The notes: generated by a model from the sequence alone, not told the origin. 64,000 bases of DNA from Bacillota bacterium (GCA_050260675.1 JBLNCN010000005.1:109347-173346); one strand, 5' to 3'; shown: positions 1 to 64,000, counted from the first letter of the stretch. Numbers and translations are program-made.

Positions 1-897
1 CTCCTGGACCGCCCGGGGGCACCTGGTGTGGAAGGCGCAACCGGAAGGCGGGTTCAGCGGGCTGGGCACGTCGCCCTCCAGCACGATCCGCTGCTTCTTG
101 ACAGCCGGATCGGGGATGGGGATAGCGGACAAGAGGGCGACCGTATAGGGGTGGAGCGGCGAAGCATACAGATCGCGCTTCGATGCCAGTTCGACCATGC
201 GTCCCAGGTACATGACCCCCACCCTGTCTGAGATGTGCTGCACGACAGACAGGTTGTGGGCGATGAAGAGATAGGTCAGGCCAAACTGGTCCTGGAGGTC
301 CGATAGGAGGTTCAGGATCTGGGACTGGATCGACACGTCCAGGGCTGAGACCGGTTCGTCGCAGACCACGAGTTTCGGTTGGAGCGCCAGCGCCCGGGCG
401 ATGCCGATCCGCTGCCTCTGGCCGCCGGAAAACTCATGAGGATACCGCCGCGCGTGATAGGGCGCCAGGCCGACCACCTCAAGGAGCTCTTCGACTCTCG
501 CCGCCCGCTCCTTGCCTGCCGCCAATCCGTGTATCGTCAACCCCTCACCGACGATGTCTCCCACGGTCATCCTCGCGTTGAGGGAGCCGTAGGGGTCCTG
601 GAAGATGATCTGCATCTCACGGCGAAGCCGCCGCAGCTCATCCCGATCGCAGGACAAAACGTCCTTGCCCGAGAAGGTCACGCTGCCGCCGGTCGGCTCT
701 ATGAGGCGCAGGATGCAGCGGCCGGTCGTCGTCTTGCCGCAACCGCTCTCACCCACCAGGCCCAGGGTTTCTCCGGGGTAGATCCCGAAGGACACGCCGT
801 CTACGGCCTTCGCCCAGTTCTTGACCTTCGAGAAGCCCCCTCCCCTTACCGGGAAGTATTTCTTTAAGCCTTCTACCTCAAGAAGGTGTTCCGCCAC
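1..897 (-). CDS. oppF: Oligopeptide/dipeptide ABC transporter ATP-binding protein (OppF/AppF-like), 3' end runs off window
   Basis: Manual translation from GTG at 897: [19 protein letters not shown]...[12 protein letters not shown] (Walker A)...EFSGGQRQR...[17 protein letters not shown]...[15 protein letters not shown]. Not in the supplied ORF track because the stop lies outside the window. Confidence 0.93.
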
Positions 898-898
898 G

Positions 899-1906
899 TC
901 ACATCACCTTCCCTTGATCGTCCAGCGGATGGTGGCAACGCACTCTGTGAACTCCTTGCACGGTTGTCATATCGGGCTCCGTCTTGCGGCATAGGTCCGA
1001 TGCGAACTTGCACCGGTTGTTGAACTTGCAGCCGGGCGGCGCGAACATAGGGTTTGGCACCGTGCCGGGGATGACGTGGAGCCGCTCTACCGTCCTGTCC
1101 AGCCGCGGTGTGGAGCTTAAGAGGCCGTGGGTGTACGGGTGCCGCGGGTGGTGGAATATCCCCAGACAGAGGCCCTCTTCCACCACCTTGCCCATGTACA
1201 TGACCGCTACCCTGTCCGCCATCTCGGCGATGACGCCCAGGTCGTGGGTGATCAGCATAATGGAAGCGCCGGTGCGCTGGCGGAGGGACTTCATGACCTC
1301 CAGGATCTGAGCCTGGATCGTTACGTCGAGGGCCGTGGTGGGCTCGTCGGCGATGAGCAGCCGGGGAGCGCAGGCAAGCGCCATAGCGATCATGACTCTT
1401 TGGCGCATGCCGCCCGAAAGCTCATGGGGGTACTGGCGGACGCGCTTCCCTGGTTCGGGGATACCTACGGAGTGCAGGAGTTCCACCGCCTGGGCCATGC
1501 CCTGCTCCCTTGTCTGCCCCTGGTGATACTGGAGTACCTCGCTTATCTGGTCGCCAATGGTGTACACGGGGTTAAGGCTCGTCATGGGTTCTTGGAAGAT
1601 CATCCCCATCTTGCTTCCACGAAGGCGCCGCATCTCTTCAGGGCTCTTCGTCAAGAGGTCCTCTCCCTCGAAGATGATCTCTCCACCCTCGATGCGGCCG
1701 GGGGGCCAAGGAATGAGCCCCATCACGGAGAACGCAGTGACGCTCTTGCCGCATCCCGACTCGCCCACAACTCCCAGGGTTTCCCCCGGGTATATGGATA
1801 GAGAAACGCCCCGGAGCGCCGGGTTTCTTCCGTCGCTTGTGTAGAAAACCGTCTCCAGGTCCTTTACTTCAAGGAGCGGCCTCTGTACATCGTAAGTCCA
1901 ATCCAC
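899..1906 (-). CDS. oppD: Oligopeptide ABC transporter ATP-binding protein (OppD/AppD)
   Basis: GESGCGKS Walker A, LSGGMRQR signature, [11 protein letters not shown] Walker B, C-terminal HPYT...[10 protein letters not shown] domain. Confidence 0.95.
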
Positions 1907-1927
1907 CTTGATCCGGCCCTCCCTTCG

Positions 1928-2833
1928 CTAGTCCTTTAGCCGGGGGTCGAGCGCGTCCCGCAGCCCGTCACCCACGTAGTTGAAAGAAAGCACTGTCAGG
2001 AAAATGAACAGACCTGGGAAGATCATGAGGTGTGGCGCCTGCAGAAGGTAGTGGCGACCCGTATTGATGATGCTGCCCCAGCTTGGGAACGGCTCCTGTA
2101 CCCCGATGCCTAGGAACGAGAGGCTTGACTCCGCCAGGATGGCTCCGCTAATGCGCAGAGTGGCCGACACAATGACAGGAGCCATAGCGTTGGGCAGGAT
2201 GTGGCGGAAGATGATCCGCGCGTCGCTGGCCCCGAGAGCCCTTGCAGACTCGGTGAACTCCTGTTCCCTCAGGGAGAGGATCTGGCCCCGCACCATGCGG
2301 GCTAGGCCGGGCCAGGACGTTATCCCAATCACCAGCATGATGTTGAAAATGCTCCGCTCCACAATGCTGATGATTGTGAGGAGCAGGAAGAACGTCGGGA
2401 ACGCCATGACTATCTCGGTTGCGCGCATGAGCAGGTTGTCGATCCTGCCGCCGAAGTAGCCCGCGATGGAGCCGATAACGGTGCCAAGCGCCACAGAGAC
2501 GCCTGCAGCCACAAAGCCCACCGCCAGGCTTATCCGCGCGCCCCACAAGATGCGGCTATAGACGTCGCGTCCAACGTTGTCGGTGCCCATGAGGTGTTCC
2601 CTTGACGGCGCGAGGAGCTTGTTTGGCGGGTCTACATCCTGGTAGTCATGGGTTGCCAGGAACGGCGCCAGAATGGCTATGGAGTACATGAAAACGAGCA
2701 CGCAGAGGCCCAACATGGCCAGCTTGTGCTTCTTGAACCGTCGCCAAACCATTCGAGAGTAGCTCTCGGTCTTTGGAGTGAGCGCTTCTCCGCCGAAGTT
2801 CTCTGCGGGCGCCTGCATGTAGTTTTGGGACAT
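1928..2833 (-). CDS. oppC: Oligopeptide ABC transporter permease (OppC/AppC)
   Basis: HLMGTDNVGRDVYSR, EAA loop EFTESARALGAS, HILPN, GDGLRDALDP. Confidence 0.95.
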   Translation of the reverse strand: MSQNYMQAPAENFGGEALTPKTESYSRMVWRRFKKHKLAMLGLCVLVFMYSIAILAPFLATHDYQDVDPPNKLLAPSREHLMGTDNVGRDVYSRILWGARISLAVGFVAAGVSVALGTVIGSIAGYFGGRIDNLLMRATEIVMAFPTFFLLLTIISIVERSIFNIMLVIGITSWPGLARMVRGQILSLREQEFTESARALGASDARIIFRHILPNAMAPVIVSATLRISGAILAESSLSFLGIGVQEPFPSWGSIINTGRHYLLQAPHLMIFPGLFIFLTVLSFNYVGDGLRDALDPRLKD

Positions 2834-2848
2834 TCCGCGGCGCCCCCT

Positions 2849-3820
2849 CTACGAGTACTTGATCCGGGGGTCTACCACTACGTACAGGATGTCGGCGAGA
2901 AGGTTGCCCAACACCATTAGCGTAGCCCCGATCATGTTCATAGCCATTACTATTTGGTAGTCCCTTTGGAAGATGGCCCTCATCGAGAGTAGGCCAACTC
3001 CGGGCCATGAGAAGATCGTTTCAATGACCACAAGGCCGCCGAACAGGGCCGGAAGTTCGCCTCCGATAAGCGTGACGATGGGCAGAAGCGCGTTGCGCAG
3101 AGCGTGCTTCACGGTGACGATCCTCTCGGGAAGCCCCTTCGCTCTGGCTGTACGCACGTAGTCCTGCCGGATGACTTCGAGCATGCTCGATCTCATGTAC
3201 CTCGCCACGCTGGCGATGCTGCCGAAAGATACCACGATGGCGGGCATCACCAGGTACTTGGTCCGGTCAAGGACGGTAGCCCAGAATCCGGCGGTGCGGA
3301 CGTTCAGGCCTATGGTGCCGATGCCCGCGATTGGCAGCCAGTCCAGCTTTAGTCCAAACGTGTATATGAGCAGGAGCCCAAAGAAGAACGCCGGCATGGC
3401 CTGGCCGATGAAGGCCATGAAAGTTACGGCGTGGTCGAACCAGGAGTACTGTCGAAGGGCCGATATGATGCCTACCGGTATGGCGATGGCGTAGATGATG
3501 ATTATGGTCACCAGGTTTAGGTAGATTGTGTACGGCAAGCGTTCAAGGATGGATTTGATGACCGGCTGCCCGTCGACAAAGGACTTACCGAAGTCGCCGC
3601 GGATGACCTGTGACAGCCAGCGGAAATACTGCACATAGATGGGATCGTCCAGCCCGTAGATGGCCCGGATGCGCGCCCGGTCTTCCGCCGTCGCGTTTCG
3701 TTCGGTGAGCAGATCGACAGGGTCTCCCGGGGCCAGGTGCATGATCCCGAAGTTTATGATGGAGATCCCGATTAGCAGAGGTATTATCTGCAATGCCCGT
3801 CGAGCCAAGTAGCTGGACAC
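2849..3820 (-). CDS. oppB: Oligopeptide ABC transporter permease (OppB/AppB)
   Basis: HLAPGDP, YGLDDP, DYVRTARAKGL, KHALRNA, LADILYVVVDPRI. Start placed at GTG 3820 (ORF track extends to 3838). Confidence 0.95.
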   Translation of the reverse strand: MSSYLARRALQIIPLLIGISIINFGIMHLAPGDPVDLLTERNATAEDRARIRAIYGLDDPIYVQYFRWLSQVIRGDFGKSFVDGQPVIKSILERLPYTIYLNLVTIIIIYAIAIPVGIISALRQYSWFDHAVTFMAFIGQAMPAFFFGLLLIYTFGLKLDWLPIAGIGTIGLNVRTAGFWATVLDRTKYLVMPAIVVSFGSIASVARYMRSSMLEVIRQDYVRTARAKGLPERIVTVKHALRNALLPIVTLIGGELPALFGGLVVIETIFSWPGVGLLSMRAIFQRDYQIVMAMNMIGATLMVLGNLLADILYVVVDPRIKYS

Positions 3821-3839
3821 TCGCGCTCTCTCCCTCAAA

Positions 3840-3879
3840 GTCCGGACCGGGCAGGGGCTTCCCCGTGTCCGGTCCGGAC
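3840..3879. other. Strong intergenic hairpin between oppA and oppB (probable mRNA stabiliser or partial terminator)
   Basis: 11-bp perfect inverted repeat GTCCGGACCGG (3840-3850) / CCGGTCCGGAC (3869-3879) enclosing GGGG-CTT-CCCC; no clear U-tract. Confidence 0.6.
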
Positions 3880-3924
3880 GACTCTGCGTGAGATGCTCTT
3901 CAGAGCGTAACGCAGCCTTCGTTC

Positions 3925-5544
3925 TTACTTAACCACGTACCACTTCTCAGGATAGATGGGCCCGGTGGGCGCCCAGGTGACGCCCTGTACCTTCTTGCTC
4001 ATGGCCGCGGGGGCGTTGTTGGCATACAGGAAGATGTAGGGCAGCTCCTCGTTCACGATCTTCTGAGCGTTAACGTAGATCTGCTTCCGGGCTTCCTTGT
4101 CCATCTCCGTGCGGCCCTGTTCCAGGAGGGCGTCCAACTCGGCGTTCTTGAACTCGACGTCGTTGAAACCAACCAGGACGCCGTTTTCATCAACAGCCGC
4201 CGACGAGTGGAAGTACAGGTAGAAGTCAGGGTCGACGCCCAAAGACCAGCCGAGAGCGTACGACTCGAACTGCGCCTTGTCCAAGTACTGTGATACCAGG
4301 ACTGACCACTCGATGTATTCGACCTGGCAGTCAACACCGATGTCCTTCCAGTTCTTCTGGATGATTAGGAGGGCGGCTTCCAGGATTTTGTTTCCGGTCG
4401 ACGTGAGGAGTTTGAAGGTCAGCTTGTTGCCGTCCTTCTCGCGGATGCCGTCGGCTCCCACTTTCCAGCCGGCCTGATCCAGGAGCTGCTTTGCCTTCTC
4501 AGGGTCAAACTTGTACTCGTTCAGCTCGGCTCCCGCGTATGCCCACGAGACCGAGGGGAGATTGGCGTTCATGACCTCGCCGTAACCCCTAAGGACGTCG
4601 GTCACGACCTGCTGGCGGTTAGCTCCGTACATCAGGGCCTGGCGCACCAGCTTATCCGATAGGATCGGGTGGGTCTGCTTCAGGCCGATGTATGTGTACC
4701 CGTTCTGGGGAATGGGCTTGAACTCGTAGCGGTCCTTGAGGGATTGAGTGACCCTCTCGATGTCGTCGGGCGGGATAGAGCCCATGTAGTCGATGTCGCC
4801 CTTCTCAAGAGCGGCCAGCATTACCTGGTTGTCGCCGTAGAACTTCCAGATGACCTGCTCGATGTAGGGGCCTTCGCCGTAGTACTTATCGAAGGCTTTG
4901 AGCATGATGTACTGGTCTTTCTGCCACTCGACGTAGGTGTACGGGCCGGTCCCGATAGGGTTCATGTTCGCCGGGTGTTCCTTCATCTGTGCAATCGGCG
5001 TGCCTTCGAAGATATGCTTCGGCAGGATGCCGATCCCGAGTTTTGTGAGGAGCGGCGCGTAGGGTTCCTTCAACTTGAGCACTACTGTGTTCTCATCAGG
5101 AGTCTCGATGCTCTCAACCGGCTTGAAATCGGTCTTCCGTACGCCGGTGTAGTCCTCGTGCTTGATTGCATCGTAGGTGTACTTGACGTCAGCGGAAGTG
5201 AACTTCTGGCCGTCGTGCCAGAACACGTTCTTCTTGAGAGTGAAGGTCCAGGTGAGGCCGTCGGGGGAGAACTCCCACTTTTCCGCCAGGTCTCCGACCA
5301 TCTCAAGGTTCTCGTTGACTCTCACCAAACCGCTATATACGCGGCTGATGATCTGATTCGAAGGAACGTCGGTCGACAGGATGGGGTTGAAGACGACAGG
5401 GTTGCCGGTCATGCCGAAGGTGATGGTGCCGCCCTTCGTAGGCGCGTTCTTTGATCCCGTCCCTCCGGCGGCCGGACCGCACGCTGTGGCAAATAACGCA
5501 AGCGCCACCAGCGCAATCGCGATCACGGCATGTATCTTTCGCAC
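3925..5544 (-). CDS. oppA: Peptide ABC transporter substrate-binding lipoprotein (family 5, AppA/OppA-like)
   Basis: GTG start at 5544 after GGAGGAGG; lipobox ...ALFATACG; GDLAEKWEFSPDGLTWTFTLKKNVFWHDG family-5 signature; PIGTGPY. Confidence 0.93.
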   Translation of the reverse strand: MRKIHAVIAIALVALALFATACGPAAGGTGSKNAPTKGGTITFGMTGNPVVFNPILSTDVPSNQIISRVYSGLVRVNENLEMVGDLAEKWEFSPDGLTWTFTLKKNVFWHDGQKFTSADVKYTYDAIKHEDYTGVRKTDFKPVESIETPDENTVVLKLKEPYAPLLTKLGIGILPKHIFEGTPIAQMKEHPANMNPIGTGPYTYVEWQKDQYIMLKAFDKYYGEGPYIEQVIWKFYGDNQVMLAALEKGDIDYMGSIPPDDIERVTQSLKDRYEFKPIPQNGYTYIGLKQTHPILSDKLVRQALMYGANRQQVVTDVLRGYGEVMNANLPSVSWAYAGAELNEYKFDPEKAKQLLDQAGWKVGADGIREKDGNKLTFKLLTSTGNKILEAALLIIQKNWKDIGVDCQVEYIEWSVLVSQYLDKAQFESYALGWSLGVDPDFYLYFHSSAAVDENGVLVGFNDVEFKNAELDALLEQGRTEMDKEARKQIYVNAQKIVNEELPYIFLYANNAPAAMSKKVQGVTWAPTGPIYPEKWYVVK

Positions 5545-5794
5545 TAGGGTTCCTCCTCCCGGACTCATGTACTGGACTCGAACAGACTCTTCTCGCATGT
5601 TCGTAAGTCTAGCACTTTGCGGAGTTGTGGTAAACCCACTCTAGTGGATTTTTATACATATGCGGAGGGCGTTAGAACTCTAGAAGTGTTTTCCTGAATG
5701 GGCGGAATTGTATATGCATACCGACAGTGGACGCGCGCACCGCTGCTTCGTTAGTTGGGGTTGGATTAGGAACTTACGCAGGCGAGCAACACGC

Positions 5795-5827
5795 AAAATG
5801 GAACCGGGGTCCCGAGAGGGACCCCGG
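5795..5827 (-). terminator. Intrinsic terminator downstream of flagellin
   Basis: 10-bp stem CCGGGGTCCC-(4 nt)-GGGACCCCGG at 5804-5827, followed on the minus strand by TTCCATTTT. Confidence 0.75.
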
Positions 5828-5881
5828 CGTTGTACTCGTAGCGGTTCGGTTCTTCGAATCCCGGTTCCTATGCCGCCTCGA

Positions 5882-6700
5882 TTAGCCGAGCAGCTTCAGG
5901 ACCGACTGGGTGCTGACGTTGGCCTGGGCCAGCATCGCGGTACCGGCCTGCTGCAGGATCTGGTGCCGCGTGAAGTTGGCCATCTCCAGCGCCATGTCGA
6001 CGTCTCTGATTCGGGAGTTCGCGGCGCTCAGGTTCTCAGCAGCCGCCTGGAGGTTGTTGATCGTGTGCTCTAGACGGTTCTGGTAGGCGCCCAATTTGGC
6101 CCTTTCCTCAGAGACAGAGTTGATGGCGGCATCTATCGTTCCGACCGTCAGCTCGGCGTTTGCAACTGTGTCGACCAACAGGTTCGCAGCTTCAACGCTT
6201 AGCGCCGCTCCCTGCATGTCACCTATGGTGATCGCAAAGTGGTCTGCGGTTGTGTCCGGGCCGACCAGAATGCTTCCGGCGAACGATCCGTCAAGGAGCG
6301 TGGTGCCGTTGAATTTGGTGGAGTCCGCGATCCTCTGGACTTCCAGGGCCAGCTCGTCTAGCTCCGCCTTGATGGCGTCGCGGTCCTCGGTCGCCAGAGT
6401 TGACGAGGCGCCTTGGCTCGCCAGCTCGCGCATCCTCTGGAGGATGCTGTGGGTCTCATTCAGAGCGCCTTCTGCGGTCTGGATGAGCGAGATACCGTCC
6501 TGGGCGTTGCGGGCGCCCATGTTGAGGCCGCCGATCTGAGCCTTCATCTTCTCCGAGATAGCAAGCCCGGCTGCGTCGTCAGCAGCTTTGTTGATCCTGT
6601 AGCCTGAGGAGAGCTTCTCGAGGGACTTGGCCATGAGGTTGCCGGTTACCGAAAGGTTCTTCCAGGAGTTCAAGGCACTGATGTTGGTGTTGATACGCAT
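5882..6700 (-). CDS. hag: Flagellin (272 aa, minimal variable domain)
   Basis: MRINTNISAL...KLSSGYRINKAADDAAGLAISEKM N-terminus and LGAYQNRLEHTINNL...RIRDVDMALEM...QSVLKLLG C-terminus; ATG 6700 preceded by GGAGG. Confidence 0.97.
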   Translation of the reverse strand: MRINTNISALNSWKNLSVTGNLMAKSLEKLSSGYRINKAADDAAGLAISEKMKAQIGGLNMGARNAQDGISLIQTAEGALNETHSILQRMRELASQGASSTLATEDRDAIKAELDELALEVQRIADSTKFNGTTLLDGSFAGSILVGPDTTADHFAITIGDMQGAALSVEAANLLVDTVANAELTVGTIDAAINSVSEERAKLGAYQNRLEHTINNLQAAAENLSAANSRIRDVDMALEMANFTRHQILQQAGTAMLAQANVSTQSVLKLLG

Positions 6701-6709
6701 CTTGTTGTC

Positions 6710-6748
6710 ATACCTCCCTGTATTCTTGGGCCCGCGTCCTTGCGGGCC
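6710..6748 (-). promoter_or_regulatory. Two CsrA-binding sites in the flagellin 5' UTR
   Basis: Hairpin GGCCCGC-AAGGAC-GCGGGCC (6729-6748) with GGA in the loop, plus CAGGGAGG overlapping the Shine-Dalgarno; same layout as the Bacillus subtilis hag leader. Confidence 0.75.
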
Positions 6749-6818
6749 TTCGACTTGCATCTCGCCTCCGGGGCGCCGTCCGGACCTTACGAGGCGCAAG
6801 CCTTTGTTTACACTGTCC

Positions 6819-6845
6819 TTATCGTCACGACTCGTGCCGCTTTCA
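6819..6845 (-). promoter_or_regulatory. Sigma-28 (SigD/FliA)-type promoter of flagellin
   Basis: TGAA-N15-GACGATAA versus consensus TAAA-N15-GCCGATA(A/T). Confidence 0.65.
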
Positions 6846-6887
6846 TAGCATCCGTTGGCAAATGAGACTAAAGTCCTATTGGGAGTC

Positions 6888-8054
6888 CTATAGGGGGGAC
6901 TCCTCCAGGCGGGAAATGCAGTCGCCTAGCAGGGAGTCTATTTCCAGAGCGGACTCGGCTTCCCGGACCTCGGTCAGGTTGGGCTTGATCGCGGGATGCC
7001 TCGGCACAAACACCGTGCAGCAGTCTTCGTAGGGCAGGACCGACAGGTCGTATGTGCCGATATGCCTGGCCAAATCGATGGTCTCCACTTTGTTGAAGCA
7101 GACGAGAGGCCGTATGACAGGGACTGTCGCTGCGTCCTGGATGGCGGCCAGGCTCTCCAAGGTCTGACTGGCGACTTGGCCGATGTTCTCGCCGGTGAAG
7201 ATGGCCAGCGCCCCAATCTTGGGCGCCAGGCGAGACGCTACTCTCATCATCATCCTGCGCATTATGGTAACCCGGAGCTTCTCGGGGCACCTTTCCATGA
7301 TGGCGGTCTGGATGTCCGTGAAATGGGCGATGTGCAGCCTTAGGCGCGGGTTGTACTCCCGAAGGACCTGGGCGAGCTTTATTACCTTTTCTTTGGCGCG
7401 CTCGCCCGTCAACGGGAAACTCCAAAAATGTAGGGCGTCGACGGCCACGCCTCGCTTCATGGCCATGTACCCAGCCACAGGGCTGTCTATCCCTCCGGAT
7501 AGCAGCAGTAGGCCCTTGCCTCCTGTCCCGATGGGAAGCCCGCCGGGTCCAGGGACCTCATCCACGTACAGGTACACGCCTTCTTCCCTTACCTCGACGT
7601 TCAGGTTGAAAGAGGGATCGTGAACGTCAACCGATACGTCGGGGCACCTTTCCAACACTGCCCTTCCTAGTTCCTGGTTGATCTCAGGCGAGGTGAGGGG
7701 GAAGGACTTGTCCGAGCGGCGGGCATTCACTTTGAAGGTGCGGGGGCCGGTCCTGAATGCGGCCGCATCACGGCAAACCTGGGCAGCGTGCTGCTTCATG
7801 AGGTCCATATCCTGCTCGATGCGGCGCGCGAGGCTCACACCCACCACGCCGGGTATTCGCGCGACCCGGTGCAGCGCCTTTTCGGGCGACGTCAAGCCCG
7901 ATATGTACACCCGGCCGTGGGTGCGTTCGACCCTCGCCGCTGGCTCCTCCCTAACCGCAAAGCGGAGGTGCCGGACCAAGGCCTCCTCAAAAGACGACCG
8001 GTTGTCACCCTTGAGCCCTATCTCACCGTACCTTACCAGGAGCACTTCCTGCAC
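6888..8054 (-). CDS. thiI: tRNA 4-thiouridine synthase ThiI (no rhodanese domain)
   Basis: RYGEIGLKGDNR N-terminus, THUMP domain, LLSGGIDSPVA PP-loop, GENIGQVASQT, EDCC. Confidence 0.95.
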   Translation of the reverse strand: MQEVLLVRYGEIGLKGDNRSSFEEALVRHLRFAVREEPAARVERTHGRVYISGLTSPEKALHRVARIPGVVGVSLARRIEQDMDLMKQHAAQVCRDAAAFRTGPRTFKVNARRSDKSFPLTSPEINQELGRAVLERCPDVSVDVHDPSFNLNVEVREEGVYLYVDEVPGPGGLPIGTGGKGLLLLSGGIDSPVAGYMAMKRGVAVDALHFWSFPLTGERAKEKVIKLAQVLREYNPRLRLHIAHFTDIQTAIMERCPEKLRVTIMRRMMMRVASRLAPKIGALAIFTGENIGQVASQTLESLAAIQDAATVPVIRPLVCFNKVETIDLARHIGTYDLSVLPYEDCCTVFVPRHPAIKPNLTEVREAESALEIDSLLGDCISRLEESPL

Positions 8055-9228
8055 GTTCTCGCCTCCACGCCGAAAGTTCCGTGAGTGAATCCGAAAGCGC
8101 GTTTACTGCTTCATCCACATCCTCCGCCGTGGTGTACCTGGACATGGAGAAGCGGATGGCGCCAAGCGCTTCGTCCTCTCCCCGCCCCAAAGCCAGCACG
8201 ACGGGACTGGGTTTTGCCTTGTGGGCTGAGCACGCGGAACCGGTTGACACGAACACCCCCCGCTTTTCCAACGCGTGGAGGATGTTTTCGCCCCGGTAGC
8301 CCGGGAACGAGAAGTGGACAATGTAAGGCGCCACATCCTCTCCTTCGGGGCCGTGAAGGACCGCGTCTTCGGCGACACTACGTACGCCGTTCACGAGGCG
8401 CTCCCTCAACTTCGTGAGATTCTGCATTACCTCTACCCTGTCCTTGGCCCATAGGAGGCAGGCGGCCCGAAGGCCCGCTATACCCGGCATGTTCTCGGTA
8501 CCGGAGCGGAGCCCGCTTTCCTGCCCGCCGCCGTGGAGCAGAGGGGGCAACTCGAGCCCTTTTCTAATGAAGAGCGCTCCCACGCCTTTGGGGCCGTGTA
8601 TCTTGTGGCCCGATAGCGTGAGGAGGTCTATCCCCCAGGCCCCGACGTCAATGAGAAGGCGGGCAAACCCCTGGGTTGCGTCAACGTGGAAGCGAGGCCT
8701 TCTCCCCCTGATTGACGAAAGCTCCCGGCCGATTTCCTTAATGGGCTCGATGGTCCCGATCTCGTTCTGGACCATCATCACCGAGACCAACGCGGTCTTC
8801 GGGGTCACGGCATTAAGCACCGCGTCGGGGTCGACTCTCCCCTCCCCGTCTACGGGTATCAGCGTAACCTCGTACCCTGACTTGGACAGGTATTCCAGGG
8901 TGGCTCCCACCGATGGGTGCTCGACAGTCGTGGACACAATATGGCAGGAAGGTCCTCTCGCGGCGACGGTCCCGACGATGGCCCAGTTGTTCGCCTCAGT
9001 GCCTCCGGAAGTGAAGTAGACCTCTTCGTCCCTTGCTCCCAGGAGCGCGGCCACGCTCCTGCGCGCGTCCAGCACCAGTTCTTCTGCCCGAGACCCCAGC
9101 CGGTGGAGCGATGAAGGGTTTCCGTACTCCTCCGTAAGGACCTTGACCATGGCTTCGACTACCGAAGGATCAGGCTGGGTTGTTGATGAATTATCGAGAT
9201 AAACCATGTTTTTCGGTTCGCGCTTCAA
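8023..9228 (-). CDS. iscS: Cysteine desulfurase (IscS/NifS, group I)
   Basis: YLDNSSTT, YGNPSS, SGGTEANN, LSGHKIHGPKGVG (PLP Lys), RSGTEN, STGSACS (catalytic Cys). Confidence 0.95.
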   Translation of the reverse strand: MKREPKNMVYLDNSSTTQPDPSVVEAMVKVLTEEYGNPSSLHRLGSRAEELVLDARRSVAALLGARDEEVYFTSGGTEANNWAIVGTVAARGPSCHIVSTTVEHPSVGATLEYLSKSGYEVTLIPVDGEGRVDPDAVLNAVTPKTALVSVMMVQNEIGTIEPIKEIGRELSSIRGRRPRFHVDATQGFARLLIDVGAWGIDLLTLSGHKIHGPKGVGALFIRKGLELPPLLHGGGQESGLRSGTENMPGIAGLRAACLLWAKDRVEVMQNLTKLRERLVNGVRSVAEDAVLHGPEGEDVAPYIVHFSFPGYRGENILHALEKRGVFVSTGSACSAHKAKPSPVVLALGRGEDEALGAIRFSMSRYTTAEDVDEAVNALSDSLTELSAWRRERAGSAPGKVR

Positions 9229-9354
9229 AGCCTTGCCTCCTTGGGATTTGCCAGTCTCGCAGGCACGGCACTACCATGATAGCATGGTGTCTTGCTAAGA
9301 GAATGATTCGGCGCTGCCCTTCTTGGGGAGAGCCGTGAAGGGATGACTTAAGGC

Positions 9355-10113
9355 GTGAAACCGGACCCAGCGAGAGGGCTATACCCGCTGCTCGGGAGGG
9401 CTCTCTCCGACTACCGCATGATAGACACGGCTGAGCCGGTGCTCCTGGGCATATCAGGGGGCAAGGACAGCCTCATGATGGCTTACCTATTGAACGAGAT
9501 GCGCAACCGATCGCCGGTCAAGTTCACCCTGGTCGGACTTACCGTCGACCCTGGCGGCGAATCCGGGTTCACCGATGCCGAACTGGAGACCGTGCGGCTC
9601 TTCCTGGAAGGCATGGGCATCCCCTATCGCGTGGTGAGGACCAAGATAAACAGCATCATCCAGGGGCATCCCCAGGAAAGCGCCTGCTCGCTTTGCGCAA
9701 ACCTGCGCCGCGGCGCGATCTACAAGACCGCGAACGAGATGGGCATCCGTCGCGTGGCTCTCGCCCATCATCTGGACGACGCCATAGAGACCCTGTTCCT
9801 CAATATGTTCTACCAGTCCAGCCTCCGGTGCTTTGATCCCAAGACGTATCTCTCCCGCAGGGACGTGACTGCCATAAGGCCCCTGGTGTACATCCCTGAG
9901 AAGGATATCGTGAGGGTTTCACAGAGACTGGGACTGCCTGTCATCAAGACGCGGTGCCCGGTCGCCGGCACCACAAGGCGGCAGGAGATGAAGGCGGTTG
10001 TCAGCGATCTGTCGGCCAAAATACCGGCCTTCCGGAACCATTTGCGGAGCGTGCTCAAGCAAGTGTGGGCCCTGCAGCGGGCGGGCGATGAGCAATGTGA
10101 CCCTGAACAATAG
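9355..10113 (+). CDS. ttcA: tRNA 2-thiocytidine biosynthesis TtcA-family protein
   Basis: SGGKDS PP-loop, CSLCANLRRG, ALAHHLDDAIET, IRPL, CPVAG. Confidence 0.88.
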   Translation: MKPDPARGLYPLLGRALSDYRMIDTAEPVLLGISGGKDSLMMAYLLNEMRNRSPVKFTLVGLTVDPGGESGFTDAELETVRLFLEGMGIPYRVVRTKINSIIQGHPQESACSLCANLRRGAIYKTANEMGIRRVALAHHLDDAIETLFLNMFYQSSLRCFDPKTYLSRRDVTAIRPLVYIPEKDIVRVSQRLGLPVIKTRCPVAGTTRRQEMKAVVSDLSAKIPAFRNHLRSVLKQVWALQRAGDEQCDPEQ

Positions 10114-10131
10114 GAAGCAGAATGTCATCTC

Positions 10132-10178
10132 GCAAAGCGCGCGATGCTCGTGAACTCGCATGAACGCGCGCGCTTTGC
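10132..10178. terminator. Hairpin between convergent genes (likely bidirectional terminator)
   Basis: 12-bp inverted repeat GCAAAGCGCGCG / CGCGCGCTTTGC. Confidence 0.5.
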
Positions 10179-10215
10179 TGGCGACGCGGGTAAAGGCTCC
10201 GCTAACGCTCTGCCT

Positions 10216-10809
10216 TTACCCCGAAAGTAACCTGCTGATGCTCTTCTTCCCCCGCTTTCTGTCTTTGCGGGACGAGGCCAGGAGGAAAGCGTAGCGGAGG
10301 TCCCTCACCTCGAGGATCAAGGTCTGCAGCAGCTGGTTCATCCTGTGCAGCAGCTCCCTTTCCTCCACCGTGTGGGTGCAGATCTCCCTGCGAAGGTCTA
10401 TGACCAGCTCCCGGGCGGTCGCCTCGGTCGTCTCCGGAGACGAAGGTCTCACTACGTAGAGCGCGGGCGGGTCTTGAGGGAGGTCTCTTTCTTCCACGTA
10501 AGCGGGTGCTTCTCTCGCAACTGCGGCGACCGTAGCGGCGGTCTGCATCCGCGCCAGAACGGCTTCAGGCCAGGAATCCCCGACCCGCGATTCTCTGAGT
10601 TCCCGCTCTATGTCGGAATCCGGCACCCCTCTCTGACGGAGGCGGTGTATGAGAGCTATGACAGGCACCAGTTCCTCGGGGACACGGTTTCTTCCGGTGA
10701 GGCCAAGGAGTTCTCCGAACGTGTTCCTTAGGCCTCTCATTTCTGGAACAGTCAGGCCCAAGGTTTCTCCTATGTCCGCCCAAAGCAATTCCATGTCGGT
10801 CACTCCCAT
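10216..10809 (-). CDS. Hypothetical protein with MerR-like HTH, coiled coil and basic/amphipathic C-terminus (RacA-like layout)
   Basis: N-terminal WADIGETLGLTVPEMRGLRNTF...IHRLRQRGVPDSDIERELRE resembles MerR-type HTH; C-terminal RKDRKRGKKSISRLLSG. Confidence 0.55.
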   Translation of the reverse strand: MGVTDMELLWADIGETLGLTVPEMRGLRNTFGELLGLTGRNRVPEELVPVIALIHRLRQRGVPDSDIERELRESRVGDSWPEAVLARMQTAATVAAVAREAPAYVEERDLPQDPPALYVVRPSSPETTEATARELVIDLRREICTHTVEERELLHRMNQLLQTLILEVRDLRYAFLLASSRKDRKRGKKSISRLLSG

Positions 10810-10954
10810 AATTCCCAGTACCTGTCATATTCTCAACTGCATCGTCGTTTCCTCTTTTGTGCCCAGGTTTACCGCAAAAACTAAGTTGTGATAGACTTGC
10901 CCTTGGTGGTTTGGTTCTCCGCGGTAATCAACTAGAGGAAGGTGCAAGCACCAC

Positions 10955-13057
10955 ATGAGTGACCTGAATGCCCTCATTAAGCCCAAGTCGGTTGCAGTAA
11001 TCGGAGCTTCAAAGACCCCAGGCAAGATCGGATACGCAGTGATCGAAAACATCAAGGCCAGCGGCTACAAAGGCGAAGTCTACCCCATCAACCCCAAGGA
11101 ATCCGAGATAGCCGGTTACAAGGCTTACCCCTCGATCCTGGCAGTAGGGAAACCCATCGACGTCGCCGTCTTCTGTGTTCCCGCAGCGGCCTCTCTTGCG
11201 GTAGCTGAGGAGTCCGGCAAGGCCGGAGTGAAGCATCTCATCGTGATCACCGCCGGGTTCAAGGAGATCGGCCCCGAGGGTCGCGAACTGGAGAAGAATC
11301 TTGTGGCCATCGCGAGGAAGTACGGAATGCGCGTGACCGGCCCCAACAACCTGGGCGTCATGGACACCCATACCCCGATCAACGCGACATTCGCAGCCGA
11401 CTTCGCCCTAAAGGGCGATATCGCTTTCATATCCCAAAGTGGCGCTCTCCTGGTGGCGATCCTTGACTGGAGCCTGAAGCGTGGCCTCGGTTTCTCTCAG
11501 TTCATCAGCGTTGGCAACAAGGCCGACCTGAACGAGGCCGACTTCATCGAGTTGGCAGCCAGCGATCCCAATACCAAGGTTGTGTGCCTCTACCTGGAAG
11601 ACGTCGTTGACGGAGACAGGTTCATTGAAGCCGCGCGCAAGGCTACCCAGCGCATCCCCGTCATCGTACTTAAGTCAGGGATCACCGCAGCCGGTGCCAA
11701 GGCTGCTTCGTCCCACACCGGAGCTCTCGCCGGTTCCAATACCGCTTACGACGCGGCTTTGCGCCATGCAGGCGTTATCAGAGCCCGCACTATGTCGGAG
11801 CTGTTCGACCTGGCCATTGCGTTCACCACCCAGCCCATTCCCAAGAGCAAAAACACCGTTGTGGTCACCAACTCCGGCGGGCCTGGAATCGTGGCTTCGG
11901 ACGCGGTCGAGACCAACGGACTCAATATGGCGCGGTTCACCGAGGCTACCCTCGCTGAACTGAAGGAGAAGCTGCCGCCCACCGCCAACATCCATAACCC
12001 CATCGACGTCGTTGGCGACGCCCACGCTGATCGCTATAAGATTGCGCTGGACACCGCCCTGAAGGACCCCGGGGTCGACGCGGCTGTTGTGCTGCTCTCC
12101 CCCACCGCGGTCCTTGACATTAAGGAAGCCGCGGAGATCACCGCCAACGCCGGCAAGGCTCACCCCGACAAGGCCATCGTGGCCTCGTTTATCGGAGGCG
12201 CCAAGGTTGACGAAGGCGTGAAGTACCTGAACGACCAGGGAATCCCGGCATACCCGTTCCCGGAGCCTGCTATCGAGACCCTGCGCGGCATGATCCGGTA
12301 CGGTGAACTGAGGAAAGAAGTCGCCCAGAGCAAGCAGTGGGACTTCACGGATGTAGACAAAGCCAAGGTGGCGGAGATCTTCAAGAAGGTCCGCGCCGAC
12401 GGTCGCGACCTCCTGCTGTCGCCCGAAGCGGCTGAAGTGGCCGAAGCCTACAAGATCCCCGCGGCTCCGTCGAGACTCGCCCATGACGCGGCCGAGGCCG
12501 TTCGCCTCGCCGAGGAAATGGGATATCCCGTGGTCATGAAGATTGCTTCGCCCGACATCATGCACAAGACTGATGTGGGCGGAGTCAAGGTCGGCCTCAA
12601 GTCCAAGGACGAAGTGTCGGCTGCCTTTACCTCCATCATGGAGAACTCGAAGAAGGCTGTCCCGGATGCGAAGATCTACGGCGTCGAGGTCCAGAAGATG
12701 ATGCCCAAGGGCGACGAACTCATCATCGGAATGGCCAAGGATCCCACCTTCGGCCCGATGATCGCCTTCGGCTCAGGCGGTATCCTTGTGAACCTCCTGA
12801 AGGACGCCTCCTTCAGGCTGGCCAAGGGCCTCTCCAAGAACGAAGTCTCAGAGATGATAACCGAGACCAAGGCCTACACCATCCTCAAGGGATTCAGGGG
12901 CGCCGCACCCGACGACATCCCGGCCCTGGAAGAAGCCATCGGCCGCGTTGGTCAGCTCTGCAGGGATTTCCCGGAGATCGCCGAGCTCGACATCAACCCT
13001 GTGTTCGCGTACTCCAAGGGTCTTTCGGCCCTGGACGTGAAGATAAAGCTGCAGTAG
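10955..13057 (+). CDS. Acetate--CoA ligase (ADP-forming), fused alpha-beta ACD-type acyl-CoA synthetase
   Basis: CoA-binding PKSVAVIGAS, GPNNLG, SQSGAL, phospho-His ASSHTGALAG, NPIDVVGDA, ATP-grasp HKTDVGGV, ELDINP; no C-terminal GNAT domain. Confidence 0.9.
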   Translation: MSDLNALIKPKSVAVIGASKTPGKIGYAVIENIKASGYKGEVYPINPKESEIAGYKAYPSILAVGKPIDVAVFCVPAAASLAVAEESGKAGVKHLIVITAGFKEIGPEGRELEKNLVAIARKYGMRVTGPNNLGVMDTHTPINATFAADFALKGDIAFISQSGALLVAILDWSLKRGLGFSQFISVGNKADLNEADFIELAASDPNTKVVCLYLEDVVDGDRFIEAARKATQRIPVIVLKSGITAAGAKAASSHTGALAGSNTAYDAALRHAGVIRARTMSELFDLAIAFTTQPIPKSKNTVVVTNSGGPGIVASDAVETNGLNMARFTEATLAELKEKLPPTANIHNPIDVVGDAHADRYKIALDTALKDPGVDAAVVLLSPTAVLDIKEAAEITANAGKAHPDKAIVASFIGGAKVDEGVKYLNDQGIPAYPFPEPAIETLRGMIRYGELRKEVAQSKQWDFTDVDKAKVAEIFKKVRADGRDLLLSPEAAEVAEAYKIPAAPSRLAHDAAEAVRLAEEMGYPVVMKIASPDIMHKTDVGGVKVGLKSKDEVSAAFTSIMENSKKAVPDAKIYGVEVQKMMPKGDELIIGMAKDPTFGPMIAFGSGGILVNLLKDASFRLAKGLSKNEVSEMITETKAYTILKGFRGAAPDDIPALEEAIGRVGQLCRDFPEIAELDINPVFAYSKGLSALDVKIKLQ

Positions 13058-13111
13058 GCAACGGTTATGACGGTTACGAAGGTAACAGTCACAAGCGAGG
13101 TAGTTTGTCTG

Positions 13112-13143
13112 GGGGCGGGGCCTGCACCGGCCCGCCCCCTTGT
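13112..13143 (+). terminator. Probable terminator after the acyl-CoA synthetase
   Basis: GGGGCGGG(G)CC-loop-GGCCCGCCCC stem with a weak T tail. Confidence 0.45.
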
Positions 13144-13165
13144 CCATCCGGGGGGAGCGGTTTCG

Positions 13166-13381
13166 ATGCCAAGCCAAGACCTGGGGTTCAGAGGGCATCC
13201 TGCCTACTTGGACGATGATCCGCAGGAGAGGGAGAGCCGCCCGTTCCGGTTCCCACGAAAACCCGGGAAATCACCCGCCAAGAAGAAGCGACTGCCGAAG
13301 AGCGGCGGCCTTGCCCCGGACCCAAAACGCTACAACGACGAGATCCCTGACCCCGATGATGAGGAGACTGTGCCTGAGTAA
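13166..13381 (+). CDS. Small charged hypothetical protein (71 aa)
   Basis: ATG 13166 preceded by GGGGAG; MPSQDLGFRGHPAYLDDDPQERE...KKKRLPK...DPDDEETVPE; no recognisable family. Confidence 0.45.
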   Translation: MPSQDLGFRGHPAYLDDDPQERESRPFRFPRKPGKSPAKKKRLPKSGGLAPDPKRYNDEIPDPDDEETVPE

Positions 13382-13519
13382 GGCTCTCCGCCAGCACGCC
13401 AGCGGTTCCAGCCCGCAGCGAAGCTTACTAGCGCGCCGCGAAGCGAACGCGCCAGAGATTCGCGTAGGGCGAACCGCTGGCGGCGCCAAGCCTCACAGCG
13501 CCGTTCGCACTCTAGTCAA

Positions 13520-14854
13520 CTAGCCGGTAAATGTGAAGCCGTTAACCTTTATTGCAGGGCAGACCACAGAGAAGAGACCGCACTTCCTCTCCCTTTGCGC
13601 GGAAAGCGCCTCCACTCGAGAGAAGGCTCCCAGGATGCTTTCGGTGAATCGAAGGTTCTTCACGCCCCGGGTTATCCGGCCGTCTTCGATGAGGAACGTG
13701 CCGTCCCGGGTCGTTCCCGTAATGATGGTCTTGGCCGGGTGGACGGGGTTTATGCAGTTGAGACGGGTCACCAGGATCCCCTTCTTTGTCCCGCCGACCA
13801 TCTCCTCCACGCTCGAGTCGCCGCCGGCCATAAACAGGTTCGTGGGCATTGACCCGGAGAACAGCATGTGGGACACGGCGTGGCCTGTGGACTTCTTCCC
13901 CTCTCTCGCGGCTGCGAGCGAGCCGTAGACCACTCCGGCCGCAGTGCCGCGGTCCACGAGCATCACTTTCTGCTTGGGGACCCCTTCGGAGTCAAAAGGC
14001 ACGGGCAGGCCGTTGGGGTCCAGTCCATCGTCCCAGATGGTTATGTTCTCACCGGTGACCTTTTGGCCCATCCTCCCCGACATGAAGCTCCTCCCATCCT
14101 GGTACGATTCTGCGGTGAGGCCCATGAACGCAAGGTACATCAGCATGCCGGCCACAGCCGCGGGTTCCAGGATGACCACGTACTCTGCGGGCGGAATGGC
14201 AATGGGGTCTTGGGACAGGAGGCACTTTTGGATGGCCCGCTCCGCGACCAGCGATGGGTCAACCTGGGCCACGTCGGGTGAGAACGCATCGGCGTAACCG
14301 GACGAGTCGGAGCCCATTGCCACGCAGGTGAGGGAAGCAAGCGTCTGGGCGAAATAGGCTTCGACGCCGCGGGAGTTGACCACACACAGTTCGCGAGTCT
14401 CGGTCGAGAGGGCTCCCGCGACCTTGATCCCTCTCTCCTTCGCCATCGCGATGACGCGTTCGACGTACGCCGCGCGCAGGTCGGGGGGACAGGATGCAGT
14501 GGAATCGAAGAACCCTCCCGGCGCTTCTTGCAGTTCCTGGGGATCGGGCAGGCCCGAAAAGCCCGGCGTCATGGGGGCGAGGCGGGAAAGCTCGTGGGCT
14601 TCGCTCACAGCCCTATCCAGGCTCTCCGCATCCATCTGGTTTACTGACGAAGTCCCGATCTGCCTCCCGTTGACGGCCCTTATATCGACGCTCACGTCAT
14701 TTTCACCGACGCTTTGGTGGATGTAGTTGTCGGAGTAGCGGGTGAGGTAGGATGAACGACCGAGGAGTCGGAGTTCTGTCTCCTGCGCGGGAGACGCTTT
14801 CGATGCCGCATTAAGGACCGCAAGCGCGGCTGTGCGTCCAAACAACGGTTTCAC
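13520..14854 (-). CDS. TldD/PmbA family protein (PmbA/TldE-like, no HExxH)
   Basis: VILEPAAV, DDGLDPNGLPVPFDSEGVP, TGHA, TGTTRDGTFLIEDGRIT. Confidence 0.85.
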   Translation of the reverse strand: MKPLFGRTAALAVLNAASKASPAQETELRLLGRSSYLTRYSDNYIHQSVGENDVSVDIRAVNGRQIGTSSVNQMDAESLDRAVSEAHELSRLAPMTPGFSGLPDPQELQEAPGGFFDSTASCPPDLRAAYVERVIAMAKERGIKVAGALSTETRELCVVNSRGVEAYFAQTLASLTCVAMGSDSSGYADAFSPDVAQVDPSLVAERAIQKCLLSQDPIAIPPAEYVVILEPAAVAGMLMYLAFMGLTAESYQDGRSFMSGRMGQKVTGENITIWDDGLDPNGLPVPFDSEGVPKQKVMLVDRGTAAGVVYGSLAAAREGKKSTGHAVSHMLFSGSMPTNLFMAGGDSSVEEMVGGTKKGILVTRLNCINPVHPAKTIITGTTRDGTFLIEDGRITRGVKNLRFTESILGAFSRVEALSAQRERKCGLFSVVCPAIKVNGFTFTG

Positions 14855-15729
14855 CTCTTGGCGAGAGCAAGTCTTCGGAGGGCTTCGACTACGTCATAGC
14901 CTACAACGGTGCCTCCGAGATCTCCTCCTTCGCCAGCGCCGATGCCGTGGAAATCGGAGCCTCCCGTGACCACAAGGCCGTAACGGGAAGCGAGGTCTTG
15001 GCACTTTTCGGACATACAGCGGTCATGGTCAGGGTGGAATGCTTCGATGCCCTGGAGTCCCTCTTTCACCAGGTCGGATATTAGGTGCAGGCAGTCAGAC
15101 GTGCCGGGGTGGGCCCAGACCGCTACGCCACCGGCCGAAGAAATGGCTCTCACGGCCTCTTCCGGGCAGAGGCGCGCCCTCTCGACGTAGGCCGGTCTTC
15201 CCAAGCCCAGGTACCTCTCAAAAGCGTCCTTGACTGAGGCGGCGTAGCCTTTCTCCACCATCGCCTGTGCCACGTGGGGACGGCCTACCGAATCTCCCGT
15301 GGACAGCTCCATCACTCGGGAAGCCTCAACGGGAAGTCCCAAGTCTCGAAGGAGCCTTACTGTCTGGAAAACGCGGTCTTCGCGGCTCTCCTGCATCTTC
15401 TCCAAAAGAGCCTGAAAAGGCCCTTTCCCGAAGGGCACGTAGTATCCCAGAATGTGTACTTCCCGGCCTTCGAGGTAGCAGTTGATCTCGACTCCGGGGA
15501 CGACCTCGACTTCCTTCACTAGGAGCGGTGTTAGGACCTCCGGCCCTTCACTCGCGTCGGGGGCTCTGTAGAGCGAACGCGCACCCGACACAGTGTCGTG
15601 ATCGCAAATGGCGACTGCCCGCAGGCGCTTCTCTCGGGCGTATTCGACCAGATCGGCTGGACTGAGGGCGCCGTCCGAGCCGGTCGTGTGGGTATGCAGG
15701 TCACACCAACAGTTAGTTCCTTGGCCCAA
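14851..15729 (-). CDS. PHP-domain phosphoesterase (YciV/TrpH-like)
   Basis: DLHTHTTGSDG, AICDHDTV, EVHILGY, GRPHVA, WAHP, TGGSDFHG. Confidence 0.9.
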   Translation of the reverse strand: MGQGTNCWCDLHTHTTGSDGALSPADLVEYAREKRLRAVAICDHDTVSGARSLYRAPDASEGPEVLTPLLVKEVEVVPGVEINCYLEGREVHILGYYVPFGKGPFQALLEKMQESREDRVFQTVRLLRDLGLPVEASRVMELSTGDSVGRPHVAQAMVEKGYAASVKDAFERYLGLGRPAYVERARLCPEEAVRAISSAGGVAVWAHPGTSDCLHLISDLVKEGLQGIEAFHPDHDRCMSEKCQDLASRYGLVVTGGSDFHGIGAGEGGDLGGTVVGYDVVEALRRLALAKR

Positions 15730-15985
15730 CGATGAGTTTGATCGCAGTGCGCTCCTGGCCTTCTATGAGGATGTCGGTGAAGGCCGGCACGCAGACCAAA
15801 TCTATGCCGCTCGGCGCGACAAAACCCCTGGCTATGGCCACAGCCTTGATTGCCTGGTTGACCGCGCCTGCCCCTATGCCCTGGATCTCCGCGTAGCCTC
15901 GCTCACGGATGACGCCTGCAAGGGCGCCGGCAACTGCGTTCGGGTTGCTCTTTGATGAAACCTTGAGCACTTCTACCGGCAGCAT
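15713..15985 (-). CDS. spoVS: Stage V sporulation protein S
   Basis: EVLKVSSKSNPNAVAGALAGVIRE...AIKAVAIARGFVAPSGIDL...PAF; start uncertain (ATG 15985 or TTG 16015). Confidence 0.93.
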   Translation of the reverse strand: MLPVEVLKVSSKSNPNAVAGALAGVIRERGYAEIQGIGAGAVNQAIKAVAIARGFVAPSGIDLVCVPAFTDILIEGQERTAIKLIVGPRN

Positions 15986-16093
15986 TTCCCGGCGATCTAC
16001 GTTGCTTAGGCCCAATGTTGTTCCCCTCCATGTAACGGCTCTTCTGCTACAAAAAGCTAAAGATCCTTCTAAGAATTGCCAGTTGCTGCGTCC

Positions 16094-16123
16094 ATTGTAT
16101 TCCAGAAAAGGGGGGCTTGGCAA
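16094..16123 (-). promoter_or_regulatory. Putative sigma-A promoter of spoVS
   Basis: TTGCCA-N18-TACAAT on the minus strand. Confidence 0.45.
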
Positions 16124-16161
16124 GATAATTGTATTGACTCTGAAAATGGCTGCCCAGAGTC

Positions 16162-16944
16162 CTATTCCACTATCCTTATGCGCTCCACTCTGCGGGCAAG
16201 TCCGGCGGTGTCGATGGAACAGAAGACTCCGCACAGCTGATTGCGGCCCTTCGCTGGCTCGTGGCGGACGGGGAGTTGAGTTAAGAAGTGCCTGAGGATG
16301 ATGTCTTTGGAGACGCCTATGACGCCTTCCACGCTTCCGGTCATTCCCGCATCGGTTATGTATGCAGTCCCGCCGGGCAGTACCATGTCGTCCGCCGTCT
16401 GCACGTGGGTGTGGGTCCCGAATATCGCGCTGACCTTGCCGTCCAGGAAGTAGCCCATGGCGATCTTCTCTGATGTGGCTTCAGCGTGGAAGTCTACGAC
16501 AATGATAGGGGTCGTGAGCCTGAGACGACTGACCTCAGCTTCCAGCGCCCTGAACGGACAGTCCAGGTTCGCCGGGGAGTACACGCGACCGCAAGCGCTC
16601 ACGACGGCTATAGATTGGCCGCTCCCGGTGCTGTAGATGCCCGACCCTTTCCCGGGAATGCCCGGAGGGTAGTTGAGGGGGCGCAGGATGCGCCGGTCTT
16701 TGTCGAGAGCCGGGTATATCTCTTTCTTGTCCCAAATGTGGTTTCCCGAGGTAAGCACGTCGGCGCCGCAGGAGAAGATCTCTTCCGCTACTTCCGGCGT
16801 GAGACCGTTTCCCCCCGCGGCGTTTTCTCCGTTCACGATAACGAAGTCGGCATCGTACTTAACCCTCAGAGACGGCAGGTGCTTCGCGAGGAAACTCCTG
16901 CCCGGGGACCCGAAGACGTCACCCACAAACAGCACATTGGTCAC
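16162..16944 (-). CDS. ymdB: YmdB-family metallophosphoesterase (TIGR00282-like)
   Basis: VLFVGDVFG, NGENAAGG, TSGNHIWD, DFHAEATSEK, GTHTHVQTAD, TDAGMTG. Confidence 0.95.
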   Translation of the reverse strand: MTNVLFVGDVFGSPGRSFLAKHLPSLRVKYDADFVIVNGENAAGGNGLTPEVAEEIFSCGADVLTSGNHIWDKKEIYPALDKDRRILRPLNYPPGIPGKGSGIYSTGSGQSIAVVSACGRVYSPANLDCPFRALEAEVSRLRLTTPIIVVDFHAEATSEKIAMGYFLDGKVSAIFGTHTHVQTADDMVLPGGTAYITDAGMTGSVEGVIGVSKDIILRHFLTQLPVRHEPAKGRNQLCGVFCSIDTAGLARRVERIRIVE

Positions 16945-17489
16945 TTGTCGAACACCAGGACCTTTTCGCCCTCTCTCAGGGCTACCAGTTTGCGTTTGCT
17001 CCGCAGGTCTTTCACCTGTTCCAGCATCTCTTGAAGGAAGAGCCTGGCCGACCAGGCAAAGTCCTCCCTGCCGTCGGACATCTCCACTTCTTCCTGCGAC
17101 ACAACCAGCTTTGCCTTCTCAGAAATGAGATCGGCCGTGAGATTCAGCTCCTCGGAAGATATGGAGGCCACATCCCGCTCGACCTGGAAGCAGTAGAAGT
17201 CGCCCATCTTTTCCCACAGAGTCTTCACCACGGTCGCCCTCCGCCTGGTAAGGCGGAGGAAGACTTGCACGGCGTCGGAGTAGAGTTGGGAGATCTCGCT
17301 CCTCCGCCTCGCTCCGATCGGTCCCTGGCACAGGAACACGAGCCCCAGCGCCTTGTTTTCAGGGTCAAACGTGACCCGGGACACCTGGGGGTACGCGACC
17401 AACAGGGTGGCCAACACTTCGACGTCCCGGTTTGAAGGTCGCTTCTTGCCGGACCTGCCCTCTGTCTTCGCGAGTGTTCTTTTGGGCAC
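16941..17489 (-). CDS. Hypothetical protein between rny and ymdB
   Basis: Clean ORF overlapping the ymdB start (GTGA); no recognisable motif. Confidence 0.75.
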   Translation of the reverse strand: MPKRTLAKTEGRSGKKRPSNRDVEVLATLLVAYPQVSRVTFDPENKALGLVFLCQGPIGARRRSEISQLYSDAVQVFLRLTRRRATVVKTLWEKMGDFYCFQVERDVASISSEELNLTADLISEKAKLVVSQEEVEMSDGREDFAWSARLFLQEMLEQVKDLRSKRKLVALREGEKVLVFDK

Positions 17490-17503
17490 CGGAATCCTCC
17501 TTG

Positions 17504-19033
17504 CTATTTGGCGTATCCCACCGCCCTGGTCTCCCTGATGACAGTTACCTTAACTTGCCCAGGGTATTCGATATCTTTCTCTATCTTCTTTACGATGTCT
17601 CTGGCGAGCCGCACCGCTCCCAGGTCGTCGATTTTCTCCGGTTTGACCATGATGCGGATCTCGCGCCCTGCCTGGATGGCGTAGGACTTCTCGACTCCCT
17701 CGAAGGAGTTGGCGATCTCCTCAAGTTTCTCGAGCCTCTTCAGGTACATCTCCAGGGTCTCGCGGCGGGCTCCAGGCCGCGCGGCTGAGATCGCATCGGC
17801 TGCGCCTACCAGGAACGCTTCCACTGACTTGGCTTCCACATCTCCATGGTGAGCTTCCATGCCCTTGATGACGTCGCCCGACTCTCTGTACCGCCGGAGG
17901 AGGTTGACTCCGATCTCAACGTGGGACCCTTCCACTTCATGGTCGACGGCCTTGCCTATGTCGTGCAGAAGGCCTGCTCGCCGGGCTATTGCGACATCCG
18001 CCCCCAGCTCGCTCGCCATCGACGCCGCCAGGTGCGCGACCTCTATCGAGTGTTTGAGCACGTTCTGGCCGTAACTGGTCCGGAACTTGAGCCGTCCCAA
18101 GAGCTTCACCAGTTCAGGGTGCAGGCCGTGCACTGAGAGGTTCAGGGCGGCCTGTTCGCCTTCCTGTTTGATGAGGTTGTCTACGTCCTTCTGTGCCTTC
18201 TCGACCATTTCCTCTATGCGGGCCGGGTGGATGCGACCGTCAGAGACCAGCCGCTCCAGGGCCAACCTGGCCACCTCTCTCCTCACGGGATCGAAGCCGG
18301 AAAGGATGACCGCTTCCGGCGTATCGTCGATGATGAGGTCGATTCCGGTCAGTGTCTCAAGGGCCCGGATGTTCCGGCCTTCGCGGCCGATAATGCGGCC
18401 CTTCATCTCATCGTTGGGGAGTTCGACGACCGAAACGGTATTCTCCGCCACGTGGTCGGCAGCGCACTTCTGGATCGCGAGGCTGATTACGCTCCGAGCC
18501 CGTGCCTCCGCCTCTTCGCGGGCCGCCGCTTCCGAATCCCTGATGAGCCTGGCTGTCTCGTCTTTCAGCGCTTCGCTCACCTCGGAGATTATCCGCTCCT
18601 TGGCTTCCTCTCTCGAGAGTCCCGAGATCCTCTCGAGCTCCTTTATCGCGTCCTCGTGCAGAGTGTCTAGCGCCTTGGTCCTCTCCACCAGGCTTCTCTC
18701 CTGCTTGGCGAGGTTTTCTTCTCTCTGGGACAAAGACTCTTGCCGCCTATCCAAGGACTCCTCTTTGTTTATGAGGCGCCGCTCCGTGCGTTGGACTTCC
18801 TGGCGTCTCTCCCGGATCTCTCTCTCCAGTTCTTCCCTGAGCCTCTGGGTCTCATCTCTTGCCTCGACCAGGAGCTCTCTCTTCCGGGTCTCCCCGGATT
18901 TGTAAGCTTCGTCGAGGACCCGCTTTGCTTCTGCCTCAGCCGACTTGATCTTGGCTTCGCCGACGGCCCGCCTGACAAGGTAGCCCGCCACAAGCCCGAC
19001 GACCAGCGCGGCTGCTCCAATCGCCCACTCCAT
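17504..19033 (-). CDS. rny: Ribonuclease Y
   Basis: N-terminal TM, coiled coil, KH domain ([13 protein letters not shown]), HD domain (LLHDIGKA...[12 protein letters not shown]); start at ATG 19033 from SD spacing. Confidence 0.97.
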
Positions 19034-19053
19034 CAAGGTCACCTCCTCCGAAG

Positions 19054-19080
19054 AAAACGCAAAAACCGGGCAGCGCCCGG
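19054..19080 (-). terminator. Intrinsic terminator immediately upstream of the rny ribosome-binding site
   Basis: CCGGGC-GCT-GCCCGG followed by TTTTTGCGTTTT on the minus strand. Confidence 0.7.
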
Positions 19081-19093
19081 CTTCACCTGGCTG

Positions 19094-19242
19094 GAAGACC
19101 TACCGTATGCTGTGAGTGCGACCTATGGGCTGACTCTCAAACGAAACACGGGCGTGCCGCGAGATCCTCCCGCGGCCGCCATAAGCCGATTGTCCCAGTT
19201 CCAAAGTGCACACTCATGTATGTCATCTCGCGTATGGTCTTC
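19094..19242 (-). ncRNA. Putative structured RNA (leader or sRNA) between recX and rny
   Basis: Nested complementary segments GAAGACC/GGTCTTC, TGAGTG(T)GC/GCACTCA, CGGCTTATGG/CCATAGGTCG and an apical CCGCGGGA/TCTCGCGG stem. Confidence 0.45.
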
Positions 19243-19278
19243 ACATGGTACATTGGTCCACCAGGGGGAGTCCCTGCG

Positions 19279-19764
19279 CTATTCCGGGTCTCCCTGGCCG
19301 GCGTCCCGTAGGGCCGTACGGATCGCTTCGTATCCGAAACCGCGCCTTTCGAGCCACCGGGCTAGCCTCACTCGTTCTTTGTCTGTCAATGGGACCGGGT
19401 TTTTCCCGTCCATGTACTTCCGGACTGCTTCTCTGGCCAAAGCCTCTTCAGATGTGCCGTCATAGGACTCGGCCGTTACGGCTTGCGCCAGGTCTTCATC
19501 GACCATTCGCTTGCGGAGCTCGTAGAGCGCCCGCCGCCGCCCAATTGGGCACGGTGCCTTTACGGCCTCCAGCACGTCCTTAGCGTATCCCTGGTCGTCC
19601 AGATAGCCCCACAGAGTCAGCTTCGCTATGCAAGCATCCGACTCACTCTCTGTGAATCCCTTGCGGGCCATTAGGTCCTTCATCTTCCCGCTGGACACGC
19701 GCCGGCGGCTGAGGACCCGGAGAGCGTAGTCCAGAGGACGCTTCTCTCCGTTCAGTTGGCCCAT
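19279..19764 (-). CDS. recX: Regulatory protein RecX
   Basis: Directly after recA; ALRVLSRR...GYLDDQGYA...LERRGFGYEAIR. Confidence 0.88.
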   Translation of the reverse strand: MGQLNGEKRPLDYALRVLSRRRVSSGKMKDLMARKGFTESESDACIAKLTLWGYLDDQGYAKDVLEAVKAPCPIGRRRALYELRKRMVDEDLAQAVTAESYDGTSEEALAREAVRKYMDGKNPVPLTDKERVRLARWLERRGFGYEAIRTALRDAGQGDPE

Positions 19765-19765
19765 C

Positions 19766-20800
19766 CTAGACTTCTGAGTCTACCTGGTCGGCGGCGCTTT
19801 CGACCTTCAGGGCCCCCGACTGCAGGTAGTCCCGGATCCTCTTCTCGATCTCGTCCCGCAGATCCGGGTGTTCCTTCAGATAGGCTCGGGCGGCTTCCTT
19901 GCCTTGACCAAGCCTGGTTTCCCCGAACCCGTACCACGTACCTGTACGGGTGATGACGTTGTTGGCGACGCCGACATCCAGGAGCGAGCCTTCCTTGGAT
20001 ACGCCTTCGCCGTAGATGATATCGAACTCAGCCTGCTTGAAAGGGGGCGCCAACTTGTTCTTGACGACCCTCACCCGCGTGCGAGCGCCGATGGATTCCT
20101 GCCCTTGCTTGATGTTGTCGATCTTCCGGACGTCGAGCCTTACTGACGCGTAGAACTTCAGCGCCCTTCCGCCCGGCGTCACCTCCGGGTTGCCGAACAT
20201 TACTCCAACTTTTTCACGGAGCTGGTTGATGAAGATCGCCGTTGACTTCGACTTGGATATGACTGCGGTGAGTTTTCTGAGCGCTTGCGACATGAGACGG
20301 GCCTGAAGGCCGACGTGGGCGTCACCCATCTCTCCTTCAAGCTCGGCTCTGGGCGCAAGGGCGGCGACTGAGTCGACCACAATGCACTCAACAGCCCCGG
20401 ACCTGACCAGGGCGTCAACTATCTCGAGCGCCTGTTCTCCCGTATCCGGCTGGGATATGAGGAGGTTGTCGACATCGACGCCAATCCTTCTGGCGTAGAC
20501 GGGGTCCAGAGCATGCTCGGCATCTATGTAGGCCGAGATGCCGCCCGCCCTCTGGGACTCCGCTATAATGTGGAGAGCCACGGTTGTCTTGCCGGAACCT
20601 TCAGGACCGTATATCTCGATGATCCTGCCCCGCGGGACTCCGCCCGCCCCAAGCGCGATATCCAGTGCCAGGGCGCCTGTGGGGATAACGTCCGTTGTCA
20701 TCTTCGCGGCAGCTTCTCCCCACCGCATGATCGAGCCTTTGCCGAACTGTTTCTCTATTTGTGCGACTGCAAGCTCGAGCGCTTTGTCTTTTTCGAGCAT
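19766..20800 (-). CDS. recA: Recombinase A
   Basis: [50 protein letters not shown]; ATG 20800 after GGGAGG. Confidence 0.99.
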
Positions 20801-20850
20801 CACAAAACCTCCCAAGAGTCGCCACTCCCCTGGCAGTACCTTCCTTAGAA

Positions 20851-20859
20851 AGTATACCA
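20851..20859 (-). promoter_or_regulatory. Extended -10 element upstream of recA
   Basis: TG-G-TATACT on the minus strand; no canonical GAAC-N4-GTTC LexA box seen nearby. Confidence 0.4.
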
Positions 20860-20953
20860 TTGGCCTGCCTAACTCACAATCGGAGAAGTCTCCCTGATAG
20901 GCGGCGTTTTCCGTCGCAAGAGCGCCTCTGCCCGGCCGCTGACGCCGGGATGG

Positions 20954-21592
20954 TCAGCTCTTGCCGCTCAGATGCACGGTCCCTCTTGCGGTGTATGATG
21001 GTCCTCCGGGGGCCAACACGCTTTCCATGAGCAGCATCTCTGCCGCATCCCACTGCTCCGGACTGCCGCTCTCGCTCACGTAGGCGGAGTAGGCGGCCCG
21101 CCACTCGGCCGCCGTATCTTCCCCGGGGCGTGCCTGCCTGTCTCTCGCTCTACCCAGCGTGATGTGGGCGACAAATGGCTTGTCGGGCCTATACCCCGCA
21201 GCCGAGAGGGCGCCGTTCACCTTGGCCGCCAGCACAGACAGTTCCTGCTTTCCGGGTCCTATCGAGATATGAAGTATCCTGGGCGCCCCATGTTCCGGAA
21301 ATGAGCCGGAGCCCCCCAAACCCAGTCGGAAAGGCGGCACACTTGCTGCAGCGTCATTTAACGTCTTCATCAGGAAGGGAATCTTCGCCCGCTCCACGTC
21401 TCCAAGAAACTGCAGGGTGATGTGCAGGTTCTGAGCGGCCCCGAACCTGTACCCCGGAAACGCCGGCTTCGCACGACTCATGAACGCAGCCAGGAATTGC
21501 TTGGCTCCGGCGGGCAGGGGCACAGCCACGAAGCAACGGAAGACCGGCCCGAGGGCCCCGGCCGTCAACGGAGTCCCCTCACTGTGGTCCAA
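20954..21592 (-). CDS. thpR: RNA 2',3'-cyclic phosphodiesterase (2H family, ThpR/LigT)
   Basis: Two HxT motifs (LHITL, AHITL), FVAV, YT near the C-terminus. Confidence 0.88.
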   Translation of the reverse strand: MDHSEGTPLTAGALGPVFRCFVAVPLPAGAKQFLAAFMSRAKPAFPGYRFGAAQNLHITLQFLGDVERAKIPFLMKTLNDAAASVPPFRLGLGGSGSFPEHGAPRILHISIGPGKQELSVLAAKVNGALSAAGYRPDKPFVAHITLGRARDRQARPGEDTAAEWRAAYSAYVSESGSPEQWDAAEMLLMESVLAPGGPSYTARGTVHLSGKS

Positions 21593-22806
21593 AGCATGTA
21601 CAGGGCTCTCTGAGATGCGTATTGCTTCACGGCCGCCCGGCTTCCACCGTACACCTGGCGGTCTACGGTCACGCCGTCCGCGCTTGCCACGGCCGTGTAG
21701 ACCGTGCCTACTGGCTCGTCGGGCGTGCCGCCGTCGGGGCCGGCGAACCCTGTGGTAGCGAGTCCGATCTTGGCGCCTGCCAGCGTCTTGACCCCGAGTG
21801 CCATGTCCCGGGCGACGTCGGCGCTCACCGCGTCGTTTTTCCGCACCGCTTCGCCGGAGACTCCGAGGCAGGTCACTTTCACCGCCGGGTCGTAAGCAAC
21901 GACGCCCATCCTGAAGTAGCGGGAGCTGCCGGGTACGAGGGTCACCCGGTGAGCGATGAGGCCTCCGGTCACCGACTCGGCGATGGCCAGCGTGAGCCCC
22001 TTCTTGGCTAAGAGGTCGCCGCAGACTGACTCCAGGGTGGCGTCGCCGGTCCCGTACACGTACTCCTGAAGGCGAGACCGGACTTCGGCCTCAACCCTGT
22101 CCAGCATGGCCGTTGCTTCCTTTGGGGACTGGGATTTGGCCGCTATCCTGAGCCTCACTTCGCCGGATCCGGCATAGGGCGCCAGCGTCGGGTTAGAACA
22201 CCGCATGAGGTCCCTCACGACCTCCCCCACCCTGGATTCGCCGATCCCGACCAGCTTCAGGTCCCTGCAGTGAAGCGGCGCAAGGTGCGGGAATTGGCTG
22301 GATATGAGGGGCAGGACTTGGTCCTGGAGCATGGGGATCATCTCGCGGGGCGGTCCCGGAAGGATTGCCGCTACTTTGCCGTCCGTTACCACGGCTTGGC
22401 CGGGGGCCGTGCCGTTGAAGTTGCGCAGGGCCATCCCGCCTTCGATGATCATGGCCTGCTTTCTATCGGATTCGGTGGGAGCGCGGCCGCGGCGCTCGAA
22501 CCAGCTCCGGGTCCAGCTCCAGGCGGTCTCGTCAAAGACTAGTTTGCGGCCCATGGCCACTGCCAGGGCTTCCGCCGTCAAGTCGTCGTCGGTTGGTCCT
22601 AGACCGCCCGTAGCTATAACGACGTCGGCGCGCCCCAGAGCTTCGCTGAACGAAGCCTGGAGACGCGCCATGTTATCCCCAACCGTAACCCTTCTGTATA
22701 CATCGATGCCCGCTTCTTTCAGGCGGGCCGATATCTCCTGAGCATTAGTGTCGGTTATCTCACCCAAGAGGAGTTCGGTACCGACCGAAAGGACCTCCGC
22801 GTGCAA
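21565..22806 (-). CDS. cinA: Competence/damage-inducible protein CinA (MoeA-like plus PncC domain)
   Basis: SVGTELLLGEITDTN, TGGLGPTDDD, LPGPPREM, AESVTGG, TTGFAGP. Confidence 0.95.
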   Translation of the reverse strand: MHAEVLSVGTELLLGEITDTNAQEISARLKEAGIDVYRRVTVGDNMARLQASFSEALGRADVVIATGGLGPTDDDLTAEALAVAMGRKLVFDETAWSWTRSWFERRGRAPTESDRKQAMIIEGGMALRNFNGTAPGQAVVTDGKVAAILPGPPREMIPMLQDQVLPLISSQFPHLAPLHCRDLKLVGIGESRVGEVVRDLMRCSNPTLAPYAGSGEVRLRIAAKSQSPKEATAMLDRVEAEVRSRLQEYVYGTGDATLESVCGDLLAKKGLTLAIAESVTGGLIAHRVTLVPGSSRYFRMGVVAYDPAVKVTCLGVSGEAVRKNDAVSADVARDMALGVKTLAGAKIGLATTGFAGPDGGTPDEPVGTVYTAVASADGVTVDRQVYGGSRAAVKQYASQRALYMLWTTVRGLR

Positions 22807-22824
22807 GCTCCCACCTCCGCGATT

Positions 22825-24375
22825 CTAGCCTCGCGCCGAGGATTCTAGCCTGCTACCCGCTTTTCCTCTGTATGCGGGCAGTTTGCGCCACTTCCAGTCG
22901 AGGCCGCCGGCCGTAAGAAGCCTGCGGAGATCGCTACCTGAGATAGACTCCTTCTCGACCAGGACACCGGCCACGTCCCCGAGCGCCTGCCTGTTCTTCC
23001 GCAGGATCTCCGCGGTCTTCTTCTGGCATGCCTCAAGGATCTCCCTGGTCGCCTTGGCAAGGGCGTCTGGGCTGGCAGTGTCCCGGTCGACCACTCCCAA
23101 CGGCGACATCCCGTAGGACACGATGCGTTTGGCCAGGTCCAGCGCTCTCTCAAAGTCGTTTGACGCTCCGGTGCTGCGGGAGCCCAACACAAGGTCTTCC
23201 GCAAGCGCGCCGGCCACCAGGATCGAGATCTCGTCTTCCATGACTTCACGCGGGTACACGTACATATCGTCCTTCGGGTTGTGCCTCACGAAGCCCAGCG
23301 CGTTCCCACGCGGCGACACGGTCACCTGGGCGACGGTTCCGGGCCTTAGAGTCTCTGTCGCGATGGCGTGCCCTGCCTCGTGCAGGGCGATCCTGTGGAC
23401 CTCGTCCTTGGTCGGGCGGCGCTCCAGCTTCTCACCCATAAGCACCTTATCCAGCGCCTCTTCCAGGTCATCCCTGTCGATGCGCTCCGCACCCCTTCGG
23501 AGGGCGTGGATGGCCGCCTCGTTGCAGAGGCTCTCCAGGTGGGCGCCTGACAGCCCGAACGTCTCCTGCGCCAGTTCGTCCATGTCCACGCCGGGAGCAA
23601 GGGGCTTGTTACGGAGGTGGAGCTTCAGGATCTCTTTGCGCCCATCCTTGTCAGGCAGGTCGACCTTGACTTGCCTATCAAAGCGGCCAGGCCTCTGAAT
23701 AGCGCTATCGAGCAGGTCCGGCCGGTTGGTCGCCCCGACTATCAGGATTCGCACGTCGTCGTCGAACCGGAGGCCGTCCATCTCAACCAGCAACTGGTTC
23801 AGGGTCTGGTCGTATTCCAGGTGGCCCACCTGTGAGCCGCGTCTTCCCGCCAGCACCTCTATCTCGTCGATGAAGATGATGGCGCCTGTCTTCTTCTGCT
23901 CTCTGGCCAGTTTCCTTGCCCTTTCAAAGAGATCCCGTACTCTCTGGGCTCCCAGGCCAGCATAGACCTCTATGAACTCGGAGCCCGACGCCGATATGAA
24001 CGCCGAGTCGGTATAGTTGGCGGCGGCTTTGGCCAGGAGGGTCTTCCCTGTTCCGGGCGGCCCGGAGAGCAGTATGCCCTTGAGGGGCCGAATGCCCAGT
24101 TTCTTTGCTTGGTCGAAGCTCTTGAGGAACTGCAAGGCCTCCATGAGCTCCCGCTTTGCGACGGACTGCCCGCCTACGTCTCCGAAAGTTATTTCCGGCC
24201 GCTGGGCTACTACGGCTCCCACCCGCCTCTTTCCCATCTCACCGAGATGGCCGCGGGACATGAACAGAAAGTACCCCAAGAGCGCCAGCAGGAGATACGG
24301 CAAGAGGTTCGCGCCCAGGTACGTGAGGAACACTATGATGCCTGCTCCGACTCCGATCAATAGCTCCAGTTTCAC
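22825..24375 (-). CDS. FtsH-like membrane AAA+ zinc metalloprotease paralogue
   Basis: N-terminal hydrophobic segment, GPPGTGKT, IIFIDE, ATNRPDLLD...RPGRFDR, HEAGH zinc motif, STGASND. Confidence 0.88.
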   Translation of the reverse strand: MKLELLIGVGAGIIVFLTYLGANLLPYLLLALLGYFLFMSRGHLGEMGKRRVGAVVAQRPEITFGDVGGQSVAKRELMEALQFLKSFDQAKKLGIRPLKGILLSGPPGTGKTLLAKAAANYTDSAFISASGSEFIEVYAGLGAQRVRDLFERARKLAREQKKTGAIIFIDEIEVLAGRRGSQVGHLEYDQTLNQLLVEMDGLRFDDDVRILIVGATNRPDLLDSAIQRPGRFDRQVKVDLPDKDGRKEILKLHLRNKPLAPGVDMDELAQETFGLSGAHLESLCNEAAIHALRRGAERIDRDDLEEALDKVLMGEKLERRPTKDEVHRIALHEAGHAIATETLRPGTVAQVTVSPRGNALGFVRHNPKDDMYVYPREVMEDEISILVAGALAEDLVLGSRSTGASNDFERALDLAKRIVSYGMSPLGVVDRDTASPDALAKATREILEACQKKTAEILRKNRQALGDVAGVLVEKESISGSDLRRLLTAGGLDWKWRKLPAYRGKAGSRLESSARG

Positions 24376-24917
24376 CGGGTGACGCCTCCTCCCGCAAGGT
24401 CAAGGGACCGGTTATCCAGCACGCGGTACAGGTACCGGTCTCCCGACTCGATTTGGACGTAGATCCTTTCCTGATCGACGGTGATCTTGTAGCCGGTCGC
24501 TCCCGAGGAATCCAGGATCGGTTCGCATGCCTCTATCATGGCCCCGAAGTTTCCTCTTACCGAGGCTTCTTCCAAATAGTAATGGATGGCGCTGTACACC
24601 TCTTGAAGGGCCTCGTCACGCTGGTCCTTTACCTTCAGCGTGAAAGCGCCTTCGGCCACCTTGTCCGAGATTACGGCGTGAAGGCGCGTGTAGGCGACGG
24701 AGAGGTCGGCCACTCTCGAAAGGGTTACCTCGACGACCTCCAGTCCCCCGTCTTTGTGAATGCGGACGTCGGACACATCCGGGTCCGCGAGCAGCGCTCT
24801 CTCAAGCGGCTTCTTCACGCCCATGCTCTCGTACGAGTAATAAGCAAGGCTCAGGACGGCCAGTGTGAGGACCGCCGACAGGGCGATTACTTCCCACCTG
24901 AAACCTCTCCTAGGCAT
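24372..24917 (-). CDS. Hypothetical protein with N-terminal TM segment, coupled to the FtsH-like gene
   Basis: ATG 24917 after AGGAG; stop overlaps next start (GTGA). Confidence 0.7.
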   Translation of the reverse strand: MPRRGFRWEVIALSAVLTLAVLSLAYYSYESMGVKKPLERALLADPDVSDVRIHKDGGLEVVEVTLSRVADLSVAYTRLHAVISDKVAEGAFTLKVKDQRDEALQEVYSAIHYYLEEASVRGNFGAMIEACEPILDSSGATGYKITVDQERIYVQIESGDRYLYRVLDNRSLDLAGGGVTR

Positions 24918-25006
24918 TCTCACGACTCCTAACATAGAGCCCGCACATAGCTGGGCCCAAGATGAACAGCGCTTATCACGGGAAACTCCAAGACGAAGTT
25001 GACATA

Positions 25007-25015
25007 ATTATACCA
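25007..25015 (-). promoter_or_regulatory. Extended -10 promoter element for the hypothetical-ftsH-like-cinA-thpR-recA run
   Basis: TG-G-TATAAT on the minus strand in an AT-richer intergenic stretch. Confidence 0.55.
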
Positions 25016-25072
25016 ACAGTCCTCGGGGACTTCTAAGGTAATAGGTGGGGTAATTGCCTGCTACAGGCCCGT

Positions 25073-26434
25073 TTATGAGGGTTGGGGCTTATCCTCGGCG
25101 GAGGCGAACAGGTCCAGGACGCCCGCCCTGTGGACCCGGACATCGAGGAACGCATCCGTTGGCGGGACCCCGGGGGCACGGAGCCGGACGTAGGTGCGGC
25201 CATCGACTTCAGGTGCCTGGTGCGGTCCCCTGGCGACATAGTATCCGGGCCTCACCGAAGGCTTTACAAGGATAACGGGGATCTCGCTTCCGATCAGCGA
25301 CTTGCTGTTTACCCTGGCAAGCTCCAGCCCGTACCGGCGGATCGCTTCTGCCCTCTCCCGGGCGACGGACGCGGGGACGGGATCCGGGAGGCTAAAGGCC
25401 GGCGTGCCTTCCTCGTTGGAGTAAGGGAACACGCCTACGCGGTGGGCGCCCATGGCTGACAGAAGGTCTTTTACCTGATCGAGGTCCTTCTCAGTCTCAC
25501 CTGGGAACCCCGTGATGATGGTGGTGCGGACGAAAAGGCGAGGTACGGCAGTCCTTAGCGTCTCTACGGCTTTCAGGATCTGATCGGGCCCGGGCCTTCC
25601 CATGAGTCTCAGTATCTTGCCCGAACCGTGCTCGGCGGGCAGGTCGACGTAGGGCGCGACCTTGTGGTGAGCCATCGCTTCCGCCAATTCCGGCGTCACC
25701 CCGTCGGGGCGAAGGTACAGAAGGCGCACCCAGGCGAGGTCTCGGATCTTGACCAGTTCCCGCACCAGGGCAGCGAGCTGCCTGCCTGATCCCCAGTCGC
25801 TCCCGTAGTCCGTGAGGTCCTGAGCGATGAGGTTGAGCTCCCGTACTCCGGCTTTCACCAGAGAGCGGGCCTCGGCGACGACGTCCTGGACAGGTCTGGA
25901 TTGAAGGCTTCCGCGCATGCTGGGGATAGCGCAGTACGTGCAGTGGTGCCTGCACCCTTCGCTCACCCTAAGGTACGCCCAGGTCTGCCCCGGTGACAGC
26001 AGCTGGCGCCTGCCGAGCCCTCCCGGGGCGCCTCTCCCCGGCTCACCCACCAGGTTAACCTTCTTGCCTTCCAGCGCCGTCTTTACAATCTCGACAATAT
26101 CTCTTGGGGCGCCGGTCCCTGCAACGCCGGCTATCTCCGGGATTCCCTTCACGAGGTCCTGGGGGTAACGTTGGGAAAGGCATCCGGTTACCACCACGGG
26201 CGCCCGTCCTTCCCCTTCCTTGACCAGTTGGCACGCCGCCAGGATGCCCTGTATCGACTCTTTCTTCGCGTCCTCAATAAACCCGCAGGTATGGACCACA
26301 ACGACGTCTGCCGACGCAGCGTCGGGTGTGAGAGAGTAGCCGGCTTCGCGGAGCCTCTCGGCCATCTCCTCGGCGTCAACCTGGTTCTTGGCGCAACCGT
26401 AGACGACAATGCAGCACTTTGGGGTTCTATCCAT
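25073..26434 (-). CDS. rimO: Ribosomal protein S12 methylthiotransferase RimO
   Basis: GCAKNQVDAE, HTCGFIEDAKKES, TGCLSQRY, SEGCRHHCTYCAIP, GPHQAPEVDG (TRAM domain). Confidence 0.95.
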   Translation of the reverse strand: MDRTPKCCIVVYGCAKNQVDAEEMAERLREAGYSLTPDAASADVVVVHTCGFIEDAKKESIQGILAACQLVKEGEGRAPVVVTGCLSQRYPQDLVKGIPEIAGVAGTGAPRDIVEIVKTALEGKKVNLVGEPGRGAPGGLGRRQLLSPGQTWAYLRVSEGCRHHCTYCAIPSMRGSLQSRPVQDVVAEARSLVKAGVRELNLIAQDLTDYGSDWGSGRQLAALVRELVKIRDLAWVRLLYLRPDGVTPELAEAMAHHKVAPYVDLPAEHGSGKILRLMGRPGPDQILKAVETLRTAVPRLFVRTTIITGFPGETEKDLDQVKDLLSAMGAHRVGVFPYSNEEGTPAFSLPDPVPASVARERAEAIRRYGLELARVNSKSLIGSEIPVILVKPSVRPGYYVARGPHQAPEVDGRTYVRLRAPGVPPTDAFLDVRVHRAGVLDLFASAEDKPQPS

Positions 26435-26505
26435 AGCTTGTCTATCTTACACCCCTGCGTGCGAGGGGACAAGGCGAACGGTTTCCTGTAGCCTCTCACG
26501 CTTTG

Positions 26506-26577
26506 GGGCAAGACTCGCACCTAGGGCAAGATTCGCACTTAGGGCAAGACCGGCGCTTAGGGCAAGACTCGCACAAG
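26506..26577. repeat. 4 x 18-bp tandem repeat (GGGCAAGACTCGCACTTA consensus)
   Basis: Units at 26506, 26524, 26542, 26560; overlaps the feoA stop. Confidence 0.9.
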
Positions 26578-26838
26578 GACCGATTCGGTGAGGTCTCTCG
26601 ACAGGGCCACTCGGGCGCCCCCCACCCTGACAACGGCCGATCCCAAGGGCCCGGTAGATCCCGTCCTCTCCATAGGTTGGCCCTGAAAGATCCCCAACTC
26701 TTCGAGTCGCAGAAGCGAGGGTTTCCAAACCCGATCGGGCAGGCGCGCAGGCCTTAGCACCCGGACGACCACCAGGGGGACGCCTTTGGGCGCCGAGGAC
26801 AGCCGGGTCAGCAGGGTTCCGCCATTACGGGAGCACAA
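26557..26838 (-). CDS. feoA: Ferrous iron transport protein A (FeoA, SH3-like)
   Basis: RLEELGIFQG...GPLGSAVVRVGGARVALSRD, a typical FeoA pattern; adjacent to feoB. Confidence 0.75.
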   Translation of the reverse strand: MCSRNGGTLLTRLSSAPKGVPLVVVRVLRPARLPDRVWKPSLLRLEELGIFQGQPMERTGSTGPLGSAVVRVGGARVALSRDLTESVLVRVLP

Positions 26839-28570
26839 GGTTCAGCAGGGCTCCCCATCCCGTGAAAAGACAAGTCGACGCCAGCACAGTGGCTATGACT
26901 GCCCCCGGGCCCTGCTCACGCCACAACGTCACCACGGAGGGCAGACAAGGGAATCCCAGCACGACCATGGTTACGGCGATGGTGGCTTCGCGCGGAGTGA
27001 GGGACTGCTGGAGGAGGAACAGCGGAGCCAGGTATCGTTGCAGCATGGTCAGCAGTACCCCGAGTAGGGCCTGGGCGGGGATTCCGAATACGTCCCGGGA
27101 GAGGCCGGATATGCGGCCTTCGGGCAGGACGCCTCCAGCCACCGCTATCCTTATGGCGACGTTCAGCAAGACAACCAGCGGCAACACGTGGGTGAAAAAG
27201 CCCGAGAGCCGAAGGTGCGTTTTCATGAGCACGTTGCGGAAAGCCGGGAGGCGGAGCGGAGGCAGTTCCAGCACAAGTGGGTCTTTGGAGCTTCCCCCCA
27301 TATTGAGGACCTTTGACAGTGCCACGGCGGACACGCCCAGAGCCACGCACGGGACCAGCGGGCTTCCACCGAAACGCGCAAGCGTCGCCCAGGCTAACGA
27401 GACAGTCGCTGTGCAGGGGACCAGGGCTGCGATGAGGACAGAGGCGGCGCGGCGCGATCTCTTCGACGGGAGTATCCTGGCTGCCAGGAGCCCGGGCACC
27501 CGGCAACCAAACCCAAGCATGAATGGGATAAGCGCCTGGCCTGGGAGGCCCACGACGCCGAACAGCGAGTCGCCCATAGCGGCGTACCTTGCCAGGAGGC
27601 CGGTGTCCTCCAGAAACGCCATGAGGGAGTAGGTGACGGCCATGGCCGGAAGCACCGTGGCCAGCGGAAGCACAAGCCCTTCGGCGAGAGACTCCGCGAG
27701 GACCGGTGACAGGCGGCTTTGGGGAAGCGCGGCGTAGAGGAACCTTGAGAGGTACATCCTGAGAGGACTAAGCAGAAGGCGAACGCCCGATTCCGCCCAG
27801 GGCAGGGCCCATGCCATGAGCATCCATGCCCCTGCGAGGACCGCGCCAAGCGCCAGATGGGCCCACAGCGGGTGGTCAAGGGCTCTTTCAATCGCATCGG
27901 CGCGGTGGATATTCGGGAACACGCCGGCCGGCCTTCGGGAGGCGCGTCCTATGCCTTCCGGTGCGAGGGCCGGCTGGAGCGCCGCCTTTGCGATTTCCGA
28001 CGCCTTCCGCTGCAGTTCCTGAAGGTTGGGCGGCTCCGGCGGCCAGCTGCAGGCGGCCCTTACCTGTTTCCCACAGGTTTTGACCGGCTTTCCACAGGTC
28101 TTCAGGATAGCGCCGGCAAGCTGCAGCATCCCCTCCCCCGTCGCCGCCGACGTGAGGACCACCGGGAGCCCCAGGAACTCTTCCAGACGGCCCGCGTTTA
28201 CGTCCCAGCCTGTGTCTCGGAGACGATCAATGCAGTTTACGGCCACGATCGTGGGGATACCGCAGTCTTTCAGGGAGAGTGTCAGAGAGAGGTGTCGCGC
28301 CAGGTTAGACCCGTCAACCACGTTGACGACAAGGTCCACGCCGCCCCCCGAAAGCACGTCCCAGGTTACCTTCTGCTCCAACGTAACGGCGTGGAGGGAG
28401 TATATGCCCGGCGTATCCAGGATTCTATGGCCGGACTGGGGCAGGAGGCCTGAGCACAGTTCCACAGTGGTGCCCGGGTAGTTGGATGTAACCACCCGGG
28501 CTCCGGTAAGGCGGCTCAGGACCGCGCTCTTGCCGCTGTTAGGCTGGCCGACCAGGGCGACCAACATCAT
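26825..28570 (-). CDS. feoB: Ferrous iron transport protein B
   Basis: GQPNSGKS, NYPGTTVE, DTPGIYSL, VVDGSNL, gate motifs FLEDTGLLAR and GFGCRVP, LELP. Confidence 0.9.
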   Translation of the reverse strand: MMLVALVGQPNSGKSAVLSRLTGARVVTSNYPGTTVELCSGLLPQSGHRILDTPGIYSLHAVTLEQKVTWDVLSGGGVDLVVNVVDGSNLARHLSLTLSLKDCGIPTIVAVNCIDRLRDTGWDVNAGRLEEFLGLPVVLTSAATGEGMLQLAGAILKTCGKPVKTCGKQVRAACSWPPEPPNLQELQRKASEIAKAALQPALAPEGIGRASRRPAGVFPNIHRADAIERALDHPLWAHLALGAVLAGAWMLMAWALPWAESGVRLLLSPLRMYLSRFLYAALPQSRLSPVLAESLAEGLVLPLATVLPAMAVTYSLMAFLEDTGLLARYAAMGDSLFGVVGLPGQALIPFMLGFGCRVPGLLAARILPSKRSRRAASVLIAALVPCTATVSLAWATLARFGGSPLVPCVALGVSAVALSKVLNMGGSSKDPLVLELPPLRLPAFRNVLMKTHLRLSGFFTHVLPLVVLLNVAIRIAVAGGVLPEGRISGLSRDVFGIPAQALLGVLLTMLQRYLAPLFLLQQSLTPREATIAVTMVVLGFPCLPSVVTLWREQGPGAVIATVLASTCLFTGWGALLNLVLP

Positions 28571-28630
28571 GCTATCGCCTCGACAGTTGGGCCGCTAAGG
28601 GCCGCCGTCATGCGAGAGCTATGTATGCTG

Positions 28631-29554
28631 TCAGTCGGTTAAATAGTCTATGATCCCGCTCACGATCCCTCTGGCCGCGTTATCGATGAACGAATCGGTC
28701 CGCAGCGAGTTCACGTCGCCGTAGTTGGTCATGAAGCCGACCTCGACCAGGGCGGCGGGCATATAGGTGTGGTTTAGGACGTAGTAGGGGCCGACCTGCA
28801 CGTCGATCATCCGGAGACCCGTGTACTTGCCGACCTCGTTTGCGAGGCTTCTTGCCAGGCGGGACGACTCCACGGAACCCTTCCTGTAGAAACCCATGAC
28901 GCCCGATACCGTCTTGTCTTCAGGATACGCGTTAATGTGGATGCTCACGAACAGGTCCGACTCGTTGGTGTTGGCCAGGGAAGCTCTCGCCACCAGTTCG
29001 TCGACGGTCCATCCCCAATCGCTGCCCGGTGGGTAGTCCCCGTACCGGGTCATAACGACCTCGGCGCCCTGCTCCTCCAGGTACTTGCGGACCTTAAGGC
29101 CGATGGCCAGGGTGAAGTCCTTCTCCTTGTCTCCCCAGATCGAGAGCGCGCCGGGCTCGTTGCCGCCGTGGCCCGGGTCTATCGTGATGGTCTTGCCCGC
29201 GAGGGCCCCCGTGCGCCGGATGGCGCGACCGCGGGACGGATCCGACGATGCTCGCTCCAGTGCTGCCCACGTTAAGGGACCGCAAATGCCGTCGGGCCTG
29301 AGCCCCATGGCCTCCTGGAAATTGCGCACTGCGGAGTCGGTCCTGGGGCCGAAGTCGCCGTCCACAGGACCCGGACTGTATCCCAGGTCGGACAGGCTCT
29401 TTTGGAGCAGCGCAACCGCGTCTCCACTGGACCCCTTTCGGAGGATCGGAGCAGCCCATGCTCGAATAGGTGAAGTACAAAGGACGGCGAACATTAGTAT
29501 GGCACATAGAGGGAGTACCGCCGCCCGCACCCATCTCTGGTTAGGTTGCGACAA
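28631..29554 (-). CDS. N-acetylmuramoyl-L-alanine amidase (PG-binding-1 plus Amidase_3)
   Basis: Signal peptide; LRKGSSGDAVALLQKSL...DGDFGPRT...DGICGPLTW; IDPGHGG, EK, SIHIN, VEVGF. Confidence 0.92.
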   Translation of the reverse strand: MSQPNQRWVRAAVLPLCAILMFAVLCTSPIRAWAAPILRKGSSGDAVALLQKSLSDLGYSPGPVDGDFGPRTDSAVRNFQEAMGLRPDGICGPLTWAALERASSDPSRGRAIRRTGALAGKTITIDPGHGGNEPGALSIWGDKEKDFTLAIGLKVRKYLEEQGAEVVMTRYGDYPPGSDWGWTVDELVARASLANTNESDLFVSIHINAYPEDKTVSGVMGFYRKGSVESSRLARSLANEVGKYTGLRMIDVQVGPYYVLNHTYMPAALVEVGFMTNYGDVNSLRTDSFIDNAARGIVSGIIDYLTD

Positions 29555-29723
29555 CTTGTTTTCACCTTCTTTGCTAGGATAAGGGTGGGTGTTTACATAT
29601 TACTATGGGCGAAGGTTTCCCTCACCCGGCAAGGATCGGGCTCTGGCAGGGGATGAAAGAAGGAACCGCCCCTGATCACCGGACGCCTTCTCCTGCTGCA
29701 GATTTCGAGCGGTATGCCAGACG

Positions 29724-29739
29724 TTCCCTAATTAGGGAA
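29724..29739. promoter_or_regulatory. Perfect 16-bp palindrome upstream of the helicase gene (candidate operator)
   Basis: TTCCCTAATTAGGGAA ends 8 bp before the GTG at 29748. Confidence 0.4.
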
Positions 29740-29747
29740 GGGGGAGA

Positions 29748-32036
29748 GTGGCCCCAAGGGCCGGACGCCAGATGAGGAAAACCCCTGAACAGATACTGAT
29801 GGAGATGAGGGACGATCCGCGCTTCTTGTCCTGCATCACCGCGTGGCACACGATAGAGGCCCGCGAGGGAGAATACTCGCCGCTGCCCCCGGATATCCAC
29901 GTTTCTTTGGCGGCCGCTTTGGCGTCAAAGGGGATAGAGCGTCTCTATAGCCACCAGAGGACGGCGTATGACCTTCTGTCGTCCGGCAAGAACGTGTGCG
30001 TGGTTACGCCGACCGCGTCCGGGAAGACCCTGTGCTACAACCTTCCGGTGCTTGATTCGGCGCTGAAGGACCCCGATGCGCGGTCGCTGTACATCTTCCC
30101 CACCAAGGCGTTGGCCCAGGATCAGCTGGCTGAGATCTTGGACCTGTCCAAGCGGGGCAAGTTCAAGGTCGAGAGCTTCACGTTCGACGGCGACACGCCG
30201 GCCCCAAAGCGACGGCTCGCCAAGGAAGTAGGACAGGTCATCATCACTAACCCCGACATGCTGCACCAGGCGGTCCTCCCCCACCACCCGACTTGGGTCA
30301 AGCTTTTCTCGGGCCTCAAATACGTGGTTGTGGACGAGATGCACGGGTACCGGGGCGTTTTCGGAAGCCACGTGGCCAACGTGCTGCGCCGCCTGAAGAG
30401 GATAGCGGCATTCTACGGCGCTAACCCCCAGTTCATCTTCACGTCGGCGACGATAGCCAACCCGGGCGAACTGGCGGAGATGATGGCCGGCCAGGAGGTA
30501 ACTTTGGTAGACAAAAGCGGCGCCCCGTCTTCGGCCAAGCACTTCGTCTTCTACAACCCTCCGGCCCTTAACGCCGACAGCTCCGTGCGGCAGTCGGCAA
30601 TCGACGCCGCATCGAAGATCGCTTCGCGTTTCATCTCCGGGGGAGTCCAGACCATCGTCTTCGCGCGCTCTCGGATCTCGGTTGAGCTCCTGGTTCAGTA
30701 CCTGCGGAACGCCTACAACGAACGGCTGCAGAAGGACCGCATCCAGGGCTACCGGGGAGGATACCTGCCCAACGAGCGCAGGGCTATCGAGAAGGGGCTG
30801 CGCGAGGGAGAGATCCTGGGAGTAGCCGCAACGAACGCCTTGGAGCTCGGCATCGACATCGGCAACCTGGACTGCGCTATTCTGGCAGGTTACCCCGGCA
30901 CAATCGCCAGCACCTGGCAACAGGCGGGGCGCGCCGGAAGGCGTTCTGGCAGCAGCGTGGCTATCCTGATCGCGGGGCTATCGCCTCTCGACCAGTTCAT
31001 GGCCAGGAACCCCGGCTATTTCTTCAGCCAGTCGCCGGAATACGCCCTTGTGAACCCCGACAACCCCTACATCCTGGGCGAGCATGTGAAGTGTGCGGCT
31101 TACGAGCTTCCGTTCAAGGACGGAGACACGGATCTCTGCGGGCGGGACGTCCTTGCGTACCTGGAGCACCTCAAGGACCAGAACATCCTGCATAAGTCAG
31201 GGAGCCGGTGGAACTGGACCTCGGACTCCTTTCCCTCCGCGGGGGTGAACCTGCGTTCGGCCTCCGCCGACAACTTCGTTGTTGTGGACGTTACGGAAGG
31301 GGCCAAGGTCATCGGCGAGGTGGACTGGTTCGCGGCGCCCATGCTGATCCACGACGAAGCCATCTACATGCATGGCGGGCAGCAGTACCACGTGAACAAA
31401 CTGGACTACCCGGCCAAGAAGGCCTACGTGAAGAAGGTGAACGTCGACTACTATACCGACGCTGACCTTGCAGTGGGAGTGAGGGTCATCTCGATCGACA
31501 AGCAGGACGAGACCGCGTGCCTGTCCCCCAAATTCGGCGAGCTGTCAGTCACGGCCCTTGCCACCATCTTCAAGAAGATAAAGCTCTACACAAACGAGAA
31601 CGTCGGTTGGGGCCGTATCAGCATTCCCGAGATGAACCTCCATACGCAGGGCGCGTGGTTTTCTCTTCCCGACCATATAACCTCCAGCATGAACCCCAGG
31701 TTGGTGGGAGGAGTCCTCTCGGGCCTCGCAAACATCCTGCTCAACATAGCCCCTTTGTTCCTCATGAGCGATAAAGGAGACCTTGGAGTGTCGGTCGAGG
31801 TGCGGTCGTCGTTTGACGGAAAGCCCACGGTATACCTCTATGATTCCTACCCGGGCGGAGTCGGGTTGTCGGAGAAGGCTTTCGGGATGCTGCCTGAAAT
31901 GCTGGCGGCCGCAAAGGAACTTATCTCCGGTTGCACTTGCTTCGACGGATGCCCGGCCTGCGTCGGCCCCGTCGCCGAGACCGGTGAGGGCGTAAAGAAG
32001 CTCTGCCTGGATATCCTGTCCTCTGCGGTGAGGTGA
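29748..32036 (+). CDS. mrfA: DEAD/DEAH-box helicase with DUF1998 (MrfA/YprA/Hrq1-like)
   Basis: PTASGKT, FPTKALAQDQ, TNPDML, DEMH, SATIANP, ATNALELGIDIG, QQAGRAGRR, LYDSYPGGVG, CTCFDGCPAC. Confidence 0.9.
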   Translation: MAPRAGRQMRKTPEQILMEMRDDPRFLSCITAWHTIEAREGEYSPLPPDIHVSLAAALASKGIERLYSHQRTAYDLLSSGKNVCVVTPTASGKTLCYNLPVLDSALKDPDARSLYIFPTKALAQDQLAEILDLSKRGKFKVESFTFDGDTPAPKRRLAKEVGQVIITNPDMLHQAVLPHHPTWVKLFSGLKYVVVDEMHGYRGVFGSHVANVLRRLKRIAAFYGANPQFIFTSATIANPGELAEMMAGQEVTLVDKSGAPSSAKHFVFYNPPALNADSSVRQSAIDAASKIASRFISGGVQTIVFARSRISVELLVQYLRNAYNERLQKDRIQGYRGGYLPNERRAIEKGLREGEILGVAATNALELGIDIGNLDCAILAGYPGTIASTWQQAGRAGRRSGSSVAILIAGLSPLDQFMARNPGYFFSQSPEYALVNPDNPYILGEHVKCAAYELPFKDGDTDLCGRDVLAYLEHLKDQNILHKSGSRWNWTSDSFPSAGVNLRSASADNFVVVDVTEGAKVIGEVDWFAAPMLIHDEAIYMHGGQQYHVNKLDYPAKKAYVKKVNVDYYTDADLAVGVRVISIDKQDETACLSPKFGELSVTALATIFKKIKLYTNENVGWGRISIPEMNLHTQGAWFSLPDHITSSMNPRLVGGVLSGLANILLNIAPLFLMSDKGDLGVSVEVRSSFDGKPTVYLYDSYPGGVGLSEKAFGMLPEMLAAAKELISGCTCFDGCPACVGPVAETGEGVKKLCLDILSSAVR

Positions 32037-32045
32037 CGGGCCAAG

Positions 32046-33275
32046 GTGTCCCAGAGGGACATGATCGATAAGCTCCGCAGCATGATAAGGGATATGGAGC
32101 AGGCCCGACCGGCGGACGCTTCTTCGTTGGGGCCCCTGAAGCTCCCCCCTGTTCCAAGGCTCGGGCCTCCCGGCAGCGTGCGCGATGTCGCGCCTTCTTC
32201 CTGCTCCGTTACTGACGGGGAGCATTTCCGCCTGATAGAGGCCTCATTCTCCTGCGGCATGCCCGAGGAACTGAAGATGCCTTCGGGAGGGGCGCTGCCT
32301 GCCTTTCGGTCTCTGGAGCCGCGCCTGCCTGGCCTCGACGGATGGTTGTACTTGGATATCGAGACCACAGGATTAATGGGAGCCGCGACCGTGGCTTTCC
32401 TCGTGGGATTCGGCGAGTGGGTCGGCCGCGAGTTTGTGGTAACCCAGCTCTTCCTGAGGGACCGCTCCGAGGAGGAGTTCCTTATGGAGGAAGTGGGAAG
32501 AAGGATAGCCGGCAGGAATACCCTGGTCACTTTCAACGGAAAGGCGTTCGACGTTCCCCTGCTGTGGGGCCGGTTTGCCGTCTGCGGTATGCGTCCCCCC
32601 GCGCCTCCGCCTGCCCATTTGGACCTCCTGTCTCTGGTCAGGAATCTGGGTAGGCGTCCCCAGTACGGGCAGAGTCTGAAAGAAGCCGTCAGGCGCTTCA
32701 CCGGCGCGGTGAGGGACGGCGACATCCCGGGCCACCTTATCCCCGCCCTCTACTTCATCTACGAGCGTGACGGAGACCCGTCGATCTTGGACCCGGTAGT
32801 GAAACACAACAGGCTCGACATCCTGGATATGGCCTGCCTGGTCTCAGTGCTGTGCCACGTGGTGGCCGGAGAGGATGCCGTATCCGATTGCCACGCGCTG
32901 GGAGGGGCCGGCAAACTCCACCTTCGGAAGGGTAACCTCGACTTGGCCAAGAGGTGCCTCACGGCGGCCCTCGCCAAAGCCCCCCACTTTGAAGGCTCCG
33001 AAACAGTAGAGCAGAACAGGCTGCTGGGGCACGTGCTGCGCAAGCAGGGTGACTTTGTGGGCGCCGCCGAGGCCTTCGCAAAAGTGGTCGCGTCCGGCGA
33101 GGCGAAGGATGAGGATTACCTTTGGCTGGCAAGGTGCTACGAACTCGGGGCCTGCGACATTGGGAAGAGCCGCGAAGTGGTGGCCTCCGCCATCGCCCGT
33201 CATGAAGCGCGGGGAACGGAGCCTCCCCCCTCTCTCCTTAGGCGGATGCGCAGGCTCGACTCCAAGACCTCCTGA
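32046..33275 (+). CDS. mrfB: RNase H-like (DEDD) exonuclease with TPR tail (MrfB/YprB-like)
   Basis: YLDIETTGL, TFNGKAFDVP, HLDLL, HNRLDI, followed by helical repeats; directly after the YprA-like helicase. Confidence 0.85.
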   Translation: MSQRDMIDKLRSMIRDMEQARPADASSLGPLKLPPVPRLGPPGSVRDVAPSSCSVTDGEHFRLIEASFSCGMPEELKMPSGGALPAFRSLEPRLPGLDGWLYLDIETTGLMGAATVAFLVGFGEWVGREFVVTQLFLRDRSEEEFLMEEVGRRIAGRNTLVTFNGKAFDVPLLWGRFAVCGMRPPAPPPAHLDLLSLVRNLGRRPQYGQSLKEAVRRFTGAVRDGDIPGHLIPALYFIYERDGDPSILDPVVKHNRLDILDMACLVSVLCHVVAGEDAVSDCHALGGAGKLHLRKGNLDLAKRCLTAALAKAPHFEGSETVEQNRLLGHVLRKQGDFVGAAEAFAKVVASGEAKDEDYLWLARCYELGACDIGKSREVVASAIARHEARGTEPPPSLLRRMRRLDSKTS

Positions 33276-33278
33276 GCT

Positions 33279-33304
33279 ATACCTCCTCATCGCTCCTCAT
33301 AGAT
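33279..33304 (+). promoter_or_regulatory. Possible sigma-E-type sporulation promoter
   Basis: ATA-N16-CATAGAT upstream of the PdaB-like gene; short motif, weak evidence. Confidence 0.3.
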
Positions 33305-33329
33305 ATTAGCGCGGAAGGAGGGAGACCCT

Positions 33330-34064
33330 TTGCTCATATTCATGAGACCGGGCACAAGGCTGCGTGTTATCGGCGTGATAGCCTTGGTCCTCATCCTCTT
33401 GGGAGTCCGGGTCGGGATCACTCTGTACGGGGGTGAAGAGGAGGCCATGGCCAAGATTACGCCGCAGAGCCGGGTTAAGACCTCTCTGGCAAGCGTCGGG
33501 CTCATGGTTGACGTGTCAGGGGCGCCCGCCGAAGAGATCTCGGCCGCGCTGGCAGCGCTTTCGGCGATCCAGGCGAAGGCCACGTGGTTTGTGGACGCCA
33601 CCACCATCGAGTCGTGCCAGGAAGTCGTGAAAGAGGTCGCGGCGGCTGGTCACGAGCTGGGCATAAAGGGGACGGACCAGAAGGCCATCGACAAGCTTTC
33701 CGAGGCCGAAGTGAGGGATCGCCTTCTCCGGGCCCGGCAGGCCCTAAGCCAGTTGAGCTTGAACCCATCGCCGTTCCTGTACCCGCCTTCGGGGCGCTAT
33801 AGCGACACCGTGATTGCAGTGGCGTTCTCGGAGGGCATTGAGGCGGTGAAGCCGGCCCACGACGCATCCCGTATGAAGGGCAAAGAGGCGGAAGCGGCCG
33901 CCAAACTGGCCGGTTCGTTGGAGGCCGGCGACTTCGTGCTGGTCCGCGTCGAGAAGAAGGGGCTGAAACCTGGCGCAGCCTACCTGGCGGCGCTCCAGGA
34001 GAGCCTGGCAGAGAAGGGGCTGTCTATCGCGCCGCTATCAGCGCTGGTAAAAGGGGTGAAGTAG
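33330..34064 (+). CDS. Polysaccharide deacetylase-family (NodB fold) protein lacking catalytic residues
   Basis: N-terminal TM; ATWFV, GHELG, FLYPPSG pattern retained, but TFDD and HxxxH motifs replaced (MVDV, IKGTD). Confidence 0.72.
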   Translation: MLIFMRPGTRLRVIGVIALVLILLGVRVGITLYGGEEEAMAKITPQSRVKTSLASVGLMVDVSGAPAEEISAALAALSAIQAKATWFVDATTIESCQEVVKEVAAAGHELGIKGTDQKAIDKLSEAEVRDRLLRARQALSQLSLNPSPFLYPPSGRYSDTVIAVAFSEGIEAVKPAHDASRMKGKEAEAAAKLAGSLEAGDFVLVRVEKKGLKPGAAYLAALQESLAEKGLSIAPLSALVKGVK

Positions 34065-34113
34065 GCACGCGGCTCGCGACGACTTCACGTTCGCGCTGCG
34101 CAGTACTTAGGAA

Positions 34114-35298
34114 TCACATGACCCCCAGCCGGATGAGCCGGCGCGCTGCAGAACCCAGTGCGCGGACCAGGTCGCCGGCGGGGGTCCTTCTATTGACCCA
34201 CTTTGCGGCCACAAGGTCGGCGGACCCCACAGGCTCATCACCCAGTTCCAGAATGGCCCTACCTAGCGTCGCTCCAGCCGGGCAGGGCGCTCTCACGTAA
34301 TCGGGGACCTCGAGGTTGATGGACAGCCCCGCACCCTCTTTGGGCACACATCCCCAAAGGTCCGTCGCGCAGCGCAAAGGCACCTGGCCGGACACCGCGC
34401 CCAGTGCCGGGATCGTGGTGACGATTTCTCCCGCATTAAGCGCCTTCTCCACCCGGTAGTTGGAGAACCCGTAGTCAAGGAGCCGGGCCGCGTCGGACCA
34501 GCGGTCGGCGGAGTTGAGCACGACGGCAAGGAGGCGCATGCCGTCCCTCGTGGCTGAAGCCACTAAGCACTGACCGGCCGATTCCGTGGTCCCGGTCTTG
34601 ACGCCGTCGGCCCCAAGATAGACCCAGAGCAGACGGTTTGTGTTGGCGAGCTGCAGCTTGGTCTCTTCCGACGCGTCCAGCACGTCCTTTTCCTTGGTGG
34701 CTACAAGGTGCCTGAAGTATGGGTGGCGCAGGCACGTTCTTGCGATAAGGGCCAGGTCAAAGGCCGTAGTGTAGTGGTTCGGATCGGTGAGCCCGTGAGG
34801 ATTGCGGTACCGCGTGTTGATGGCCCCTATCTCACTTGCCCTCCGGTTCATCATGTCGAAGAAGGTCTCGGCGTCGCCGCCGATATGCTCGGCGATAGCC
34901 CAGGCGGCATCGTTGCCTGAATTCAGCATGAGGCCGTACAGGAGGTCTTGCAGAGTGAAAACGTCGCCCGCGGAGAGGTGCATAGATGAGCCGGGCTGGT
35001 CAGCAGCCTCGGGCGACACTTCCACGTTAGCTTCGAGCCGGCCGTTCTCCAGGGCGAGTAGCGCGGTCATCATTTTCGTGATGCTCGCCGGGTACATCCT
35101 CCGGAAAGCGTTGTGCTGGGCAAGGATGGTCCCGCTCTGCCACTCCATGAGTATCGCCGCTTCGCACGATAGGTACGGCGGCGGGGTTTCCGCGAGAGGC
35201 GATGCATGTACTTCAAGCGGCAGTACCCACAAAGCCAATATGAAGCTAAGGGCAACGCTCAGGCAACGCCTGAATTCCCGGGGTCTTCCGTGCGCCAA
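34114..35298 (-). CDS. D-alanyl-D-alanine carboxypeptidase (peptidase S11, DacB/DacF-like)
   Basis: Signal peptide, PASITK (SxxK), SGNDAA, NPHGL, KTGTT. Confidence 0.92.
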   Translation of the reverse strand: MAHGRPREFRRCLSVALSFILALWVLPLEVHASPLAETPPPYLSCEAAILMEWQSGTILAQHNAFRRMYPASITKMMTALLALENGRLEANVEVSPEAADQPGSSMHLSAGDVFTLQDLLYGLMLNSGNDAAWAIAEHIGGDAETFFDMMNRRASEIGAINTRYRNPHGLTDPNHYTTAFDLALIARTCLRHPYFRHLVATKEKDVLDASEETKLQLANTNRLLWVYLGADGVKTGTTESAGQCLVASATRDGMRLLAVVLNSADRWSDAARLLDYGFSNYRVEKALNAGEIVTTIPALGAVSGQVPLRCATDLWGCVPKEGAGLSINLEVPDYVRAPCPAGATLGRAILELGDEPVGSADLVAAKWVNRRTPAGDLVRALGSAARRLIRLGVM

Positions 35299-35321
35299 TG
35301 ATCAGCACTCCTGAAAGATAT

Positions 35322-36317
35322 CTATGGCGCTGCGGTTATGGTGATGTCCTTCACGGGGCCAAACTCACCGGCCGGCCCCTGGTCTTCCCCGTTGATCATC
35401 AGCGTGAGCACCCAGGGCTTTCCTGCCCTTATTATGATCTCGGAGTCCGCGGTGATCTTCTCTTCCTGCCCGGGAGCCATTGTCTTCTCGAACAACAGCT
35501 CGCCGTCTGCCTGCACCCGGACCCAGCAGAAAGAGTCCTCGCTCTCGCCGGTCTTCATAGTCAGTTCCAAAGGAGTCTCGCCCACCGTGAAGGTCACGGC
35601 CTCCGGGTTCACCTCAGTCCTCACGACCGTGGGAGCGGGAGGTTCCGGCGGTTCAGTCACCGTAGGCTCTGCCGGCTCCGGGTCCGTTTCGGGATCCGGG
35701 GTCACGGCTACCGGAGGCTCAGGCGGCCGCGAATTCTGCAACGTGTATACAACGTAAGCACCGGCGGCCAGAGCGAAAACCAGAAGGAACACCCAGATCG
35801 CCGAGCTGCCGCTCTTCCTGGGCTGCCTGGGCGCTCTGCGCTGCGGAGTCTTCTTTTCTTTGGGGCCGGCGGGCCGCGATACCTGCGCCGTCAGAAGCTG
35901 CGGAGCCGGCGGTGCGCTCGACACAAGACTTGGCGGCGGCACCGCGTCCGGCGCTACCTTGGGTTCCGGGGCAGCTCCCACCGGTCTGTCGGCGGGTTTT
36001 GCCGGGGCAGAAGGCTGAGGTTTGGGCTTTCCCTTGGGCTGCGGAGCGTCCCGTTCCTCCAGCGCCTTTTGGTAGGCCATCGAGTACGCGGAACCATCCA
36101 AGCCGAGGAAGGTGGCGTAGGTCTTCAGGAACGCCCTGAAGTAGGTCGTGCCCGGGGCCTCAGCATCGTTTCCCTCCTCAACTGCCAAGAGGTACTTGGC
36201 GCGGAGTCTTGTCTTGTTGCTGGCATCCTCCACAGAGAGTCCCAGCGATTCGCGCCTCGCGCGTATCTCGGAACCCATCTCCCGGAGTTTCTCTTTGTAC
36301 TCCAGATCACCGGCCAC
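35322..36317 (-). CDS. rodZ: RodZ/YmfM-family protein (HTH, Pro-rich linker, TM, DUF4115-like)
   Basis: EIRARRESLGLS...KTRLRAKYLLAVEEG...FLKTYATFLGLD; TM; CWVRVQADG...IRAG...NG. Confidence 0.85.
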   Translation of the reverse strand: MAGDLEYKEKLREMGSEIRARRESLGLSVEDASNKTRLRAKYLLAVEEGNDAEAPGTTYFRAFLKTYATFLGLDGSAYSMAYQKALEERDAPQPKGKPKPQPSAPAKPADRPVGAAPEPKVAPDAVPPPSLVSSAPPAPQLLTAQVSRPAGPKEKKTPQRRAPRQPRKSGSSAIWVFLLVFALAAGAYVVYTLQNSRPPEPPVAVTPDPETDPEPAEPTVTEPPEPPAPTVVRTEVNPEAVTFTVGETPLELTMKTGESEDSFCWVRVQADGELLFEKTMAPGQEEKITADSEIIIRAGKPWVLTLMINGEDQGPAGEFGPVKDITITAAP

Positions 36318-36382
36318 GAGCCTTCCTCCTCTCCGGTGAAGCCGCGCCGCCTCCTTTGACCGCGTGGGTCATAGGAGAAGCC

Positions 36383-37699
36383 CTACGGCCTGAGCCTCGT
36401 TATCATCCTCGGGAAAGGCGAAGCTTCCCGAAGGTGCTCCAGTTTGCATATCCAGGACACCATGCGCTCGACCCCGAGTCCGAATCCGCTGTGAGGGACG
36501 GACCCGAACCTACGGGTGTCCAAGTACCAGCCAAACTCCTCCATCGGGAGTTTGTGTTCCTCTATGCGGCGTTTGAGGAGACTGTAATCACTGATCCTCT
36601 CGCTGCCGCCAATTATCTCTCCATAGCCTTCCGGCGCCAGGAGGTCGGATGCCAGAACGACTTCGGGCCTCTTTGGATCCGGCTCCATGTAGAACGCTTT
36701 GACCTTGGTTGGATACCTCGTCACGAAAACCGGACGGTCGAACATGGACGCGATAGCGGTCTCCTGGGGGGATCCGAAGTCGTCTCCCCACTCCATCTCC
36801 ATCTCGGTGCCCTTCAGGGCCTTAACTGCGTCGTCGTAGCTGATCCTGGGGAAAGGAGCCTTCACGTTACATAATTCGTCAGGATTCCGCCCAACTAGAC
36901 GCAGTCCGGCTTCGTGGCGTTCCAAGACCCTTTTCACCACGAAGGAGACCATGTCCTCCTCCAACACCATGAGTTCTTCGAAAGACATAAAGGCGGCTTC
37001 AGGCTCCAGCATCCAGAACTCAGTTAGGTGCCGTCTTGTCTTTGACTTCTCCGCCCGGAACGTGGGTCCGAAGCAGTAGACCCTGCCCAGAGCCATGATT
37101 GTCGCTTCGTTGTAGAGCTGGCCGCTCTGCGAAAGATAGGCCATTTCGTCGAAGTACTTGGTGGCGAACAAGGTGCTGGTGCCTTCGCAGGCGTTGGGAG
37201 TAAGGATGGGCGAACTGACCTCGACGAAGCCCTGTCCGTCCAGGAACTCCCTTGCAGCCCTCATTACCTCGGCGCGGATCGTCAGTATTGCCGCTTCACG
37301 CGGAGTCCGGATCCACAAATGGCGGTTGTCCAGGAGGAACTCCGGCCCGTGCTCCTTCAGTGATATCGGGTAGTCGGGTTCGGCCTCTGAGACTATGGCG
37401 ATGTCCTTGACCTGAAGCTCGTAACCTCCGGGGGCCCGGCTGTCCTCGTGGACGGTTCCCGTCACCATAAGCGACGACTCCTGATTAAGACCGTCCACCC
37501 TCTTGAAGTGCTCGTCACCCAGTTCCGCCTTGGTAGCCACACACTGAACGATGCCTGTCCCATCCCGGACGATGACGAACATGACCTTGCCCGACGAGCG
37601 CCGGTTATACAGCCACCCCTTCACCCGCACGACTTCCCCATTGTGGGCCCTAAGGTCGGCGACTCTCACGTCCACTATCCTGGCTGCGTCTTGTGACAA
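36383..37699 (-). CDS. asnS: Asparagine--tRNA ligase
   Basis: GWLYNRRSSGK, YLSQSGQLY, FGPTFRAEKSKTRRHLTEFWM, GEIIGGSER, PHSGFGLGVER. Confidence 0.96.
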   Translation of the reverse strand: MSQDAARIVDVRVADLRAHNGEVVRVKGWLYNRRSSGKVMFVIVRDGTGIVQCVATKAELGDEHFKRVDGLNQESSLMVTGTVHEDSRAPGGYELQVKDIAIVSEAEPDYPISLKEHGPEFLLDNRHLWIRTPREAAILTIRAEVMRAAREFLDGQGFVEVSSPILTPNACEGTSTLFATKYFDEMAYLSQSGQLYNEATIMALGRVYCFGPTFRAEKSKTRRHLTEFWMLEPEAAFMSFEELMVLEEDMVSFVVKRVLERHEAGLRLVGRNPDELCNVKAPFPRISYDDAVKALKGTEMEMEWGDDFGSPQETAIASMFDRPVFVTRYPTKVKAFYMEPDPKRPEVVLASDLLAPEGYGEIIGGSERISDYSLLKRRIEEHKLPMEEFGWYLDTRRFGSVPHSGFGLGVERMVSWICKLEHLREASPFPRMITRLRP

Positions 37700-37778
37700 G
37701 GTTCATTCCTCCCGGCATAGGTCTTACGTCTTATTCTATCGATACTATTGGGCTTTTGTTTCTGGTGTCAAGCGAAGA

Positions 37779-40478
37779 TCACGGGCCTGATACCCCCTGC
37801 AGCTCGGAGAGCACCCGTCCCAGGTCCTCCACGGCTCTGCCGTAGCCGGCCCAGTCGCCGGCTTTCAGGAGGTTCTGGGCCAGATTCCACAAGCGGTTGG
37901 CCTCGGCGATGAGTTCGGCGGTGGTGGACGGCTGTGCCCCGGGAGGAGTCACCCCCGGGGTCTCGGGGACGCCTTCGCCGAACAGCTGCTGAAGGGCGTC
38001 GGCCGTAGAGGTCCCCATGACCACCCTGCCGTTATAGTACATGAGCACCCGCTTCAACTCGGGGATCTTCACCTGAGTCGCCTGCAGGTAGAGGGGCTCG
38101 ATATACAAGAGTGAGTCCTTGATCGGCAGCGTCAGGAGGTTGCCCCTGATGACCTGCGATCCAACCTGGCCCCACAACGTGATGTTCTGGGAGACCGTTG
38201 GGTTCTGGGTGATCAGCGACTCAACCTGCATTGGTCCAGGCACAAGTCTGTCCTTTGGGAACGTGTACAGGAGGAGCCTCCCGTACTCCCCGGGATCGCA
38301 CCTGGCGGCCAGCCAGGCCGTCATATTGGACTTGTCCCTGGGAGTGAAGGTCGTGAGAAGCACGTATTCGTGTCGATCGCCGCCGGGTATCTCCAGGACG
38401 GCGTAGTATGGCTGGACAGCTGCCTCCTTGTTCCCGTAGATCTCCAACGGCAGTTCCCAGTAGTCTTCTTTGTTGTAGTAAACGCTGGGATTGGTCATGT
38501 GGTAAGTGAGCAGCGTCCTGCTCTGCATCTTGAAGAGGTCTTCCGGGTACCGGATGTGGTCCCGGAGCGACTCCGGCATTTCCGCAATCGGCGTGAGCAG
38601 CTGCGGGAATATCTTGCCGTAGGTCTTGAGGATAGGATCCTCCGCGTCAGCCTCATAGAAGGTGGTATCGCCGTTGTAGGCGTCAACCACGACTTTCACC
38701 GAGTTGCGGATGTAGTTGAGGCCGGTCGCCGGGTCGGGTTGGCTGTAGGGATAGTTGGCAGAGACCGTGTAGGCGTCGATTATCCAGTACAGTCGGCCGT
38801 CGGCCAGCACAATGTAAGGATCCGAGTCGTACATGAAGAAAGGAGCGATTGTCCGAACCCTCTCCACGATGTTTCGCCGGAAAATCAGCCTTGCTTCCGG
38901 AGTCATGGCTCCGGACACAAGGATCTGGTAGTCCCTGAAGCGGAGCATGAAGGCCAGGCGGGCAAGGAAATTGCCCGCCGGAACACCCCCTGTGCCCTTG
39001 TAGAAGGTTGGGGCGATGTCTTCGCTTGCGGCCCGGGGATAGTCGAACTCGGGCTCCTTGGTGTTCACGATGATGTACTGGTCTGTGAGCTCTCCGAAGT
39101 ACAGCTCCGGCCTGTCCAGCCTGAGGTCAGTCGTGGTCTTGGGCGGTATGTCGGAGAACAGGTAAGCGGGCAGTCCCTCGGCTGAGATCTCGGAAGACGG
39201 GCTCATGACCACCCCGTAGCCGTGAGTGTATTTGAGGTGGAGGTTGATCCACGTCTTCGCCTCGGGCGGCAATGTGTTCACGTCCAGCTCCCTCGCCGAG
39301 ACCAGCGTCATCCTGTAATCTCCGTTCACCAGGTAGCGATCGACGTCCACATCGTTGAAACTGTAATAGGTCCGAATCTCCTGCACCTGGGTGTACGTAT
39401 CCTTCAGCACGCGGTAGTCCCACCAACGGAAGTTGCGGACCGTCCCCTCGCTTTCCGCCAGGTCTTCAGCCGTGAGGTTGTCGGCGGCCGGGAACTCGAC
39501 CGTCTCTATCTTGTCCAGGTTAAAGGCCTGGCGGGTGAACTTGATGTTGTGCTCGATGAAGGGCAGTTCGTAGGCCAGTTCGTTGGGGGACACCGTGAAC
39601 TGCTGCATGAAGGTCGGGTACGCGTATCCGACAACGATGCCCAGGACCACTAGCCCCACGGCTGATACTGCGATGTACCGGAAACTGCGGACGACCAGCC
39701 CCAGGAGAGAAAGCGCAGCGCCAAGGAGCGCCACGATTATCAGCAGCCTATATGCCGGGACTTGGGCGTGGATATCGGTATAGGAGGCCCCGAAGGCGAC
39801 GCCTCTCGGTGAATACATGAGGTTCCAGATGTCCAGCTGGTAACCCCACGCTCGCAGGGCGAAAAGCATCGATGCCACGATCGATAGATGCACTCTCGCC
39901 CGGCGGTCGACCACTATGCGGCGGGGAGCAAAGCGGAGGTCTCCGAGCAGGAAATAGGCCAGCGCGGAAACCAGAAGTGAGGTCAGAAGAGCGACCCACA
40001 GGTGCTGCTGTACCAAGCGATGGAACGGCAAGCCGAAAATGTAGAAGCTCACGTCCCTGCCGAAGAAAGGATCCGCGACGTTGAATGGGGTCTGGTTAAA
40101 GTATGCGAGTATCACGTGCCATTGGGTATAGGCGGCCAGGCCTCCAAGCAATCCGACCACGAGCGCCGGAAGTACGGCCCAGCGTTTCGCCCGGCGCGGA
40201 AGGGTGATGGGGATCGGCATGACGAGCCCCCCCACCAGAGTCACGTCCGTGCGCTTCCAGAGGATAGCCCACAAGTTGGTGAGGGTGATCGCGAAGAAGA
40301 CGAGTCCGCCCGCGATTCCGGCGGCTGCTCTGGCTGACAGGACCTTGGTGAAGACCGGCAGGAACCCAATTTGCTTAAACCACAGGATATCGGTGTAAAA
40401 GGTCGCGGCCCCCGTCGCAGTCAGTCCGATCACCACGGCAAGTCCAATCAGGACCCAGAGCCACCTCTGTCTCCCCAT
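37779..40478 (-). CDS. UPF0182 (COG1615) family membrane protein
   Basis: WF...F, DPFFGRDVSFYIF, E..FIEHNIKFTRQAFNL, YTHGYG, YFGE, DSDPY, NYIRNSVKVVVDAYNG, YPEDLF, LLYIEPLY; start at ATG 40478 after GGAGG. Confidence 0.93.
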   Translation of the reverse strand: MGRQRWLWVLIGLAVVIGLTATGAATFYTDILWFKQIGFLPVFTKVLSARAAAGIAGGLVFFAITLTNLWAILWKRTDVTLVGGLVMPIPITLPRRAKRWAVLPALVVGLLGGLAAYTQWHVILAYFNQTPFNVADPFFGRDVSFYIFGLPFHRLVQQHLWVALLTSLLVSALAYFLLGDLRFAPRRIVVDRRARVHLSIVASMLFALRAWGYQLDIWNLMYSPRGVAFGASYTDIHAQVPAYRLLIIVALLGAALSLLGLVVRSFRYIAVSAVGLVVLGIVVGYAYPTFMQQFTVSPNELAYELPFIEHNIKFTRQAFNLDKIETVEFPAADNLTAEDLAESEGTVRNFRWWDYRVLKDTYTQVQEIRTYYSFNDVDVDRYLVNGDYRMTLVSARELDVNTLPPEAKTWINLHLKYTHGYGVVMSPSSEISAEGLPAYLFSDIPPKTTTDLRLDRPELYFGELTDQYIIVNTKEPEFDYPRAASEDIAPTFYKGTGGVPAGNFLARLAFMLRFRDYQILVSGAMTPEARLIFRRNIVERVRTIAPFFMYDSDPYIVLADGRLYWIIDAYTVSANYPYSQPDPATGLNYIRNSVKVVVDAYNGDTTFYEADAEDPILKTYGKIFPQLLTPIAEMPESLRDHIRYPEDLFKMQSRTLLTYHMTNPSVYYNKEDYWELPLEIYGNKEAAVQPYYAVLEIPGGDRHEYVLLTTFTPRDKSNMTAWLAARCDPGEYGRLLLYTFPKDRLVPGPMQVESLITQNPTVSQNITLWGQVGSQVIRGNLLTLPIKDSLLYIEPLYLQATQVKIPELKRVLMYYNGRVVMGTSTADALQQLFGEGVPETPGVTPPGAQPSTTAELIAEANRLWNLAQNLLKAGDWAGYGRAVEDLGRVLSELQGVSGP

Positions 40479-40495
40479 CCGTAGAAACCTCCCCA

Positions 40496-40597
40496 CGTGT
40501 GTTGCCGTCTGTTACCAACCTACGACGCGCGTGCGTTGCCGTCTGTTACCAACCTACGACGCGGGCGTGCTATCGTCTGCTGCCAACCTACCACGCG
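40496..40597. repeat. 3 x 34-bp tandem repeat abutting the UPF0182 ribosome-binding site
   Basis: Units 40496-40529 and 40530-40563 differ by 1 nt; 40564-40597 is degenerate. Confidence 0.9.
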
Positions 40598-40690
40598 CCT
40601 GGGCGCTCGCCCAATTACTGGGAGTCTAACCCGCCTTTCCCGATGCTATCCCCAGGATGCTATCCCCAGGGAATTCTAGGCGCGCAGCGG

Positions 40691-41077
40691 TTATCCTGCG
40701 ATAGAAGGCAAACACAGGGTCCTGCCGAATGGGAGGGGCGTGCTCCCGGATAGCGCCTGCGAGATAAATCCCGCCACGAACTCCCCCACGATCGTCACGA
40801 AGAGATCGTTACCGCCAAACACGTCCACGAGGCTGGCTGCGATACCTGCGGCTGCGCCGCTCACCAGCGCTATCCAGACGTCCTCTGGAGTGAGGGGGTC
40901 CCCGCATGCGGCCGCGACTCCGATTTCGCCGGCGAGGCCTCCAATAGCCCCCAACAGGGCTGCTTCAAGAATGACTATCGGGTCGAAACCAGTGCCATCG
41001 TGAAGGACCGGCTCCGGGCTCCTCTTTGGGGTGATCGACACCGTGAAAGACTGGGTATCCATCTCTGGTTTTCGCAT
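40691..41077 (-). CDS. Small Gly/Ala-rich hydrophobic hypothetical protein
   Basis: ATG 41077 with AGAGG 8 nt upstream; AALLGAIGGLAGEIG and SGAAAGIAASL segments. Confidence 0.45.
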   Translation of the reverse strand: MRKPEMDTQSFTVSITPKRSPEPVLHDGTGFDPIVILEAALLGAIGGLAGEIGVAAACGDPLTPEDVWIALVSGAAAGIAASLVDVFGGNDLFVTIVGEFVAGFISQALSGSTPLPFGRTLCLPSIAG

Positions 41078-41174
41078 TTTCAACGCCTCTACATCGCTTC
41101 ATCGCCTCGTGAATCTCTACATAATATGAGGAAGGGCGGGCTTGCGCCCGCCCGAACGCTATCTATCCTGCTGA

Positions 41175-41249
41175 AGGTCACGCCTCCTGCCGGAGGTCAC
41201 GCTTCCTGCCGGAGGTCACGCCTCCTGCCGGAGGTCACCCTCCTGCCGA
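41175..41249. repeat. 4 x 19-bp tandem repeat (AGGTCACGCCTCCTGCCGG)
   Basis: Units at 41175, 41194, 41213, 41232. Confidence 0.9.
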
Positions 41250-41279
41250 AGGTGATGTCTTGACCTCACTGACCTCCGC

Positions 41280-42962
41280 CTATTTGATCATGGGCATCTT
41301 GAGCCCGTGCCTCTTCCCTGTCTCCACAGCATCTTCGTACCCGGCGTCGGCGTGTCTTGCCACTCCCATGCCAGGGTCGGTGTTGAGGACCCGTGTGAGC
41401 CTCCACTCCGCCTCTTCTGTTCCGTCGGCCACGACCACCATTCCGGCGTGGATCGAGAGCCCGATCCCCACTCCTCCACCGTGGTGGACCGATACCCAAG
41501 TCGCTCCCGAAACGGCGTTGACCAGGGCGTTGAGGATCGGCCAGTCGGCGATGGCGTCGGAGCCGTCCTTCATTCCCTCAGTCTCCCTGTAGGGGGATGC
41601 TACCGAGCCGGTGTCCAGGTGGTCCCTCCCAATGACGATGGGGCCCTTGAGCAGCCCGTCACGTACCATCTTGTTGATATGGAGGCCGAACCTCTGCCTC
41701 TCGCCCAGCCCCAGCCAGCAGACTCGGGACGGTAGGCCCTGCCACTTCACGTGCTTTTCAGCCTTTTCGATCCACCTGGCCAGGGACCTGTTCTCGGGGA
41801 ACAGCTCTAGAACGGCCTTGTCGGTGGCGAGGATGTCGGCGGGGTCACCGGAAAGGGCGGCCCACCTGAATGGTCCTCTCCCCTGGCAGAACAGCGGTCG
41901 GATGTAGGCGGGCACGAATCCAGGGTACGCGAACGCCTCGCCAAAGCCGGCTGCCTTGGCCTGGCCTCTTAGGTTGTTGCCGTAGTCAAACACAATCGAT
42001 CCGCGGCGCTTCATCTCTACCATGGTCTCGCAGTGCCGCCTCATGGATTGCATCGAAAGACTGACGTACTTCTCAGGATCCTGGGACCTTAGCGCCAGCG
42101 CCTGTTCATAGGTCATCCCGCCGGGGACGTACCCGTTCAGCGCGTCGTGGGCCGAGGTCTGGTCCGTGACTACGTCAGGCACGATCCCCATCTTGAGAAG
42201 TTCCGGATGAGTCTCGCTGGCATTGCCCAGCACCGCTATGGATAGGGGTCTCTTCGCCGAAGATGCTTCTTTGGCCATCCTGACAGCGTCGCCCAGGTCT
42301 TTTGCTACTACATCCACGTACCCCGTGTCCAGCCTGCGTTGAATGCGCCCGGGGTCGACCTCCACCACAATCGCGACACCGTCGTTCATGGTTACCGCGA
42401 GCGGCTGGGCTCCGCCCATCCCTCCGAGACCGGCGGTCAGCACAAGCCTGCCCGCCAGGCTGCCCCCGAACTCGATATCAGCCAGTGAGGCCAGGGTCTC
42501 GTACGTGCCCTGGAGGATGCCCTGAGTTCCTATGTAGATCCAGCTGCCGGCCGTCATCTGGCCGTACATGGTGAGTCCTTTGCCTTCCAGCTCCCAGAAA
42601 TCCTCCCAGGTACCCCACTTGGGTACGAGCATCGCGTTGGAGATGAGGACCCGCGGCGCCAAGCGGTGGGTCGGGAATACGGCTACAGGCTTTCCGGACT
42701 GCACCAGCAGCGTCTCTTCGTCGCCCAGGTCTTTCAGCGCGGCGACGATTGCGTCGTAGCACTCCCAGTTACGCGCGGCTTTGCCCGTCCCGCCGTATAT
42801 GATGAGTTCCTCAGGCTTCTCCGCCACCTCGAGGTTGTTCATGAGCATGCGGAGCGCCGCTTCCTGTTGCCATCCTTTGCATGACAGCTGCGGCCCTCTA
42901 GGGGCTTTCACGTCTCTGGCCAAGGAAGATGACCTCGCTTTCGTGGTAGATAATGGCGTCAT
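41280..42962 (-). CDS. hutU: Urocanate hydratase
   Basis: [72 protein letters not shown]. Confidence 0.97.
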
Positions 42963-43744
42963 AGAGCTTTCTCTACGATTTCCCTGACTCCTTCAGCGAA
43001 TGACCGCTCAGCGACTTCCTGGACGACTGCAGCGACCTGGGGATGGGCGTTGGCCACGCACGCGCTGCGGCCCGCCCATGCTAGCATGTCCAGGTCATTG
43101 AGGCTGTCACCGATGGCAAGCACGTCCTCCCTTGCCACCTTGAGTTCCCGTGACAGCGCCTCAAGAGCCGAGGCTTTCGAGACTCCCGGAGCCTGAATCT
43201 CAATGAGGTGCGGGAGGCTCAGGAGCACGGACACCGACGGCCCGAACTCAGCCCGGAAGGCCTCCACATACGAGTGGGCTTTCTCCGGCGCGACACGCAC
43301 CACCACCTGGGTGGGCGCGATCCCCCCGTCATCCAAACACGAGACGACAGCGATGTCGTAGGAGATGTATCCCCTGTACTGCTCCGTTTCCGGGCCGGTC
43401 CACTCGGTGAACATTTCTTTCCCGGCAATGAAATAGAACGGCAGGCCTAGTTCACGCAGGCGGAAAGCGATGGAGCAGGCTTTTTCGGGGTCTATGGACT
43501 TTTGCATCAGGGGTTCCTTGCCGAGCGACCCGACCATAGCCCCTCCGTTGGTGATGACCGGGCCGGTGATTCCCAAGCAATCGAGATACCGCTCAACAGA
43601 GCCGAATACCCTGCCGGTGGCGATGGTAAATGCGCAGTCCTTACTCTTGCAGTAGTCCACGACTTGCCTTGCGGTTTCGACCCCAAAGCCGCCGGGGCCG
43701 ATGAGCGTGCCGTCGAGATCGCACGCAACCAGTCTCACAGTCAC
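42959..43744 (-). CDS. Cof-type HAD hydrolase (subfamily IIB)
   Basis: [33 protein letters not shown]. Confidence 0.92.
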
Positions 43745-43755
43745 GGTATCACCCT

Positions 43756-44217
43756 TCAGCGAAGCAGGTTCAGTATCTTGGGGCCGAGCCGTTCCACCGT
43801 CTCCTGCATCGCCAGCGCAGTAGCCGCTACCTGAGCATACCGGGCAGCGTCGTTGCCCGCATTGGGGTAGGCGGCGCCAGAGTCTCGCGCATTACCGGGA
43901 GAGGAGGCGTCAAGGTCGCGGTGCGCCCGGTACCAAACCGTGTCCCCGTCCAGTTGGAAGACCCCGGGCCCCTTGCCGGAGGCGTTCCGGTCGTCCAAGT
44001 ACTGAGTGAGGCGCTCCGTCACCGGCCGCTCGGGCCCCAAGCGCACCACCGGGATACTGAGTAGAATGCGGTCGCCGGACCGGGCTACGTGCACTTCGCA
44101 GTGGCCTCTCACTGCCCGAAAAGCTACCTCGGGTCCTCCACCGGACCGTGACCTGGGGAGCAACGTGAAGCCGGAGTCGCGCAGAACGCGGCCAAGGTCT
44201 TCAGCCCAGTCTCTCAC
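43756..44217 (-). CDS. Hypothetical protein (possible YbjN/T3SS-chaperone-like fold)
   Basis: GTG after AGGAG; pattern ...ILLSIPV...YLDDRN...GVFQLDGDTVWYR loosely resembles YbjN-like proteins. Confidence 0.55.
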   Translation of the reverse strand: MRDWAEDLGRVLRDSGFTLLPRSRSGGGPEVAFRAVRGHCEVHVARSGDRILLSIPVVRLGPERPVTERLTQYLDDRNASGKGPGVFQLDGDTVWYRAHRDLDASSPGNARDSGAAYPNAGNDAARYAQVAATALAMQETVERLGPKILNLLR

Positions 44218-44268
44218 TGTCTCACTCTCCTGTCTTCGGCTATACTTTAGGACGTCGAGGTGGAGCCA

Positions 44269-46170
44269 ATGGACGGCATTACGCTTAGTGTTATACGGTG
44301 TGAACTCGTGGGATACCTCCCTCTCAAGGTTCAGAAAGTCCAGCAGCCGAAGAAGAAGGAGCTGGTCTTGACCGTATGGAGCCCGTCAGTGCGCGAGCGG
44401 CTCGTGCTCTCCCTCGAGGGACAGGAACCCTTCTTTGGATTCTCAGATGAGAAGAAGGAGAACCCCGCAGTTCCGCCAGGGTTTTGTCTCGGCCTGCGAA
44501 AGCGCCTGGAGGGCGGGACCCTGGCGTCCGTCCGTCAAGTGGGGCTTGACAGGGTAATTTGCCTGGACTTCGACGGCCACGATGACTTCGGCAACGCGAA
44601 GAGATACGTCCTGGTGTTCGACATGGCGGGGCGAGAGCAGAACATAGGCCTCTACGAGGACGACCTTCTCGTCGCCAGCATGATACCGTCTGATGAGGGG
44701 CGGTTTGAACACCGCAGTCCATACAAGCCGCCGGCGTCGGAGCGGCTGGATATCCGCGGTTTTGCCGAACCCGATGGCGAGAAGCGCCTTTCAGCCCTGC
44801 TTGCCCAAAGGGAAGGCACAGCAAGCCGTGTGTTGAGCGACTTGGTGGAGGGCGCGGGCAAGGACTTCGTGAAGGGCATCCTGGCCGCAGCCTCTGTGGG
44901 TGAGGCCGACTCCATTTCTCCCGTCTCAGCGGAGAGGCTCGCTACGGTCTTGGCCGGGATCGGAAGAGCCTTGGCGGGCGCGGGGGAACACTCAGACCAC
45001 GATGCGTACGCCGGCGAGCACTCGGGAGTTAATGCCTGCTCTGCCGGACACTCAGGTCAGGATACCTCCTCCGGTGAACCTGGCTGCACCTGTTCCGCAG
45101 CGTGCTTCCCCATTTGCCCGACCATCTATACATCCGCAAAGGGCCTGGTTCTGCACGCATTTCCGCTTCCACACCTGGAAGTCGATAGCCGCTACGACTC
45201 GATCCTGGAGGCCGCAAGGGCCTACCGCGAGAGGGTTATCGAGGCCGGCGAGTTTCGCTCCCTCCTCGCCCAGGCGGATGCGCTGCATCGCAAGCTGCTG
45301 AGGAAAGTCCAGTCCAGATATGAAGCCCAGACAGGCGATCTCTCCAGGTCCCAGGACTACGAAAAGTACAGGATCTGGGCGAGGTTGATTGATGAGTCCG
45401 GAAAGAGGAACCCGCCCGGCGCCACTGAGATGGTCGTGGTGGACTATTACGCCGACCCTCCTGCCGAGGTGACTGTCCCCCTGGATCCCAAGCGCTCGTC
45501 GAATGACAACGCAAGAGCCTACTACCGGACCTACGCGAAACTCGCCAGGGCCGAGAAGGCTTTGCAGGAATCGCTGGCTGCCCTCGCCCGCGACCAGAAG
45601 GCGCTGGCCGAACTGCGGGACGCGCTGGATCGCTGCGTAGACGCCCAAAGTGTAGCTGTCGTATTGCAGCGGCTAGAAGCTTTGGCAAGGCGCGAGGGGA
45701 TTGCGGTTAAGGCGGGCAAGCGCTCACCCAAAGGGTCCCACGCCACCTCTCGGACGGGTGCGGGGGGTTCGTCGGGGGGATCGGCCGATGGTGGCAGCGA
45801 GGGAGTCCGCGTGCGGGTGGTGGAAGGCCCCGATGGAGCCATATTCCTCGTTGGCGGGAGCGCTAAACAGAACGATGAGCTGGTGACACGACTGCGCATG
45901 CCCGGCGACACCTGGCTTCACGCCAAAGGAGTTAAGGGGGCCCATGTCCTAGCCAGACCCGCCCCAGGTCAGGCGTTGTCCGATGAAGCGCTCCTGGCTG
46001 CAGCCCGTTTGGCTGCGCAGAAGTCGGAAGCAAAGGACTCACTCAAGGCCGAGGTTGACTACGTGGATGCCATGAAAGTAAGAAAACCCCGCGGCAGCGC
46101 CCCAGGCTTTGTGACCTATACAGGGCAGAAGTCATTGATGGTAGAACTCGCTGACCATAGACCTCACTGA
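44269..46170 (+). CDS. rqcH: Ribosome quality-control factor RqcH/Rqc2 (NFACT/FbpA family)
   Basis: MDG start, PPGFCLGLRKRLEG, GLDRVI, LDPKRSSNDNARAYYRTYAKL, QNDEL, WLHAKGVKGAHV, EVDYV...VRKPRGSAPGFVTY. Confidence 0.88.
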   Translation: MDGITLSVIRCELVGYLPLKVQKVQQPKKKELVLTVWSPSVRERLVLSLEGQEPFFGFSDEKKENPAVPPGFCLGLRKRLEGGTLASVRQVGLDRVICLDFDGHDDFGNAKRYVLVFDMAGREQNIGLYEDDLLVASMIPSDEGRFEHRSPYKPPASERLDIRGFAEPDGEKRLSALLAQREGTASRVLSDLVEGAGKDFVKGILAAASVGEADSISPVSAERLATVLAGIGRALAGAGEHSDHDAYAGEHSGVNACSAGHSGQDTSSGEPGCTCSAACFPICPTIYTSAKGLVLHAFPLPHLEVDSRYDSILEAARAYRERVIEAGEFRSLLAQADALHRKLLRKVQSRYEAQTGDLSRSQDYEKYRIWARLIDESGKRNPPGATEMVVVDYYADPPAEVTVPLDPKRSSNDNARAYYRTYAKLARAEKALQESLAALARDQKALAELRDALDRCVDAQSVAVVLQRLEALARREGIAVKAGKRSPKGSHATSRTGAGGSSGGSADGGSEGVRVRVVEGPDGAIFLVGGSAKQNDELVTRLRMPGDTWLHAKGVKGAHVLARPAPGQALSDEALLAAARLAAQKSEAKDSLKAEVDYVDAMKVRKPRGSAPGFVTYTGQKSLMVELADHRPH

Positions 46171-46390
46171 TGGTCGACCTACAGTAGGCTCGCCATGGCA
46201 TCTGCGCCCGACCGCACTTTGGACATCGGTCATGTTGTGACTGCTTTTTCCCTGAGGCCTGGAGTCCGCCGCGGAGAGCCCAAAGATCCCTTCATCCGAT
46301 GACCGTTGCCCATTCGTAAAGGTCCCGGCGTGCCTGTTGGATTAGTCTGACAGGCATCCCCGGATCCATAAGATCCGCCGTGATCACCGG

Positions 46391-46576
46391 ATGACTAATA
46401 CGGCTCTTTCTATTAGTCGCCAAAAGACCAATAGGCAAAAAAGTGTGGTCGCCGGAGGACCACATCTTGGACATTGATCACGTGGCGACCACACTTTTCG
46501 ACATATAACTCGCGGGATGACTAGTCGGAGACTTTGTATCAATCACGCCGTGACCCCCGCGAAATCAACTGGTCAC
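46391..46576. repeat. Degenerate palindromic array (about 32-bp period) between convergent rqcH and pyrD
   Basis: GAC(C/T) cores at 46393, 46426, 46458, 46487, 46519, 46552, several paired with a downstream RGTC arm; includes a 15-bp perfect IR AAAAGTGTGGTCGCC/GGCGACCACACTTTT. Confidence 0.6.
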
Positions 46577-46687
46577 GTTGTGCCTGAAAGGGATCCTCTA
46601 TTGGTTGCCTGACGACCTACGCAGACAGTTGCTCGGCATCTGCAGACTCGCCTGGCGGCTGTCCCCTTGGACGGACACCTTGGCTAC

Positions 46688-47605
46688 CTACTTCCACGAC
46701 GCTCCCACGAGCTCTTGAGGGTTGATGATACCTTCCTGCTCGCAATAGCGCCGGAGATCCTCCACGATACGGGCCGGAGCCAGCGGATCCACCAGGAGCC
46801 CCGAGCCCATCGCGACCGCATTGGCGCCGGCCAACATGAGCTCGACTACATCCTGGGCTGATGTGACGCCTCCCATGCCGATAATCGGCACTTGCACAGC
46901 CTGAGAGACTTGATAGATGCAGCGGACGGCAACCGGCTTGATGGCCGGGCCGCACAGCCCCCCCGTCACGTTTCCCAGCACAGGGCGCCGGGTCTTGAGA
47001 TCGATTACTACGCCCACCAGGGTGTTGATGAGGGATAGCGCCGTTGCCCCGCCCTCCACCGCAGCCCGAGCGATTGACACTATGTCGGGGGCGTTAGGAC
47101 TGAGTTTCACGATGAGAGGCCCGCTCCACTTGCTGCGGACGGCTCTCGCGGCCCGGTAGCATGAGCGGGGATCCATTCCGAAGGCCATGCCGCCCGCTGC
47201 TACATTGGGGCACGAAACGTTTACCTCTAGCGCCGCTACGCCGTCTAATCCTTCGAACGTTGCGGCTAGAGCCGCGAACTCGTCGTAGGAGTCTCCCGAG
47301 ATATTCACGAGGATCGGCACTCCAAATTGCTTCAGCCAGGGGATCTTCTCCCTGGCCACCACCTCGGCTCCCGGGTTCTCGAGCCCAATGGAGTTCAGCA
47401 TTCCGGCCGGGGTTTCGCACACCCGGGGCGGCTTATTGCCAGCCCTCGGGTGGAGCGTCGTCCCCTTGACGGTGACGGCCCCGAAAGCTCCGATGTCGGC
47501 AACCTTTGCGTACTCCTCGCCGTACCCGAAGACGCCGGAAGCCGCGACAAGCGGATTCGACATGCGGATGCCTGCAAAATCAAGTGAGAGGTCCACTATG
47601 CTCAT
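46688..47605 (-). CDS. pyrD: Dihydroorotate dehydrogenase B, catalytic subunit
   Basis: AASGVFG, KGTT, NSIGLENPG, NVSCPN, VKLSPN, INT, GGLCGPAIKP, IIGMGGV. Confidence 0.95.
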   Translation of the reverse strand: MSIVDLSLDFAGIRMSNPLVAASGVFGYGEEYAKVADIGAFGAVTVKGTTLHPRAGNKPPRVCETPAGMLNSIGLENPGAEVVAREKIPWLKQFGVPILVNISGDSYDEFAALAATFEGLDGVAALEVNVSCPNVAAGGMAFGMDPRSCYRAARAVRSKWSGPLIVKLSPNAPDIVSIARAAVEGGATALSLINTLVGVVIDLKTRRPVLGNVTGGLCGPAIKPVAVRCIYQVSQAVQVPIIGMGGVTSAQDVVELMLAGANAVAMGSGLLVDPLAPARIVEDLRRYCEQEGIINPQELVGASWK

Positions 47606-48615
47606 GCCTTCTCCCCTCCCAGCTCGACCATGGTGGAAAGGAAGACGGGACCGTCGGAGCACACGTGGTAGTACCCGGAGACCTCAGCTTCCACGCGGGT
47701 GGCAGCATGAGCACCTTGGCCAGTGATGCCAGGTTCGCCGTAGGTGGGGGCCATCTTGACGGCGCATCCTTTGCATAGGCCGGTCCCGCAGGCCATCCGC
47801 TCTTCCAGCGACACGTAAAGAGTGACGCCGAGTTCACTGCACAGTCTCTTAAGGGATCGAGTCATCGGAGTGGGGCCGCACGAGACAGCTAGGTCATTGG
47901 GACCCGCCGACGCCAAAGCCGACCTAGCCAGGTCGGTAACAAACGAGCGGGGTCCCACGCTGCCGTCGTCCGTACACAGGTCAACTTGGCAGCCAAGGGC
48001 ACGGAGCGGTGCACAGTCATGAAGCAGGTCTGCGCTCCTGGCTCCGTAGAACACCGATACATCCCAGCCGAGACCCATGGCAGACTTGGCAAGCGGGAAC
48101 ATAGGTGCTAACCCCGTGCCGCCGGCAATGAGGAACAGACGACCGGGCTGGCCGCTAGATGAAGTGCCGTGCTGATCGTCTGTTGTGCTGCCCTGGGTAC
48201 TGCTAGTCGAGCTGCTTGAGGCGTTGCTGACCTCGGTATTCTGGCTCTGATGGCGTTTCTGAGATACTTCCGATAGGTCCAATCCATTCCCCAGCGGGCC
48301 CAGTACCATGATCTCGTCGCCGGGCTCCCAGCCCGCCATGATCTCGGTGCCGCGGCCGACCACGTCCCACGTGATGCCGATGATGCCTTCGTCGGGCTCG
48401 ATGGCCGAGAGGCTAAACGGACGGCGGAGGAACGGGTCTACCCCGTCCCTCGCCTTGACCATTACGAATTGCATGGGCTTTGCGGCCCGCGCTATCTGAG
48501 GCGCCGCCAGCAGCGCGCGGACTGAACGCCCGCCGCTCTTCTCTATGGAGAGAACGTGCGCCTTTTCGTCGGCCGCGGTCCTTTGCCCTATCGCATGTCC
48601 TGTCACATGCCTCAT
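47602..48615 (-). CDS. pyrK: Dihydroorotate dehydrogenase B electron-transfer subunit, with two insertions
   Basis: LRRPFSL, VVGRGT, GPLGNG, AGGTGLAP, SCGP, SLEERMACGTGLCKGC...CSDGPVF; ATG 48615 overlaps the pyrC stop. Confidence 0.92.
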   Translation of the reverse strand: MRHVTGHAIGQRTAADEKAHVLSIEKSGGRSVRALLAAPQIARAAKPMQFVMVKARDGVDPFLRRPFSLSAIEPDEGIIGITWDVVGRGTEIMAGWEPGDEIMVLGPLGNGLDLSEVSQKRHQSQNTEVSNASSSSTSSTQGSTTDDQHGTSSSGQPGRLFLIAGGTGLAPMFPLAKSAMGLGWDVSVFYGARSADLLHDCAPLRALGCQVDLCTDDGSVGPRSFVTDLARSALASAGPNDLAVSCGPTPMTRSLKRLCSELGVTLYVSLEERMACGTGLCKGCAVKMAPTYGEPGITGQGAHAATRVEAEVSGYYHVCSDGPVFLSTMVELGGEKA

Positions 48616-49913
48616 CACAGGAGTTTCCTGTCTTTCATGACGATCCTGCCGCCCACTATGGTCGCACAGGCGGCGCCCGCCAGCCTCCATCCCGTGAACG
48701 GGGTGTTTCGCCCCTTGGACTGGAAGAGCCGCGGGTCCACCGACCATTCATATTCGGGGTCGATTACGGTGACGTCCGCTACGGCGCCCTCCGCCAAGGT
48801 TCCCCCCTCGACCCCGAGTATCTTGGCCGGATACAGGCTCATCGCTTCCGCCATCCGGGTCCATGAGATCGTGTTGGTGCTCACCATCTTGTCGACCACG
48901 AGGCCTACTGCGGTCTCCAGACCAACGATCCCGTTCTGAGCGTAATCGTACTCCACCCACTTGTCGTCGATGTGATGGGGAGCGTGGTCGGTGCCGATGG
49001 CGTCGATGGTGCCGTCGGCAAGGGCCGCCTTCAGCGCCTCAACGTCTTCCTTCGAACGCAAAGGTGGGTTCACCTTGGTGTTGGTATCGTATCCCGTCTG
49101 GAGTACCGCATCGTCGGTGAGGGTAAGGTGGTGCGGCGTCACGTCGCAGGTTATCTTGAGGCCTGTCTGCTTGGCCTGGCGCACCAAGTCAACTGAGCCT
49201 TTGGTTGATACATGGGTCAGGTGGATCCTGCAGCCTGTCAGACGCGCGACCATGATGTCCCTCGCGACGCATATCTCTTCGGCCTCGGCGGGTATTCCCC
49301 GGAAACCTGCGATGGTTGAGTTCAGTCCTCGGTTCATCTGCCCGCCTTCGGACAGGGTCTTCTCCTCAGGGTGGTCTATGAGCGTGCAGTCAAACGTCTT
49401 GAGGTATTCAAGGGCGCAGCGCAGCACTTCGGGGGTTGATACCGGGTGTCCGTCGTCGGAGAAAGCGACCGCTCCGGCGGCCCTCATCTCCCCCATCTCC
49501 GCCAGTTCCTTGCCCGCGCTGCCCTTGGTCACCGCGCCGATGGGATACACCCGCACGCGGCCCTTGGCCTGAGCGCGGCGCACTATGTTGCCGACAACAA
49601 CCTCGTTGTCGATGACGGGGTCCGTGTTAGGCATGCACGCGACGGCGGTAAAGCCGCCCATGGCTGCGGCATTGGTGCCGCTCTCAATGTCCTCTTTCTC
49701 CTCGAAGCCGGGTTCACGGAGGTGGACGTGGGGGTCGATGAGGCCCGGCATCACGATCTTGCCGGCGGCGTCCAGGACCGTTGCCCCTTCCTGCTCGATA
49801 CCGGCCGCGACTTTGGCTATCTTGCCGTCGACGATGAGGACGTCGGCCACTTCATCTCGAGACGAGGCGGGATCAACGACTCGCCCACCCTTTATAAGCA
49901 GCATTTCCGCCAT
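48615..49913 (-). CDS. pyrC: Dihydroorotase (type I)
   Basis: IDPHVHLREPG, ACMPNT, FSDDG, HLTHVS, KVNPPLR, TDHAPH. Confidence 0.96.
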   Translation of the reverse strand: MAEMLLIKGGRVVDPASSRDEVADVLIVDGKIAKVAAGIEQEGATVLDAAGKIVMPGLIDPHVHLREPGFEEKEDIESGTNAAAMGGFTAVACMPNTDPVIDNEVVVGNIVRRAQAKGRVRVYPIGAVTKGSAGKELAEMGEMRAAGAVAFSDDGHPVSTPEVLRCALEYLKTFDCTLIDHPEEKTLSEGGQMNRGLNSTIAGFRGIPAEAEEICVARDIMVARLTGCRIHLTHVSTKGSVDLVRQAKQTGLKITCDVTPHHLTLTDDAVLQTGYDTNTKVNPPLRSKEDVEALKAALADGTIDAIGTDHAPHHIDDKWVEYDYAQNGIVGLETAVGLVVDKMVSTNTISWTRMAEAMSLYPAKILGVEGGTLAEGAVADVTVIDPEYEWSVDPRLFQSKGRNTPFTGWRLAGAACATIVGGRIVMKDRKLL

Positions 49914-50836
49914 TAGTCTCTGCCTCCCAGGATGAGATAAAGGATGGCCATCCGCACCGCCACGCCGCTTGTGACCTGGTCAAGGATGACCGAGGTCGGT
50001 GAATCCGCGACGTCGGTGGTGATCTCGACACCCCTGTTCATGGGTCCCGGGTGCATGACTAGCGCGTCTTCCTTGGCGAGACGCAGGCGTTCTCTGTTAA
50101 GGCCGAAGAAGTCGTGGTACTCCTTCTTGCTTGGGAAGAGGCTCTTTGTCTGGCGTTCCAGCTGGAGCCTGAGTGAGTACACAACATCGGCTCCCTCAAT
50201 GGCTTCCTCAACCCTGTTGTAGACCTTGACGCCCAATTCGCTCACGTAGGGGGGCATCAAGGTCCCGGGGGCCGCGAGCGCCACTTCGGCGCCCATCTTG
50301 GTGAGGCCCCAGATGTTGGAGCGGGCTACCCTCGAATGCATGACGTCGCCCAGGATCGCGACCTTCAGGCCGCGGATCTTGGACTTGTACTCGAGGATGG
50401 TGAAGATGTCCAAGAGCCCCTGAGTGGGGTGCTCGTGCATGCCGTCTCCGGCGTTGATGACCGGCACGTCCAGCACCTTTGCGAGGAAGTGGCACGAACC
50501 GGAGACCGAGTGCCGCATAATTGCCACATCGATGCCCATGACCTCGAGGTTCCGGGCGGTATCAGAGAGCGTTTCGCCCTTCTGTACCGAGGAGCCCGAA
50601 GGAGCTATGGACACCGTATCGGCCGACATGTACTTTGCTGCAAGTTCAAACGAAGTCCTTGTCCTCGTGGAGGCCTCGTAGAAGAGGGTGCAGACGACCT
50701 TGCCACGGAGGGTGGGAACTTTCTTGATGGGACGGGAAAGGATCTCCTTGAGCGAGCGCGCAGTGGACAGGACCTGCTCCATGTCCTCCCGCGAGAGCTC
50801 CTGGAGGGATAGAAGGTCGTTTCCTTTCAGGGCCAA
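49913..50836 (-). CDS. pyrB: Aspartate carbamoyltransferase catalytic subunit
   Basis: [50 protein letters not shown]. Confidence 0.97.
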
Positions 50837-50866
50837 GTTAACCCTCCTCAGGTATGGGGATTCGGC

Positions 50867-51624
<758 letters not shown>

Positions 51625-51724
51625 GGAGAAGCCGAATCAACTACAGGCCGACCCAAGGGCCTCACAAGTGACGAGGGATTCCTCCTGCATACGCTTGAGG
51701 GTCGGGTACTCCACCAAGTTTTCG

Positions 51725-51754
51725 TTGACACACTCCGGTGCTCCGTGGTAAACC
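51725..51754 (+). promoter_or_regulatory. Sigma-A promoter of the Tyr T-box operon
   Basis: TTGACA-N18-TAAACC with TG extension. Confidence 0.6.
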
Positions 51755-51774
51755 CTGTTCAACAATCTCGTTTG

Positions 51775-52105
51775 GGCGTTGACGAGGAGAAGTAGTCAGG
51801 CGAGGCTGCAAAGAGAGCTCGGGGTCGGTGCGACCGGGACGGCAGACCTGGCGAAATACACCTCCGAGCCTCCGGTTGAACCCGGTCCGGCATGTTAAGG
51901 CATCCAGCGCGGCTGCGCGGCAAGGATGCAAGTAGCCGACGGAAGTAGACTCAGGCGGACCTTCCACCGTTACAAGGAAGAGGGCATCGCTTCCCTGCCT
52001 GCAGCAGAACGAAGCCGTGTCCTATGAGCGGGTCTTCCGACCAAAAAGGGTGGTACCGCGGGCCACAACCCCGTCCCTTCTGAGGGACAGGGGCTTTTTG
52101 TTTTG
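51775..52105 (+). ncRNA. T-box riboswitch, specifier UAC (Tyr)
   Basis: Stem I with AGTAG and AGAGAG motifs, specifier loop GAAA-TAC-A-CCTC (TAC at 51857-51859), CCGTTA box, T-box AAGGGTGGTACCGCG (52026-52040), terminator CCCCGTCCCT/AGGGACAGGGG plus T-tract. Confidence 0.9.
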
Positions 52106-52170
52106 AAGAGGGCGCTCATCTCACCTGCTTTCGACCGGCAAGAGATTGTTCAAGAAGGGGTGAGATAGTC

Positions 52171-53565
52171 ATGAGAAAAGAGCCGACGTTAGCGCAGGCC
52201 GCCCTGCTCTTTGGAGCATCGGTGGCGACGGTGGTGCTGGGGCTGCGACTCAAGGCAGGGATGCAGCTGCCGGTGCTGTTGGGAGTCGCTGTCGCCGCAA
52301 TAGGTGCGCGGATGCTCGGTATCCGTTGGCCCAAGATCCAGGCCGCGATGTTCTCCGGGGTCACTGATGGGATGCCAGCAGTGTCCATCCTGCTCCTGGT
52401 TGGGGCAACCATCGGGCTGTGGATTGCGGGGGGCGCGATCCCCACGATGATCTGGTACGGTCTCAAGTGGCTAAATCCGTCGACTCTAGTGCCCGCGGCA
52501 TGCATTTTGACCGCGCTTGTTGCATCGGCAACCGGGACGTCCTTCGGTACCATCGCTACCATAGGGTTGGCGCTGATGGGGATCGGGGAGGCATCGGGGG
52601 TCCCTGCACCGCTGCTCGCGGGCGCAATCGTGTCGGGAGCCTACTTTGGAGACAAGATGTCGCCTATGTCGGATACCACGAACGTGGCGCCTGCCGTCTC
52701 CGGAGCCACGCTCTACGAGCACATTTCCTCAATGGTGGCGACTACGCTTCCGTCGCTCCTACTGGCCGTGGCGGGATTCTGGGTACTCGGCAGAACGGCC
52801 GCCCCGCCTTCCACCGGAGTTGAGGCCATGCTGGCCCACCGGGCGACGCTGGAGAGCGCCTTCAGACTGGGTCCGCTGACGCTCATACCGGTACTTACGC
52901 TGGCGATCTTGTCGATCAGGAAAGTCCCCGCAGTGCCCGCCCTTGCGACGTCCCTGGTGGTATCCGCGATAACTGTCATGGCCGTGCAGGGAATGGGCAT
53001 CCTCCCCATCGCGAAGATCGCGTCGGATGGGTTTGTGTCGAAGACCGGCAGCCCCATGTTCGACAGCCTTCTGACCAGAGGCGGGGTCATGGCTATGATG
53101 CCGACGGTCCTGCTCATCATCGGAGCGACAGCCATGGGCGGCGTGCTCAAAGAATCTGGAGCGCCTGAACGGTTGGTCAAGGAGGTCCTGGCCCGCGTGA
53201 AGAGCGCCGGGGGCCTCGTCATCTCCGTCATTTCGGCCTGCTACCTTACCCTATTGGCATCGGGCAACCAGATGCTCGCCATCATCCTGCCCGGGCAGGC
53301 CTTCAAGGAAGCCTTCCCGAGGAGGGGCATCCATCCCAAAGTGCTTTCACGGACTTTGGAGGATGCGGGAACTCTCGGCGCACCCCTCGTTCCGTGGAGC
53401 ACAGCCTCCCTGTTCATCTACGGCGTGCTCAAAGTGCCTGCCACCGCGTATGCGCGATACGCCCTATTGAACTGGATGGTCCCCATCGTGGCGATCGGGT
53501 ACGCGCTCACAGGAATGTTTCTATGGAAAGAGAAGAATGAGACAAAAGAGGAGGATGTCAAGTGA
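52171..53565 (+). CDS. NhaC-family transporter, probable tyrosine (TyrT-like) permease
   Basis: GTSFGTIATIG, GAIVSGAYFGDKMSPMSDTT, LSRTLED.GT...LVPW NhaC signatures; Tyr T-box upstream. Confidence 0.88.
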   Translation: MRKEPTLAQAALLFGASVATVVLGLRLKAGMQLPVLLGVAVAAIGARMLGIRWPKIQAAMFSGVTDGMPAVSILLLVGATIGLWIAGGAIPTMIWYGLKWLNPSTLVPAACILTALVASATGTSFGTIATIGLALMGIGEASGVPAPLLAGAIVSGAYFGDKMSPMSDTTNVAPAVSGATLYEHISSMVATTLPSLLLAVAGFWVLGRTAAPPSTGVEAMLAHRATLESAFRLGPLTLIPVLTLAILSIRKVPAVPALATSLVVSAITVMAVQGMGILPIAKIASDGFVSKTGSPMFDSLLTRGGVMAMMPTVLLIIGATAMGGVLKESGAPERLVKEVLARVKSAGGLVISVISACYLTLLASGNQMLAIILPGQAFKEAFPRRGIHPKVLSRTLEDAGTLGAPLVPWSTASLFIYGVLKVPATAYARYALLNWMVPIVAIGYALTGMFLWKEKNETKEEDVK

Positions 53566-54536
53566 TCATCGACGTACACAACCACTTTTACCCCAAGGCC
53601 TACCTGGACGCTCTGAAGAAGGGCGACTGCGTGGCAAAGGCGGGCCAGGACGGGTCAGGGAACCTGCTGGTCATCTATGAGGGCGACTTCAACGTGGTGG
53701 ATCGCGGGCACGCCGACGAGAACTTCCGCCTGGAGGAGATCAAGCGCCACGGCATCGACCTGCAAGTGCTCACGATGACCACTCCCGGCGTCCACATCGA
53801 GGAGAAGTCCCGGGGGATCGAGCTGGCCAGGGCATCCAACGAAGGTTTCGCCGAGATCGTGAAAGCGAGCCGCGGGCACTACAAGGCTCTGGCTGCCCTG
53901 CCGCTGCAGTCCCCGGAGGACGCAGCCGCCGAGCTCACCCACGCCGTAAAGAACCTGGGACTTGCAGGCGGCACCGTGTTCACCAACGTGAACGGCAAGA
54001 CGCTTGACCTCCCCGAGTTTGAGCCTCTCCTCGCTGCGGCTCAAGAACTGGACGTCCCCCTGTTCATACACCCGACGACTCCGGTTCCGGCCGACTCCTA
54101 TCTGGACTACAGGCTTTCCGCGGCTGTGGGGTTCTGTTTCGATACGACCATCCTGGTATCACGCCTGATCTTCTCGGGAACGCTGGACCGGTTCCCGCGG
54201 CTGAAACTGGTGGCCTCGCACCTGGGCGGCACTCTCCCCTACCTGTTCGAGCGCCTGGACAGGAGCTACATCGCGTATCCCGAGTGCAAGAAGGTCCAGG
54301 GCCTGCCATCCGACTATCTGAAGAAGATCTTCTACGACTGCGTCCTGTTCGACCCGCGGACCGTCGCTTACGCCATCGACGTCTTCGGGGCCAGCCAGTT
54401 CATGGTGGGGAGCGATTACCCGCACCAGATCGGCAGCCTGGCCAAGGCGGTCCGGGTGATCGAGGACCTGCCGCTGGCCAATGAAGTGAAGAACCAGATC
54501 TTCGGAGCCAACGCTCGCAGGGTGTTCAAGATCTAG
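53562..54536 (+). CDS. Amidohydrolase-2 family metalloenzyme (ACMSD/LigW/aromatic acid decarboxylase-like)
   Basis: IIDVHNH (HxH), LFIHP, ASHLGGTLPY, GSDYPH, IFGANARR. Confidence 0.85.
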   Translation: MIIDVHNHFYPKAYLDALKKGDCVAKAGQDGSGNLLVIYEGDFNVVDRGHADENFRLEEIKRHGIDLQVLTMTTPGVHIEEKSRGIELARASNEGFAEIVKASRGHYKALAALPLQSPEDAAAELTHAVKNLGLAGGTVFTNVNGKTLDLPEFEPLLAAAQELDVPLFIHPTTPVPADSYLDYRLSAAVGFCFDTTILVSRLIFSGTLDRFPRLKLVASHLGGTLPYLFERLDRSYIAYPECKKVQGLPSDYLKKIFYDCVLFDPRTVAYAIDVFGASQFMVGSDYPHQIGSLAKAVRVIEDLPLANEVKNQIFGANARRVFKI

Positions 54537-54583
54537 CGCACCTGGTAGCTCACCTGGAGCGGGCTTCCGCAGGTCATGCTCTT

Positions 54584-54618
54584 ACGGGATCCGGGGGCGG
54601 GGCGCTCCCGGATCCCGT
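54584..54618. other. Strong intercistronic hairpin without U-tract
   Basis: 12-bp IR ACGGGATCCGGG / CCCGGATCCCGT. Confidence 0.55.
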
Positions 54619-54637
54619 CGGCGAGGAGGAGACCGCC

Positions 54638-55627
54638 TTGATCACAATCCGCGACATCATGCGCGCCAGAGACGGCATTTCCCGCCACGTGCTGCGAACG
54701 CCCATGGTTCTTTCCGATTACCTATCGGATGTGACCGGCGCCACCGTCCATCTCAAACTTGAGTGCCTCCAGCGGCTGAACTCCTTCAAGGTCCGCGGGG
54801 CTATGAACAAGTTCCTCTCCCTAACCCGTGACGAGCGGGAGAAGGGCGTACTGGCCGTCTCATCCGGCAATCACGGTGCTGCGGTGAGCTATTGCGCCAA
54901 GATGCTGGGGGTTACCGCCGATGTCTTCGTCCCTGCCGGCACGCCTGCCGCCAAGCTGGACAAGATACGCAGGTACGGGGCCAATCTCCATATCGAGGGC
55001 GCGACGTATGACGAGTCTCACGCCCTGGCCAAGGCGTACTTATCCAGGACGGACAAAGTCTACGTGGACCCCGCCTCAGACGAGGTCGCGATCGCGGGAC
55101 ACGGGACTATCGGGCTCGAGATTGTGGAAGACCTGCCGAGGGTGGACGCTGTCCTGGTGCCTGTGGGAGGCGGAGGGCTCATCACCGGCGTCAGCCTTGC
55201 CTCCAAGGCGATGCACCCGGTCAAGGTGATCGGCGTTCAGACCGAGGCCTGCCCCGCGATGCTGGCAGCGCTGGAGGACAAGACGTTCTACGAGGACTAC
55301 CCGTCCAAGCCATCCATCTGTGATGCCGTCGTCGGCGGCATAGGCGAGATAGGCTACACCTACGCCGAGAAGTGCATCGACCAGGTGGTTACCGCAAGCG
55401 AGGGCGCGGTCCGGGAGGCCATGGTGGAGCTGCTCCGCAGGGACAAGGTAGTGGCTGAGCCGTCGGGCGCCCTGGGAGTTGCCTACCTGCTGGAGCACCC
55501 CGACGAGTTCGCGGGTATGAACGTGGCTGTAGTCGTGTCAGGCGGCAACGTCGACTTTGGGCTGCTGCGGAACACGCTTGCGGCGTTTGCCGACAAGTCG
55601 AGAGGGCTGGGCCAGCCGCCGATCTAG
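54638..55627 (+). CDS. PLP fold-type II ammonia-lyase/racemase (threonine/serine dehydratase family, no ACT domain)
   Basis: KLECLQRLNSFKVRGA (PLP Lys), SSGNHG, PVGGGGL, EPSGA, VVSGGNVD. Confidence 0.9.
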   Translation: MITIRDIMRARDGISRHVLRTPMVLSDYLSDVTGATVHLKLECLQRLNSFKVRGAMNKFLSLTRDEREKGVLAVSSGNHGAAVSYCAKMLGVTADVFVPAGTPAAKLDKIRRYGANLHIEGATYDESHALAKAYLSRTDKVYVDPASDEVAIAGHGTIGLEIVEDLPRVDAVLVPVGGGGLITGVSLASKAMHPVKVIGVQTEACPAMLAALEDKTFYEDYPSKPSICDAVVGGIGEIGYTYAEKCIDQVVTASEGAVREAMVELLRRDKVVAEPSGALGVAYLLEHPDEFAGMNVAVVVSGGNVDFGLLRNTLAAFADKSRGLGQPPI

Positions 55628-55703
55628 CCCCCGTCAGCGTCCACATCTACGTGCTCTCTGCGTGCTCGCCCAAACAGGTCCGCGGCCATGCCTCTCACCC
55701 GTC

Positions 55704-55732
55704 TCGACTTCGTTATCCCATCGTGATAGAAT
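55704..55732 (+). promoter_or_regulatory. Sigma-A promoter of ileS
   Basis: TCGACT-N17-TAGAAT with TG extension. Confidence 0.55.
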
Positions 55733-55746
55733 CCTGGCAATATCCA

Positions 55747-56048
55747 GCGATGACGGGGACGAGTAGGAGTCTACCAGGGTCAAAGAGAGCCGGCGGCGGT
55801 GGGATGCCGGTACCAGGGCACTCGCGAAAATCACCCCTGAGCTGAAGGCCGAACCGTGAGTAGGCCGACCGCTTTGCCCCCGTTAGAGGGCACAAAAGTG
55901 AGCCTGCCGGCCGTAGATGGCGCCCGCGTCGCCCCGTGAGGCCCTGGGTGTTCAAGCCTCAATCGAGCGAGTCCAGCAAGCGAGTCCGGGCAGGCTAAGC
56001 TGGGTGGTACCGCGACCCAAGGTCGTCCCATGAGGACGCCTTTTTTGT
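55747..56048 (+). ncRNA. T-box riboswitch, specifier AUC (Ile)
   Basis: Stem I GCGATGACGGGG...AGAGAGCC...GAAA-ATC-A-CCCC (ATC at 55830-55832), CCGTTA box, T-box CTGGGTGGTACCGCG, terminator with T-tract directly before ileS. Confidence 0.92.
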
Positions 56049-56067
56049 TTGGAATGGAGGAATCTAA

Positions 56068-59000
56068 ATGGGCAGGTTTAGAGAGGTTGACCCCAAACGG
56101 CCGGTGAATGACGCCGAGAACGCCGTCTTGCAGTACTGGCGCGACAACGATATCCCGACCAAGAGCGTCACAGAGCGTGAGGGCAGGCCCGAGTGGATCT
56201 TCTACGAAGGTCCGCCTACGGCCAACGGTCGTCCGGGTATCCACCACGTGCTCTCCAGGATGCTGAAGGACGTCGCCTGCCGCTACAAGACCATGCAGGG
56301 CTATCAGGTCCGGCGGAAGGCAGGATGGGATACTCACGGACTTCCTGTCGAGCTTGAGGTCGAGAAGAAACTCGGGCTTTCGTCCAAACCCGAGATCGAA
56401 GAGTACGGCATCGAAGAGTTCAACAGACAGTGCCGCGAGTCGGTCTTCAACTACCTCAAGGAGTGGCGGGAACTCACTGAGCGTATCGGCTACTGGATTG
56501 ACATGGACCGTCCCTACATGACCCTGTTCAACGAGTATGTTGAGACCGAGTGGTGGATCCTGAAGAAGTACTTCGACGCGGGCCTCATCTACGAAGGCCA
56601 TAAGGTCATGCCCTACTGCCCCCGCTGCGGGACCCCCCTGGCCTCCCACGAAGTGGCGCAGGGCTACGAGGATGAGACAATCGACTCCATCTACGTGAAG
56701 ATCAAGGTCAAGGGTAAGGACGAGTACCTGCTCATATGGACCACCACGCCCTGGACGCTGCCCTCCAACGTGGGCATCGCCGTGAACCCCGAAAACACCT
56801 ACGTGCGGGCCCGCAAGGGCGACGAGGTGCTAATCGTGGTCAAGGAGCGAGTAGTTCCCCTCCTGGGCGAAGATGCCGAGATCCTCGAAGAGTTTCCGGG
56901 CAAAGCGCTTGAGTATCTGGAGTACGAGCCGGTCTTCCCCTTTGCGGAGAAAGCGATGCCGGCCGGGTCAAAGGCGTTTTTCGTGACCCTGGCCGACTAT
57001 GTCTCCACCGAAGACGGCACGGGCCTAGTGCACATGGCCGCGGCCTACGGCGAGGACGACTACAAGGTGTGCCAGCAGTACGGCATCCCTCTCATCCATA
57101 TGGTCGATGAGCAGGGCAAGTTCGTCCCGGCTGTATGCGATTGGGCCGGCACCTTCGTCTTCGACGCCAACCCATCCATCGTGAGGAAACTGCGCAGCAC
57201 GGGGCAGCTCTTCAAGACCGAACGCCTCACCCACTCCTATCCCCACTGCTGGCGCTGCAGCACTCCTCTGGTGTACTACGCGAGGAAGTCCTGGTACATC
57301 GCGACGACCAAGTACCAGGACAGGCTGATCGAGGCCAACAAGAAGGTCAAATGGTACCCGGAGCACGTCGGCACCGGGCGGATGGGCAATTGGCTTGAAA
57401 ACCTTGTGGATTGGTCGCTTTCCAGGAACCGCTACTGGGGTACCCCGCTTAACATCTGGAAGTGCGAGGAGTGCGGGAAGCTCGAGTGCATCGGTTCTCG
57501 TAAGGAACTGGCCGAAAAGGCAATCGAGAAGATCGATCCCGAAACCTTCGACCCCCACAGGCCCTACGTGGACCGGGTTCACCTGAAGTGCGAGTGCGGC
57601 GGCCGCATGACCAGGACTCCCGAGGTCATCGACTGCTGGTTCGATTCGGGGTCCATGCCCTACGGACAGTGGCACTACCCCTTCGAGCATAAGGAGGATT
57701 TCCACAAGCTCTTCCCCGCCGACTTCATCTGCGAGGGACTGGACCAGACCAGAGGCTGGTTCTACACGCTCCTGGCTATCGCCACGTTCCTGTTCGACCA
57801 GTCGTCGTTCAAGAGCGTCCTCGTTAACGACCTGGTACTGGACAAAGACGGCCAGAAGATGTCTAAATCCAGAGGCAATACCGTCGACCCGTGGGACATG
57901 ATCAATCGCTTCGGCGTGGATGCGTTGCGCTGGTACCTTCTTGCGGTCTCGCCGCCCTGGGTGCCGACCAGGTTTGACGCCGAGGGAGTCAAGGAGGTCG
58001 CGTCCAGGTTCTTTGGGACGCTGCAGAACGTCTACTCCTTCTTCACGCTCTACGCCAACATCGACGAACTGGACCCCAAGGAGTTCGACATCCCGGTCGC
58101 CGACCGGCCTGAGATCGACAGGTGGATCATCTCCCGCATGAACTCCCTGGTGAAGCAGGTCAGGGCTGAAATGGAGTCCTATGAACTGACTCGGGTCGTG
58201 CGGTCAATAGCCGCCTTCGTGGTTGATGAGGTGTCCAACTGGTACGTGCGGAGGACCAGGGAGCGGTTCTGGTCCAATGAGTTTGACCTCTCCAAGAAGT
58301 CGGCGTACCGGACGCTGTACGAGGTGCTGGTAGGCGTAGCGAAACTCATCGCGCCGTTCGCGCCGTTCATTGCGGACGACATCTACCTGAACCTGACGGG
58401 GGCTGAACAGAACACGGCCTCCTGCCGGTCCGTTCACCTGGATATGTACCCCGAATCCGACGAATCGCTGGTTGATCCTGAGCTGGAGGAGCGGATGGGA
58501 CTGGTCATCACCCTGGTCTCCCTGGGCCGCGCTGTCCGCAACAAGGTCCAGATCAAGGTGAGGCAGCCCCTACGCAAGATGCTAGTCAACGGCAAGTCCC
58601 GGAGCGTGCTGGCCCGCATGGAGGACCTCCTGAAAGAGGAACTCAATGTTAAGGAAGTCGTGTACGTGGACAGCCTGAACGATTACGTTTCCTTCGAGGT
58701 CAGGCCGAACCTTCCGGTCGCCGGCCCGAAGTACGGCAAACTGCTGCGCTCCATCATGGCGGCGCTGCCCAAAGCAGACGCCGGAGTGCTTGCCAGAGAA
58801 GTTGACGCGAAGGGCCAGGTAGATCTGGTGTTGGATGTGCCCGGCGATGCAGCTCAGCAGGCCGTCTCGGACCTCCAGCCGGCAGCGCGGCTGGTGGACG
58901 GGAGGCTAGTCCTGAGCCTCTCCAAGGAGGACCTGGACGTCCGGATCCACGCTCTCGAAGGTTTCGCCGTGGAGGTCGAAGGCGACCAGTTCGTCATCCT

Positions 59001-59322
59001 GGACACCGAGATCGACCGCGAACTGGTGCTCGAGGGTATCGCTCGCGAACTGGTCTCCAAGGTGCAAACTACCAGAAAGAGCCTGGGCTTCAACGTCACC
59101 GACCACATCAACATGTGGGTGGCCAGCGATGCTGAGGTGGCGGAGGCGCTCAAGCAGCACGGCGACTACGTCAAGGGCGATACTCTGACAGATTCGCTGG
59201 AATTCCTTACTGCCGATGCACTGGCGTCAGTTTCCGCAGCGGGCGAGGCAGTATCCCCTGCTCAGGAACTGGATCTGAACGGCCATCCTGCCTCGATCAG
59301 GGTGCAGAGATTGCCGAGGTAG
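56068..59322 (+). CDS. ileS: Isoleucine--tRNA ligase type 2
   Basis: FYEGPPTANGRPGIHH, GWDTHGLPVE, WTTTPWTLPSN, DGTGLVH, DWSLSRNRYWGTP, EGLDQTRGWFY, KMSKS; long IleRS2-type C-terminus. Confidence 0.97.
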   Translation: MGRFREVDPKRPVNDAENAVLQYWRDNDIPTKSVTEREGRPEWIFYEGPPTANGRPGIHHVLSRMLKDVACRYKTMQGYQVRRKAGWDTHGLPVELEVEKKLGLSSKPEIEEYGIEEFNRQCRESVFNYLKEWRELTERIGYWIDMDRPYMTLFNEYVETEWWILKKYFDAGLIYEGHKVMPYCPRCGTPLASHEVAQGYEDETIDSIYVKIKVKGKDEYLLIWTTTPWTLPSNVGIAVNPENTYVRARKGDEVLIVVKERVVPLLGEDAEILEEFPGKALEYLEYEPVFPFAEKAMPAGSKAFFVTLADYVSTEDGTGLVHMAAAYGEDDYKVCQQYGIPLIHMVDEQGKFVPAVCDWAGTFVFDANPSIVRKLRSTGQLFKTERLTHSYPHCWRCSTPLVYYARKSWYIATTKYQDRLIEANKKVKWYPEHVGTGRMGNWLENLVDWSLSRNRYWGTPLNIWKCEECGKLECIGSRKELAEKAIEKIDPETFDPHRPYVDRVHLKCECGGRMTRTPEVIDCWFDSGSMPYGQWHYPFEHKEDFHKLFPADFICEGLDQTRGWFYTLLAIATFLFDQSSFKSVLVNDLVLDKDGQKMSKSRGNTVDPWDMINRFGVDALRWYLLAVSPPWVPTRFDAEGVKEVASRFFGTLQNVYSFFTLYANIDELDPKEFDIPVADRPEIDRWIISRMNSLVKQVRAEMESYELTRVVRSIAAFVVDEVSNWYVRRTRERFWSNEFDLSKKSAYRTLYEVLVGVAKLIAPFAPFIADDIYLNLTGAEQNTASCRSVHLDMYPESDESLVDPELEERMGLVITLVSLGRAVRNKVQIKVRQPLRKMLVNGKSRSVLARMEDLLKEELNVKEVVYVDSLNDYVSFEVRPNLPVAGPKYGKLLRSIMAALPKADAGVLAREVDAKGQVDLVLDVPGDAAQQAVSDLQPAARLVDGRLVLSLSKEDLDVRIHALEGFAVEVEGDQFVILDTEIDRELVLEGIARELVSKVQTTRKSLGFNVTDHINMWVASDAEVAEALKQHGDYVKGDTLTDSLEFLTADALASVSAAGEAVSPAQELDLNGHPASIRVQRLPR

Positions 59323-59388
59323 GTGGCCCAGGGCGCTATAAGCAGAGAAAACCTCAGCGTTGTGCAGCTGTAGCACAGACCACAATAC

Positions 59389-59425
59389 GAACGGGCCGGG
59401 TTACCCCGGCCCGTTCTGTTTCTTT
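59389..59425 (+). terminator. Intrinsic terminator of ileS
   Basis: 12-bp stem GAACGGGCCGGG-TTAC-CCCGGCCCGTTC followed by TGTTTCTTT. Confidence 0.85.
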
Positions 59426-59426
59426 C

Positions 59427-59581
59427 GATTTGATGGGGAAACCGTCTATTCCATCCGGACGTGATGGTGAAACCGGCCAATCCAATCTGACGTGATGGTG
59501 AAACCGGCCAATCCAATCCGACGTGATGGTGAAACCGGCCAATCCATCCCGAGTTGATGGGCAACTCGGCGCGTCCACCGC
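59427..59581. repeat. 5 x 31-bp tandem repeat (core GACGTGATGGTGAAACCGGCCAATCCAATCC)
   Basis: Units start at 59427, 59458, 59489, 59520, 59551; the three inner units are near-identical and the outer two degenerate; no spacers. Confidence 0.92.
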
Positions 59582-59605
59582 GGATCTCGGGACTGGTCCT
59601 TGATC

Positions 59606-61030
59606 CTACCGTTTTTCGAACTGGTCGAACTTGGGCTTGTGGTCCTTGGGAATGGCGCTGACGTACTTCTGGCCGCCGGTCGACTTCTCGAACTCGGCCT
59701 TGGCCTTCTCTATGAGTGAAGGGTTGGTCACGAATTCCAGTCCGGCTTCCGCCAGGATCTTGCCCGCGACGAGCATTCCCTCGTGGCCGATGCTCATGCC
59801 GGCCTGGGCCGTATATTGCCACGAGTGTCCAGGCGTGCCTATGGCTTGGCATGCCACGCGGAATTCGGCAAGGGGACAACACCATGAAGCGTCGCTGACA
59901 TCGGTAGAGCCCTCGATGTCTCTCGGCGTCGCGGGCCGCGGAAGCCAGGTCGTATTGAGGACTTGGCCGAAGACTTCCTCAGGCACGCCTTCCTTGCGCA
60001 GCTGTGCCTCTACTTGGCCGGGGTTGAACGTCTTTGCTATCTCCCGTGCAAACTCAAAGTCCTTTTCGCTGAAACTGGGCGGCCCGACACGGTGCGCCGC
60101 CTCTTCGATAACGTCCTCCACTACGCTATTGGAGAGCATGTTCCAGATGGCCTTTATGAGCTCAATCTCCACTCGGGTCTCCGTCATCTGGGCGGCGCCG
60201 TAGGCGCAGTTCAGGACACGCTTGTAGAGGTCATCTACCTCGGACCTCTTCGGCGCGCGGATAAGGTACCAAGCGCTGGCCTTTGCCGGGACAACGTTAG
60301 GCTGGCCCCCTCCGTTGGTGATTACGTAGTGAACCCTTGCTTTGCTGGGCATGTGCTCGCGGAGGAACTCAACGCCCAGGTTCATTAGCTGAAGTGCATC
60401 CAGGGCGCTGCGCCCGTTGTAGGGATCCCCCGCCGCGTGAGCTGTGCGCCCGTAGAACGTTACGTTCATAGCGTTATTGGCCAGCGACGAACCGTTCCTC
60501 ACTATGTTGAGGGAGCCGGCGTGCCAGGTCATGCAGATGTCGAGGCCGTCAAAGAGGCCGTCCCTTGCCATGAAGGCCTTGCCGCTGAAGTTCTCTTCGG
60601 CGGGGCATCCGAAGTACTTGACGGTGCCGGTCAGGCCTCTAGCCTGCAACTCCCTCGCCAGTCCGACGGCTCCCGCCAGGCTACCGACGCCCAGGAGGTT
60701 ATGCCCGCATCCGTGCCCAGCCGCGCCCGGCTTGAGTTCCTGCTTGGTCGGCGTAGTGCATTGTGAAACACCTGGTAGAGCATCGTATTCCCCGAGAAAG
60801 CCGATGACGGGTGATCCGGATCCCCACGTTGCCACGAAGGCTGTGGGCATCCCGGCTACTCCCCTCTCGACTGTGAACCCCTCTGCTTCCAGGGCGTCCG
60901 CCAGAGCTTTAGCCGAACGGTCCTCGTGCAGGCCTACCTCGGCGTACTCCCAGATTTCATCTGACAGCCTTGTTAGCAGTGAGCGCTTCTCTTCAATGTA
61001 CTTCACTGCGGTTGTGGCGTTGACGGGCAT
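59606..61030 (-). CDS. M20-family amidohydrolase (AbgB, p-aminobenzoyl-glutamate hydrolase subunit B-like)
   Basis: EIWEYAEVG, GEYDALPG, GHGCGHNLLG, PAEE, TWH, AHAAGDP..GRSALDA, GSTDV, GTPGHSWQ. Confidence 0.88.
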   Translation of the reverse strand: MPVNATTAVKYIEEKRSLLTRLSDEIWEYAEVGLHEDRSAKALADALEAEGFTVERGVAGMPTAFVATWGSGSPVIGFLGEYDALPGVSQCTTPTKQELKPGAAGHGCGHNLLGVGSLAGAVGLARELQARGLTGTVKYFGCPAEENFSGKAFMARDGLFDGLDICMTWHAGSLNIVRNGSSLANNAMNVTFYGRTAHAAGDPYNGRSALDALQLMNLGVEFLREHMPSKARVHYVITNGGGQPNVVPAKASAWYLIRAPKRSEVDDLYKRVLNCAYGAAQMTETRVEIELIKAIWNMLSNSVVEDVIEEAAHRVGPPSFSEKDFEFAREIAKTFNPGQVEAQLRKEGVPEEVFGQVLNTTWLPRPATPRDIEGSTDVSDASWCCPLAEFRVACQAIGTPGHSWQYTAQAGMSIGHEGMLVAGKILAEAGLEFVTNPSLIEKAKAEFEKSTGGQKYVSAIPKDHKPKFDQFEKR

Positions 61031-61081
61031 GAACAGCGTCTCCTCCCTATCCCGCGGATTTCGATACGACAGAGAGTTCGA

Positions 61082-62164
61082 CTATGAGCGGCCGGGAACC
61101 TTCAGCAATGACTGGACCCACTCCCTGTTCTCAAACAGGGCGCAGCCTCCCTTGGCTCTGGCCAGCCTGTCTTCGCCGGCTCGGATATCTTGGAGCAGTT
61201 TGGACCGCAGGGCATCCTTGAGCGAGGTGTTTCGCAGGTTGGTATCTGAGTAGGGCGAGAACGGGCAGGGCTCCAGATCGCCAGTCGCACTGACATGGAC
61301 GAAGCCGCGCCCGGCCGCAACACATCCTCCCATCTGCTCTTCATCTCCGGGAAATGCCACGAACAGCCCTGGGAGCGTCTCACGATACTTGGAGGCAGCG
61401 GCCAGAAGCCCCGCTTTTTGCTTACCGGTTAGCACCAGTGCCTCGGTCCCTTGAGAAGCGGGCACGTATTCGACGTAGAAAAACAGCCTGCAACCGGCGT
61501 CGATGGATTCGCGAACAAACGCCTCTGAAGTCACCGTATCAAAGTTGGCCCTGGTCACGGTGATTGAGAGGCCGAAGAAGGCGCCGGCGTTCCTGAGAGT
61601 GGCCACTGTGCGCCTCAGGAGCCCATAGACCCCTTCTCCGCGCCTTTGGTCGGTCTCATCCTCATGACCTTCGATGCTCACAACCGGCACCAGGTTCCTG
61701 GCGAGGTGCGACACGAAGGCGTCGCCGACCATCAGTCCGTTGGTGAACACCGGGAAGACGATGTCGGGGATCGATGCGGCCACCTCAAGGATCTCTGGCC
61801 GTACCAGCGGCTCGCCACCGGCTAGCAGAATGATGGAGACTCCCAGGTCCTTGGCCTCGGTAAAGACGCGGCGCCACTCGTCCGCGGACAGCTCATTAGC
61901 CACAGATCTGTGTTGTGCGTGGTTGTAGCAGCCTTTGCAGTTGAGGTTGCACCGGTTGGTGATGCTGCAGATCATAATCGGCGGCACTTGCAGGCCGTTT
62001 TTGGCGTGGCGTTCTCTGTCCGCTGCCGCCTTCTTCTGTCGTCCCAGGATCTTCATGAGGTAGAGGACCAGTGAAGGGTCTTTGATAGCCAGCCCAGCTG
62101 CATCCTTGAGGAGGCTTTCTATAGATAGGTTCAGGATCTCTCTGTAGCCATCGGGTCTTACCAT
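61082..62164 (-). CDS. Radical SAM protein with SPASM/twitch-type C-terminus
   Basis: ITNRCNLNCKGC, AGGEPL, FTNG, SIEG, GCVAAG...GDLEPCPF, GGC; ATG 62164 after GGAGG. Confidence 0.9.
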   Translation of the reverse strand: MVRPDGYREILNLSIESLLKDAAGLAIKDPSLVLYLMKILGRQKKAAADRERHAKNGLQVPPIMICSITNRCNLNCKGCYNHAQHRSVANELSADEWRRVFTEAKDLGVSIILLAGGEPLVRPEILEVAASIPDIVFPVFTNGLMVGDAFVSHLARNLVPVVSIEGHEDETDQRRGEGVYGLLRRTVATLRNAGAFFGLSITVTRANFDTVTSEAFVRESIDAGCRLFFYVEYVPASQGTEALVLTGKQKAGLLAAASKYRETLPGLFVAFPGDEEQMGGCVAAGRGFVHVSATGDLEPCPFSPYSDTNLRNTSLKDALRSKLLQDIRAGEDRLARAKGGCALFENREWVQSLLKVPGRS

Positions 62165-62317
62165 TAGGCGCGCCTCCGGTCTCGACGCCGGACGCATCGC
62201 TCCGGTGTCCGTTCTGCTAGGTCTGTCTCCGCCTCATTAGTACGGATCCCCGAACGCGAGGTTGCACACACCGCACAACTGTATTCCTTGCGTCGCGCTA
62301 CGTCAACGACTGCCTGT

Positions 62318-63625
62318 TCACCCTACGAGTTTGGACCACAGGAGAGCCGCGTTCAGAACTATGATGAGGGCGCAGACAGCCCATCCTGCTACCGACGTGC
62401 GCCGGTCGTTGACGAACTGGCCCATGATTCTCCTCCTGCCTGTCAGGATGAGCAAGGGCACTATGGCGGCGGGGAGCGCGAAGGACAGGATGACTTGGCT
62501 GGTGACCAGGACGTCGACCGGGTTGAGGCCGAGCGAGATGATGGCAACGGCCGGGATCATCGTGATGGTGCGCCTCAACCATAGGGGCATGCGAAGGTTC
62601 ACGAACCCCTCTACGATGATCTGACCTGCATAGGTCCCTACCGCCGAGGAGGATAGGCCTGATGCCAGAAGGGCGGTACCAAAGGCGACGCCGGAGAGCC
62701 GGCCGAGCAGCGGGGACAGGGTCTGGTGAGCCACCTCGATGGACTCCACAAGGAGGCCCCGCGAGTGGAATGTTGCTGCGGACACCACTACCATGGCTGC
62801 GTTTATGACAAAGGCGATGTTCATCGCCACGAAAACGTCTATCTTTTCCAGGGCCAGGTGCTCCCTGCCCGTGTACTCCCCAAGGTTCCGCCTGCTCTGC
62901 ACAAGGCGAGAGTGCAGGTAGATGACATGGGGCATCACTGTGGCGCCGAGCATGCCCACTGCAATGAAAAGGCTATCCCGGCTTAAGCTGGGCATCAGCG
63001 TGTGGAGAGCGATGGACGGCCACGAGGGATCAACCAAGAAGATCTCGATGACGAAGCACAGGCTGATGACGCTGACTAGACCAGAGATAGCCAACTCCAC
63101 CCGTTCCTGCCCGTACTTTGAAAGCTCAAGAATGCCGTAGCTGATGATCCCCGTGAGCACGGCGCCCCACAGCGGGGGCACTCCGAACAGCAGGTAGAAG
63201 CCCAAGGCGCCGCCGAGGAACTCAGCCAGGTTTGTCGCTATTGCCGCCAGAGTGCCGAAGGTCCACAAAACCCAATTTGCCGGCCGGGAGAACTCACTCC
63301 GGCAAAGGGCGGGGAGATCAGCGCCGGTAGCGATCCCGAGTTTGGCGGATAGCGTCTGCAGAAACACGGCGAACAGGTTGCTCCAGAGCAGCACCCACAA
63401 CAGGTTGTAGTTGAACGCGGATCCCGCTGTGATATTAGTGCCGAAGTTGCCAGGATCCATATAGGCGACGCTAACAACAAACGCGGGGCCCAGGAACTTG
63501 AGTACGGCCCGAAGCCCAAGGCGTTTGACCTCGGAAGGAGCTTGCACCCCGCCAGCCCGCTGAACAACCTGCTGTGGAGCGAGTGCTCCTACGACTGGGA
63601 TGCTTGTTCCGTCGTCGTAATCCAC
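62318..63625 (-). CDS. mntH: Nramp-family divalent metal (Mn2+) transporter
   Basis: GPAFVVSVAYMDPGNFGTN, KLGIATG, AEFLGGA, GATVMPHVIYLHS, SQVILSFALP. Confidence 0.95.
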   Translation of the reverse strand: MDYDDGTSIPVVGALAPQQVVQRAGGVQAPSEVKRLGLRAVLKFLGPAFVVSVAYMDPGNFGTNITAGSAFNYNLLWVLLWSNLFAVFLQTLSAKLGIATGADLPALCRSEFSRPANWVLWTFGTLAAIATNLAEFLGGALGFYLLFGVPPLWGAVLTGIISYGILELSKYGQERVELAISGLVSVISLCFVIEIFLVDPSWPSIALHTLMPSLSRDSLFIAVGMLGATVMPHVIYLHSRLVQSRRNLGEYTGREHLALEKIDVFVAMNIAFVINAAMVVVSAATFHSRGLLVESIEVAHQTLSPLLGRLSGVAFGTALLASGLSSSAVGTYAGQIIVEGFVNLRMPLWLRRTITMIPAVAIISLGLNPVDVLVTSQVILSFALPAAIVPLLILTGRRRIMGQFVNDRRTSVAGWAVCALIIVLNAALLWSKLVG

Positions 63626-63664
63626 GGCAATTCCTCCCGCCGAGAGATAGCCGGGACGAACACT

Positions 63665-63680
63665 GTTAGCCTCGGTTAAC
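63665..63680. promoter_or_regulatory. Candidate MntR/DtxR-family operator upstream of mntH
   Basis: Imperfect palindrome GTTAGCC-TC-GGTTAAC, 40 bp upstream of the mntH start. Confidence 0.45.
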
Positions 63681-63705
63681 TCGGCGGAACATAATATGCC
63701 AATTG

Positions 63706-63793
63706 TGCGGAAGGGTGCTAATGGGCGTGCGGAAGGGCGCTAACGAACATGCAGAAGGGTGCTAACGAACATGCGGAAAGGTTCTAACGAGCG
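63706..63793. repeat. 4 x 22-bp tandem repeat (TGCGGAAGGGTGCTAACGAACA consensus)
   Basis: Units at 63706, 63728, 63750, 63772; the last overlaps the mntR stop. Confidence 0.9.
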
Positions 63794-63999
63794 CGAGAGA
63801 GGTGCTCTTTCCAGGCTGCGAGCGCCTCTTCGTTCTCATTGAAGAAGGCGAGGAGTTCGGATATGCCGGACATAGCGGCCGCGCTGATGTTGTGCTCGAT
63901 CCGTTCGGCGTCCTCCAATACGTCGGGGACCCCGAGGAGAGTCAGGAACTCCTCGAGGACATGGTGGCGGTTCAGCAGGTAGGCGCCGATCTCGTTACC
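63784..63999 (-). CDS. mntR: Manganese-dependent regulator MntR (DtxR family), C-terminal part; 5' end outside window
   Basis: Manual translation GNEIGAYLLNRHHVLEEFLTLLGVPDVLEDAERIEHNIS...FFNENE...*, matching the MntR/DtxR dimerisation domain (RH..E..EH metal ligands); adjacent to mntH. Confidence 0.85.
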   Translation of the reverse strand, partial: GNEIGAYLLNRHHVLEEFLTLLGVPDVLEDAERIEHNISAAAMSGISELLAFFNENEEALAAWKEHLSRAR

Positions 64000-64000
64000 T

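What the first reader, a model, noticed from the sequence alone, without database searches (positions are those of the whole stretch)
51775..55627. Tyrosine T-box controlling a transporter + decarboxylase-like + ammonia-lyase/racemase operon: candidate new tyrosine-salvage pathway
Seen: a complete T-box whose specifier loop (GAAA-TAC-A-CC) has the same geometry as the Ile T-box in this window (GAAA-ATC-A-CC before ileS), so the Tyr reading is internally calibrated. It is followed by an NhaC transporter, a translationally coupled amidohydrolase-2 enzyme (GTGA overlap) and a PLP fold-II enzyme without ACT domain. Established: T-boxes switch genes ON when the cognate amino acid is scarce and typically control synthetases, biosynthesis or uptake; NhaC-family Tyr transporters under Tyr T-boxes are known; amidohydrolase-2 members (LigW, gamma-resorcylate and salicylate decarboxylases, ACMSD) often remove a carboxyl ortho to a phenolic OH; fold-II relatives include serine racemase and phenylserine dehydratase. 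Inference: the two enzymes convert an imported tyrosine analogue into L-Tyr or 4-hydroxyphenylpyruvate, for example 3-carboxytyrosine, beta-hydroxytyrosine or D-Tyr. Neither enzyme belongs to a recognised Tyr biosynthetic route, and I know of no description of this trio.
Basis: partly seen in the sequence, partly recalled or inferred. Interest (0 to 1): 0.8.

Follow-up and report, generated by a model that had tools for sequence, protein, structure and literature searches.

The report
Tyrosine-starvation switch on transporter-enzyme cassette

Summary
Rfam finds a full-length T-box at 51770-52081 with specifier UAC (Tyr), a matching UGGU bulge and a terminator. It is followed by an NhaC-family transporter, an Amidohydro_2 gene overlapping it by GTGA, and a fold-II PLP gene without an ACT domain.

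The functional unit is two genes, not three. Tyr T-box + NhaC + Amidohydro_2 recurs in all 8 assessable loci of the uncultured class DTU015, always with UAC. Among 61 relatives the transporter ortholog never occurs without the enzyme. Related enzymes pair with NhaC in four other phyla. More distant ones pair with LAT-type amino-acid exchangers. In a Chloroflexota MAG a Tyr T-box precedes the enzyme alone.

The PLP gene is an ancestral neighbour of pyrR. The cassette was inserted between them in this genus only.

The genome lacks chorismate synthase and prephenate dehydrogenase, and this is its only Tyr T-box.

Best reading: a starvation-induced import-and-convert module in which a metal-dependent, ACMSD/LigW-like enzyme turns an imported tyrosine-related compound into tyrosine or its keto acid. 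The substrate is unknown, and 3-carboxytyrosine is chemically apt but ecologically narrow. Tyr T-box control of NhaC carriers is already known; the obligate enzyme partner is not, in the literature I could search.

The parts
51725..51754 (+). Possible promoter: TTGACA, 18 nt, TG-n-TAAACC (weak -10), about 15 nt before the T-box
   Evidence: Read from the sequence. Not listed by the consensus scan. Inference only.
51770..52081 (+). T-box leader, Tyr specifier UAC at 51857-51859, T-box bulge UGGU at 52051-52054
   Evidence: Rfam RF00230, 95.1 bits, E 1.4e-19, full model. UAC is invariant in 8 related loci. tRNA-Tyr ends ACCA.
52069..52104 (+). Intrinsic terminator of the T-box (CCCCGUCCCU/AGGGACAGGGG plus a U-run), alternative to the antiterminator
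   Evidence: -17.6 kcal/mol, z -2.65.
52171..53565 (+). NhaC-family transporter (464 aa), first gene of the cassette
   Evidence: PF03553 8.7e-57; TIGR00931 386 bits. The ortholog is found only next to the enzyme in 61 relatives.
53562..54536 (+). Amidohydro_2 enzyme (324 aa), ACMSD-like TIM barrel, GTG start overlapping the NhaC stop (GTGA)
   Evidence: PF04909 1e-35. PDB best hits are LigW 2e-38 and ACMSD 3e-37. AF2 pLDDT 91.7; Foldseek ACMSD TM 0.90. H6, H8, H170, H220, D285 are invariant. Overlap read.
54584..54618 (+). Very stable GC hairpin (16-bp stem) without a U-run, between the enzyme and the PLP gene; possible 3' end, stabiliser or partial terminator
   Evidence: region -62.4 kcal/mol, z -3.85.
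54638..55627 (+). Fold-II PLP enzyme (TdcB/serine-racemase-like, no ACT). An ancestral neighbour, not part of the conserved cassette; read-through from the cassette is not excluded.
   Evidence: PF00291 1.5e-72, below every NCBIfam cut-off. PDB TdcB 2.8e-59. Synteny in the sister genus.
50867..51412 (-). pyrR (context): the divergent gene that bounds the insertion site
   Evidence: NF003549 260 bits.
55741..56033 (+). Ile T-box (context and internal calibration) before ileS 56068-59322
   Evidence: Rfam 97.8 bits; TIGR00392 986 bits.

Best explanation
When tRNA-Tyr is uncharged, it pairs with the UAC specifier and the UGGU bulge of the leader, stabilises the antiterminator, and lets RNA polymerase read into a two-gene cassette. 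The NhaC-family carrier imports a tyrosine-related compound. The translationally coupled Amidohydro_2 enzyme is a mononuclear-metal ACMSD/LigW-type enzyme, most likely a non-oxidative decarboxylase. It converts that compound in one step into L-tyrosine or into 4-hydroxyphenylpyruvate for transamination. The organism cannot make tyrosine de novo, so this is a salvage route. The cassette is mobile. It was inserted between pyrR and an older PLP-enzyme gene in this genus, and the PLP gene is not part of it. Shown: the T-box, its specificity, the gene order and overlap, the conservation of the pair, the auxotrophy and the catalytic residues. Inferred: co-transcription, the direction of transport, the reaction and the substrate.
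For: (1) A genuine Tyr T-box with terminator; UAC is invariant in 8 loci whose proteins are 57-94% identical. (2) Among 61 relatives, strong enzyme hits occur in 11 genomes and transporter orthologs in 10. These are the same genomes and the genes are always adjacent. (3) The pair sits in unrelated neighbourhoods and in Synergistota, Ignavibacteriota, other Bacillota and Chloroflexota. All these rows form one clade (SH-aLRT 98). (4) In Chloroflexota locus L071 a Tyr T-box (GAAAUACGC plus terminator) directly precedes the enzyme alone. In L210 the enzyme lies just upstream of a Tyr T-box-tyrS unit. (5) In the wider family, 18 of 68 sampled loci have a LAT/SLC7-type amino-acid exchanger immediately upstream, often overlapping. 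The enzyme is therefore habitually coupled to amino-acid carriers. (6) The own genome (97.4% complete) has no PDH_N and no chorismate synthase. All genomes with a T-box-controlled enzyme lack PDH_N. This is the genome's only Tyr T-box, and tyrS has none. (7) H6-x-H8, H170, H220 and D285 align with the ACMSD metal and catalytic residues, and the fold matches at TM 0.90. (8) The same genome keeps trpB alone under a Trp T-box, a parallel precursor-salvage strategy.
Against: No substrate or reaction has been shown. The cassette also occurs, without a T-box, in 4 of 5 tested genomes that do have PDH_N, so it is not restricted to auxotrophs. Nearly the whole family lacks tyrA, so the auxotrophy correlation within DTU015 is confounded by descent. 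One same-genus genome (G002, 84% complete) lost the T-box and the transporter but kept the enzyme. An obvious, widespread carboxylated tyrosine is not known. The T-box-before-enzyme-alone case is a single locus.
Confidence: 0.55

Rival explanations
1. One reading: transporter, Amidohydro_2 and the PLP fold-II enzyme act together, for example decarboxylation plus beta-elimination or racemisation, to turn a tyrosine analogue into Tyr or 4-hydroxyphenylpyruvate.
For: The three genes share a strand and no U-tailed terminator lies between the enzyme and the PLP gene. G002 keeps enzyme+PLP together after losing the T-box and NhaC. In a distant Bacillota lineage (G437/L209) the pair is followed by a threonine-dehydratase-type gene. 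Bathyarchaeota have a 41%-identical PALP about 3.4 kb from their homolog.
Against: In the sister genus, PALP orthologs (63-68%) lie divergent to pyrR with no cassette between them, and the cassette is on other contigs; G027 has PALP but no cassette. No ortholog of this PLP gene lies next to the cassette in any of the other contexts examined. The G437 gene is an ACT-bearing ilvA, 35% identical, behind its own T-box whose specifier by position is AUC (Ile). A 16-bp GC hairpin separates the enzyme from PALP in the window.
Confidence: 0.1
2. The T-box serves only tyrosine uptake through NhaC. The Amidohydro_2 enzyme is a passenger with an unrelated role, for example detoxifying a phenolic acid or a toxic analogue taken up by the same carrier.
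For: Tyr T-box control of NhaC carriers without any enzyme is documented in Bacilli, Lactobacilli and Clostridia (PMC2494555). The cassette also occurs in tyrA-positive genomes. The known relatives of the enzyme act on aromatic acids.
Against: This NhaC subfamily was never found without the enzyme in 61 relatives, nor among the 28 best NhaC homologs of 400 Bacillota genomes. The two genes overlap. A Tyr T-box precedes the enzyme alone in L071. The coupling to carriers of two different families argues for a metabolic hand-over.
Confidence: 0.15
3. Energy or pH module: precursor/product exchange coupled to decarboxylation, as in tyrosine/tyramine or malate/lactate systems. The carrier exchanges a carboxylated substrate for its decarboxylated product to generate proton-motive force.
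For: The architecture of an exchanger-type carrier plus a decarboxylase-like enzyme is the classical one. NhaC relatives include MleN and ArcD (ArcD model 283 bits). The APC partners are LAT/SLC7-type obligate exchangers. The tyramine cluster of enterococci also combines a Tyr T-box (on tyrS), a decarboxylase, an APC exchanger and nhaC (PMC3315439).
Against: Induction by tyrosine starvation makes no sense for a purely energetic module unless the retained product is tyrosine. Enzymes of this fold cannot decarboxylate the alpha-carboxyl of an amino acid (established chemistry of the family, not tested here).
Confidence: 0.1

Closest known systems
Tyr T-box-regulated NhaC-family transporters of Bacilli, Lactobacilli and Clostridia (e.g. 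BA4353; Wels et al. 2008, PMC2494555)
   Same: A class I transcriptional T-box with a UAC specifier in front of an NhaC-family carrier, interpreted as tyrosine uptake under starvation.
   Different: Here the carrier belongs to a subfamily that is always followed by, and usually overlaps, an Amidohydro_2 gene. None of the 28 best NhaC homologs in 400 sampled Bacillota genomes had a T-box motif on either strand, and only one (G437) had the enzyme. Orthology to the published carriers was not established.
ACMSD-related non-oxidative decarboxylases of the amidohydrolase superfamily (ACMSD, LigW, gamma-resorcylate decarboxylase, iso-orotate decarboxylase)
   Same: TIM barrel with an insertion domain (TM 0.90 to ACMSD). 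HxH, His and Asp metal ligands and the catalytic His are conserved, and an Arg aligns with ACMSD Arg235.
   Different: Only 26-28% identity. ACMSD's essential Arg47 is an invariant Asn44. No NCBIfam model matches. The genomic partners are amino-acid carriers and a Tyr T-box rather than aromatic-degradation or kynurenine genes.
Tyramine (TDC) cluster tyrS-tdcA-tyrP-nhaC of Enterococcus and Lactobacillus (PMC3315439)
   Same: It combines a Tyr T-box, a decarboxylase, an amino-acid exchanger and an NhaC-family protein.
   Different: There the T-box controls a tyrS copy, the decarboxylase is PLP-dependent and consumes tyrosine, and the purpose is acid resistance and energy. Here the switch drives the carrier and a metal enzyme, which implies supply rather than consumption.
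Lysine riboswitch-yfcC-M20D amidohydrolase operon of Clostridioides difficile (PMC11477304)
   Same: An amino-acid-sensing RNA switch in front of a carrier plus a hydrolase-type enzyme, i.e. an import-and-release design.
   Different: Different switch, carrier family, enzyme fold and amino acid. It is also uncharacterised.
trpB-only indole salvage under a Trp T-box (same genome, C11:175491-175737)
   Same: A starvation-induced single enzyme that finishes an aromatic amino acid from a scavenged precursor in an organism without the shikimate pathway.
   Different: That enzyme and substrate are known; here both are unknown.

Membership tests
T-box leader (Rfam RF00230), transcriptional class | Full covariance-model match above the curated gathering score | tested here: met
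   95.1 bits against 93, model positions 1-219, E 1.4e-19.
T-box leader (Rfam RF00230), transcriptional class | Specifier codon in the Stem I loop after the GAA S-turn and followed by a purine, matching the cognate tRNA | tested here: met
   GAAA-UAC-A in the same columns as GAAA-AUC-A of the ileS leader. UAC is invariant in 8 loci. The genome has tRNA-Tyr GUA.
T-box leader (Rfam RF00230), transcriptional class | UGGN bulge complementary to the tRNA NCCA end, and mutually exclusive antiterminator and terminator | tested here: met
   UGGU pairs with ACCA. The terminator shares the strand CCCGUCCC with the antiterminator.
T-box leader (Rfam RF00230), transcriptional class | tRNA-dependent antitermination | not testable with these tools
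   Needs in vitro transcription with uncharged and charged tRNA-Tyr.
NhaC family (TC 2.A.35) | Match to the family models over the full length | tested here: met
   PF03553 8.7e-57; TIGR00931 386 bits against a cut-off of 370.
NhaC family (TC 2.A.35) | Substrate (Na+/H+, carboxylate or amino acid) | not testable with these tools
   Only inferred from the T-box and the partner enzyme.
ACMSD-related decarboxylases (Amidohydro_2, COG2159) | (beta/alpha)8 barrel with insertion domain | tested here: met
   AF2 pLDDT 91.7; Foldseek TM 0.90 to ACMSD, 0.79-0.91 to LigW, gamma-RSD and IDCase.
ACMSD-related decarboxylases (Amidohydro_2, COG2159) | Metal ligands HxH (strand 1), His (strand 5), Asp (strand 8), and the catalytic His (strand 6) | tested here: met
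   H6, H8, H170, H220 and D285 align with the ACMSD residues and are invariant in 17 diverse homologs.
ACMSD-related decarboxylases (Amidohydro_2, COG2159) | Decarboxylase activity | not testable with these tools
   Hydratase and C-C hydrolase members exist (LigJ, LigY; E about 1e-11), so the activity is inferred from the nearer hits only.
ACMSD proper (EC 4.1.1.45) | Substrate-binding Arg47 (human numbering; Arg51 in Pseudomonas), named essential in the title of PDB entry 4ifk | tested here: not met
   It aligns with Asn44, which is invariant in the family. Not an ACMSD.
Threonine/serine dehydratase (TdcB/IlvA) for the PLP gene | Score above an equivalog cut-off | tested here: not met
   Best NCBIfam hit is 299 bits against a cut-off of 496. 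The fold-II family is certain (PF00291); the specific function is not.
Biosynthetic IlvA role for the PLP gene | ACT regulatory domain and a branched-chain pathway in the genome | tested here: not met
   No ACT domain. No IlvD family hit in the genome.

The most novel reading that the evidence does not exclude
The NhaC-coupled clade of this Amidohydro_2 family is a previously unknown tyrosine-forming enzyme: a metal-dependent, cofactor-free decarboxylase or hydrolase that releases L-tyrosine (or 4-hydroxyphenylpyruvate) from an abundant but unrecognised environmental tyrosine derivative. It would define a new salvage route used by tyrosine-auxotrophic, uncultured anaerobes. The wider family, paired with LAT-type exchangers in Acidobacteriota, Gemmatimonadota and others, would do the same chemistry as a general nutrient-acquisition step.
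Probability: 0.35. Interest if true: 0.8.

Novelty: new variant of a known kind. Interest (0 to 1): 0.6.

Why it matters
T-boxes report the physiological direction of the genes they control: they switch on what raises the supply of one amino acid. Here that logic assigns a role to an orphan branch of the amidohydrolase superfamily. My search found more than a thousand homologs in soil, sediment, hot-vent and digester microbes, and no member of this branch has a known function. If the enzyme makes tyrosine, it reveals both a new reaction and a hidden pool of tyrosine derivatives that cross-feeds auxotrophs in anaerobic communities. It would also help explain how uncultured scavengers such as DTU015 live without aromatic biosynthesis, which bears on cultivating them. 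Even the modest reading corrects the annotation: the usual label 'aminocarboxymuconate-semialdehyde decarboxylase' fails on a defining residue.

Tried and rejected

(2) PLP gene as biosynthetic IlvA linked to the adjacent ileS: rejected, because it has no ACT domain and the genome has no IlvD.

(3) PLP gene as part of the cassette: rejected on the sister-genus synteny.

(4) The G437 T-box downstream of the pair as a second Tyr T-box: by position in the specifier loop the codon is AUC (Ile), and the gene is an ACT-bearing ilvA.

(5) T-boxes before the nearest NhaC homologs of other Bacillota: none on either strand in 28 loci, so I could not connect this carrier to the published Tyr-T-box NhaC carriers.

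(6) T-boxes near distant Amidohydro_2 paralogs (26-45% identity) in 400 Bacillota genomes: none within 1.5 kb, and their neighbours (uracil/xanthine permease, IclR+MFS, CN-hydrolase and others) point to other functions. A T-box further upstream, behind an intervening gene, would have been missed.

(7) 3-Carboxytyrosine as the substrate: chemically ideal, but reported only from certain Brassicaceae and a few other plants. It is kept only as an archetype.

(8) The MBL-fold gene before the enzyme in L210: it is a generic YcbL/glyoxalase-II-like protein and gives no clear link.

(9) Literature searches for T-box + amidohydrolase, COG2159 and carboxytyrosine found no description of this pairing.

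(10) tyrS adjacency elsewhere: found only in L210 among all fetched loci.


Full report
OBSERVATION

A covariance-model scan of the whole window finds exactly two T-box leaders.
- One lies at 55741-56033 before ileS.
- The other lies at 51770-52081: 95.1 bits, gathering score 93, E 1.4e-19, all 219 model positions.

In the same model columns the first reads GAAA-AUC-A-CC and the second GAAA-UAC-A-CC.

The T-box bulge reads UGGU. The genome's single tRNA-Tyr (anticodon GUA) ends ACCA. A 10-bp terminator with a U-run (52069-52104, -17.6 kcal/mol) shares a strand with the antiterminator.

Three genes follow.
- An NhaC-family carrier at 52171-53565: TIGR00931 386 bits, cut-off 370.
- An Amidohydro_2 protein at 53562-54536. 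Its GTG start overlaps the carrier's TGA stop (GTGA) behind a GGAGGA site.
- After a 101-nt gap, a fold-II PLP enzyme without an ACT domain at 54638-55627.

WHAT THE UNIT IS

I traced homologs of the enzyme and their contigs.

Tyr T-box, NhaC and Amidohydro_2, in that order, recur in every locus of the same family and order where the upstream DNA is present. That is 8 of 8 including the window. Two further loci are cut by contig ends. Protein identities run from 94% down to 57%, and the neighbourhoods are unrelated. The specifier is GAAAUAC(A/C)CC in all of them.

Record titles place these genomes in Candidatus Fermentithermobacillaceae. This is the uncultured class DTU015 of thermophilic peptide and amino-acid fermenters (PMC10215811).

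Among 61 relatives, strong enzyme hits occur in 11 genomes and carrier orthologs in 10. They are the same genomes, and the genes are always adjacent. The exception is G002. There the T-box and carrier have been deleted, leaving pyrR, 283 nt, then the enzyme.

THE PLP GENE IS NOT PART OF THE UNIT

The PLP gene follows the enzyme only in the window's own genus.

In the sister genus (G027, G017, G011, G022) its orthologs are 63-68% identical. They lie divergent to pyrR, about 330 nt away, with no cassette in between. The cassette sits on other contigs in three of those genomes and is absent from G027.

The simplest history is that the cassette was inserted between pyrR and an older PLP gene. None of the other cassette contexts examined has an ortholog of this PLP gene.

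In the window a 16-bp GC hairpin without a U-run separates the two genes.

The PLP protein is TdcB- or serine-racemase-like and reaches no NCBIfam cut-off. It has no paralog in the genome. It cannot be a biosynthetic IlvA, since the genome has no IlvD.

One caution. In a distant Bacillota lineage (G437/L209) the pair is followed by a threonine-dehydratase-type gene. That gene has an ACT domain and is 35% identical to the window's PLP protein. It has its own T-box, whose specifier by position is AUC. Bathyarchaeota keep a 41%-identical PALP about 3.4 kb from their homolog, inside an aldehyde:ferredoxin-oxidoreductase operon on the other strand. I read these as coincidence or a weak link, and I give the trio 0.1.

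THE WIDER FAMILY

I scanned one genome per species and kept the 79 best of more than 540 relatives. A tree of 87 sequences has a well-supported clade (SH-aLRT 98) of 19 rows. It holds every NhaC-coupled and T-box-linked member.
- One subclade is DTU015, with the T-box.
- The other holds NhaC+enzyme pairs without a T-box in Acetomicrobium (Synergistota), Ignavibacteriales, Tepidanaerobacter sp. GT38 and other Bacillota.
- That second subclade also holds one Chloroflexota MAG (L071). There a Tyr T-box (GAAAUACGC, terminator, 61.5 bits, E 4.7e-11) stands directly in front of the enzyme alone, inside a CRISPR-Cas locus.

In a further metagenomic contig (L210) the enzyme lies immediately upstream of a Tyr T-box-tyrS unit.

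The remaining 68 rows come from Acidobacteriota, Gemmatimonadota, Bathyarchaeota, Chloroflexota and others. In 18 of them an APC permease lies immediately upstream, often overlapping. Its best solved relatives are xCT, BasC, b0,+AT and LAT1/2, which are amino-acid exchangers.

Seventy-one columns are invariant across 17 sequences spanning bacteria and archaea. This suggests one chemistry throughout. The enzyme is thus habitually handed its substrate by an amino-acid-type carrier. In the two T-box-bearing phyla sampled, it is wired to tRNA-Tyr.

PHYSIOLOGY OF THE HOST

The genome is 97.4% complete. It has no prephenate/arogenate dehydrogenase domain and no chorismate synthase, although the same searches hit all 14 control genomes.

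Its ten T-boxes precede valS, ileS, serS, pheS, trpS, thrS, an aspS/asnS-type gene, proC-proB, trpB alone, and this cassette. tyrS has none.

A trpB kept alone under a Trp T-box, in a genome without the shikimate pathway, indicates indole salvage. The cassette looks like the tyrosine counterpart.

All genomes in which the enzyme is under a Tyr T-box lack PDH_N. This includes the Chloroflexota one, whose completeness is unknown. Four of five tested genomes with the T-box-less pair have it.

So the cassette is not confined to auxotrophs, but its wiring to tyrosine starvation is. Within DTU015 the correlation is confounded by descent, because almost the whole family lacks tyrA.

The genome also has an indolepyruvate:ferredoxin oxidoreductase alpha subunit above the curated cut-off. 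A product at the keto-acid or aryl-acid level could therefore also be used.

THE ENZYME

The best solved relatives by sequence are 5-carboxyvanillate decarboxylase (2e-38), ACMSD (3e-37), gamma-resorcylate decarboxylase and iso-orotate decarboxylase. Hydratase and C-C-hydrolase members are far weaker, at about 1e-11.

An AlphaFold model (pLDDT 91.7) superposes on ACMSD with TM 0.90 at 28% identity, including the insertion domain. H6-x-H8, H170, H220 and D285 align with the ACMSD metal ligands and catalytic histidine.

ACMSD's essential Arg47 is an invariant Asn44 here. The protein is therefore not an ACMSD, despite that label in some source annotations.

Known members remove a carboxyl from an sp2 carbon next to a hydroxyl, amino or oxo group. 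That is established chemistry of the family and was not tested here.

3-Carboxytyrosine exists, but it has been found only in some Brassicaceae and a few other plants (PMC10780875). That is hard to square with a family spread through soils, marine sediments and hot vents. I keep it as an example of the chemistry, not as the prediction.

MECHANISM PROPOSED (confidence 0.55)

1. Uncharged tRNA-Tyr stabilises the antiterminator.
2. The carrier and the enzyme are made together.
3. The carrier imports a tyrosine-related, probably amino-acid-like, compound.
4. The enzyme converts it in one metal-dependent, cofactor-free step to tyrosine or to 4-hydroxyphenylpyruvate.

Shown: the switch and its specificity, the gene arrangement, the conservation and mobility of the pair, the carrier coupling, the auxotrophy and the catalytic residues.

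Inferred: co-transcription, the direction of transport, the reaction type, the product and the substrate.

Rivals:
- The enzyme is an unrelated passenger or detoxifier (0.15).
- A precursor/product-exchange energy module like the tyramine or malolactic systems (0.1).

The last has the right architecture but not the right regulation.

COMPARISON WITH WHAT IS KNOWN

Tyr T-box control of NhaC carriers is established comparative genomics (PMC2494555).

The tyramine cluster of enterococci combines a Tyr T-box, a decarboxylase, an APC exchanger and nhaC, but it consumes tyrosine (PMC3315439).

A lysine riboswitch before a carrier plus an M20D amidohydrolase in C. difficile is a formal analogue (PMC11477304).

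I found no description of a Tyr T-box, or any regulator, tied to this Amidohydro_2 clade.

Earlier notes of this scan mention Amidohydro_2 genes inside Tyr-T-box aryl-acid salvage operons of gut and rumen Clostridia. They share no close sequence with this enzyme, and I did not test them. If related, they would strengthen the tyrosine link and favour a keto- or aryl-acid product.

VERDICT

- It is a new variant of a known kind. The switch and carrier class are known. The obligate enzyme partner, and the regulatory clue it gives to a large orphan family, are new as far as I could search.
- Interest is 0.6.

Noticed in passing
own genome C11:175491-175737 (outside the window; locus L012): A Trp-type T-box stands before a tryptophan synthase beta-like gene (named from the translated ORF, no profile search) in a genome without chorismate synthase. 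This suggests indole salvage, a parallel to the tyrosine cassette.
   Followed up: partly
L035 5942-6223 (G002, same genus): The T-box and the NhaC gene are cleanly missing. pyrR is followed after 283 nt by the enzyme and then the PLP gene, and the upstream promoter-like stretch (CGGACA...CATAAT) is shared with the window at 51575-51602.
   Followed up: partly
L045 6110-6556 (G004, same family): Only the C-terminal 152 residues of the enzyme (58% identity) remain next to pyrR, a decayed copy. L099/G026 carries an in-frame TAA. The cassette is gained and lost repeatedly.
   Followed up: no
L071 3021-10483 (Chloroflexota MAG): The Tyr T-box-enzyme unit sits inside a type I-E-like CRISPR-Cas locus, between cse1 and a WYL regulator plus cas3.
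   Followed up: no
window 54584-54618: An unusually stable 16-bp GC hairpin without a U-run lies between the enzyme and the PLP gene (region z-score -3.85). Its role as terminator, processing site or stabiliser is unknown.
   Followed up: partly
window 51867-52020 and 55910-55990: Both T-boxes carry long insertions relative to the Rfam consensus: 57 and 43 nt in the Tyr leader, 82 nt in the Ile leader. Related Tyr leaders have insertions at the same places.
   Followed up: no
window 56068-59322: The IleRS is of the long, type-2 kind (DUF5915 C-terminus). It scores 931-958 bits on the MupA and MupB models, well below their cut-off of 1900.
   Followed up: no
L208 3464-3653 (G437): A glycine riboswitch (105.7 bits, just under the gathering score of 110) precedes the glycine-cleavage genes right after the Ile T-box-ilvA unit.
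   Followed up: no
L210 2376-5766: A YcbL/glyoxalase-II-like MBL-fold gene, the Amidohydro_2 homolog and a Tyr T-box-tyrS unit lie in a row in an unidentified metagenomic contig.
   Followed up: partly
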